The position numbers were made by a program, and so were the translations under genes. Below are positions 1-64,000 of a DNA stretch of 64,000 bases, one piece after another (position 1 is the first letter of the stretch; every line of letters starts with the position of its first letter). Source of the stretch: Eledone cirrhosa. Its lineage: Eukaryota. The notes beneath the pieces were generated by a model. That model was not told the DNA's origin and did no database searches. It saw nothing but the letters and a program-made list of their open reading frames with translations. The stretch is from positions 270,010,001 to 270,074,000 of the forward strand of contig OZ024741.1 of the NCBI GenBank assembly GCA_964016885.1, given 5' to 3'.

Positions 1-111
1 ATAGAACTGCTATACTATAGGAATATAGGTGTTCTCATATAGTAGTTCGACACATTAGGAAAATATACCCTGCTAACTCTAATTCTATAGCTGCCTCCAT
101 CGTCTTAGTTT

Positions 112-132
112 ATGTCTTTCTCTTTCTCTCTC

Positions 133-194
<62 letters not shown>

Positions 195-345
195 TCTCTC
201 TCTCTCTCTCACTCACTCTTTCTCTTTCTTTTTCTCTCTTTCCCTATCCCTCTCTCTCCCTCGCTCTCTCTCGCTCTATCTATCTATCTCCCCTTCTCTC
301 TGTCCCAACCTCACTCTCCCCCCTCTCTCTCTCTCTCTATCTGGT

Positions 346-378
<33 letters not shown>

Positions 379-482
379 CTTTATCTATATATCTCCTTCT
401 CGCTCTCTCTCTCTCTCTATCTCTATCTCTCTATCTATCTATATATATCTCTCTATCTCTCTATATATCTATCTATCCATCT
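112..482. repeat. (CT)n/(CTAT)n microsatellite
   Basis: Directly visible CT and TCTA runs. Confidence 0.95.
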
Positions 483-1445
483 ATGCGATACATCATAGAG
501 AGGGTAGGGTGTAAACCCGGCTTCGGTGGGGCCCTGATCAACTTGGATCAGTCTAAGGCTTTCGATAGGGTTGACCATCGTTACCTAGATGCGGTGCTCG
601 AGGCGGCATGCTTCGGACCCGTGGTCAGAGGCTGGATTGCTGCAATGCACAACAGCAACATCTGCTCAAGGGTCAAGGTGAACGGCTACCTCTCAGAGCC
701 GTTCCCTCTCTCCTCCCTTCTGTACGTACTGACTCTCGAGCCACTACTGCGGAAGTTGGAGCTATTGCAGGGCATCCCTCTGGAACCGGGACTGCGGAAA
801 GCGGCGTCGGCCTACGATGTAACAGTAATGGTGTCGAGCACCTCGCAAATCAAGGAAGTCGGCACCTTACTGAAGGAATACGAAAGGTTCATAGGAGCGA
901 AGCTGAACCGTGACAAGTCCGTCGGTTTGCAACTCAGATCGTGGAGAGGCAAACCGATGCCTTCCGATGGCGTCGTCGGACGCTGGACGGAATGACCGGT
1001 AAAGCTGCTCGGGGTCTAGTTTGGTCGGGACCTCCAGAGAAGAACTGGATGGAGGTGACGGCCAAGGTGTTTGCACTCACCCAGAAGTGGGCCGAGTGAA
1101 AACTATCCTTGAAAGGTCGATCGGAGGTGGCGAACACTTTTATAGCGTCCGTCATCTACTACCGCTTGACCGTCGTGCCTTGTCCAGCCAAAACGCTCAC
1201 CAAAATGGAGCGTGCGATCTTCCAATTCCTTTGGAAGAAACGGGCTCCTTTGGTGAGAAGATCCATCTGCTGCCAACACTCTTCCAACGGAGGGCTGGAG
1301 ATGCCGTGGCTGACGATGCGCAAATACGCGCTCAGGCTGTGGCACCTCCACATATTCCTCACCGGAAAACCGGTGTGGGCCCCGTTCGTGAGGCGAGCCT
1401 TCCCATGACTCGTCTCGCTGACCGGGCTGCAGTTCTGGATCAATT
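483..1445 (+). mobile_element. L1/Tx1-clade LINE reverse transcriptase fragment (truncated, internally deleted, disrupted)
   Basis: LDQSKAFDRVDH, LLYVLTLEPLL, SGAKLN-like IGAKLNRDKS, FLWK, GGL motifs; the expected RQGCPLSP motif is missing (deletion near 705), YxDD is reduced to YD, and stops occur; similar to the copy at 25061-26170. Confidence 0.9.
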
Positions 1446-1575
1446 TTGTGCATGCATATGTATACATTTATGTATGTGTATGTATGTACGTGTGTATATA
1501 GGTATGATTGTGTGTATGTATGTATGTATGTATATGTATGTGTGTGTGTATGGCTATGTATGTGTATGTGTACGC

Positions 1576-1665
<90 letters not shown>

Positions 1666-1836
1666 TTCTATATATATATATATGTGTGTATATATGTATG
1701 TGTGGTTGTATATATGTATGTGTATGGATATGTTGATACTTATGTGTGTATATATGTATGTGTATATGTATGTGTATGTGTGTGTTTATATATACACACA
1801 TGTATGTATATGTGTGTGTGTATGTATGAGTGTATG

Positions 1837-1871
<35 letters not shown>

Positions 1872-2026
1872 ATGTATATAATTGTGTGTGTGTGTGTGTG
1901 TTTGCATGTGTGTTTTTATTTTTTTATTGTATTTTTCCTTTCCTTCTTCCTTCTCCAGCCTCACTTTCATATAGATTGCATTTTTGTTTTTAGAATCCAA
2001 TATCAATAAATAGACCAGCATTTTTT

Positions 2027-2080
2027 CATTCTGATGATTGAAAGCAACATTTTTTGCTTTTAAGAAACCACTGGTAAATG
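2027..2080 (+). ncRNA. Type I hammerhead ribozyme (PLE-type)
   Basis: catt-CTGATGA-ttgaaagca..tgcttttaa-GAAA-cc act gg-TA-aatg. Confidence 0.7.
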
Positions 2081-2176
2081 GGATAATTGCCTTATGTTGT
2101 TTATTACATAACTCTTAAGCTCTGTTACTTACATAGAGCACTCTTTGTTCCTGGACTTTTCCGACGGAATTACTTC

Positions 2177-2230
<54 letters not shown>

Positions 2231-2417
2231 CATATATATATAAAAGATGAAGTTGGAAATAGCACGGGAGATATATTTAAGGGTCTGTTTTTCTTTTGTG
2301 ATTCGTCAAAGTGACATTATTGAATAGATAGTGTTATTAAAAAGATAATGTTATTAAAAGAAGAGAGGGACAATTCTTTTTTAAACATTTTTTATGTGGT
2401 ATATAAAGTATATGAGA

Positions 2418-2460
2418 AAATTACCGGTTTCGATGTATTAAAATCCATCTTGTCAAATGT
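2418..2460 (-). ncRNA. Hammerhead-like motif, U3-A8 core variant
   Basis: Minus strand TTGACAA-gatg..catc-GAAA-ccgg-TA; stem I weak. Confidence 0.45.
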
Positions 2461-2913
2461 AGTGTAAAAAGTTAATGAAAAAGAGTTGATAGGATTAAAA
2501 AAGAAAGGTTTAAAATTAAAATCAAAATCGAATGTTTGACTAATTTTTCTTCCATCATGCTTCTTGAAAAGTTGGTTGGAAATGAGAACAAGTTGTTTAC
2601 TTTAAGGGAGGAAGCTGTTGATGTGAAAAATATGCTGTGAATGTATTGTTTAATCAAGTGATCAATAGTTCAAAAGGGGATAGGGGGTTGTAAGAGCTGA
2701 ATTCTGTGGTAGGTTGGTATGTGTACGTACCTACACACACACACATATATATATACCCATACACACATATGTATAGAGGGAGTGTGAGGGTGTATATACA
2801 ACAGTACACACATGTGAGTGTGTGCGTATATGTATGTGTAAACACGTGTGTGTATGTGTGGGGTTGTTGTGTGTGTGTTTTTTCAGTCTGTCTGTTAAAG
2901 TTACTTTTGTGGA

Positions 2914-3192
2914 GGGGAACTAAGAAAAAGTTCTTTTCTCTCCAAAATTCAGAAAATTGTCAAAGGTTAATAGTTAAAATCCAAAGGATTCCCAGAATCC
3001 AAAAATTAAAAAATTTAAAGAAGTTTTTTAGAGAGAAAGATTTTTTTTGAAGATTTTTGGAAGAGTTTTCTTAACTTTCTTAACTTCTTTACTTTTTTAA
3101 TTTTGGGATTCTGGGAATCCTTTGGATTTTAGCTCTTAACTTTTGACAATTTTCTGAATTTTGGAGGGAAAAGAATTTTTTCTTAGTTCCCC
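2914..3192. repeat. Imperfect inverted repeat (hairpin, ~115-bp arms)
   Basis: ggggaactaagaaaaagttcttttctctccaaaattcag... is the reverse complement of ...ctgaattttggagggaaaagaattttttcttagttcccc. Confidence 0.85.
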
Positions 3193-3713
3193 ATCACGGC
3201 TACAAAGACATAGAATAGAATAATCCTGAATAGAATCAGACCATGTCTCGACAGTATTATACGTTCAAGCCAAAATAGATTTCGGCCATCTCGGTCTACT
3301 GCCTCACATATCTTTGCTCTAAGAAGGATTGTTGAGGAGGTACGGAATCCCAGGAAGGAGATTTCAAAATTATGCTCAAAATAGTTGTTGCGTGTGGTTT
3401 GCCTCATCAGATTATGAATGCAAGTAAAATCATGTATGAGAATACTTCAGCACTTGTAATAATAATCCAAGGAAACTTAGGCCGATTTTCCATCGATTCT
3501 AGAGTCCTCCAGGGAACTTGGCTGGTTATAATTAATTGATAGTAGCTCTAAGATAGCGTTAAGAATAATAGGAGTGTATATAAAATCATACACTATATAT
3601 ATACATACATACACACACACATATATAATATATTTCTTCATTGTAATGAGTCGTTTACTTTGTTATTTCTGATTTCCGCTTGCATACACACACATATATA
3701 TATACATATATAT

Positions 3714-3746
<33 letters not shown>

Positions 3747-3829
3747 CACACACATAATAATAAATATATATATATATATATTTATATATAAAACTAGATA
3801 GATAGATAGATAAATAGATAGATAGATAT

Positions 3830-3897
<68 letters not shown>

Positions 3898-3898
3898 T

Positions 3899-4232
3899 GA
3901 AGGCACATGGTTTAGTGGTTAGAGCATTGTGCTTGCAATCGATAGGTTGTGAATTCGATTCTCGGACCGCTTGATGCGTTGTGTCCTTGAGCAAGACACT
4001 TTATTTCACGTTGCTCCAGTTTACTCAGCTGTAGAAATGAGTTGGGACGTCACTGGTGCCAAGCTGTATCGGCCTTAGCCTTTCCCTTGGACAACATAGG
4101 TGGCGTGGAGTGGGGTATGCATGGGCAACTGCTGGTCTTCTACAAACAACCTTGTCCGAGCTTGTGCCTCGGAAGGAAACTTTCTAGGTGCAAATTCCAT
4201 GGTCGTTCGATACCGAAAGGGGTCTTTACCTT
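3899..4232 (+). mobile_element. tRNA-derived SINE, family A
   Basis: A-box tggtttagtgg, B-box-like gaattcgattc, core gtgtccttgagcaagacact; related copies at 28969 (+) and 31905-32154 (-). Confidence 0.8.
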
Positions 4233-4352
<120 letters not shown>

Positions 4353-4371
4353 ATGTTTAATATAGAAATGG

Positions 4372-4418
4372 CTTCTACAGGACTAGAAATGTTCCATTCA
4401 AAAGAAATCATCAGGAAA
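4372..4418 (-). other. Degenerate hammerhead, same family as 16559-16605
   Basis: ttctacaggactagaaatgttccattcaaaagaaatcatcagga matches 16560-16604 with core and stem substitutions. Confidence 0.55.
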
Positions 4419-4947
4419 TGTATTGAGTACCTTATTTACTATGTTTACCCTCGATTGAACCTGAGACTCATATATATAGATATAGTTAGATAGACAGAAA
4501 TGTTTGTGTATATTATATGTGCGGGTTAATGTACATTTTATTGCACTGCTATCCAAAGTGAGTGATATCTTCTATTCAGTCAGTAACCATTACTAGTTAT
4601 TTTTCTTCACAACACCCGCGACCCCACCCCACACGCACACCAGTAAAGTTTTCAATTATTACAGTCGGAGGGGAAATGAATATATCACTGTTTGAGTCAC
4701 AAGCCGCGCTAAACGGTTTTTTTACAGGCAAAATTGAGCTCAGTGACATTTGAACTGAAAAACATGACAGAACACGCTGGGTATTTTAATGTTTTAACAC
4801 AGCAGCATAAAAATCACAGCATCCTCAACTCTCTAAATAACTATTAAGGATTTGGTATATAGAAATCTGTTTACATATAACTGTATCAGTGTGTATGTGT
4901 ATAGGAAAATATTACGTGTATGTCTATGTGTATTGGGAATTACATAC

Positions 4948-4979
<32 letters not shown>

Positions 4980-4980
4980 A

Positions 4981-5044
<64 letters not shown>

Positions 5045-5054
5045 CATACATACA

Positions 5055-5129
<75 letters not shown>

Positions 5130-5224
5130 TTGACCACTCATAGAACGACAACAACAGGATCTAAGCCGACAGGCGAAGGATATCGATGTAAAAGGACGTA
5201 GGAAAATCTGCTTTATAGAATCAA

Positions 5225-5320
5225 GACGTATCTGAGGAACTTGCGATTTTCAGAGTCAGGTTCGATCATCACAACGATCGTGCCTCGAGCTGGTCGCAAG
5301 AGAAACGATTGTAATATGTC
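5225..5320 (+). ncRNA. Type I hammerhead ribozyme with extended stem II
   Basis: gacgtat-CTGAGGA-acttgcga..tcgcaaga-GAAA-c gatt g-TA-atatgtc (7-bp stem I). Confidence 0.7.
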
Positions 5321-5336
5321 CAATAAATTCCATTCG

Positions 5337-5692
<356 letters not shown>

Positions 5693-6117
5693 AAAAATTT
5701 TTTCTTTCTAATTTATTGTTACATTTTTATAAATATATCGAGATTGATACTTTCCTTTAATTATTACACTCCCTTACCTCTTTTACTTCCGCATCTAAGT
5801 GTACGTGTGTGTAGGTGTGTTTATGCGCGCGCCTTCATATTCATATTCTTATGATGTATCTATTCTGTCTGTAGATTACAGACATACAGATACATTTGCC
5901 CTAAATTTTATATTTACGCACACTTTTTCACTATACGTATACATATGTGCATACACATATATGCACATCTGTGAGCGTATATACATACATATACACACAC
6001 CTAACTATATTTCTTGATAGATTTTTATATATTTCAATTTCTAATTCATTTGTCTATACCCTTTTTTTTTGATTTTCTTGATGAGACTTTCCAAGTATTT
6101 ACCCATGTTTTATATTG

Positions 6118-6187
6118 CCTCGTCTGACGAACGAATGAAGACGTTTCTTCCGTATTCGCCTCATTCGGGAAACCTCTGGTAATGAGG
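6118..6187 (+). ncRNA. Type I hammerhead ribozyme
   Basis: cctcgt-CTGACGA-acgaatga..tcattcgg-GAAA-cc tct gg-TA-atgagg; downstream ttacatagagcactct is shared with the 2027 cassette. Confidence 0.7.
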
Positions 6188-6291
6188 TAATTATATTGTA
6201 TTAATTTTTATACATTAAATTTTGCTCTGATACTTACATAGAGCACTCTTCACTTCTATGACCTTTTCTGTTTCCAACGGAAATTTCAATA

Positions 6292-6397
<106 letters not shown>

Positions 6398-6772
6398 TAT
6401 TTTTACACATATATGTATATATATATGTATATATAAATGTATAGAACTAGTTTAACACTAGTTAGACTATTACTCAACAGAGTACTCGATACTTAGAGAA
6501 GTAGAGTATGGCTGCATTATAAAGAATCGGGACCCAACGGCTGAGCTCTTGTCTTTTCAACAGCTAGCTTCAGACTCCAAGCATCTCATATATACAAAGA
6601 TCGGAATTAATAGTATTCTGCAGTTCACTGTAATAATAATAATAGTATTAGCTCAAAGAATAATAGAGAATTTTCTTCTGAGCTCAAATGCAAATATATT
6701 ACACAAAGAGAAGTGTGTTACACAGTGAGATGTGTGTAAATAATTATTACAAGTGAGTTTTACCGTTAATAT

Positions 6773-7208
6773 AGTGAAGAATAACATGGTCAACATTATA
6801 AACAAGGAGATTTATTTACAGTCTGACAATTGTTTCTATGATAGAGTAGTCTAAAAATTGCTAAACACTAAAGATAGTGAGACTCAATTTAAAATACATT
6901 GATACCTATCATTTCATCGGACACTGAAAAGATTACAACATATATGCGCATCGGTAAATATATAGATTCAAATTACTACATCAATAATAGTATTGATGAT
7001 AAATGTATAGAGAGAGAAATAAAGGAAGGGGGACATGTATGTTGTATTCTTTTCAGTGTCCGAAGAAATGATGGAGGATCAATGTATTTTAAATTGAGTC
7101 TCACTATCTTTAGTGTTTAGAAATTTTTAGACTACTCTATCATAGAAACAATTGTCAGACTGTAAATAAATCTCCTTGTTTATAATGTTGACCATGTTAT
7201 TCTTCACT
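6773..7208. repeat. Foldback cassette with ~175-bp inverted arms, each carrying a hammerhead-like motif
   Basis: 6773-6946 vs 7035-7208; right arm cagtgt-CCGAAGA-aatgat..atcata-GAAA-caattg-TC-agactg, left arm reads CCGATGA on the minus strand. Confidence 0.8.
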
Positions 7209-7448
7209 TTTTTATTACTCCAAGATATACTTACATAGGAAAACAAGTGAAGTCATTTACTCATCACCCACGTAAACCTCTTGTTGAGTCACACAGCACC
7301 GTACGCTTAAACTATCCATCATAAGTAGGTTTCACAAACTCTTATCGGATTACCTTTAACGATATATTGTTACCCTCTCTCTCTCTCTATATATATATAT
7401 ATATTATGAAAATAAAACAAAGAAGCCTTCAATACATCAAAAGTATTT

Positions 7449-7493
7449 ATTAGCCAACAATGTTTCGTCCTATTAAGGACTCATCAGAGCAAT
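7449..7493 (-). ncRNA. Minimal type I hammerhead ribozyme (inverted arm)
   Basis: Minus strand attgct-CTGATGA-gtcct taat aggac-GAAA-c att g-TT-ggctaat. Confidence 0.8.
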
Positions 7494-8605
7494 CAAAACC
7501 ACAAGAAGCACTATCGGCCAATACAAGCCGAAAACTCCGAAGAATATGGAGTGTACATACACTAAAGTATTGGAAGATTATGGGTAAAAATATATAATAA
7601 AAATCACTAAGGAGGTGGATAACATTTTGAACCATATTACAAATATAGTCCAAAGCAAAAAAAAAAACTAGAGCTAAACAAAGGTGGTTATATAGAGCGG
7701 GAATTATAGTACTATATGTAATACAATATAATATAATATAATATACTTGTAACAATATTAAAATTAAAATTAAAAATTAAAAGGCACAATATACATATGT
7801 ATATATATACGCACACGTACGCACATATACATATACATCAATACACATTTCCATCATTAACAGCACAAATTAAACCTTATTATATAAGCATAATAGGAAT
7901 AAAAATAAAAATAATACATATATCTAATATACAGTATAACATGAAGTAATGAAATGATTAAAAGTAACATATATAATATATAATAAACTATATAATTATA
8001 TAATATATAATATAATATAATAGATAATCTCTGGTTAATTTACACAAACAATATAGATGTCACAATAAGACTATAATAATATTATAATAATATATAATAT
8101 ATAATGGCATGTAAGTTAACAAATCAATTCATATAGAGTTACAGAGTAGGTGAGAAAAAAAATATAAATTGTACAATACCCAAAATTATGATGGTACAAA
8201 AATATAAACATCTTACATGATATATAAAATTTAACATATAATGGTACATAAAATCATCGGTAAGTAATAAGGATCAATAGTACATTTACAAAGAGTTGAA
8301 TAACAACTTCAATATAAAATAATGAACATAATATAATATATAATTACTTATAATTACAAGGTTGGTAAACAGACACATATGTGAATGAGTGAATAAGGGC
8401 CAGACAGAAAATATTATGCACAGTAGTATTAATAAATAAATAAATAAATTCGACCGGAAATCAAAAAACAAAAACAAAAGTATTTACTTAGGTCTCACAT
8501 GCAGTTAAGTAAAAACTTAGGAAACAACTTAATGGAATTTCGGCTGATTCTAATAATGCGGTTTTAACTAATCCTTGAAGTAACCATAGTCTTAATAATG
8601 GGATA

Positions 8606-9433
8606 TTGGATAATGGTAGAGTCGGAAAGAATAAAAATAGAAGGAGACTAAATACTTATTTTAACCCGCCATATAATCAGGAAGTATTAACTAATATCCC
8701 TAGGTCTTTCTTTTCTATCTTAGAGAAAAATTTCCCCCCTTCTCATAAATATCATAGTATTTTTAATAAAAATGTTATTAAACTTTCATTCTCTACCACC
8801 CCTAATATTAGTTCTCATTTAGCTAGCACTAACAATAGGAAAATTAGGGATGGATACTCCTCTCTACATACTACTAGTCTGAACAGATCTGCAAATGCCT
8901 TACCACCAGAGCAGACCTTATCTAATAGTAATCCTACGTGTAATGCATCACTACTTCAGCCAATCAATAGCACCCGGAAGTGTAACTGTAGAGAGAGTGC
9001 TAACTGCCCTTTAAACGGTAACTGCCTCTCTAAGAACATCGTTTATGCTTGCGTAGTTATAACTAATTCCTCTAATAGAACTTATATAGGCTCTACATCT
9101 AACACTTTTAAGACTAGGTTTAATTCTCATATCTCTAATTTAAAACATGTTAAGTTTAAGAATTCTACTTCTTTAGCACACTATATCTGGGATCTTAAGG
9201 GGGCTAATATACCATATAGCCTTAATTGGCGCTTAGTAGCACGCTCTAATAACCTTTCTACACATACTAAATTTTGTAATCTCTGTATCCTCGAGACACA
9301 CTCTATAATTTTCTCTAGTGAATCCTTACTTAATAGAAAGTCTGAGATATTCTCTTCTTGCCCCCACGATATTTCTAATTCTTACTTTTATTATAAACCT
9401 AAAGGTTCTAGTAGTGTAAATTGTATCCATTAG
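8606..9433 (+). CDS. PLE C-terminal region with GIY-YIG endonuclease (5'-truncated)
   Basis: FNPPY, FPPSHKYHSIFN, CNCR..CPLNGNC, IVY..YIGST..FKTRFNSH, CNLC..E, LNRKSEI..CPH; homologous to 42273-42861. Confidence 0.9.
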   Translation: MDNGRVGKNKNRRRLNTYFNPPYNQEVLTNIPRSFFSILEKNFPPSHKYHSIFNKNVIKLSFSTTPNISSHLASTNNRKIRDGYSSLHTTSLNRSANALPPEQTLSNSNPTCNASLLQPINSTRKCNCRESANCPLNGNCLSKNIVYACVVITNSSNRTYIGSTSNTFKTRFNSHISNLKHVKFKNSTSLAHYIWDLKGANIPYSLNWRLVARSNNLSTHTKFCNLCILETHSIIFSSESLLNRKSEIFSSCPHDISNSYFYYKPKGSSSVNCIH

Positions 9434-11120
9434 CTGATATATTCCATTACTTATTTTTTTAGTTTAGGTTCTTTTTGTTTACCACCATTATTATCATCAT
9501 TAATATCATTGGTTTTTGACAACTTTTTATTCTAGCTCTCATAATCTTTTGGCTACTATACCATATCTATCTTCTTACACATTAAATGTTCACTATGAGT
9601 ATATTCACCTTATGAGTATATATCTGATTATATATTTTATATTATTTTATTTCATTTTATTTTATTTTATTTGGATTCTTCTTTGGATAACCCCCTCCCC
9701 ACCCTCCCCCCACCCCATGCACACATAAACTTATTGCTAACCTTTTCAAATATATTATGATTATATTTAATCACCCCTTTTTTATGCTCCTTTCTATTAT
9801 ATAATACAGTATATTGATTATGATTTTATGCTCCTTTGTATCCTTCATACATTTCTTTTTTTCTGTCCCTATTAGCCTACCATAATTCTGCTTAAGTCAG
9901 TTTTTTAGATATCGTTATGTAAATGATAGTAGAATATTTCATCCCTTTCTATATGTTTTTATAGTGAAATATTATTGTTTAGTGATTTTGATTACGTAAA
10001 CCATAGCTAATATTGTATTGCCTTATTAGGTATTTTAAATATGTTCAATATTAATTTATCAAATAGGGTTTTCTACTCATTTATCCGGGTTGTTTCCTAA
10101 GTTTTTACTTAACTGCATGTGAGACCTAAGTAAATACTTTTGTTTTTGTTTTTTGATTTCCGGTCGAATTTATTTATTTATTTATTAATACTACTGTGCA
10201 TAATATTTTCTGTCTGGCCCTTATTCACTCATTCACATATGTGTCTGTTTACCAACCTTGTAATTATAAGTAATTATATATTATATTATGTTCATTATTT
10301 TATATTGAAGTTGTTATTCAACTCTTTGTAAATGTACTATTGATCCTTATTACTTACCGATGATTTTATGTACCATTATATGTTAAATTGTATATATCAT
10401 GTAAGATGTTTATATTTTTGTACCATCATAATTTTGGGTATTGTACAATTTATATTTTTTTTCTCACCTACTCTGTAACTCTATATGAATTGATTTGTTA
10501 ACTTACATGCCATTATATATTATATATTATTATAATATTATTATAGTCTTATTGTGACATCTATATTGTTTGTGTAAATTAACCGGAGATTATCTATTAT
10601 ATTATATTATATATTATATAATTATATAGTTTATTATATATTATATATGTTACTTTTAATCATTTCATTACTTCATGTTATACTGTATATTAGATATATG
10701 TATTATTTTTAATTTTATTCCTATTATGCTTATATAATAAGGTTTAATTTGTGCTGTTAATGATGGAAATGTGTATTGATGTATATGTATATGTGCGTAC
10801 GTGTGCGTATATATATACATATGTATATTGTGCCTTTTAATTTTTAATTTTAATTTTAATAGTGTTACAAGTATATTATATTATATTATATTGTATTACA
10901 TATAGTACTATAATTCCCGCTCTATATAACTACCTTTGTTTAGCTCTAGTTTTTTTTGCTTTGGACTATATTTGTAATATGGTTCAAAATATTATCCACC
11001 TCCTTAGTGATTTTTATTATATATTTTTACCCAAAATCTTCCAATACTTTAGTGTATGTTCACTCCATATTCTTCGGAGTTTTCGGCTTGTATTGGCCGA
11101 TAGTGCTTCTTGTGGTTTTG

Positions 11121-11165
11121 ATTGCCCTGATGAGTCCTTAATAGGACGAAAAATTGTTGGCTAAT
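11121..11165 (+). ncRNA. Minimal type I hammerhead ribozyme in PLE pseudo-LTR
   Basis: gcc-CTGATGA-gtcct taat aggac-GAAA-a att g-TT-ggc; C>A in stem III relative to the inverted copy. Confidence 0.7.
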
Positions 11166-11206
11166 AAATACTTTTGATGTATTGAAGGCTTTTTTGTTTT
11201 ATTTTC

Positions 11207-11308
<102 letters not shown>

Positions 11309-11343
11309 GACAATATATCGTTAACACGCTCCAGTATTTTAAT

Positions 11344-11413
<70 letters not shown>

Positions 11414-11783
11414 GAAGAGATATATTAGATATGTCTCATATGAAATAATACAGCCAATTTTCCACGCAATACTTTTAGTTAGCACCCCGAACGCATAATT
11501 GGGAATATAATCACTTATTTCCTAATGTTTGTTGAGTGAGTTGGAATTTGGCCGGAGTATCGCTAAAAAGCTTTCTCCGATATTGTATATATATATATAT
11601 AGGTTTAAAGGTTCACCACTGGACAATTCCGTATGGTCAATCTTGATGTAATAATATGGAGAGTACTCAACGTAAAGCAGCTCAACCGTCTTCGTTTGTG
11701 TAGTTGGTGGTGCGAGTACGGAGTTAAATATTATAATAAAATAACAGGAGGCTGGACTTGTGTAAATCCTTCAAAGGTTTATT

Positions 11784-11841
11784 ATACTATGATCATTTCA
11801 ATGACCGGGTTCCGTATGAATCCGGTGGTATCATCAGGTAT
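11784..11841 (-). ncRNA. Type I hammerhead ribozyme
   Basis: Minus strand atac-CTGATGA-..accgg..ccggt..-GAAA-tgatca-TA-gtat. Confidence 0.7.
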
Positions 11842-14800
11842 TCGAAATATAATAAATGAATGTAACAGATAAAATCCATGGGGCTGAAAATCATAGACCC
11901 GAGGACGACCGACCATCTAACATCTTCCACTTTAGCCGGTCGCCCTCAAGTGCTGCCCATTCAGCCTACCTAAGGCCATCTGATGAGGGGGCTAAAGCTT
12001 ATGGTCTGCTACTAACCTCCCGGTCAAAGAGAAGAAAAACAGAAAGGAAGAAGAAGAAAAGTCAGCGTTAATGTCATGCTACAAGAAAAAAGACAGAAAG
12101 AAAGAGGAAGAAAGGTCAGCATTAATGCCATGCTACAGTCAGGCCAGGAATTTTCGCGAAAAAAGTTATTCTAAAGGACCCGTATCTTAACAGAGGTATA
12201 TAGTGGGGGGGGGGGGTCTACATGGTATAATGTGTGAGCAGAAGATTGGAACGTTAAATTGTGTTTAGAATTATAGGATGAAGTTAATCTTTAATTTTTT
12301 TAACTTCATCCTATAAATCTAAACAAAATTTAACGTTCCAATCTTCTGCTCACACATTATACCATGTAGACCCCCACTATATATACCTCTGTTATAATAT
12401 ATACCTCTGTTAACATACGGGTCCTTTAGAATAACTTTTTTCGCGCAATTGACGGTTGAGCTGCTTTACGTTGAGTACTCTCCATATTATTACATCAAGA
12501 TTGACCATACGGAATTGTCCAGTGGTGAACCTTCAAACCTAAATAAATAATGCTCCTGAAATGTTGAGCACTTGCATATGTAATAATGAACAGCGGCATG
12601 GGACTGACTCGATCTAATCACTATTCGAATTTTGGCTACTCTGCGCTTTGTCTACCGCCCACCTGGTCCAATGTTACTTCCTTCTCGGAATATTCAGACT
12701 ACGACAAAATTCTACGGATTATGCCATAACCTGTATTGTACTGTAATGACTAAATTCTCTACCCTATACTTCAGGGCCTTTGTAATTCACACTGAATTCT
12801 CACACTCGAACACAGACTGATTCCATTTCCATATCTATATGCATTATCTAACTGCAACTTGAACTATATTGTATTTCTCCTATGTTTTGATTTCTCCATT
12901 TTACTCCACCACCACTCTAGTTATTTTTATTTGTTTATTTATATATTTCTACCTTTTTACTTTATTAATGTTTATTAATGTGTTTTATCTACGTATTCTA
13001 CTTTTATCTATCCATGTATTTTTTATTCCTTTTATTCGGATTTTTACTCGCTTGTACCCATTAGCACACGAGACTAGAATATCTCCCCCTGAGAACAACA
13101 ATACCTATACCCGGACTCTCCGGGGACCTAGATATAGTCTATTTGCGCTTTTCATCGAGTTTTACAATTGATTACACGCGATGATCCGACTGTCGTGTTG
13201 GTTTTCCTGGCTGCGAGACCGGCCTCTTGGTGCATAGGCCAACCTTGAGTGCTTGGAAAAATGAATTTCCCCTTCTTTCGATAAATTTAATTACTCGGAG
13301 CGTCTTGATTCGCCCCGGGGCCCGTCGCGCAGCCGTTTTTTGACCGCCATATAGTACCTTTAAATTCTAGGCCTAATCATAACTATTAGCTGTATCATGC
13401 CTCCCTCTACTTAAACAAATCCCCCTCCTGTGTAAATTAATAGTACTCGTTTGATATAACGATGACCTAACGACGATGGCTGACTTCCTACTAGCACACC
13501 TGAAGCCTGGAATACATTCCTAGAGTTCTTGGAATAATTGATTTCCATATCTTTCGCTAGGCGATCTCACTCGAAATGGTTAACACGTGGTTAGGATGGG
13601 CTGGCCGGAGTCTGCAGTCGCCGCATGCTGTTTGACTGCTAAACAAGGACATAATCCTTACTCTACATCCCACTCGGATAACTTATAGAGGATCTCTATA
13701 ATACAATTAAAGTTTCTTCATAAAAGACTCTTTCTTTAACTAAACCTCGCAACTCAAAACCTTAAAAAAAATTTTAAAGTGTTTAATTTTCAATTTTCTA
13801 ATTTTTTTATTTTATAAAGTTAATCTTTAATTTTTTTAACTTCATCCTATAAATCTAAACAAAAATTTAACGTTCCAATTTTCTGTCGGACTGTTGTGTT
13901 GGTTTTCCTGGCTGCGAGACCGGCCTCCTGGTGCATAGTGCTTGGAAAAATAAATTTCCCCTTCTTTCGGTAAATGAAATAACTCGGAGCGTCTTGATTC
14001 GCCCCGGTGCCCGCCGCGCAGCCTTTTTTTTGACCGCCATATAGTACCTTTAAAATCTAGGCCTAATCATAACTATTAGCTGTATCATGCCTCCCTCTAC
14101 TTAAACAAATCCCCCTCCTGTGTAAATTAATAGTACTCGTTTGGTATAACGATGGCCTAACGGCGATGGCTGACTTCCCACTAGCACACCTGAAGCCTGG
14201 AATACATTCCTAAAGTGCTTGGAAAAATTGATTTCCATATCTTTCGCTAGACGATCTCACTCGGAATGGCTGACACGTGGTTAGGATGGACTGGCCGGAG
14301 TCTGCAGTCGCCGCATGCTGTTTGACTGCTAAACAAGGACATAATCTTTACTCTACATCCCACTCGGATTACTTATAGAGGATCTCTATAATACAATTAA
14401 AGTTTCTTCATAAAAGACTCTTTCTTTAACTAAACCTTAAATTTTTTTTAAACTGTTTAATTTTAAATTTTCTAATTTTTTAATTTTATAATATTGATCT
14501 TCAATTTTTTTTAACTTCATCCTATAAATCTAAACAAAATTTAACGTTCCAATCTTCTGCTCACACATTATACCATTTAGACCCCCACTATATATACCTC
14601 TGTTATAATATATACCTGTTAAGATACGGGTCCTTTAGAATAACTTTTTTCGCGAAAATTCCTGGCCTGACTGTAGCATGGCATTAATGCTGACTTTTCT
14701 TCCTCTTTCTTTCTGTCTATTTTCTTGTAGTTTGACATTAACGCTGACTTTTCTTCTTCTTCCTTTCTGTTTTTCTTCTCTTTGACCGGGAGGTTAGTAG

Positions 14801-14967
14801 CACACTATAAGCTTTATCCCCCTCACCAGATGGCCTTAAGTAGTCCGAATGGGCAGCACTTGAGGGCGACCGGCTAAAGTGGAAGATGTTAGATGGTCGG
14901 TCGTCCTCGGGTCTATGATTTTCAGCCCCATGGATTTTATCTGTTACATTCATTTATTATATTTCGA

Positions 14968-15025
14968 ATACCTGATGATATCACCGGATTCATACGGAAC
15001 CCGGTCATTGAAATGATCATAGTAT
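14968..15025 (+). ncRNA. Type I hammerhead ribozyme
   Basis: atac-CTGATGA-tatcaccggattc..gaacccggtcatt-GAAA-tgatca-TA-gtat. Confidence 0.7.
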
Positions 15026-15276
15026 AATAAACCTTTCAAGGATTTACACAAGTCTATATATTAATATATGAGGTGTTTGTGAAGTTTATTCATTTTAAAG
15101 TACTATACTGTGCTCTTTCCTTTGGTTAGTCTGTGTTTTATTTAAGATATTTCTGTATTTATATTTACAAGCTTCTCTAAATTAGATTCAAAGAAATCTT
15201 GTTTATCGAGGTGTAAAGTTTATTTCAGACAAATTATTATATATATATGTGTATAATATATGTATATATATGTATA

Positions 15277-15418
<142 letters not shown>

Positions 15419-15823
15419 TTTACACATACACCACTTAAACAAAGTCACAGGTATATATGTGTTTTTGCAACTTTTCACGATGTGGCTCAATGGAGAATTA
15501 ATAAATTAATCAGAGCGAAATACTATAGAGTAAAGCATGTCCAGGGAATTATTTGATAATATATATACATCATCTTTACCCCCAATCAGCATAATTAACC
15601 ACACAAAAAATCAATTAGACCAGGCTATAAGAATAAAAGGCATCTATGAAGAAACAGTAAATAAATACGCTATCGTGGTGTCTTCGCGTGCAACCGCTAT
15701 AGAATATTTACCCAACATTTCAACAGCACGTGGTAATTAATTAAATATATGGTCAACCATACATAATTAGGTAAAAATTAATGTTAGATATGCTTATATA
15801 CATACCAGGATTAAATCACTAAA

Positions 15824-15900
15824 TCCCGACCCTTGGATTTCGCTCACTTTTGAGATACCTTATTTAAGGTTCATACTCGAGTTTAGAGCTCTTCAGGGGA
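15824..15900 (-). ncRNA. Type I hammerhead ribozyme with extended stem II
   Basis: Minus strand tccc-CTGAAGA-gctc..gagc-GAAA-tcc aa ggg-TC-ggga. Confidence 0.8.
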
Positions 15901-16178
15901 TAAACTCACTAGGACATATTATTTTATGAAGTGGCCCCCGCCAAACACGAATTCAAAATGGTTGAGAACTGTGACGTGGCAGTGGTCTATAAATATTCTA
16001 TAGCGGTTGCACGCGAAGACGCCACGATGGAGTATTTATTTACTGTTTCTTCATAGATGCCTTTTATTCTTATAGCCTGGTCTAATTGATTTTTTGTGTG
16101 GTTAATTATGCTGATTGGGAGTAGAGATGATGTATATATATATTATCAAATAATTCTCTGGACATGCTTTACTCTATA

Positions 16179-16216
<38 letters not shown>

Positions 16217-16398
16217 GATATTAACAAATGGAAACTATATTTATAAAACCATATTTATTTCATTATACATATTTCAAGGACACCTAGTTAAATTATGGTG
16301 TGCTTTCATTAGACAAAATATAATATAGATCAGTTTTATAAATAAATATTGACATACCCTTAAAAAATGCAACCATTACTGTTGGAAGCTCCCGGATA

Positions 16399-16471
<73 letters not shown>

Positions 16472-16558
16472 TAAGTTATTCCGTATTGAATTGGAGGTAA
16501 CCACAGTAAGTAAGGTACTCAAAACATAGCAGAGTATAAAAGTTTTAATATAGATGAG

Positions 16559-16605
16559 ATTCTACAGGACTAGAACTGTTTCATTCTTTAGAAATCATCA
16601 GGAAT
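16559..16605 (-). ncRNA. Type I hammerhead ribozyme
   Basis: Minus strand attc-CTGATGA-tttc taaa gaat-GAAA-cag..ctg-TA-gaat. Confidence 0.7.
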
Positions 16606-16943
16606 TTGGCTATCCCAAAATAAATGCTGTGGTATTTATATCTTTTCAGGTGGTAGGAGAGGGTGGGGAGTGGGATGGGGGGAGGTCATTGGTTGAAAGA
16701 AAAGGGAATTCATTAAAAGCTAATTCTTTAAGGCTATATTTTATATTTAGAGTGACAAAGGCAGAAAGGATTCTATAAACAGGTTCAGAATGGGGTGCCA
16801 CTCCTTATTTTTAAGTTTCTCTTAAGCTAACAATGCCTATATTTCAGGTGTCTATAAGATGGTTGTGGGTCGGTCATGGTTGAAGGATTTAAAGAAAAGG
16901 GAAATTCTTTAAAAGCTAATTCTTTAAAGCTCTACATAGAGTG

Positions 16944-17007
<64 letters not shown>

Positions 17008-17988
17008 GTGTTTGTGAAGTTTATTCATTTTAAAGTACTATACTGTGCTCTTTCCTTTGGTTAGTCTGTGTTTTATTTAAGATATTTCTGTATTTATATT
17101 TACAAGCTTCTCTAAATTAGATTCAAAGAAATCTTGTTTATCGAGATGTAAAGTTTATTTCAGACAAATTATTATATATATATATGTATATATATATATA
17201 CCTATATATGTATATATATACACACCTATATATATAGATATATATATATAAATATTTACACATACACCACTTAAACAAAGTCACAGGTATATATGTGTTT
17301 TTGCAACTTTTCACGGTGTGGCTCAATGGAGAATTAATAAATTAATCAGAGCGAAATACTATAGAGTAAAGCATGTCCAGGGAATTATTTGATAATATAT
17401 ATACATCATCTTTACCCCCCAATCAGCATAATTAACCACACAAAAAATCAATTAGACCAGGCTATAAGAATAAAAGGCATCTATGAAGAAACAGTAAATA
17501 AATACGCTATCGTGGTGTCTTCGCGTGCAACCGCTATAGAATATTTACCCACGATTTCAACAGCACGTGGAAATTAATTAAATATATGGTCAACCATACA
17601 TAATTAGGTAAAAATTAATGTTAGATATGCTTATATACATACCAGGATTAAATCACTAAATCCCGACCCTTGGATTTCGCTCACTTTTGAGATACCTTAT
17701 TTAAGGTATTTCATTATACATATTTCAAGGACACCTAGTTAAATTATGGTGTGCTTTCATTAGACAAAATATAATATAGATCAGTTTTATAAATAGATAT
17801 TGACATACCCTTAAAAAATGCAACCATTACCGTTGGAAGCTCCCGGATAGTATATATATAGGTGTATATATATATATATATATACACCTATATATATATA
17901 TAGGTAAGTTATCCGTGTTGAATTGGAGGTAACCACAGTAAGTAAGTTACTCAAAACATAGCAGAGTATAAAAGTTTTAATATGGATA

Positions 17989-18039
17989 AGATTCTACAGG
18001 ACTAGAACTGTTTCATTCTTTAGAAATCATCAGGAATCT
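17989..18039 (-). ncRNA. Type I hammerhead ribozyme (duplicate of 16559)
   Basis: Same motif with 6-bp stem I agattc/gaatct. Confidence 0.7.
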
Positions 18040-18375
18040 GGCTTTCCCAAAATAAATGTTGTGGTATTTATATCTTTTCAGGTGGTAGGAGAGGGTGAGG
18101 AGTGGGATGAGTGGAGGTCATTGGTTGAAAGAAAAGGGAATTCATTAAAAGCTGATTCTTTAAGGCTATATTTTATATTTAGAGTGACAAAGGCAGAAAG
18201 GATTCTATAAACAGGTTCAGAATGGGGTGCCACTCCTTATTTTTAAGTTTCTCTTAAGCTAACAATGCCTATATTTCAGGTGTCTATAAGATGGTTGTGG
18301 GTCGGTCATGGTTGAAGGATTTAAAGAAAAGGGAAATTCTTTAAAAGCTAATTCTTTAAAGCTCTACATAGAGTG

Positions 18376-18438
<63 letters not shown>

Positions 18439-18564
18439 CTATATATACACCTATATATATATGTGTGTGTGTGTGTGTAATTTTAGGTTAAATCAATACA
18501 TATAGAATATGTATAGATAGCGTTGCTCAGAAAAAGCTAAGAAAAAACTTGTTTAGAGCATCCA

Positions 18565-18828
18565 TAATATGAAGTCATTTTAAACGATATATAGAAATAT
18601 ATCAATTGAGAAACTAACCAGGCTTTAATATATATATACATAGAGAAACAAATACTATTCACGGTGTTAAATAAAAAACATTACTCATATAAGTAGCTAT
18701 ATTTAAATGTCCGTACTTCCAAACCTTAAATTGTATGTTTCTATATGTATATATGTCTATGTATTAAAGCTTGGTTAATTTCTCAATTGATATATCTCTA
18801 AATATCGGTTAAAATTATCTTATATTAT
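18565..18828. repeat. Diverged inverted repeat (~85-bp arms)
   Basis: atatatcaattgagaaactaaccaggctttaata vs tattaaagcttggttaatttctcaattgatatat. Confidence 0.7.
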
Positions 18829-18858
18829 ATATATATATATATAAATCAAGTGTAAAAG

Positions 18859-18893
<35 letters not shown>

Positions 18894-19101
18894 CAAAGAG
18901 AGAAAGAGAGAGAGAGGGGAAGAGTGAGAGAGAAAGAGAGTGAGAGAGAGAGAGAGTGAAAGAACCATATGTGATTCTTTATATATATATACATATATCT
19001 TTTATATTTGATTTATTATGGCTCTGGTTAAAGTCTATTGAGCTTGTTTATTGAGAAGTACAAAATTCTAACATATTTGATATATTTTGATTCATTACAT
19101 T

Positions 19102-19135
<34 letters not shown>

Positions 19136-19137
<2 letters not shown>

Positions 19138-19738
19138 ACCAATAGTTTTATCGCTCTACATGGCTGAATACAAGAATTGTAAATTTGAGTTTTTCGAATA
19201 TTAATAATAATGTTCGATTCTTTTGCAATTATGCAAACAGCCTCTTAAGCCATGTCAGTAGAATGACCCCCGTCATTCTTGCTCTTGTGTTGGCATATAA
19301 ACAGAACGGCAGACACTAATGTTCCTGACTTATTACGCTTCATCAGTATCGTATACTGTTTACCTGCCAACTGTCAGAGCTAATGAAAATATATGATATT
19401 TTCTGGAATAAAAAGTGACTGATCGGCCCGATCCGCATACCAACTGATCCACCGAACAACTAGATCTGCACACTAGCAGAACCACTGATCAGCCAGACCC
19501 GCACATTAGCAGATAGGCCAGTCAGTTTTATGTCTACAAGTGATTAATGGCCGGCTTTGCGTTAGTCAAATAACTAACCAAGTTTTATCGCTCTACATAG
19601 CTAAATACAAGAAAAGTAAATCTGAGTTTATCGAATATTAACAATAATATTCGATTCGTTTGCAATTATGCATACAGTCTCTTAAGACATGTCAGTAGAA
19701 TAACCCCGTCATTCTTGCTCTTGTATTGGCATATAAAC

Positions 19739-19739
<1 letters not shown>
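19136..19739. mobile_element. ~600-bp cassette with ~165-bp terminal direct repeats, between (TA)n arrays
   Basis: 19136-19303 matches 19575-19739 with scattered mismatches. Confidence 0.7.
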
Positions 19740-19802
<63 letters not shown>

Positions 19803-19810
<8 letters not shown>

Positions 19811-20012
19811 GTGAGGTTTTTTTTACAAAATTAAAAATAACCGAGGTGTCCTACACGAGTGAAAGTATAAAGAAAAAAAGATGAAATCGAAAATGCAACT
19901 GGAGTCTTATTTTTTTAAAAAATATATATATTTATTTGGTTTCTTAACCGGTTTCGCAGTTCGTCTGCTTTTCAAAAGTAGAGTTGAGATGGAGGGTCTA
20001 TGGTTTTTTTCA
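19803..20012 (-). mobile_element. 3' end of the cassette family at 27649-28490, with U3-A8 hammerhead (19943-19978)
   Basis: Reverse complement of 28285-28490; minus strand ctt-TTGAAAA-gcag acgaa ctgc-GAAA-ccgg-TT-aag. Confidence 0.8.
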
Positions 20013-20037
20013 CATCTAATATATATATATATATATA

Positions 20038-20145
<108 letters not shown>

Positions 20146-20349
20146 CAGATTAAAGTTTAAGCAAAGAATCATTGCTTTCACCCTTAACGGGATCTTCTGA
20201 AACTAACAAAGTCAATCTGTAAACGCAGAACTGGATATTTCAAAAAACGTTGCAACCGGAGGAAGACAGGAAGACGATACTTTGGTTCGTGGAAACATTC
20301 GCTGGCGAAGAACGGGAAAAAACGAATATAATACGTCATTAATAGGAGC

Positions 20350-20802
20350 GATGATAATGGTGGTGGTAGTGTTGGTGGTGGTGGTGGTAGTAGTGGATGT
20401 ATGGGAAAGTATATATATTTCAGTAAGTGTTTGAGTGTGCATCTTTATATTTGTGTGCATGTCTATATTTGTGCCTGCATGCATGTGTATATATGTGTAT
20501 GTATGTATGTGTATAGTATATTTGTGTTTCTGTGTGTCTGTTTGTACGTGTATACTTGCGTCTGCATATATATGTGTATGTATGTTAGTGCATATATATG
20601 TGTATGTATGCGTGTGTATATGCACGCATATGGGCGTACTTATGTATGTGTGTGTGCGCTGTGTGTGCGTGTGTGTGCGTGTGTGTGCGTGTATGTTTAT
20701 TTGTGTGTATACGTGTGTGTTTATTTGTGTGTGTATGCGTATTTGTTCGTGTGTGTATGTGTTTTTGTGTGTGCATGTGCACGCGCTGTGTGTTTGTATT
20801 TA

Positions 20803-20881
<79 letters not shown>

Positions 20882-21660
20882 CTATGTATGTGTGCGCGCA
20901 TGTGTGTGTTTATGTGTGTGCAGGTATGAGGTGTGCATGAATGTGTTTATGTGTGTTCATGTGCACGCGCTATGTGTGTATGTGTTTATTTGTGTGTATG
21001 TGTGTGTCTATGTGTGTGTGAATGTATGTATGTGTGAATGTATGTGTGTATATGTGTGTGTGCGTGCATGTGTATGTGTGTATGTGTGTGTGTGTATGTG
21101 TGTATGTGTGTATGTGTGTATGTGTGTATGTGTGTATGTGTGTGTCTATATGTGTATGTGTGAATGTGTGTGCATGTGTGTGTGTGTGTGTGTGTATGTG
21201 TGTATGTGTGTGTATATATGTGTATGTGTGAATGTGTGTGCATGTGTGTGTAAGAATTGTTGTCTGATCTTAATACAAAATTTGATTTCTCAGACGCTGC
21301 CATCAAAACATCGATGGTGGGTTGGCAGCGAACCAAGTTCATTTCGATGTGAAGGGGGTGTGTTGGGTGAGTGGGGTAGGTGGGCAGGGTAGGTGGGGGC
21401 AGGGTGCTGGCTGGGAGAAGCAGGGGTGGAAATTGCTCATGATGCTGATTGTGGTTGTGGAAACAATGCTTACGGAGTTGGTGATGATGATGATCGCAAT
21501 GGTTATAGTGATGATGATGGGGATGATGGCGATGATAATGGTGGTGGTGGTGGTAGTGGGAATATGGGGATGATGGCGATGATAATGGTGATGGTGGTGA
21601 TGATGATGATGATCATCATCATCATGGTGGTGGTGGTGATGATATTGATGGTGATTGAGA
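20350..21660. repeat. Degenerate (GT)n/(TATG)n and (GAT/GGT)n low-complexity tract
   Basis: Directly visible. Confidence 0.9.
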
Positions 21661-21757
21661 AGACCGCAGAATACGTGACGACAGAGCTTTGACAGTAAAG
21701 TAACCAGTTGTTTACTAAAATAACCGATGAATGGATTAGTTAGATTAGTTAGATAAT

Positions 21758-21960
21758 GGTTTCTACTATAGGCACAAGGGCAACAATTTTAGGAGAAAGG
21801 AAAAGTCGATTAAATCGACTCCAGTACATTACTGGTACTTTATTTTATCGACACCGTAAGGATGAAAGGCAAAGTTAACCTCGGCGGGATTTGTACTCAG
21901 AACGTAAAAGGCCACAAAGCGTGTTTTCCGACGCTCTACCGGTTCTACCAATCCACTACC
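21758..21960 (-). mobile_element. tRNA-derived SINE, family B
   Basis: Reverse complement of core ttaactttgcctttcatccttacggggtcgataaaataaagtaccag seen at 40545, 47960 and 49529. Confidence 0.8.
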
Positions 21961-22120
21961 CTAGTTAGCTGAGTAATAATTAAAAAAAAAAACTGAAATG
22001 AAACTCACTGGTGCGTGTGTTTTTTATTGGAAACATACCTCCCAAAATATAACAATGTGTATATATGAATATATATATATATGTGTGTGTATATATGAAT
22101 ATATATATATATATATATAT

Positions 22121-23078
22121 AAAATAAAATAAGTAAGTCAAATATGTAAAATGTGGCTTCGTTTATTATAAACTAGCAGTGGTACCCGGCGTTGCACAGG
22201 ATAAGGTATTTGGAACGTGGGCCACCAACAGACCTAATCGTGGGAAAACTGCATGCCTGGACAATATGTAAAGAAAATAAACCGAATACTCTGATGGCTG
22301 GATAATCTTTAAGATTTTCCTCGAGGAAGCGGAAAAATGCAGGTTTTCACCCTAAGGGATCAAGAAAATGAATTTTTTTTTTTATATGCATAATATGCCT
22401 TGAAATTTCGGGAAAATCGGCTAGACGTAACGCCTCAAAAAAGCCCTAAAAAGCTGAAAAAATGAAGTTTTTCACCTAGGCCATAAAAAAGTTGGATTTT
22501 CTTTGCTCACGGTATGAAGAAGAGACTGACTAATACATAGTTACAATTTCAAGGAAATCGGTCTGACGTAACGCCTCAAGAAACCCATAAAAAGCTGAAA
22601 AAACGCAATTTTTCACCTAATGCGGGCCCTAGGGGATCAAAAAGTTGAATTTTTTTATGTGCATAACACTCCCTGAAATATAAGTAATACACATGTAAAG
22701 TTTGAAAAAAATCGGTTGGGATTCAAACTCACAGACACACACACACAGACATCCTCAGTTTTATATATATAGATTATAGATATACTGCTATTTATAATTC
22801 GTTGACAGCTATTATTGGCTGTGACCTCTTCAGGCAGTCCGAATTAGTGTGGAAAAGACAGGTACACATGTTGTTGAAGTGTGTTTCACTCTGTCAATAG
22901 ATCGATATGTCCAGATGCTGGGTGTGTTGTTAGTCCTCCGAGGAACTGGAATCATATGGTTACTTATATACTTATTTTATTTTACATTACTCCGGAGTAA
23001 ACAAACCAACCTGCGTACTTCAACGAGTGCTCCAATCTGTATACTGAGGTGTCGTTAGGCAACCAACATATACTCAAA

Positions 23079-23080
<2 letters not shown>
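22121..23080 (-). mobile_element. Hammerhead-bearing cassette (family of 39312-39745) interrupted by the Helitron
   Basis: gcttcgtttatta | Helitron | ctgctata..ggctgtgacctcttcaggcag is contiguous in the 39.4-39.7 kb copy; 22975-23080 is the reverse complement of 39312-39420. Confidence 0.7.
22173..22773 (-). mobile_element. Non-autonomous Helitron
   Basis: Minus strand begins TC(tatatatataaaa) and ends with a GC hairpin (gcaacgccgggtacc) plus CTAG, between A and T; termini shared with 47129-47769; internal subrepeats. Confidence 0.75.
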
Positions 23081-23139
<59 letters not shown>

Positions 23140-23149
23140 AATATACATA

Positions 23150-23240
<91 letters not shown>

Positions 23241-23289
23241 TACCTATATATTTATATATATGTCGGTAAACAACCAACATATACTCAAA

Positions 23290-23372
<83 letters not shown>

Positions 23373-23419
23373 ATACACAGTACCTATATATTTATATACA
23401 TATGTACACATATAGGTAT

Positions 23420-23523
<104 letters not shown>

Positions 23524-23573
23524 TATATATATTGTGTATATATATATATATATATATATAAATATATATATAT

Positions 23574-23615
<42 letters not shown>

Positions 23616-23955
23616 ACCTATATATTTATGTGTACACACACACATATATATATATATAAACTTTGACAATATATGAACAACCGGAAATTTATAAATTATA
23701 AATTTTTAAATTTATAAATTTAATTTATAATAAATTGGAGTGAAAGCAAATGGTGCGTGTGTTTCTTATTGGCAACATGACCCTCCCAAAGTATAAAAAT
23801 ATGTCGGGTAAGATCGATACAGATCGAACCTTGAGCTGATCAGTGGCGAAACGCGCGTCACCTACCAATAAATGTAATGAAGGAGTAACCAATCGACCTT
23901 GTTATCCTTTCAATATATATATATATATGTGTGTGTGTGTATATATATATATATA

Positions 23956-24024
<69 letters not shown>

Positions 24025-24097
24025 TTAAATCTTGGACAGGAACAAAAACAGAGAGGCGGTACAACTATTAGTTTATATGTATGTATATATATATATG

Positions 24098-24141
<44 letters not shown>

Positions 24142-24830
24142 ACATATGCGTTTATATATATACACTTATATATAAGAACTATATATTGTTAATAAAGTAA
24201 TATTTTTATTGTTCTAAGTGATATATTCTGTATGTTTTTGTGCAACATTTCAAAATTATTGTACCTATAACATTGTCTAAGTGAGTTCCCTCTGCTGGGT
24301 AGTTTAACGCCTTTTTACATCAAGGCGTTATAGGGTAACAAGTCGATATTTTTATATATCGATATTTACATTTTATATATATATATAATAAAAAAAATAT
24401 ATATATAATACACATATATATACACACACAATATATATATATATAGTTGGTTAAAGAGCAAAATACCTGTTGATAACGTGATATTACTTGTTCGATCTTT
24501 ATGCTGAAAGTTTATAGCTTTAAGCAGACAGTATTATTGATTTAGGTGTCATAGAAACCCTGCATTTGGATTTTACCATCATTTCCACTTGGGTCCAGGT
24601 CTGTTTATATCATTTATTTTGTTTGACCTGTTTAGCTTGACTTGTTTTTTGGTTTAGGTGGTTAATGCCTTCTTGACCACTTTTCAGTTTGTTTGGAGTT
24701 TAAACATATTGTTTAGCTCTAGTTTTTCTTAACTATTGGAGCGCTTGCCAGCATTTCTACGATTTTGCGTTTTGTTTCGCTTTTTCTACCAGCCGAAATA
24801 CGATTCTCGCTGAATATATATTTATATATA

Positions 24831-24900
<70 letters not shown>

Positions 24901-24901
<1 letters not shown>

Positions 24902-25068
24902 ATGGACACACTGGAAGAGGAAGACCAAGGTTAACATATGTTGGTGCCCTAAGGACAGACACTTGTCTGTTGGAGACGCAGGACATGGCAGTGATAATGA
25001 TGGACAGAGACCGCTGGAGAGAACTCGTCCATGGATCTCGGGAATGTTACCCGCCCTAGATAGATAGA
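24901..25068 (+). mobile_element. RTE-type LINE extreme 3' end with (TAGA)n tail
   Basis: Hand translation [27 protein letters not shown] followed by tagatagatag. Confidence 0.7.
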
Positions 25069-26170
25069 TTTCTTTATTAGCCACAAGGGCGCAACAAGAA
25101 AAGGGGACAATACAAAGACATGCCGGGGATTTTACATACAGTCGTGTAAAAAATATAAAAACAAACAATTTAAACAGAGAAGGCCCAATCACTCGGGCCA
25201 TTTTCGCTTCATTCACCCACCTTTCAGTAAATTTACTGGGGTGCAGAGCCTCTCTCTCCACCCTGATTCTCCTTCTAAAGTGATACTTAAAGAAGGGAAT
25301 CAATTGTTCTCCGGAGAGAAAGGCATCTGTCCTCAGTCCTCTCAACCTCGTCCACCATATAACTTCTTTCACCATAGCCACTGTACAGAGGAAAACCGCC
25401 TCTCTTTCGTTTTTGAAAGAGGCTGGCGGTTTGATCCTTACTATGGACTCGGCAGTCAACTGTATTTGTCCCATACGCGACAGCAGTTGTTCTGCATAGT
25501 TCCACAGGTCGCTTACGCCCGGGCAGTGTACAATTGCGTGCAGAACTGTTTCAATGTCCTGCGCACATCTTGGACACGTCCTCTTGGAAGGATCCCTGCC
25601 AGGGCGTTCCCAGCCCTCCGTTGGAAGGGTGCTGACAGCAGACGGATCTCCTCACCAGTGGAGCCTGCCTCTTCCACAGAAACTGGAAGATCATGCGTTC
25701 CATCTTGGCGAGGTGTTCACAGGACAAGGCACGACAGTCAAGCGGTAGTAGATGACGGACGCTATGAAAGTGTTCGCCACCTCCGCTCGACCTTTCAAGG
25801 ACAGTTTGCACTCTGCCCACTTCTGAGTGAGTGCAAACACCTTGGCCGTGACCTCGTTCCAGTTTTTCTCCACCTGGAGGTCTGGACCGAACCAGACCCC
25901 GAGCAATTTCACCGGTCCGCTCGTCCAGCGTCCGATGACGCTGTCGGACGGCATCGGTTTGCCTCTCCACGTTCCGAGTTGCAAACCGACAGACTTGTCC
26001 GGGTTCAGTTTTGCTCCTGTGAGCCTCTCATATTCCTGCAGTAAGTTGCCAATCGCCCCGATTTCGGAGGTTTCCGACGCCATTACCGTTACGTCGTCGG
26101 TATAAGCCGACGCCGCTTTCCGCAGTCCCGGTTCCAACTGAATGCCCTGGAGCAGCTCCAGCTACCGCAG
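25061..26170 (-). mobile_element. L1/Tx1-clade LINE 3' fragment
   Basis: AYTDDVTV, GAKLN, LLGVWFG, FLWK, then after a deletion a CPRC..ETVLHAIVHC zinc-finger-like motif, 3' UTR with AATAAA and tctatcta. Confidence 0.9.
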
Positions 26171-26181
26171 ATAGATATATA

Positions 26182-26228
<47 letters not shown>

Positions 26229-26267
26229 ATATAAATATATATATGTTTATATATATATATATATATA

Positions 26268-26299
<32 letters not shown>

Positions 26300-26493
26300 A
26301 TGTGTGTGTATGTGTGTGTGACAAAATGGTCATATTTTTTTCTTTAGAAATCGAAAATTTAGAAAATTGAATTTAACATCATAACTATTCTATATATCTA
26401 AATAAATGTTGGTATGGTAGTTAGATGTGGTTTTGTAATATTTAAATCAATACCAGACAAAAACAGTAGCAATTTACATTGACACACACACAG

Positions 26494-26555
<62 letters not shown>

Positions 26556-26557
26556 AT

Positions 26558-26656
26558 AGTCAGGACCCCGATGGCTGAGCTCCGGACAGCAAGATCCGGA
26601 ACTGAATTCGGATCTAGCTGTCGAAATGGCCGGAGCTCAGCCGTCGGGGTCCTGAC
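26558..26656. repeat. GC-rich near-perfect hairpin; cassette related to 6455-6590
   Basis: agtcaggaccccgatggctgagctccgg / ccggagctcagccgtcggggtcctgact with inner stem gacagc.agatccg/cggatct.gctgtc. Confidence 0.8.
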
Positions 26657-27072
26657 TCTTTTCCTATTACCCACTCTACTACCCTAAGTATCGAGTACTC
26701 TGGTGAGCAATGGTCCACCTGGTTTCTTACCACACTTTATTTGTTATATATATATATATAAGGAGAGGCACAAAAACAAAGAAAAGAATCCCCAGTCACT
26801 GAAGAGGTCACAGAATGTGTGACAAAAGAACTTTGACAATATATAAACAACTATCTGGTTATGGAACCAACCAACCAACCGGAAATTTATAAATTCCTAA
26901 ATTTATAAATCTATTATAATAAATTGAAGTGAAAGCAACTGGTGCGTGTGTTTCTTATTGGCAACATGACCCTCCCAAAGTATAACAATATCGGTTTCAA
27001 CACACGTTTTCAGATAAATAATCTTGCTAAATAAATTCAGAAACGAAATATATATATATATATATATATCAT

Positions 27073-27233
27073 TTGATTGACATATATATATTTATATAAA
27101 ATAAACATATGAAACAATCACAGGGAATAATTTGTAAAAGTGTGTAAGCATTATGTGTGCTTACACACTTTTACAAATTATTCCCTGTGATTGTTTCATA
27201 TGTTTATTTTAGATATATATATATGTCAATCAA
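27073..27233. repeat. Near-perfect palindrome (~77-bp arms, ~7-nt loop)
   Basis: aaataaacatatgaaacaatcacagggaataatttgtaaaagtgtgtaagca and its reverse complement are adjacent. Confidence 0.9.
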
Positions 27234-27573
27234 TTTCTAGTTGATGTAAAATGCTTGGATCTATTCATTGGAATCTTGGAGCATATTCTACAGTGGATAT
27301 GGTGCATGTCTCTCTGACATGACACCCTTAATTTAATTTTGTATATATATATATATATATATAAAGAATGAATAATAACAGGTAGATATCATAAAAAGGT
27401 AATTATTATTCATTCTTTATCTACACTCCGGAATACAGAAGGATCAAAAACTGAATTTTTCTGACTATTCTTCCATAACTCGTTGAGTAACCCCTCACCG
27501 TGCGTCAACTCTATCTAGTGTAGTAATTAATCATTACTGTATTCAGGATAACCCTAAGCATTTCTTGCATAAC

Positions 27574-27651
<78 letters not shown>

Positions 27652-27720
27652 AAAAAGGGATGAAATCGAAAATGCAACTGAAGTCTTATTTTTTTTTTAA
27701 ATATATATATTTATTTGGTT

Positions 27721-27758
27721 CCTTTACCGGTTTCGCAGTTCTTCTGCTTTTCAAAAGG
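27721..27758 (-). ncRNA. Minimal hammerhead, U3-A8 core variant
   Basis: Reverse complement of 28315-28352. Confidence 0.7.
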
Positions 27759-28314
27759 TGAGTTGAGATGGAGGGTCTGTGGTTTTTCTCACATCTGGTT
27801 GGTCTCTAAATGTTACTTGTTTTATATGGAAAAAGTGGCTCGAAAGCCAGGTTTTTCGAGAAGTAATTTGATTGGTTTGTCAATAATTATAATAAATTTC
27901 GCGCCAGTTGACCACTATCTCTCCATTGTCATAACATTCACTATAAAGACTACAGAATAGTTTTCCAAATAAGGGCGCAAAAATGTAATGAAAACTTGTT
28001 CACGTGACAGCCAAATTTCATTTATAACCAACCAAAAAAAAAGCCTTCGTGAGCCTCATTTTTTCAAGTAAAAAGAAATTCAAACACTCATATATGAAAA
28101 AACAACCTGTGACAACCTCCCCCCCCCCCCCCCCTCTCTTATTTGAAGAACTATTGTAACACGAACTGGCGCGAAATTTATTATAATTATTGACAAACCA
28201 ATCAAATTACTTCTCGAAAAACCTGGCTTTCGAGCCACTTTTTCCATATAAAACAAGTAACATTTAGAGACCAACCAGATGTGAGAAAAACCACAGACCC
28301 TCCATCTTAACTCA

Positions 28315-28352
28315 CCTTTTGAAAAGCAGAAGAACTGCGAAACCGGTAAAGG
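28315..28352 (+). ncRNA. Minimal hammerhead, U3-A8 core variant
   Basis: cctt-TTGAAAA-gcag aagaa ctgc-GAAA-ccgg-TA-aagg. Confidence 0.7.
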
Positions 28353-28483
28353 AACCAAATAAATATATATATTTTTTAAAAAAATAAGACTTCAGTTGGA
28401 TTTTCGATTTCATCCCTTTTTCTTTATACTTCCACTCGTGTAGGACACCTCGGTTATTTTTCATTTTGTAAAAAAAACCTCAC

Positions 28484-28532
<49 letters not shown>

Positions 28533-28537
<5 letters not shown>

Positions 28538-28925
28538 ACGGCAACTAGATTTCGAGTAATGCCATTGCTTGATACTTAAACAGCAGCATCATGGTTTGGC
28601 TTTTTAGTCCTGCTAGCGACTTGCCTATGGTCAGCAATACCATGCATCGCAAGAAAATGTCACGTATCAAGCGATGTCTTTGCTTGAAGCTTTTTTAAGT
28701 GAGGAAAGGCTTTGCACGGGGTCAGTCCCACTCCCTGAACATGAAATGCATTTGCCCAAAAAGAAGAACTGGTGTATATCATTGGATCCAAACGAAGTCG
28801 CAGGTTTTATATCAGAGTGACCTTCTCCTAGAGAGATGTCTTTGGAGCCCGGCGTTCTTAATCCCCGAACCACAACCCTACTTGTTACTGAGTTGGCCAC
28901 CCACAGGAGTGAATCCCGCGAGATG
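28533..28925 (-). mobile_element. Diverged RTE-related SINE-like element
   Basis: Minus strand ctagggagaaggtcactctgatataaaacctgc..atccaatgat..gttcttctttt matches 30297-30370. Confidence 0.6.
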
Positions 28926-28968
28926 AAATGGCTGTTTCAAACGCGTCACCCTCTCTCACATCCGGCTT

Positions 28969-29110
28969 GAAGGCACATGGCTTAGTGGTTAGAACATTGG
29001 GCTTGCAATCGAAAGGTTGTGAGTTCAATTCTCGGACCGGGTGTTGTGTTGTTTCCTTGAGCAAGAGACTTTATTTCACGCTGTTCCAGTTTATACAGTA
29101 TAGGAATGAG
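28969..29110 (+). mobile_element. tRNA-derived SINE family A (5' part)
   Basis: gaaggcacatggcttagtggttaga..gagttcaattc..ccttgagcaagagactttatttcacg. Confidence 0.8.
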
Positions 29111-29419
29111 ATGATAGGGACTGGGGTCCCTATCATTAAAATTACCCAAGACACCTCCAACGAGATATACCTTGGAGGAGGCCAGCTAAACCTGCATAGG
29201 TGTGAACTATCACACACACACCTCCGGCGTGACGCTTTCTCCATTCAGTCTACTGGGACCACGAGGTGACCAGGCCCTGGGGTTCTGCACGCCAGAAAGC
29301 TATCCCACACACTCACAGACACAAACACACAAGCACACAGTCCTAGTGTGTATCACTGGGGTAGTGATGTTGAGTGTTGCCTTCTCATGTTTTATAATCA
29401 TTTTTCAATTTCCGATGGC

Positions 29420-29530
<111 letters not shown>

Positions 29531-29554
29531 TTTCTCTCTCTCTCTCTCTCTTTC

Positions 29555-29620
<66 letters not shown>

Positions 29621-29740
29621 GTTTTGTTACTAGTTAGTAGGGAGAGTGAGATCAATTCAGTTTGCGGAAGTAGAATGTTGAGTCTGAGCTTGTATGTGTG
29701 CCAGGGTAGCTCAAAGTGTGTCTCTGTGCGCGTGTGTGTG

Positions 29741-29826
<86 letters not shown>

Positions 29827-29893
29827 CATACATACATACATCCACTCACTCACACACATACATACACCTCAATCACATTTGTCTCACTCCCTT

Positions 29894-30012
<119 letters not shown>

Positions 30013-30079
30013 ATGTATGTATATATGTATGTATATATGTATATATATATTTATGTATGTATATATGTATATATATACA

Positions 30080-30670
30080 TACTGGTAACATGTATCCCAG
30101 TACAACCTGTATCATGGTCGGGTCGTTGGCGACTAAACTGGCAACCCCACCAAGGTTTCTTGGTGAGGAGGGTGACTTTGGACATCCTGCAGGACTAAAA
30201 ACTAAACCTGTCAAAGGGCAAAGGAGCTCTTAAGAGTCAATGGCCATCCAAAATCACCGGGAGAGATGACCCCTTAGCCTTTGTCAAGGCAGAATTCTAG
30301 GAGAAGGAAAACTCTGATATAACACCTGCAACCCTGATGGTATCCAATGATGTTGACTTGTTCTTCTTTTTAGTAAATATCATCTTGGTTAAGAGAGTGG
30401 GACTGGCTTTGTGCAGTTCCTTTGCTCAAAATAAAAGCTTCACGGCACAGGCATTGCTTTATATCTGGAGATCTCTCTGCACTTGTCGTCACATGGTACC
30501 ATGGGCCCAGCACTATGTGTCAATAATTGTCACAACTGTAGTGTTTGTACCAGAGTTTTCAAGTCGCTGGCTGGACTAAAAAGTCACACTCGTTCAGCGC
30601 ATCAGTAGGGGTTCTCCTACATGGATATAAAGTAGTGGCCGTACTCGAAAACGAATTGGCAGCCACCATG
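30080..30670 (+). mobile_element. RTE-derived bipartite SINE-like element
   Basis: Closely similar to 44740-45335; ctaggagaaggaaaactctga motif; 3' end tggccgtactcgaaaacg..ggcagccaccatgta resembles the RTE 3' end at 47041. Confidence 0.75.
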
Positions 30671-31904
30671 TATATATGTATATAGGTATGTGTGTATTAT
30701 GTATATATATATATGTGTGTGTGTGTATGTATGTATATATGTATGTATATGTGTGTATGTACGTAAGTATGTATTTACGTATGTATGTATTATGTATGTA
30801 TGTATGCATATATATATATATATGTATGTGTGTATGTGTGTTTATGCGGGTGGCTGTGGGGACTGTGGAGGACTGTGGGGGGAGACCGGTTGTGCTTGTG
30901 TGTGTGTATATGTGTTTGTGTATGTGTGTGTGCGCGCATGCGTGTGTGTTTGTACCTATGTATATATAAATTTCTATATATAATTCAAAAGATAAATTAT
31001 ACGGAAATATTCTGACAAAAATTTGGGAAGATTTATTCTTTTATTAAATACAATTTGTTTCTTCATTCTATTATATTTTGTGTTTTTTTTTTTTTTTTAT
31101 TCATTCAACATCAAATATTTATTAAAAATGATTTTTTTTTAGAAAAAAAAAAACTAAGAAAGAACAAAATGAATAAAAAATATATATATATAAAATTCCA
31201 AGCCACAAACACAGTCTCTGTGTTTCTCTTTCTATAGTTAATTTTATTTTTGGGAAAATTTCAAAATATTTTTATATACTTTTAACACTCTTTCATATAT
31301 TTCGCAGTGTTTGTATCTCAGTGTCCCTGTCCACTCGCCTAACTATCTTTCTTTCCCGTGTAGCTATCACCTGCTCTTTATTATAATAGCTTCTATTTCT
31401 CTATCTCTTAATCTAACTTTCTCTCTACTAATATTACCACTTCTTATCTCCCCTTTCTCATCAGCTTCTTCCCTCTTTTAGACTATGTCTTTCTTTTCAA
31501 AGAGGGAGAGGTAGTAAGACGGGAGGAAGAATGAGAGAGAGACAAAAATGTGAAAGGGGAGAGGGAAAGAGGAAGAGGGGAAAAACGTGGGAAAGGGGGA
31601 GGGTAGGAAGGGGAGCGGGAGAAAGGCGGGGGAAATAGTGAAAGAATGGGGAGAGGAAGAGTGACGGGGATGAAGGACAGAGAATGGGGGAAAGTATGAG
31701 GAAGAGAGACGGGGGAAAGGGAAAGGGGGAGGGAGACGGGGATGAGGGAGATAAAATGGGAGAGAAGGGGAGAGAGTGAGAGAAAATAGCTAACTTTAGA
31801 ACATTAGATATTTTATCAGAGAGATATTTTATTACAAAACCGAATGAAAATCTTTACAATAATTAACTAAAAGTCTAAAGTCTTTCTTGAGCCGTGGGAC
31901 TAAC

Positions 31905-32154
31905 AAGCCGGTGTTTATCCCGCTTCTCGGGACGTTAAACGATTGAGAGTACAAGATTTCATCCTGGATATGATGCCAGTCCATCGCAGGGTTAAACCTC
32001 CAGCTGTTGCAGGTACCCATTTTCAGAGTATACTGGGGCAGCGTGAAAAGAAGTGTTTCGCTCAACAACATAGCACACAACCCGGTCCAAGAATCGAACC
32101 CACGACATTGTGATCGTAAGCCCCAACACCCTTACCACTAGACCACGCGCCTTC
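31905..32154 (-). mobile_element. tRNA-derived SINE (family A-like)
   Basis: Minus strand gaaggcgcgtggtctagtggtaagg..gggttcgattc..ttgagcgaaacactt. Confidence 0.75.
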
Positions 32155-32534
32155 ATATTACAACAATATGGTCGGGAGAAAATACCATAGCAGAGCGTTC
32201 TACTCAGTAAATATACAAATGGTAGGGTATTACATCTGTAATATGGTGAGTTGCAGACAACTTCCATTTTTAGACAGTAATTATTTGGTTAGTTTCAAAA
32301 GGAGGAACAATAAAGTCGATTTGTGTTGAATCTGTACTCAGAACACAAAAGGCGGTGAGGTAATTTGACTGATACTCTACCAAGTTTACCATCCTTCATT
32401 TTAAGGATATAATAGGATAAAGATCCCACAACTCCTTGTGGAGTCGTAGAGGCACCGTCAAACGGCGTGTTTTGGGCACTTTTAAACCTGGTGGAGCCCA
32501 ACCCTCTCCAGGTCTGAACATAGCCGATTTTTTC

Positions 32535-32706
32535 TATAGAGGAAGAATCGACCCCAGTACTGGACGGGTACTTTTTTTTATCGACTTCGAATGTAGGAAA
32601 GGTAAAGTTGACCGCGGCGGGATTTAAACTCAGAGCGCGCAATGAGGTGGGACGAATACCGTAAAGTATTTTATCCGACATCTTAACGACTCTGTCAATT
32701 CGCCAA
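32535..32706 (-). mobile_element. tRNA-derived SINE family B, diverged
   Basis: gaaaggtaaagttgaccgcggcgggatttaaactcaga. Confidence 0.65.
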
Positions 32707-33034
32707 CTATCTTTCCTTTTATACTTATGTAAATATCCCAATATTATGTTACTGTAATACACTGGCTAATTGCTGGCCTTGTGCCTAACGTAGAAACAAT
32801 TACGTTACTGTCCAAATATACGAAAAGCTGTTTCGCCTATATTTGGTACATTCTGAAACTAGACAGTAGTTTGCCTATCTGGGTGCAAGCACAGCTAGGT
32901 TTTATCCCACTGCACGGCATTGTGGACAAGTGTCATCTACCATAGCTTTTCCATCATGTATATATGAAAGAAAAATATATAGTGGATAAAAAAAAAACGG
33001 AAGAGAAAGATAACCCGGTTCAATAACCCCATTC

Positions 33035-33350
33035 AATTTCTTCTTCTTGTGATGCTAAACTCCGCCAGTTGCAGACTGCGGATCAACGTGAGATATCTCT
33101 CCACAAAGTTCGATCACCAGCAGCAGAGTTTAAAGAACAAAGATCAAATCCAGCCCATAAGTTGACATTGTCAAGCCATTGTTTTGGCTGCCGGCCTTTG
33201 CTTCTCGTACCAGCCAACCTTCCTTCCAGGCATAACCTACTCACACCACGAGTTGATCTTTTTATATGGCCGTATAGTTTGAGTACTCTTGACTTGACAA
33301 TTGATGTAATTGGTCTAAGTTTGGTAATGCGAGCAGCTCACTGTTGACGT
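33035..33350 (-). mobile_element. RTE-type LINE 3' end with (GAA)n tail
   Basis: Hand translation of minus strand LKLYGHIKR..LEGRLAGTRSKGRQPKQWLDNV..AAGDRTLWR; gaagaagaa follows. Confidence 0.7.
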
Positions 33351-34024
33351 ATCTAATAATATATTTTTTTCTTCTGCTAATTTTCAAACTTTTCACACAT
33401 CTATCGACGTAGATAGTATCTAAATACATATATAATTGAAATTCTCATCCTTGAAAACATGTAATATAAAATACCTTATAATCTTACACAAAATAATATA
33501 TAATTTTCTCTACATACATTCCGCATTTTCTAAGAAAATTATTCATCAAATCTAACATTAATAGTTAAACAAATAATATTGGAGTTATCTTTTCCTTTAC
33601 AATTGAGCAAACATGGACATACTGCATAACAACTTGTATGTTAAATTCTATGTAATTTCGCTAACTTAATAATTTTCTGTAAATATTTTCAATTTGTTAT
33701 GAAACTATTTGAATGTACAAAATGTTCTTCTCTTAAAATTTGAACTATGTCTTTTTTCTTAACTATATATTTAAAATGTAAACTCAACATCCTTTATAAT
33801 TTATATTAAAAATGTAAACAAATTAACATGTGTGTTATATATCTATAAAAAACAACAGCATATAATCACCAATAATATTTATATTTATATATTTATTAAT
33901 ATATATAGATATTTATATATTTACAACCTGTTGTAATATAATACGATAAAATGTACTTACAACCAAAACTCTTCATATAATCTAATTATAATGATTATAT
34001 ATATATTGCCTCCTCCTTATTGAG

Positions 34025-34098
34025 GACGCCTTGTTTTGTAAACTCCCCCCATTGTACTTGTCCCACTTTTGATGCCCTGGTGGCAAATAAAAGAAACA
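34025..34098 (+). mobile_element. Short 3' UTR remnant of a Tx1-related LINE
   Basis: ttgtac ttgtccc..gccctggtggcaaataaaagaaa resembles the reverse complement of 25068-25115. Confidence 0.45.
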
Positions 34099-34487
34099 TA
34101 TAATGATTATATATATAATATTATAACTCATAATTTAGTTAAATATATTTTAAATTCTGGATTGATATTCCACCACCTCAACAAACTTTTAATTTTTAAC
34201 GTTTTAATTTTTTAATTCACGTACACTGTAATATTATTAATATAAGCTTCTCTTTCTTCTTCTCGCATATATATCCTAATAATTATTTAAATCTACCTAT
34301 CGTCTAAAAATAACGATTTTTCAGCCCTACACTTCAACTTCATTTGCATATTCATCAAAATAATTTGAAATATTTGTTTTTTCCTTTCTTCCTCTTTTTC
34401 CCTCTTTCCTTTCACTATCCAAACGGAACTTGAGCCGTTAAGATCTGATTCTTGGGTATGTCACTATTTATAAAACAAACTTTGTAT

Positions 34488-34542
34488 TTTATCTGATGAG
34501 AGCGTACCAAAGTTTTAGTACCCTTGAAATATATATAATAGA
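34488..34542 (+). ncRNA. Type I hammerhead ribozyme at the end of an AT-rich PLE-like 3' region (~33.35-34.7 kb)
   Basis: tttat-CTGATGA-gagcgtac..gtaccctt-GAAA-tatata-TA-ataga. Confidence 0.65.
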
Positions 34543-35809
34543 ATAAATATGTTTTTATAATATAGTTACCATTTATTAATATCATTGATATTATACTCCA
34601 GAAAATTTGTCGAGTGCTTCGAATCTGTTATAAATATATTTGTTGAATTACGAACAAATTAAATATCTCTTTGCTTGAAACAGGTAAAAGAGTTATATAT
34701 ATAAGGATTGTAACGTCCAGTTACTGTAGGTTAACCAGAGTGAACACTCGATGCGTAGTTTCCAGTAGGTATATTGTTGTTGTACTAAGCAGAGTGTAAT
34801 ATTGATAATAAGGATGCAGCGTTAGATCTTCATTACATTTATAGAGCTGTGACGCGCGTTTCGCGATTGATTAGCTCAAGGTTCGATCTGTATCGATCTG
34901 GCCCGACTCTGGAATTAAAAGGACGTCAGTCGGACTACTGTTATGGTAACGACAGAATGATTCTCTTACGGCTTTGAAACAGTATATAACAATTCTCATT
35001 CATTTATGGTGATCAGTTTTACTTCGTTTTGATTGGTAGTTTTGCTAGAAGGAATGTTTGGGCATGTGTGATAGGTGAGGGAGAGAATTATGACACTTCG
35101 TCTTATATATATATACTAAGCTGAGCCCGGTTGCACCCGGGGCCACTTTTTATTAAGTTAATAATTTAAAAAATATTATTGAAAGTTTATTATAAAGAAG
35201 CAGTTTCAGGGGAAAAAATAAAAATATGCACTTGGGGCTGGACGGCGTACAATGAGACGTGGAGCGACGTGAAAAGCGTTGTTTATTAACAGCGAAATAG
35301 CAATGTCGATGATATGCATGTTTGAAAATGCAGATTATGAAGGTTTGTATGATAGTTTACACTTTGATTGCCCTGGTCAGCAAGAGGGGCCTCTATATAT
35401 TAGACGTTTATTAGAAGAGGGGGAAATAAGGGCGTTATTCAAAGTGCTGACAGTTGTTTCGTTGATCTGGTGCGTCTAGAGTTCGCTAATCGCTTGATGC
35501 TGCGTCAATCGATCTCCAATACGTTGTTTACAACCAGTCAACACATCAGAGAAAGAGGATATGAAAATAATACGCAAGGCATGGCTTTTATAGAAGTGTG
35601 ATGTTAAACTAAAACAATAACATCAGTAACAAAATAGCTAGATAGCGAATAATTAAAACAATAACAACGATAATAAAACACGCATGGTAAATAAACCGAA
35701 AAGATACAGATGTATGAAGTGACATATAAAATCTAAGATAGGGTACATTAAAAGTGGTAGTAATATTAAGAGAATGAGGAAAAGTAAACGATAAAGGAAT
35801 AAAATAATT

Positions 35810-35988
35810 GTTTCTACTTTTTGGCACAAGGCCAGCAACTACCCAGTGCATTACTGGTACTTTATTTTATCGATCCCGTAAGGATGAAAGGCAAAGTCAA
35901 CCTCAGCGGCATTTGAACTCAGATCGTTAAGGGACGTAACTATGCTGGAAAGCATGGCATCCGACCCTCTACCGATACTGCCAATCCA
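35810..35988 (-). mobile_element. tRNA-derived SINE family B
   Basis: ctggtactttattttatcgatcccgtaaggatgaaaggcaaagtcaacc. Confidence 0.8.
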
Positions 35989-36220
35989 ATAATAAAATGT
36001 TCTTAGAGTCAGATTTTAGAATCTCTACTGTAAGTGCAATTATGAGAGATTTAGATACAAATGAGCTGTGGGTCTGATAAATGAGCAAAATAAAACGGAG
36101 ATTCATTTATGGATAAATGCTTGTAGTAAATATTTCGCACCAGATAAACGAAACAATTGTCAGCACTTTGAATAAAGGCTTTATTGTACAGCCATCTATG
36201 TTACTCTTCTTTCTTTAACT

Positions 36221-36358
<138 letters not shown>

Positions 36359-36375
36359 ATATATGTATATATATA

Positions 36376-39207
36376 TATTAAGTGTAATGAATTCTTTTAC
36401 AATGAAATTAGCTCAAAGAAAGAAATATTTCTGAGCCGTGTAAAACATTTAAATATAAATTAATATATATGATGAAACACAAATACCAACATATCTGTAT
36501 TTATATTGCAAAAGAAAATTTAGTTAGCTAGAATGAAGTATACTAATTATAATATTACAGTCTGCCCATATCGATTTAAAATAATAAATCAACAAAGACA
36601 AACAGTATTGCCAAATGGCAATGATGTTTAGACACATTTAAATTTCAAAATCAAACATGTTCCGTAGATAAGTTTAAACTTTAAAATCCAAATATGTTAT
36701 TTCTAGTACTACGGTTATGAGGCTAGCTAGAAACTGTAAACCATGTGCGTTACACAGTCTTTTAAAATATTTGGAAGTGAAGCATATCAATTTGTTCCTG
36801 GATGTTTACTGAAGAGAGCAGGACATGATATCCTTACACTTTTTTATCTCGAAACATATTTGGATTTTAAAGTTTAAACTTATCTACGGAACAGGTTTGA
36901 TTTTGAAATTTAAATGTGTCTAAACATCATGGCCATTTGGCAATACTGTTTGTCTTTGTTGATTTATTATTTTAAATCGATATGGGCAGACTGTAATATT
37001 ATAATTAGTATACTTCATTCTAGCTAACTAAATTTTCTTTTGCAATATAAATACAGATATGTTGCTATTTGTGTTTCACCATATATATTAATTTATATTT
37101 AAATGTTTTACACGGCTCAGAAATATTTCTTTCTTTGAGCTAATTTCATTGTAAAAGAATTCATTACACTTAATATTATTGCTCCTTAGGTTGAGCTGAA
37201 AGTAGCCTCATATATACGGCTGTTATTTCTAGCAGTACGGTTATGAGGCCAGCTAGAAACTGTAAACAATGTGCGTTACACAGTCTTTTAAAATATTTGG
37301 AAGTGAAGCATATCAATTTGTTCCTGGATGTTTACTGAAGAGAGCAGGACATGATATCCTTACACTTTTTTATCTCGAAACATATTTGGATTTTAAAGTT
37401 TAAACTTATCTACGGAACAGGTTTGATTTTGAAATTTAAATGTGTCTAAACATCATGGCCATTTTGCAATACTGTTTGTCTTTGTTGATTTATTATTTTA
37501 AATCGATATGGGCAGACTGTAATATTATAATTAGTATACTTCATTCTAGCTAACTAAATTTTCTTTTGCAATATAAATACAGATATGTTGCTATTTGTGT
37601 TTCATCATATATATTAATTTATATTTAAATGTTTTACACGGCTCAGAAATATTTCTTTCTTTGAGCTAATTTCATTGTAAAAGAATTCATTACACTTAAT
37701 ATTATTGCTCCTTAGGTTGAGCTGAAAGTAGCCTCATATATACGGCTGTTATTTCTAGCAGTACGGTTATGAAGCCAGCTAGAAACTGTAAACAATGTGC
37801 GTTACACAGTCTTTTAAAATATTTGGAAGTGAAGCATATCAATTTGTTCCTGGATGTTTACTGAAGAGAGCAGGACATGATATCCTTACACTTTTTTATC
37901 TCGAAACATATTTGGATTTTAAAGTTTAAACTTATCTACGGAACAGGTTTGATTTTGAAATTTAAATGTGTCTAAACATCATGGCCATTTTGCAATACTG
38001 TTTGTCTTTGTTGATTTATTATTTTAAATCGATATGGGCAGACTGTAATATTATAATTAGTATACTTCATTCTAGCTAACTAAATTTTCTTTTGCAATAT
38101 AAATACAGATATGTTGCTATTTGTGTTTCATCATATATATTAATTTATATTTAAATGTTTTACACGGCTCAGAAATATTTCTTTCTTTGAGCTAATTTCA
38201 TTGTAAAAGAATTCATTACACTTAATATTATTGCTCCTTAGGTTGAGCTGAAAGTAGCCTCATATATACGGCTGTTATTTCTAGCAGTACGGTTATGAGG
38301 CCAGCTAGAAACTGTAAACAATGTGCGTTACACAGTCTTTTAAAATATTTGGAAGTGAAGCATATCAATTTGTTCCTGGATGTTTACTGAAGAGAGCAGG
38401 ACATGATATCCTTACACTTTTTTATCTCGAAACATATTTGGATTTTAAAGTTTAAACTTATCTACGGAACAGGTTTGATTTTGAAATTTAAATGTGTCTA
38501 AACATCATGGCCATTTGGCAATACTGTTTGTCTTTGTTGATTTATTATTTTTAATCGATATGGGCAGACTGTACTATTATAATTAGTATACTTCATTCTA
38601 GCTAACTAAATTTTCTTTTGCAATATAAATACAGATATGTTGCTATTTGTGTTTCATCATATATATTAATTTATATTTAAATGTTTTACACGGCTCAGAA
38701 ATATTTCTTTCTTTGAGCTAATTTCATTGTAAAAGAATTCATTACACTTAATATTATTGCTCCTTAGGTTGAGCTGAAAGTAGCCTCATATATACGGCTG
38801 TTATTTCTAGCAGTACGGTTATTAGGCTAGCTAGAAACTGTAAACCATGTGCGTTACACAGTCTTTTAAAATATTTGGAAGTGAAGCATATCAATTTGTT
38901 CCTGGATGTTTACTGAAGAGAGCAGGACATGATATCCTTACACTTTTTTATCTCGAAACATATTTGGATTTTAAAGTTTAAACTTATCTACAGAACAGGT
39001 TTGATTTTGAAATTTAAATGTGTCTAAACATCATGGCCATTTGGCAATACTGTTTGTCTTTGTTGATTTATTATTTTAAATCGATATGGGCAGACTGTAA
39101 TATTATAATTAGTATACTTCATTCTAGCTAACTAAAATTTCTTTTGCAATATAAATACAGATATGTTGGTATTTGAGTTTCATCATATATATTAATTTAT
39201 ATTTAAA
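36376..39207 (+). repeat. 526-bp tandem array (~4.8 copies) with inverted leading arm, flanked by (TA)n
   Basis: Unit start tgttatttctag at 36695, 37221, 37747, 38273, 38799; 36376-36698 is the reverse complement of 36853-37175. Confidence 0.95.
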
Positions 39208-39227
39208 TATATATATATATATAGATG

Positions 39228-40500
<1,273 letters not shown>

Positions 40501-40544
40501 TATATATTATATATATATATTAATATAGAGTAAGTCTTATTTTC

Positions 40545-40720
40545 AAGTATCGGTAGAGGGTCGGACGCCATGCTTTGCAGCAAAGAGTTACAGTCTTTTA
40601 TGATTTGAGGTCAAATCCCGCCGAGATTAACTTTGCCTTTCATCCTTACGTGGTCGATAAAATAAAGTACCAGTAATGCACTGGGATAATTGCTGGCCTT
40701 TTGCCAAAAGTAGAAACAAT
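40545..40720 (+). mobile_element. tRNA-derived SINE family B
   Basis: Core ttaactttgcctttcatccttacg..gtcgataaaataaagtaccag. Confidence 0.8.
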
Positions 40721-40839
40721 TATATATATATATGTGTGTGTGTGTGTGTACATATCCATGTGATGTTGACGGGCATGAAAATGAGTACTCAATACCGAAG
40801 TAGAGTTTAAACATTCTTTATTTGGTTTAGTGGTGAAGC

Positions 40840-40886
40840 TTGTTGCTCTGGAGTTTCACCTGCGTATTCACGGGATCATCAGACAA
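40840..40886 (-). other. Hammerhead motif, probably inactivated (GCA in place of GUA)
   Basis: Minus strand ttgt-CTGATGA-tcccgtg..gcaggt-GAAA-ctc ca gag-CA-acaa. Confidence 0.5.
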
Positions 40887-40917
40887 AGAAAATATGTATA
40901 TTTGTATGTGTGGGTGT

Positions 40918-41041
<124 letters not shown>

Positions 41042-41109
41042 CTGTGGAGCGTGTACATATATTAGATAGATAGATATGGATTTAAATGTGTATATCTACT
41101 GGTTGTATG

Positions 41110-42861
41110 TATACTTATTATTCCTCTATATCACCTATACTCCTGAACAAAGCCTTGATATTTGCCAAAAATAGATCAAACTTAACTATGGATGACATTA
41201 ATATTATCACACATGCTAGACAAACACTACTGGAATTTCAAAAAGAATACTGGACCAGAAACACATATAGTAATCTATTCGACATAACTATGGGCTCAAG
41301 TGATTCTGCCCAAATTACTGATCTTGTGGGCCTCTTTCTTCTATTTAACATAAATGCTTCTTTTCCCCACCTTAAAGGTGGTTTATATCGTGACGACTGT
41401 CTTCTTCTTTCCAATAACCTTAGCCTATCAGAAATTGAAAAAAATAATTAGAACTTTCCTCAAAGACTATTATAGTTTAGATATTACATTTGAAAACACA
41501 AGTAAAGTAGTTAATTTCCTTGATATAACATTAGACTTATCTACGGGTATCTACCAACCTTACCATAAACCTAACCAAAACTTACATTACATACACTCAC
41601 AATCTAATCACCCTAAATCTATCCTTAAAAACCTAGCATATAATATCTCACTCAGAATTTCTAACCTTTCGTCTAACCAGGATGTATTTGATAAAAATGC
41701 GACCTTTTATAACGAAGCTTTAGCTAGAAGTGGCCACAAAAACAAATTAGTATATATACCTTGTACCAATAACACTACAAACATACAACCCAATATTACC
41801 AACAAACACCAAATGAAATATACACACCTAAATGCCACTCACACTATACCCAAAAATACCAACATAAAACTTAATTTCTCTAACTCTTCTAATATACAAT
41901 ATAGTAACTTTCAAAAATCTATTCATCCTAATACTCCAATATATGTTAATAATAAAATTCCTAATAAACAGGCTAAAACACCTAAATCAATGAATCTAAC
42001 TAAAAATATGTGTAATAAAATCATTAACAATAATTCTCTTAATAAACATCAGGATACATCCTATAAAAATAATAAACAACATCGAAACTGTAATAGACGA
42101 GTTACTTGGTATAATGCTCCATTTAATCTACAAATTAAAGATAATATACCTAAAAAAATGTTTACTATCCTAGAGAAAAACTTCCCGCCAAACCACAAAT
42201 ACCATCAAATTTTAAATAGATCAACGGTTAAATTCTCCTACTCAACAACCAAAAATATACAACAAAATATAAGTGCCTATAATGCATATAAATGTTAAAA
42301 AAACCATGAATATACCACCAATACAACAAACTAACCATAATACTAAAATAAACCACAGTAAACCACCATCTCATTCACATACAACAAGTCGTGAAAATTC
42401 CACACCTAATTTGACTATCTCCTCTGATACAACATTCACGAAAGGTTGTAACTGTAGAAACAAAGCAAATTGCCCATTAAAAAGAAATTGCCTTATTAAT
42501 AACATAGTATATAAATGTAAAATTAACACTAAAGACTCAACTTATTCATATATAGGAGCTACTTCTAACCAATTTAAAGTAAGATTTAATACCCACAAAC
42601 ACAGTTTTAAAAATGCCGCATTAGCTAATACAACATCTTTAGCTGAAATAATTAATAATTATAGAAAAAGGAATATAGATTATGACCTGACCTGGAGTGT
42701 GCTCAAAAGGGCCACCCCTTATCAAAATAATAGATATGAATGTAGATTATGTTCCCAAGAACTTTTTGAAATAATGAAATCTATTAAATAAACGACAGGA
42801 ATTAATTATATCATGTAATCATAAATTGAGAAGAACTTTTAAATATTATAAACCTAATTAA
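41110..42861 (+). pseudogene. Penelope-like element RT + GIY-YIG endonuclease ORF (5'-truncated, three frameshifts)
   Basis: YSSIS, FDITMGSSDSAQITDLVG, GLYRDD, VNFLDITLDL, PYHKPN..YIHSQSNHP, WYNAPF, CNCR..CPL..NC, IVY..YIGAT..FKVRFNTH, CRLC, LLNKRQELIISCNH; shifts near 41445, 42295 and 42780. Confidence 0.92.
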
Positions 42862-43799
42862 TATACACTTTAGAAATTATTATAATAACATTTTTTTTTT
42901 TTTTAAATTAGTTAACCTATAATTAATATTCTACTACTAATGAACTGCATAATTTTATTTCCCTTTTACAGCTATCTTTTCCTAAAATTTATACCAATAA
43001 GTATACATATAATCTATTTTAATTTCAGGTTATGATTCTATATTCCTTATAATCTATATAAATTTGTTATTTCTCACTAATAATTTACCCCCCCACCCCC
43101 CACCCCCCCAATAATTATTATTATTATTTTTTTTATTTTCCCTTCGTTTTAAACAGCACTCTTCAATTACATCTAACTCTTATTTATCATATCTATATGA
43201 ATTAATATAAATTTATCAATATAAATATACCTATCAATTTAATTTATTTATTTTCTTTTTATAGATGTAAATTCCCTATATTTTAAATAACATTGAGATT
43301 TTTCACTAACACATTTATCGAAAAATTTTATTCTCCTTAGATATTTACATTAGTATTATTCTTTTATAACATAAATTTTTCGTGTACCTTTTACCGACTT
43401 GACCTATTTTCATCCCTAAAATAATCTTTTCATTCATCATACTCTTTCCATCAAAACTGAAATCTGCTTTCCTCTACCCCTAAATTAAAGTTCTATTACT
43501 ACTATTCTACCATCTTGACCTCTTACTACCTTTCTATTGGTCAATTCAAAACCTTTTCCCAAACAGACCTATTATATTAAATCTTTGTTGGGTTTTTTCA
43601 ATAAACAAATATCATTATTTCTGAAGACAGCATATATATGTGTAGGTATGTATATTCCCTCTGATAGTTTGTAAAATTTTACATAGATCTATATGATATA
43701 CATACCAACACAAACATATATATCCTAGAAACGATCGTAAAATGATGAATTTTTTAATATAAGGAACTGTTTCTTTGTTTTTATTCATTATTTTTATTA

Positions 43800-43802
<3 letters not shown>
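42862..43802 (+). mobile_element. PLE 3' UTR / pseudo-LTR ending in (TA)n
   Basis: AT-rich region after the ORF, containing a hammerhead, ending at a TA array. Confidence 0.75.
43612..43748 (+). ncRNA. Type I hammerhead ribozyme with ~100-nt stem II domain
   Basis: tcattattt-CTGAAGA-..ggtatgtatat..atatacatacc..-GAAA-cgatcg-TA-aaatgatga (9-bp stem I). Confidence 0.75.
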
Positions 43803-43898
<96 letters not shown>

Positions 43899-44720
43899 TA
43901 CATATATATACATATATATATATATATATTTCTGTGTGTATGTGTGTGTGTGTGTGCGTATATGAACGTTCGTGTGTGTATGTGTGTGAACGTGTGTGTG
44001 TGTGTGTGTGTGAACGTGTGTGGATGTGTGTGTGAACGTGTGTGTGTGCGTGCATATGTTAACGTGCGTGTGTGTGAACGTATGAGTGTGTATGTTTGTG
44101 TTTGTGTGTGAGTGTGGGTGTATTTTTGTGTGTGTTTGTGTGTGAGTGTGTGTGTGTGTATTGGTGTTTCTGTGTGTGTATGTATGTGCATTATACTTTC
44201 CTTTCACTTTAACTAGACACTGTAAAAGGTTATGCATCTATGACAATTAATGTGACAACATAAAAAGACTTCAGAAATACTTTGATTCGGTCGGTCACAT
44301 AGCATGGAAAATACGAGTACATGTATGTATGTATGTATGTATATATGTATGTATGTATGTGTGTATGTATGTATGAATGAATGTATGTATGTATGAATGT
44401 ATATATGTATGAATATCTGTATGTGTGTATCTATGTATGTGTGTATGTATGTATAAAAGTATGTATCTATGTATGTATGTATGTGTGTGTGTACGGATGT
44501 ATGTATGAATGTACGTATGTATGTGTGTATGTATGAATGTATGGATAGCTGGAGGGATATGTATGTATATATGTATGTGTATATGTATGTATATATGGGT
44601 GTGTGTATGTATGTATGTATATGTTCTTCTGGTTTTATAATTTCACAAATTTTTTTGTATGTATGTGTGTATGTATGTAAGTACTTATGTATGTGTGTAT
44701 GTATGTATGTATGTATGTAT

Positions 44721-45340
44721 GTCAGGTCACCAGTTGGTGCTACTGGTAACATGTATCCCACTACAACCTGTCTCATGGTCGGGTCGTTGGCGACTAAACT
44801 GGCAACCCCACCAAGTTTTCTTGGTGAGGAGGGTGACTTTGGACATCCTGCAGGACTAAAAACAAAACCTGTCAAAGGGCAAAGGAGCTCTTGAGAGTCA
44901 ATGGCCATCCAAAATCACCGGGAGATATGACCCCTTAGCCTTTGTCAAGGCAGAATTCTAGGAGAAGGAAAACTCTGATATAACACCTGCAACCCTGATG
45001 GTATCCAATGATGTTGACTTGTTCTTCTTTTTGGTAAATATCATCTTGGTTAAGAGAGTGGGACTGGCTTTGTGCAGTGCCTTTGCTCACTATAAAAGCT
45101 TCACGGCACAGGCATTGCTTTATATCTGGAGATCTCTCTGCACTTGTCGTCACATGGTACCATGGGCCCAGCACTGTGTGTCAATCATTGTCACAAGTGT
45201 AATGTTTGTACTAGAGTTTTCAAGTCGCTGGCTGGACTGAAAAGTCACACTCGTTCAGCGCATCGGTAGGGGTTCTCCTACATGGATATAAAGTAGTGGC
45301 CGTACTCGAAAACGAGTTGGCAGCCACCACCACCATGTAT
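44721..45340 (+). mobile_element. RTE-derived bipartite SINE-like element in a (TATG)n tract
   Basis: Paralog of 30080-30670, slightly longer at the 5' end. Confidence 0.75.
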
Positions 45341-45424
45341 GTATCACAAAGGGCGGAAGAACTCATAAGAGTCAACGGCCATCCAAATATGTGTATATAT
45401 GTATGTACGCATGTACATATATAT

Positions 45425-45780
45425 GCGCGGGGACATAGAAATAGTCAGGTTGGACACCCGAGCGCGCGGTTAAACCACTGGGAGTGAAGGACCCCTAGCT
45501 TTTGTCAGGGCATTCTTCTAGGAGAAGGCAACTTAAGAAACTGGGATAACTCCAACATGAAACCTACGGCCCGGTAGTTACCGATGATGTTGATCTTTTC
45601 TTCTTTTCGGGTTATAGCTATTGTCGCTCAGAGAGTGGGATTGGCTCATTGCACAGTCTTTCTTCACTTTAAAAAAATCTTCACGCACAGGCATTGCATG
45701 ATAGAATTAATTGATAATTATTGATAACGTTATATTGCGCAATGGCCATACTCGATAACGAGGGGGCAGCCATCATGTAT
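45425..45780 (+). mobile_element. Second RTE-derived bipartite SINE-like element
   Basis: gacccctagcttttgtcagggc..ctaggagaagg 5' module; 3' end caatggccatactcgataacgagggggcagccatcatgt identical to 47041-47079. Confidence 0.7.
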
Positions 45781-45879
45781 GTATGTGTGTATGTATGTAT
45801 GCATGTATGTATGTATGTATGTATGCATGTATGTATGTATGATACTTTCGGAAAGCATCATACATACATACATACATAC

Positions 45880-47079
<1,200 letters not shown>

Positions 47080-47128
47080 GTGTATGAATGTATGAAGGGA
47101 TGGATGGATATGTATGTATATATGTATA

Positions 47129-47769
47129 TCTATATATATAAAAGTGCGGATGTGTGGACAACTTTGGACAGCTAAGGCTTTTACAATTCCCAACCGAATT
47201 TGACCAAATTTGCTGTGCACATTCCACCTGTCGCTAAGATGGTCGCATCACAAACATGTTTCAAATGGACCCACGTTGAGCAATAAAAAATCGATTACAG
47301 CTCTGCCTTGACTTCACCTTACTCATTACAAAACATACCAATGAATATGTCATGCAGGATATTTTGGATTATAAGTTCAAAATTTAACTATACACAGCAA
47401 AGGATGCTCTCAAAGAATACATTTTCTCTTATTCTATTCTCATTGTTTTTTTTTGTTTTTTTTTTTTCATACAACTCTGTTTTCATTACAACTTTTTGTA
47501 CTTTAGCAAAACTGCCTGTTTTATTTTACAGATTTGCAACGTGTATTGTCTTTAATGATTTGTATAACTACATCCTGTTCAGTGTTTTCCTTCATTATCA
47601 ACATAGTTTTATGTGTACAAAGATTGCACTAAATAGTCGTTTGCATTAATTATTGAAGACTTCTGCTTATTTTGACAGGTTGGGGACAAATAATTTTCTT
47701 CTTTTACTTCCTAGCTGTATATTCTTAGCATAATTTCAAACCCCGGGCAACGCCGGGTAAATCTGCTAG
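47129..47769 (+). mobile_element. Non-autonomous Helitron
   Basis: a|TCtatatatataaaa ... cccgggcaacgccggg taaatctgCTAG|t. Confidence 0.8.
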
Positions 47770-47959
47770 TATATATATATCTATGTTTATATCTATGCTT
47801 GTATGCATCTATGTAGGTAGTGTGTGTACGTGTGTAGATGTATGCATGTATGTATATATATGTTTGTAGTATGTATGTGTATGTATATGCATTATATATG
47901 CATGTATGTATATATGTGTTTGCATTATGTATGTGTGTATCAATATGTATGTATATGCA

Positions 47960-48145
47960 TTGGATTGTCAGTATCGGTAGAGAGTCGGACGACATGCTTT
48001 GCAGCATAAAGTTACGGCCCTTTATGATCTGATTTCAAATCCCGCCAAGGTTAATTTTGCCTTTCATCCTTACGGGGTCGATAAAATATAGTACCAGTAA
48101 TACACTGGTATAATTGCTAGCTTTGTGCCAAAAACAGAAACAATT
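47960..48145 (+). mobile_element. tRNA-derived SINE family B
   Basis: Same core as 40545 and 49529. Confidence 0.8.
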
Positions 48146-49528
48146 ATATATGTATATATGTATGAATATGTATGTATATGCATTATATATGCTTGTATGT
48201 ATATATGTATGTCTTTATGTATGTATATTTATACGTTATGTATGTGTCTGTAAATGTATAAAAACACGACTGTATTACAAATTTTATCTTTTCTTTTATT
48301 AAGTTTTTTTATATTTATATTTTCCTGAGTTCTTTATAGTTGGTTTGAAATAATAAAGGTGTCAAATCCATCAATATTTCTACATCTTCGTGGTCCTATC
48401 TTCTTGATGAAGTGTTTGATGTTGTGGTGTGTTAATTTTTATTATACAGTGTGACCACAAAAACCCTCCTTGATTTCAAATACTTATAATATGGAAACTT
48501 AAATCAATATTCTTACAGTATCGAGTCAATTCTGCAAATGAGGAAAGAAATGTTGTTAGTTTATGCAACTGTAGCCACCAATATTGTAAGAATATTCATT
48601 TAAGTTTTGATATTATAAGTACTAGCAGAAAAACCACCCTCGGGTGGTTTTCTGCTAACATTTGTAGTGTGCATATTGATATTATACGCAAGTATATATG
48701 CATGTAGATATGGTACATCAAATAAAATCGTAATTGACAATATACACAGAAATTGAAAGAAGACTGCGTTACACTCTCTTATGTAATCAGTAATGTAATC
48801 CATGATACATTAAAAAAAGACGATATTATATATAAACTGCATTAGGAGAAAATTAACAACGGAAATATATGAATGTTTATTTAAGCGAAGTGTTGACATT
48901 TGAAAATTTTAAGGATGTGAATCTTAAAATAAGAAACAAAATTATTTATATTTAATCAAGAATAACGAAATTTAGTAGATAAATTATGTAATATTCATTC
49001 ATTATTTATTCAAAGTAATCCAACTTATTTTACAAACGGGATAAATAAATATATTCTGGACGCAGTCTCGCACTCCTTACTTTATTATAGTTTAGATTTG
49101 GAGTGTTTTTGTGGTCACCCTCTATATTGTACAAGAGCAATCAATTGTTGCGCTGTATGAACCGATATTACGGTTGTTTCTTTTGCACAGTCATGGAATG
49201 TTTGGGATTTTTTATTTTCGTTTTGTCAATTGTAGTATATTGAGTAAGAGCAGCGCCGGATGTATGTACATATGGGTTAAACTGGCTACAGTGCAAGGCA
49301 GAGATGTCGAACCTGCGGCCTTAAGGACCCAACAGTCTTCTATACCATTCTGTACGGCCTTTTGAAAGAATCAAACATTTCCAACAAGTTTTTAATGTTT
49401 ATTCATGTTTTTGTGTAACTCTTATTAATTTGATTTAAACCAGAAGATGGACGTATTTTAAATACTAGAAATTAACAGAAACTTCAAAGAAATAATCCAC
49501 ATTATTTATAATCCGGCATTATTTTTAA

Positions 49529-49712
49529 GGGGCGGTGGATTGGCAGTATCGGTAGAGGGTCGGACACTATGCTTTGATAGAGTTACGCCCCTTGCCATTC
49601 TGAGTTTAAATCGCGCCAAGGTTAACTTTGCCTTTCATCCTTACGGGGTCGATAAAATAAAGTACCAGTAATGTACTGGGTAATTGCTGGCCTTGTGCCA
49701 AAAGTAGAAATA
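49529..49712 (+). mobile_element. tRNA-derived SINE family B (appears full length)
   Basis: ggggcggtggattggcagtatcggtag head, gagtttaaatc B-box-like motif, conserved core. Confidence 0.8.
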
Positions 49713-50505
49713 ATTATTTTTAATCCGGCCTCTAAACTAGTGTCTTTAATACGGCACTGATCCCTATTATTTTTAATCCGGCATCGAAACTAGTGTCTTT
49801 AATACGGGACTAATCCTTATTATTCTTAATCCAGCACTGACCTCTAGTTTCTTTAATCTAACGTTCATCCCTATTATATTTAATCCCTAGTATCATTAAT
49901 CTAGCACTGATCCCTATTACTTTTAATCCAACACCGAACCCTAGTGTTTTTAATCTGGCACTGGTCCCTATTATTTTGAATCTGACACTGACCTCTAGTT
50001 TCTTTAATCCGGCACTCATCCCTAGTGTCTTTAATTCGGCACTCAACTTAATATTTTTAATCCGGCACTGATCTCTAATGACTTTAATCCGGTACTGATC
50101 ACAAGTGTCTTTAATCTGGCAGTCATCCTTATTGCTTTTAATCCGGCACCCATTCTTCTTATTTTTAATCCGGTACTAATCCCTATTATTTTTCATCTGG
50201 CACATATCCTTGTTTTTAATCCGTCATTGATCTCTAACATATCCTTATCATTTTTAACCCGGCAGTCATCTGTTTGTATTTTTAATCCGGATCTCATCCT
50301 TATTATATTTAATCCGGCACTCATCCTAATTATTTTTAATCCGGCACTCATTACTAGTGTCTTTAATCCGGCATTCAACCTTATTTTTAATCTAGTGTCT
50401 TAATTCCGACACTCATCTTTATTATTTTTAATCCGGCACTCAGCCCTTTTATGTTTAATCCGGTACTCATCCTATTATTTTTAATCCGACGCTCATCCTT
50501 ATTTT
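49713..50505. repeat. Degenerate ~30-bp minisatellite
   Basis: Recurring tttaatccggcact(g/c)atcc followed by ctattat or ctagtgtc. Confidence 0.85.
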
Positions 50506-51680
50506 CAATCCCTAAACACCTGAAACCACCTAAACCCCTAATACTACGAAATCACCAAAAGCCTCGAAAGCCCCGAAACCGCCTAAACCCCCGAAACCGC
50601 TTAAATCCATGAAAAACCCTAAACCCGAAACATCTGACACCACCTAACCCAAGAAAACCCCTTAGCCCCTGAAACCACCAAAACTACCGAAACCCCCGAA
50701 ACCGTCGATACCCCCCCAAAACTCCTATACCTGCAAAAACCGCCTATACCCACCAGAAACACCCGAAAACCTCTAAACCGCCGAAGCCCTCCAAACCCCC
50801 GAAACCGCCTGAAACACCGAAACCCCCTAAACCTTCTAAACCCCGAAACCGCCTAAACCCCAAAAATCCCCTAAAACCCCGAAACTGCCTAATCCCAAGA
50901 AAACCCCTAAGACCCTGAAACCCCCTAAACCTCCTAAGCCCTCCAAAACGCCTAAACCCCGAAATCCCGAAACCACCTATATCCTTGAAACCCCCTAAAC
51001 CTCCTAAACCCCTGAAACCGCCTCAACCCTGAAACCGCCTAAATCCCAGAACCCCTTAATCTCCCGAAATCCCTGAAACGCACGAAACCGCCTAAAACCC
51101 TGAGACCCCCGAAACTGCCGAAACTCCCGACACCGCCAAAATCCCCGAAAATCCCGAAAACCCCCTAAATCTCCTAAACTCCCGCACCCACCTAAACCCA
51201 TGAAACAGCCTAAACTCCCGAATATCCCAAAAGACCCAAAACCACCGAAACCGCCTAAACCCCAGCAATCCCCTAAGGCCCCGAAACCGCCCAAACTCCC
51301 TACAACGCCAGGGTATTTGTTGGTTTAGGCGGTTTCAAGAACTAGGGGGTTTTCTGGGGTTAGGCCGTTTCGGAGGGTTCGGGGGTTTAGGCGGTTTCGG
51401 GTGTTTCAGGTTTATGGGTTTTCATAGGTTTAGGCTGTTTCAGTGGTTTCGGGTCTTTCAGCGGTTTATGCGGTTTTAGGGGTTTAGGACTTTTCTGTGG
51501 TTTAGACGTTTCGGGGATTTGGGAGACTTTGGGGTTTAGGGGGCTTCGGAATTTCGGTGGTTTAGGCGGTTTCAGGCTTTTTCAGCAGATTCAGAGCCTT
51601 AGGGAGTTTCGGGGGTTTGGGGTTTTCTGGGTTTTAGTGGTTTCGGGGTTTCAGGAGGTATAGAGGTTTTCGGGGGTTTC
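50506..51680. repeat. Degenerate ~9-bp repeat (CCCCGAAAC/CGCCTAAAC), C-rich then strand-flipped G-rich
   Basis: ccgaaaccgcctaaaccc units to ~51305; ggtttaggcggtttc units from ~51322. Confidence 0.85.
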
Positions 51681-51854
51681 ATCCATTAGAGATCGATATA
51701 AAAAGAACCAATCTAGTACTGGGGTCGATTGTTCCTCTATATCTCTTTCTCACTTCCATTCTCTCATTCTCTCTCTCCTTCTTTGGACGAATGCTGCTGT
51801 ATTCAAACCGGAAGAGGGGATAGTGTTCCGCTACGTTTTAAAATGCCCTAGAAA

Positions 51855-54800
51855 CACTGTATGTCAATACAGTGCCACTACGATTCCTTCAAGAGTTACC
51901 GGTCCTTGCCACAAAACACCGTATGTCAATTCAGTGCCACTACGTCTCCCTCGAGAGTTACGGGACCTTGCCATAAAACAGTGTATGTCAATACAGTGCC
52001 ACTACGACTCCCTCGAGAGTTACGGGACCTTGCCATAAAACAGTGTATGTCAATTCAGAGCCACTACGACTCCCTCGAGAGTTACGGGACATTGCCATAA
52101 AACAGTGTATGTCAATACAGTGTCACTACAACTCCCTCGAGAGTTACGGGACGTTGCCCCAAAACAGTGTATGTCAATACAGTGCCACTACGACTCCCTC
52201 GAGAGTTACGGGACATTGCCATAAAACAGTGTATGTCAATACAGTGCCACTACGACTCCCTCGAGAGTTACGGGACAATGCCACAAAACACCGTATGTCA
52301 ATACAGTGCCACTACAACTCCCTCGAGAGTGACGGGACATTGCCATAAAACAGTGTATGTCAATACAGTGCCACTACGACTCCCTCGAGAGTTACGGGAC
52401 AATGCCACAAAACACCGTATGTCAATACAGTGCCACTACGACTCCCTCGAGAGTTACGGGACATTGCCCCAACACACCGTATGTCAATACAGTGCCACTA
52501 CGACTCCCTCGAGAGTTACGGGACCTTGCCATAAAACAGTGTATGTCAATACAGTGCCACTACGACACCCTCAAGAGTTACGGGACATTGCCACAAAACA
52601 CCGTATGTCAATACAGTGCCACTACGACTCCCTCGAGAGTTACGGGACAATGCCACAAAACACCGTATGTCAATACAGTGCCACTACGACTCCCTCGAGA
52701 GTTACGGGACCTTGCCATAAAACAGTGTATGTCAATACAGTGCCACTACGACTCCCTCGAGAGTTACGGGACATTGCCATAAAACAGTGTATGTCAATTC
52801 AGTGCCACTACGACTCCCTCGAGAGTTACGGGACCTTGCCCCAAAACAGTGTATGTCAATACAGTGTCACTACGACTCCCTCGAGAGTTACGGGACAATG
52901 CCACAAAACACCGTATGTCAATACAGTGCCACTACAACTCCCTCGAGAGTGACGGGACATTGCCATAAAACAGTGTATGTCAATACAGTGCCACTACGAC
53001 TCCCTCGAGAGTTACGGGACAATGCCACAAAACACCGTATGTCAATACAGTGCCACTACGACTCCCTCGAGAGTTACGGGACATTGCCCCAACACACCGT
53101 ATGTCAATACAGTGCCACTACGACTCCCTCGAGAGTTACGGGACCTTGCCATAAAACAGTGTATGTCAATACAGTGCCACTACGACACCCTCAAGTGTTA
53201 CGGGACATTGCCACAAAACACCGTATGTCAATACAGTGCCACTACGACTCCCTCGAGAGTTACGGGACAATGCCACAAAACACCTATGTCAATACAGTGC
53301 CACTACGACTCCCCCGAGAGTTACGGGACCTTGCCATAAAACAGTGTATGTCAATACAGTGCCACTACGACTCCCTCGAGAGTTACGGGACATTGCCATA
53401 AAACAGTGTATGTCAATTCAGTGCCACTACGACTCCCTCGAGAGTTACGGGACCTTGCCATAAAACAGTGTATGTCAATACAGTGCCACTACGACTCCCT
53501 CGAGAGTTACGGGACCTTGCCATAAAACAGTGTATGTCAATACAGTGCCACTACGACTCCCTCGAGAGTTACGGGACAATGCCACAAAACACCGTATGTC
53601 AATACAGTGCCACTACGACTCCCTCGAGAGTTACGGGACATTGCCATAAAACAGTGTATGTCAATTCAGTGCCACTACGACTCCCTCGAGAGTTACGGGA
53701 CCTTGCCATAAAACAGTGTATGTCAATACAGTGCCACTACAAACTCCCTCGAGAGTTACGGGACAATGCCACAAAACACCGTATGTCAATACAGTGCCAC
53801 TACGACTCCCTCGAGAGTTACGGGACATTGCCATAAAACAGTGTATGTCAATTCAGTGCCACTACGACTCCCTCGAGAGTTACGGGACCTTGCCATAAAA
53901 CAGTGTATGTCAATACAGTGCCACTACGACTCCCTCGAGAGTTACGGGACCTTGCCATAAAACAGTGTATGTCAATACAGTGCCACTACGACTCCCTCGA
54001 GTGTTACGGGACATTGCCATAAAACAGTGTATGTCAATACAGTGCCACTACGACTCCCTCGAGAGTTACGGGACATTGCCATAAAACAGTGTATGTCAAT
54101 ACAGTGCCACTACGACTCCCTCGAGAGTTACGGGACCTTGCCATAAAACAGTGTATGTCAATACAGTGCCACTACGACACCCTCAAGAGTTACGGGACAT
54201 TGCCACAAAACACCGTATGTCAATACAGTGCCACTACGACTCCCTCGAGAGTTACGGGACAATGCCACAAAACACCGTATGTCAATACAGTGCCACTACG
54301 ACTCCCTCGAGAGTTACGGGACCTTGCCATAAAACAGTGTATGTCAATACAGTGCCACTACGACTCCCTCGAGAGTTACGGGACATTGCCATAAAACAGT
54401 GTATGTCAATTCAGTGCCACTACGACTCCCTCGAGAGTTACGGGACCTTGCCCCAAAACAGTGTATGTCAATACAGTGTCACTACGACTCCCTCGAGAGT
54501 TACGGGACAATGCCACAAAACACCGTATGTCAATACAGTGCCACTACAACTCCCTCGAGAGTGACGGGACATTGCCATAAAACAGTGTATGTCAATACAG
54601 TGCCACTACGACTCCCTCGAGAGTTACGGGACAATGCCACAAAACACCGTATGTCAATACAGTGCCACTACGACTCCCTCGAGAGTTACGGGACATTGCC
54701 CCAACACACCGTATGTCAATACAGTGCCACTACGACTCCCTCGAGAGTTACGGGACCTTGCCATAAAACAGTGTATGTCAATACAGTGCCACTACGACAC

Positions 54801-57800
54801 CCTCAAGAGTTACGGGACATTGCCACAAAACACCGTATGTCAATACAGTGCCACTACGACTCCCTCGAGAGTTACGGGACAATGCCACAAAACACCTATG
54901 TCAATACAGTGCCACTACGACTCCCTCGAGAGTTACGGGACCTTGCCATAAAACAGTGTATGTCAATACAGTGCCACTACGACTCCCTCGAGAGTTACGG
55001 GACATTGCCATAAAACAGTGTATGTCAATTCAGTGCCACTACGACTCCCTCGAGAGTTACGGGACCTTGCCATAAAACAGTGTATGTCAATACAGTGCCA
55101 CTACGACTCCCTCGAGAGTTACGGGACATTGCCACAAAACACCGTATGTCAATACAGTGCCACTACGACACCCTCAAGTGTTACGGGACATTGCCACAAA
55201 ACACCGTATGTCAATACAGTGCCACTACGACTCCCTCGAGAGTTACGGGACAATGCCACAAAACACCTATGTCAATACAGTGCCACTACGACTCCCCCGA
55301 GAGTTACGGGACCTTGCCATAAAACAGTGTATGTCAATACAGTGCCACTACGACTCCCTCGAGAGTTACGGGACATTGCCATAAAACAGTGTATGTCAAT
55401 TCAGTGCCACTACGACTCCCTCGAGAGTTACGGGACCTTGCCATAAAACAGTGTATGTCAATACAGTGCCACTACGACTCCCTCGAGAGTTACGGGACCT
55501 TGCCATAAAACAGTGTATGTCAATACAGTGCCACTACGACTCCCTCGAGAGTTACGGGACAATGCCACAAAACACCGTATGTCAATACAGTGCCACTACG
55601 ACTCCCTCGAGAGTTACGGGACATTGCCATAAAACAGTGTATGTCAATTCAGTGCCACTACGACTCCCTCGAGAGTTACGGGACCTTGCCATAAAACAGT
55701 GTATGTCAATACAGTGCCACTACAAACTCCCTCGAGAGTTACGGGACAATGCCACAAAACACCGTATGTCAATACAGTGCCACTACGACTCCCTCGAGAG
55801 TTACGGGACATTGCCATAAAACAGTGTATGTCAATTCAGTGCCACTACGACTCCCTCGAGAGTTACGGGACCTTGCCATAAAACAGTGTATGTCAATACA
55901 GTGCCACTACGACTCCCTCGAGAGTTACGGGACCTTGCCATAAAACAGTGTATGTCAATACAGTGCCACTACGACTCCCTCGAGTGTTACGGGACATTGC
56001 CATAAAACAGTGTATGTCAATACAGTGCCACTACGACTCCCTCGAGAGTTACGGGACATTGCCATAAAACAGTGTATGTCAATACAGTGCCACTACGACT
56101 CCCTCGAGAGTTACGGGACCTTGCCATAAAACAGTGTATGTCAATACAGTGCCACTACGACACCCTCAAGAGTTACGGGACATTGCCACAAAACACCGTA
56201 TGTCAATACAGTGCCACTACGACTCCCTCGAGAGTTACGGGACAATGCCACAAAACACCGTATGTCAATACAGTGCCACTACGACACCCTCAAGAGTTAC
56301 GGGACATTGCCACAAAACACCGTATGTCAATACAGTGCCACTACGACTCCCTCGAGAGTTACGGGACAATGCCACAAAACACCTATGTCAATACAGTGCC
56401 ACTACGACTCCCTCGAGAGTTACGGGACCTTGCCATAAAACAGTGTATGTCAATACAGTGCCACTACGACTCCCTCGAGAGTTACGGGACATTGCCATAA
56501 AACAGTGTATGTCAATTCAGTGCCACTACGACTCCCTCGAGAGTTACGGGACCTTGCCATAAAACAGTGTATGTCAATACAGTGCCACTACGACTCCCTC
56601 GAGAGTTACGGGGCATTGCCACAAAACACCGTATGTCAATACAGTGCCACTACGACTCCCTCGAGAGTTACGGGACCTTGCCATAAAACAGTGTATGTCA
56701 ATACAGTGCCACTACGACTCCCTCGAGAGTTACGGGACAATGCCACAAAACACCGTATGTCAATACAGTGCGACTACGACTCCCTCGAGAGTTACGGGAC
56801 ATTGCCATAAAACAGTGTATGTCAATTCAGTGCCACTACGACTCCCTCGAGAGTTACGGGACCTTGCCATAAAACAGTGTATGTCAATACAGTGCCACTA
56901 CAAACTCCCTCGAGAGTTACGGGACAATGCCACAAAACACCGTATGTCAATACAGTGCCACTACGACTCCCTCGAGAGTTACGGGACATTGCCATAAAAC
57001 AGTGTATGTCAATTCAGTGCCACTACGACTCCCTCGAGAGTTACGGGACCTTGCCATAAAACAGTGTATGTCAATACAGTGCCACTACGACTCCCTCGAG
57101 AGTTACGGGACCTTGCCATAAAACAGTGTATGTCAATACAGTGCCACTACGACTCCCTCGAGTGTTACGGGACATTGCCATAAAACAGTGTATGTCAATA
57201 CAGTGCCACTACGACACCCTCAAGAGTTACGGGACATTGCCACAAAACACCGTATGTCAATACAGTGCCACTACGACTCCCTCGAGAGTTACGGGACAAT
57301 GCCACAAAACACCGTATGTCAATACAGTGCCACTACGACTCCCTCGAGAGTTACGGGACCTTGCCATAAAACAGTGTATGTCAATACAGTGCCACTACGA
57401 CTCCCTCGAGAGTTACGGGACATTGCCATAAAACAGTGTATGTCAATTCAGTGCCACTACGACTCCCTCGAGAGTTACGGGACCTTGCCCCAAAACAGTG
57501 TATGTCAATACAGTGTCACTACGACTCCCTCGAGAGTTACGGGACAATGCCACAAAACACCGTATGTCAATACAGTGCCACTACAACTCCCTCGAGAGTG
57601 ACGGGACATTGCCATAAAACAGTGTATGTCAATACAGTGCCACTACGACTCCCTCGAGAGTTACTGGACAATGCCACAAAACACCGTATGTCAATACAGT
57701 GCCACTACGACTCCCTCGAGAGTTACGGGACATTGCCCCAACACACCGTATGTCAATACAGTGCCACTACGACTCCCTCGAGAGTTACGGGACCTTGCCA

Positions 57801-60800
57801 TAAAACAGTGTATGTCAATACAGTGCCACTACGACACCCTCAAGAGTTACGGGACATTGCCACAAAACACCGTATGTCAATACAGTGCCACTACGACTCC
57901 CTCGAGAGTTACGGGACAATGCCACAAAACACCTATGTCAATACAGTGCCACTACGACTCCCTCGAGAGTTACGGGACCTTGCCATAAAACAGTGTATGT
58001 CAATACAGTGCCACTACGACTCCCTCGAGAGTTACGGGACATTGCCATAAAACAGTGTATGTCAATTCAGTGCCACTACGACTCCCTCGAGAGTTACGGG
58101 ACCTTGCCATAAAACAGTGTATGTCAATACAGTGCCACTACGACTCCCTCGAGAGTTACGGGACCTTGCCATAAAACAGTGTATGTCAATACAGTGCCAC
58201 TACGACTCCCTCGAGAGTTACGGGACAATGCCACAAAACACCGTATGTCAATACAGTGCCACTACGACTCCCTCGAGAGTTACGGGACATTGCCATAAAA
58301 CAGTGTATGTCAATTCAGTGCCACTACGACTCCCTCGAGAGTTACGGGACCTTGCCATAAAACAGTGTATGTCAATACAGTGCCACTACAAACTCCCTCG
58401 AGAGTTACGGGACAATGCCACAAAACACCGTATGTCAATACAGTGCCACTACGACTCCCTCGAGAGTTACGGGACATTGCCATAAAACAGTGTATGTCAA
58501 TTCAGTGCCACTACGACTCCCTCGAGAGTTACGGGACCTTGCCATAAAACAGTGTATGTCAATACAGTGCCACTACGACTCCCTCGAGAGTTACGGGACC
58601 TTGCCATAAAACAGTGTATGTCAATACAGTGCCACTACGACTCCCTCGAGTGTTACGGGACATTGCCATAAAACAGTGTATGTCAATACAGTGCCACTAC
58701 GACTCCCTCGAGAGTTACGGGACATTGCCATAAAACAGTGTATGTCAATACAGTGCCACTACGACTCCCTCGAGAGTTACGGGACCTTGCCATAAAACAG
58801 TGTATGTCAATACAGTGCCACTACGACACCCTCAAGAGTTACGGGACATTGCCACAAAACACCGTATGTCAATACAGTGCCACTACGACTCCCTCGAGAG
58901 TTACGGGACAATGCCACAAAACACCGTATGTCAATACAGTGCCACTACGACTCCCTCGAGAGTTACGGGACCTTGCCATAAAACAGTGTATGTCAATACA
59001 GTGCCACTACGACTCCCTCGAGAGTTACGGGACATTGCCATAAAACAGTGTATGTCAATTCAGTGCCACTACGACTCCCTCGAGAGTTACGGGACCTTGC
59101 CCCAAAACAGTGTATGTCAATACAGTGTCACTACGACTCCCTCGAGAGTTACGGGACAATGCCACAAAACACCGTATGTCAATACAGTGCCACTACAACT
59201 CCCTCGAGAGTGACGGGACATTGCCATAAAACAGTGTATGTCAATACAGTGCCACTACGACTCCCTCGAGAGTTACGGGACAATGCCACAAAACACCGTA
59301 TGTCAATACAGTGCCACTACGACTCCCTCGAGAGTTACGGGACATTGCCCCAACACACCGTATGTCAATACAGTGCCACTACGACTCCCTCGAGAGTTAC
59401 GGGACCTTGCCATAAAACAGTGTATGTCAATACAGTGCCACTACGACACCCTCAAGAGTTACGGGACATTGCCACAAAACACCGTATGTCAATACAGTGC
59501 CACTACGACTCCCTCGAGAGTTACGGGACAATGCCACAAAACACCTATGTCAATACAGTGCCACTACGACTCCCTCGAGAGTTACGGGACCTTGCCATAA
59601 AACAGTGTATGTCAATACAGTGCCACTACGACTCCCTCGAGAGTTACGGGACATTGCCATAAAACAGTGTATGTCAATTCAGTGCCACTACGACTCCCTT
59701 GAGAGTTACGGGACCTTGCCATAAAACAGTGTATGTCAATACAGTGCCACTACGACTCCCTCGAGAGTTACGGGACATTGCCACAAAACACCGTATGTCA
59801 ATACAGTGCCACTACGACTCCCTCGAGAGTTACGGGACCTTGCCATAAAACAGTGTATGTCAATACAGTGCCACTACGACTCCCTCGAGAGTTACGGGAC
59901 AATGCCACAAAACACCGTATGTCAATACAGTGCCACTACGACTCCCTCGAGAGTTACGGGACATTGCCATAAAACAGTGTATGTCAATTCAGTGCCACTA
60001 CGACTCCCTCGAGAGTTACGGGACCTTGCCATAAAACAGTGTATGTCAATACAGTGCCTCTACAAACTCCCTCGAGAGTTACGGGACAATGCCACAAAAC
60101 ACCGTATGTCAATACAGTGCCACTACGACTCCCTCGAGAGTTACGGGACATTGCCATAAAACAGTGTATGTCAATTCAGTGCCACTACGACTCCCTCGAG
60201 AGTTACGGGACCTTGCCATAAAACAGTGTATGTCAATACAGTGCCACTACGACTCCCTCGAGAGTTACGGGACCTTGCCATAAAACAGTGTATGTCAATA
60301 CAGTGCCACTACGACTCCCTCGAGTGTTACGGGACATTGCCATAAAACAGTGTATGTCAATACAGTGCCACTACGACTCCCTCGAGAGTTACGGGACATT
60401 GCCATAAAACAGTGTATGTCAATACAGTGCCACTATGACTCCCTCGAGAGTTACGGGACCTTGCCATAAAACAGTGTATGTCAATACAGTGCCACTACGA
60501 CTCCCTCGAGAGTTACGGGACATTGCCATAAAACAGTGTATGTCAATACAGTGCCACTACGACTCCCTCGAGAGTTACGGGACATTGCCATAAAACAGTG
60601 TATGTCAATACAGTGCCACTACGACTCCCTCGAGAGTTACGGGACCTTGCCATAAAACAGTGTATGTCAATACAGTGCCACTACGACTCCCTCGAGTGTT
60701 ACGGGACATTGCCATAAAACAGTGTATGTCAATACAGTGCCACTACGACTCCCTCGAGAGTTACGGGACCTTGCCATAAAACAGTGTATGTCAATACAGT

Positions 60801-63800
60801 GCCACTACGACTCCCTCGAGAGTTACGGGACATTGCCATAAAACAGTGTATGTCAATACAGTGCCACTACGACTCCCTCGAGAGTTACGGGACCTTGCCA
60901 TAAAACAGTGTATGTCAATACAGTGCCACTACGACTCCCTCGAGAGTTACGGGACCTTGCCATAAAACAGTGTATGTCAATACAGTGCCACTACGACTCC
61001 CTCGAGAGTTACGGGACCTTGCCACAAAACAGTGTATGTCATTACAGTGCCACTACGACTCCCTCGAGAGTTACGGGACATTGCCCCAAAACAGTGTATG
61101 TCAATACAGTGCCACTACGACTCCCTCGAGAGTTACAGGACATTGCCCCAAAACAGTGTATGTCAATACAGTGCCACTACGACTTCCTCGAGAGTTACGG
61201 AACATTGCCATAAAACAGTGTATGTCAATACAGTGCCACTACGACTCCCTCGAGAGTTACGGGACATTGCCCCAAAACAGTGTATGTCAATACAGTGCCA
61301 CTACAACTCCCTCGAGAGTTACGGGACATTGCCCCAAAACAGTGTATGTCAATACAGTGCCACTACGACTTCCTCGAGAGTTACGGGACATTGCCCCAAA
61401 ACAGTGTATGTCAATACAGTGCCACTACGACTTCCTCGAGAGTTACGGGACATTGCCATAAAACAGTGTATGTCAATACAGTGCCACTACGACTCCCTCG
61501 AGAGTTACAGGACATTGCCCCAAAACAGTGTATGTCAATACAGTGCCACTACGACTCCCTCGAGAGTTACGGGACATTGCCCCAAAACAGTGTATGTCAA
61601 TACAGTGTCACTACGACTCCCTCGAGAGTTACGGGACCTTGTCATGAAACAGTGTATGTCAATACAGTGTCACTACGACTCCCTCGAGAGTTACGGGACC
61701 TTGTCATGAAACAGTGTATGTCAATACAGTGCCACTACGACTCCCTCGAGAGTTACGGGACATTGCCCCAAAACAGTGTATGTCAATACAGTGCCACTAC
61801 GACTCCCTCGAGAGTTACGGGACCTTGCCATAAAACAGTGTATGTCAATACAGTGTCACTACGACTCCCTCGAGAGTTACGGGACCTTGCCATAAAACAG
61901 TGTATGTCAATACAGTGCCACTACGACTCCCTCGAGAGTTACGGGACCTTGCCCCAAAACAGTGTATGTCAATTCAGTGCCACTACGACTCCCTCGAGAG
62001 TTACGGGACATTGCCTCAAAACAGTGTATGTCAATACAGTGCCACTACGACTCCCTCGAGAGTTACGGGACCTTGCCATAAAACAGTGTATGTCAATACA
62101 GTGTCACTACGACTCCCTCGAGAGTTACGGGACATTGCCATAAAACAGTGTATGTCAATTCAGTGCCACTACGACTCCCTCGAGAGTTACGGGACATTGC
62201 CACAAAACAGTGTATGTCAATACAGTGCCACTACGACTCCCTCGAGAGTTACGGGACCTTGCCATAAAACAGTGCATGTCAATACAGTGCCACTACGACT
62301 CCCTCGAGAGTTACGGGACATTGCCATAAAACAGTGTATGTCAATACAGTGCCACTACGACTCCCTCGAGAGTTACGGGACATTGTCACAAAACACCGTA
62401 TGTCAATACAGTGCCACTACGACTCCCTCGTGATTTACGGGACATTGCCACAAAACACCGTATGTCAATACAGTGCCACTACGACTCCCTCGAGAGTTAC
62501 GGGACATTGCCCCAACACACCGTATGTCAATACAGTGTCACTACGACTCCCTCGAGAGTTACGGGACCTTGCCATAAAACAGTGTATGTCAATACAGTGC
62601 CACTACGACTCCCTCGAGAGTTACGGGACCTTGCCCCAAAACAGTGTATGTCAATTCAGTGCCACTACGACTCCCTCGAGAGTTACGGGACATTGCCTCA
62701 AAACAGTGTATGTCAATACAGTGCCACTACGACTCCCTCGAGAGTTACGGGACCTTGCCATAAAACAGTGTATGTCAATACAGTGCCACTACGACTCCCT
62801 CGAGAGTTACGGGACCTTGCCATAAAACAGTGTATGTCAATACAGTGCCACTACGACTCCCTCGAGAGTTACGGGACAATGCCACAAAACACCGTATGTC
62901 AATACAGTGCCACTACGACTCCCTCGAGAGTTACGGGACATTGCCATAAAACAGTGTATGTCAATTCAGTGCCACTACGACTCCCTCGAGAGTTACGGGA
63001 CCTTGCCATAAAACAGTGTATGTCAATACAGTGCCACTACAAACTCCCTCGAGAGTTACGGGACAATGCCACAAAACACCGTATGTCAATACAGTGCCAC
63101 TACGACTCCCTCGAGAGTTACGGGACATTGCCATAAAACAGTGTATGTCAATTCAGTGCCACTACGACTCCCTCGAGAGTTACGGGACCTTGCCATAAAA
63201 CAGTGTATGTCAATACAGTGCCACTACGACTCCCTCGAGAGTTACGGGACCTTGCCATAAAACAGTGTATGTCAATACAGTGCCACTACGACTCCCTCGA
63301 GTGTTACGGGACATTGCCATAAAACAGTGTATGTCAATACAGTGCCACTACGACTCCCTCGAGAGTTACGGGACATTGCCATAAAACAGTGTATGTCAAT
63401 ACAGTGCCACTACGACTCCCTCGAGAGTTACGGGACCTTGCCATAAAACAGTGTATGTCAATACAGTGCCACTACGACACCCTCAAGAGTTACGGGACAT
63501 TGCCACAAAACACCGTATGTCAATACAGTGCCACTACGACTCCCTCGAGAGTTACGGGACAATGCCACAAAACACCGTATGTCAATACAGTGCCACTACG
63601 ACTCCCTCGAGAGTTACGGGACCTTGCCATAAAACAGTGTATGTCAATACAGTGCCACTACGACTCCCTCGAGAGTTACGGGACATTGCCATAAAACAGT
63701 GTATGTCAATTCAGTGCCACTACGACTCCCTCGAGAGTTACGGGACCTTGCCCCAAAACAGTGTATGTCAATACAGTGTCACTACGACTCCCTCGAGAGT

Positions 63801-64000
63801 TACGGGACAATGCCACAAAACACCGTATGTCAATACAGTGCCACTACAACTCCCTCGAGAGTGACGGGACATTGCCATAAAACAGTGTATGTCAATACAG
63901 TGCCACTACGACTCCCTCGAGAGTTACGGGACAATGCCACAAAACACCGTATGTCAATACAGTGCCACTACGACTCCCTCGAGAGTTACGGGACATTGCC
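51855..64000. repeat. 62-bp satellite array (~196 monomers, continues past the window) with higher-order repeats
   Basis: Consensus GTATGTCAATACAGTGCCACTACGACTCCCTCGAGAGTTACGGGAC(A/C)TTGCCATAAAACAGT; rare 61- and 63-bp variants recur in conserved order. Confidence 0.98.

Follow-up and report, generated by a model that had tools for sequence, protein, structure and literature searches.

Metazoan non-LTR retrozymes (Cervera and de la Pena 2020, PMC7229834; Li, Clavereau and Pollet 2026, bioRxiv 10.64898/2026.07.22.740005) are described as tandem repeats that are non-coding and low in GC and carry a type I hammerhead in every unit; they are found as scattered monomers and dimers and in a few long arrays, and co-occurring PLEs are their proposed helpers. 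Their monomers measure 170-400 nt in the first of these accounts and 51-972 bp in the second, helix III has 1-2 bp, and the link with PLEs rests, in the accessible portions of the two texts, on co-occurrence and pLTR similarity. The second account also proposes local growth by duplication for retrozyme satellites.

PLE insertions themselves (Frangieh et al. 2024, PMC11167929; Craig et al. 2021, PMC8557442) comprise partial tandems, an inverted 5'-truncated copy and a tail on one side only (PMC8557442); they have two start sites 3' of the hammerhead, require the RNA 3' of these sites and use AT-rich targets. The tail, of 30-40 nt, represents the gap separating two internal RT starts, which in the anole element lie in an AC-rich stem loop; in vitro, the ribozyme of that element was dispensable and uncut RNA was its main template (PMC11167929). 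Minimal, dimer-dependent PLE hammerheads (Cervera and de la Pena 2014, PMC4209133) are of type I and display U3-A8 covariation, and a large helix III is given there for PLEs of fungi and protists but not of animals. Non-autonomous Chlamys elements such as MRC1 (PMC8557442) are PLE clients with pLTRs and head-to-tail copies, but they come from green algae and mostly lack hammerheads.

Here we describe a tandem array in a window of 64,000 nucleotides of Eledone cirrhosa DNA, which maps to contig C2 of a 3.0-Gb genome. We interpret it, with a probability of roughly 0.7, as a non-LTR retrozyme whose RNA is reverse-transcribed into (TA)n runs by a Hydra-type PLE protein likely recognising two GCUC…GAGCU hairpins. 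Apart from size and helix III, the retrozyme traits listed above recur here, with a GC content of 29%, under the 45% retrozyme ceiling, as do the tandem, inversion, tail, start-site and target traits of PLE insertions. The 526-nt monomer exceeds the first published size range and lies inside the second, and helix III, at 29 bp, is large. The tail also exceeds the published 30-40 nt (66-72 nt here, and 92-106 nt in the Hydra-type families of the same genome), and each start is placed immediately 5' of one of two similar hairpins rather than in an AC-rich stem loop. Unlike PLEs, the unit has no ORF, and its hammerhead is located 190 nt upstream of the first end site. By every feature that can be tested on its sequence the element is a metazoan non-LTR retrozyme, cleavage and circles being predicted. 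This class is already known; the element departs from it in its size, its long helix III and its traceable PLE start signal. The PLE link is based here on fixed start sites, tails and a shared hairpin signal, which do not figure in the accessible parts of the published retrozyme accounts, and the open-access literature yielded no account of twin start hairpins or of a Hydra-clade helper. The finding bears on the identity of the enzyme that mobilises animal retrozymes and on the signal recognised by it.

The array and its hammerhead

The direct array (36695-39208) consists of 4.78 units of 526 bp that are 98-100% identical to one another and can be told apart by point differences. It is abutted by an inverted arm of 324 bp with 99% identity, and 4 bp are common to the arm and the direct part at the inversion joint. 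With unit position 1 set at 37177, the arm runs from position 526 to 203 and the direct part from 45 to 454 (Table 1). TA runs are present on either side, and the longest stop-free stretches over three units are 47 (+) and 51 (-) codons. These measurements bear out the preliminary description, which had reported about 4.8 near-identical 526-bp units between TA flanks, an inverted leading piece of about 320 bp and the absence of an ORF. The fold of the predicted 526-nt monomer has a z-score of -5.37, and none of 100 shuffles was as stable. An early idea that the unit might be an intron (CAG/GT … AG) was dropped.

Table 1. Positions of the array, its flanks and its predicted RNA elements in the window.
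Feature	Coordinates	Strand	Remark
(TA)n run, left flank, target microsatellite	36225..36374	.	
Inverted 5'-truncated arm, unit positions 203-526	36375..36698	-	outer end at fixed end/start site 2 (526)
TGTT microhomology, inversion joint	36695..36698	.	
Unit 1, positions 45-526, 5'-truncated	36695..37176	+	
Type I hammerhead copy 1, core CUGAAGA at 36809-36815	36801..36928	+	predicted cut after 36920
Units 2-4, complete	37177..38754	+	putative local duplicates (locus-private alleles)
Second fold, 3' of hairpin 2: conserved helices without a hammerhead	37196..37284	+	
Hammerhead copy 2	37327..37454	+	predicted cut after 37446
526-nt monomer between two predicted cuts, one of four	37447..37972	+	predicted
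'Tail' between end site 1 (460) and end site 2 (526), 66 nt	37637..37702	+	
Hairpin 1, GGCUC…GAGCU, unit positions 464-491	37640..37667	+	also at 37114, 38166, 38692
Hairpin 2, GCUC…GGUUGAGCU, unit positions 5-21	37707..37723	+	also at 37181, 38233, 38759
Hammerhead copy 3	37853..37980	+	predicted cut after 37972
Hammerhead copy 4	38379..38506	+	predicted cut after 38498
Unit 5, positions 1-454	38755..39208	+	end at fixed end/start site 1
Hammerhead copy 5	38905..39032	+	predicted cut after 39024
(TA)n then (AG)n, right flank	39209..39313	.	

Using a fixed descriptor, we found one type I hammerhead with a canonical core in each of the five units. In the first copy, an 8-bp stem I formed by GATGTTTA (36801-36808) and TAAACATC (36921-36928) encloses CUGAAGA, stem II (GAG/CUC, 3 bp with an irregular extension), GAAA, stem III and GUC, with C17 at 36920. 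Stem III comprises 63 nt and 29 bp and is capped by a C(UACG)G loop. The motif thereby contains CUGANGA, GAAA and NUH, stems I to III and the pairs G10.1-C11.1 and C3-G8, and its fold has a z-score of -4.03, with 0 of 200 shuffles equally stable. The preliminary description had placed a hammerhead at this core, which stands in 5/5 units, and had assigned to it a weak stem I and a short stem III with a C-A mismatch, both of which give way to the 8-bp and 29-bp stems of the full fold (36801-36928). This fold first became evident from a sister family, B (see below). The dimensions of helix III rule out a minimal dimer-type PLE hammerhead, in which helix III is very short and palindromic. No match was obtained with Rfam at gathering score over the whole window, and at E<=10 the region 36300-37800 gave chance matches only and no hammerhead. 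The long helix III is presumably why Rfam misses the ribozyme of this unit and others like it, and presumably also why they escape short-helix descriptors.

In a comparison of other copies, of the kind that the preliminary description had suggested as a check of the core, the descriptor was passed by 31/39 loci of family A, to which the window array belongs, 19/25 of family C and, with U4A allowed, 14/29 of family B. CUGAAGA is present in 34/39 and GUC in 38/39 family-A loci. In 26 of 29 copies of family B (L081-L109), U4 is changed to A, giving the core CAGAAGA, though the family is widespread; this is either a natural core variant or the mark of a dead ribozyme that nonetheless spread.

An alignment of 52 sequences restricted to families A and C (the window copy, 26 of the 39 A loci and 25 C loci) showed pairing in 95% of cells, compared with 19-52% when the partners were slid. 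Changes on both sides affect 5/8 pairs of stem I, 2/3 of stem II and the 3-8 core pair, which shifts from C3-G8 in family A to U3-A8 in family C, the covariation also known from minimal PLE hammerheads. Neither the pairing score nor the covariation score was reached by any of 500 shuffles, and the count of doubly changed pairs by 30/500. The covariation goes back to about three lineages rather than to a large number of separate changes. In family C, pairing fails at stem III pairs 68/69 and 93, leaving three positions unpaired.

A second hammerhead per unit, as claimed in the preliminary description, did not withstand this comparison: none of 64 family segments has a canonical core at that place, and CUGA and GAAA are missing in families B and C. 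Helices are present in the region, some of them covarying, and it might possibly represent a protein-binding region. Within it, a CATA(T/A)A(T/A)A stretch at unit positions 31-38 (37207-37214) is kept in families A, B and C and in one PLE family described below (F3), and is a candidate TATA-like promoter or RNA motif.

A dispersed family with two fixed ends

A genome search with the unit yielded 94 matches among the best 39 of 2280 candidates. An exact 16-mer from the hammerhead core has 149 genome copies (control, 2), an exact pattern just 3' of the cut site 318, and an exact hairpin-1 pattern 1491, sister families included. We located the element at 87 sites in addition to the window locus and the long arrays, in different phases and from monomers to multimers; 47 of these were collected by similarity-ranked searches, which are biased to long copies, and 40 by patterns in position order. 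Two sister families, B (unit of ~497 bp, 67% like family A) and C (~552 bp, 71%), are also tandem and non-coding. The same family as in the window forms a 50-unit array (G000:C2:383780251-383806599; L063-L065) with an exact whole number of units, in which shared variants come back every 2-3 units. A second, more diverged satellite array (L252; G000:C2:407495000-407504999), with a 522-bp unit 84% like that of the window, has at least 19 units and fills the 10 kb examined. Independent sequencing runs contain the family with many variants. A dispersed non-coding family with one hammerhead per unit supports the retrozyme type, as first suggested.

At the 87 sites, 129 of 137 arms end at one of two places whose windows make up 8% of the unit: site 1 at positions 445-464, mostly 454-460, and site 2 at 526, or 510 where an older subfamily has an insertion. 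The two sites stand 66-72 nt apart, and 125 of the 129 arms abut a TA run, so that the expected copies with TA flanks in other phases and copy numbers do exist. The fixed 3' ends read TTTA/AATAT against the TA runs, and their positions are blurred by TA microhomology; the 5' ends are scattered. Joints between inverted copies combine one site-1 and one site-2 end in 41/48 cases and never like with like, some other end being involved in the remaining 7. The window array conforms to this rule, its arm stopping at site 2 and its direct part at site 1. PLE-type reverse transcription, as the preliminary description had proposed, is supported by the two fixed 3' ends, the truncation at the 5' side, the inversions with the tail to one side and the (TA)n targets. 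Helitron-type rolling-circle DNA elements have fixed 5' TC and 3' CTRR ends, and the scattered 5' ends and TTTA/AATAT 3' ends do not fit an element of that type.

In families A, B and C, each end site lies 4-6 nt 5' of a GCUC…GAGCU hairpin; in the window unit, hairpin 1 begins 4 nt 3' of site 1 (460) and hairpin 2 begins 4 nt 3' of site 2. This motif occurs exactly twice per unit, and one was present in 7 of 2000 shuffles. Elsewhere in the window, GCTC…GAGC hairpins precede TA runs by 50-70 nt at 2119, 6224 and 19021, which suggests more clients of the same helpers. Another locus (L180:1450-1750) carries a different hammerhead element, the upstream hairpin of which is weakly like unit positions 42-60 (E 0.02-0.05).

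Hydra-type PLE families as candidate helpers

A scan of the retrieved loci for hairpin 1 picked out an element (in L176) that, in its long copies, is an autonomous PLE with a frame of 844 codons, and a protein search added three more PLE families at 66-71%, which brings the Hydra-type families to at least four (L353-L405). These families include many uninterrupted frames of 800-900 codons, and a first look at the genome gave 26377 candidates, far beyond the 'small number' of families reported in 2021 (PMC8557442). One Hydra-type ORF spans L354:3259-5790, and family F3 is represented in L390. The near-intact ORFs encode 829-897 residues with a C-terminal EN and were not recognised by Pfam. Among six of them, RWR (not RWK) was found in 5, DKT in 5, CxCX5C in 6, CxxC..E in 4 and CxH in 5; LYRDDA was also seen. 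The motif set matches the Hydra clade as portrayed in PMC8557442 (C-terminal EN, RWR, DKT, CxCX5C, CxxC, CxH, hammerhead and (TA)n targets), an assignment made by motifs rather than by a tree.

At the pLTR-ORF junction of these PLEs, the order is minimal hammerhead, hairpin 1, 92-106 nt, hairpin 2 and ORF start. Among 48 ORF starts found in 51 loci of the four families, 38 are preceded by both hairpins and 8 by one, and both hairpins occur in 3 of 5000 control windows taken at loci that belong to other clades. For the first family, hairpin 1 does not count as independent evidence, because that family was selected by a scan for it; the remaining features were not chosen in this way. Terminal copies end 2-7 nt before each hairpin, few such copies being available for families F2-F4. 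The site-2 region of the retrozyme aligns best, over ~45 nt, to family F3, a result equalled by 1-2 of 300 shuffles, versus 8, 9 and 49 of 300 for the three other families. The likeness is confined to the two hairpins and these ~45 nt, the hammerhead being of a different build, and a profile of retrozyme families A-C found no match at E<=1 in 20 Hydra-type loci. On this sequence evidence the likeness is one of motif and not demonstrated descent. In family F2, the hammerhead core is of the UUGA(U/A)AA type.

The unit itself is not an autonomous PLE, as it has no ORF for RT and GIY-YIG between pLTRs, and an early idea of a GIY-YIG remnant in it was dropped (best E of 0.06 in a tblastn of PLE ORFs against the units). 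No autonomous element carrying the 526-bp unit was found in the 30 best GIY-YIG and 20 long-frame loci of 150 scored, nor in 43 core-containing and 30 hairpin-1 loci, and 50 GIY-YIG loci contained only separate retrozyme insertions.

Template, growth of the array and competing explanations

None of 137 5' ends falls within positions 266-276, where the cut site lies, and among the first 30 of the 318 matches just 3' of the cut, the sequence runs through the cut site in all 30. As no sampled copy stops there, the cut linear monomer was not the template of these copies, and as the cut site is read through, the template must be a circle or an uncleaved multimer. Insertions contain more than one unit at 47 of the 87 sites, the longest amounting to 2.34 units with long arrays set aside. 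Within insertions, the median divergence is 2.0% for 44 tandem pairs and 1.9% for 57 inverted pairs, versus 6% with other loci, and private variants gave 19 observations shared within a locus as against 210 unshared; at L019 and L030, identical private variants are found in both tandem units and the arm. Such sharing fits one monomer read repeatedly, i.e., a circle. A homogeneous uncleaved multimer or later conversion is another potential source of it.

The preliminary description had attributed the 4.8 units to several turns round a circle, which is not supported, because units 2-4 share mutations that other loci lack. C74 and A92 are common to these three units and are found elsewhere in 0/44 and 0/45 segments, respectively, and in 0/50 units of the long array; T289 occurs in units 2-3 and C415 in units 1-4, and unit 5 and the arm retain the family alleles. 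Because successive turns round one circle would not share private alleles in this way, units 2-4 are ascribed to local duplication. The original insertion was probably of ~1.8 units plus the arm, as at L019 and L030, and later grew locally to 4.8.

We therefore propose the following scenario. Transcription of a locus with at least two hammerheads would yield an RNA predicted to be cut by monomeric hammerheads after GUC into 526-nt pieces, which a host ligase would close into circles by analogy with coral, mussel and axolotl retrozymes. A Hydra-type RT-EN dimer would bind the two hairpins, nick (TA)n and prime on one or both strands; the ends seen 4-6 nt 5' of hairpin 1 or 2 would mark where reverse transcription starts inside the RNA. 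The cDNA is observed to pass the cleavage site, often beyond one full unit. Use of both starts, one per target strand, would join two cDNAs head to head and give the observed inverted arm with a tail on one side only. In the window, local duplication would then have enlarged the ~1.8-unit insertion and its arm to the present array. That this dispersed non-coding element is a retrozyme moved by a PLE seems very probable; that the helper is a Hydra-type PLE is suggested by the shared junction features, and we hold it with good confidence. The element is likely a parasitic RNA that spreads with a Hydra-type PLE enzyme. We lean slightly towards a more specific view, in which the twin hairpins would set both RT starts of the Hydra clade, one per subunit and target strand, and the retrozyme circle would hijack the protein with little beyond these hairpins and a hammerhead active as a monomer. 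If true, this would identify the enzyme that helps an animal retrozyme to move and the signal it recognises, and would jointly explain the PLE tail and inversion.

The same element and PLE enzyme could also use an uncleaved read-through multimer transcribed from a tandem locus, in which case the hammerhead would act at another step and no circle would be needed. Read-through of the cut site is equally expected from such a template, the lack of insertions above 2.34 units outside satellite arrays agrees with it, the anole PLE mainly used unprocessed RNA (PMC11167929), and family B spread despite its U4A core. We nonetheless consider it unlikely, since a hammerhead with a stable stem III and covarying stems should cut co-transcriptionally, and the private variants of successive units and arm at L019 and L030 fit one monomer read repeatedly. 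That the copies might be truncated pseudo-LTRs of an autonomous PLE that escaped detection is compatible with every insertion mark, each being a PLE mark, and with the way loci were chosen, as the best-scoring candidates of each search and the first places for each pattern. Against it, the 43 core loci taken in position order stay in unit phase upstream of the core until they are truncated at scattered points and do not recurrently pass into other sequence there, all three sister families are tandem and non-coding, and only separate insertions are present in the 50 GIY-YIG loci, which leaves this explanation very little room.

We attach similarly slight weight to mobilisation of the retrozyme by another retroelement, either a different PLE clade or a LINE. 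The genome is rich in other PLE clades (10595 GIY-YIG candidates), the resemblance to Hydra-type junctions covers a short stretch, and LINE twin priming is known to produce inversions. Twin priming, however, generates a variable internal end, whereas a second fixed end is used here once per insertion (41/48); a poly(A) tail is absent, and the twin hairpins are rare (3/5000 windows) in loci of other clades. That the array is a local satellite or an assembly artefact in which hammerhead-like words arose by chance is barely conceivable: the five units of the window did expand locally, and the 50-unit and >=19-unit arrays exist elsewhere, but the 87 further sites in various phases, the distinct point differences between units, the covarying ribozyme and the many variants in independent sequencing runs refute it for the family.

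With the retrozyme read as the client of a Hydra-type PLE, one genome brings together three families of the client and nearly intact helper ORFs, along with a two-hairpin motif common to both and precisely predicted start sites. The helper link, the choice between circle and multimer, and the origin of the PLE tail can therefore be assayed together in vitro.

The window contains further repeats. Next to the array, a further small element at 39315-39745 combines a minimal hammerhead, whose core lies at 39643 and whose stem III is palindromic, with an inverted arm at ~39400-39490, and type I hammerhead motifs are found in other repeats at 2031, 15896 (-), 27754 (-)/28319 and 34493. A PLE fragment at 7388-11226 with a GIY-YIG domain (8579-9430, E 2e-4) is bordered on both sides by long inverted arms. 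A 62-bp satellite of 196 copies occupies 51844-64000, preceded at 49700-51700 by 27-bp and 9/18-bp minisatellites, the latter arranged as inverted C-rich/G-rich blocks.
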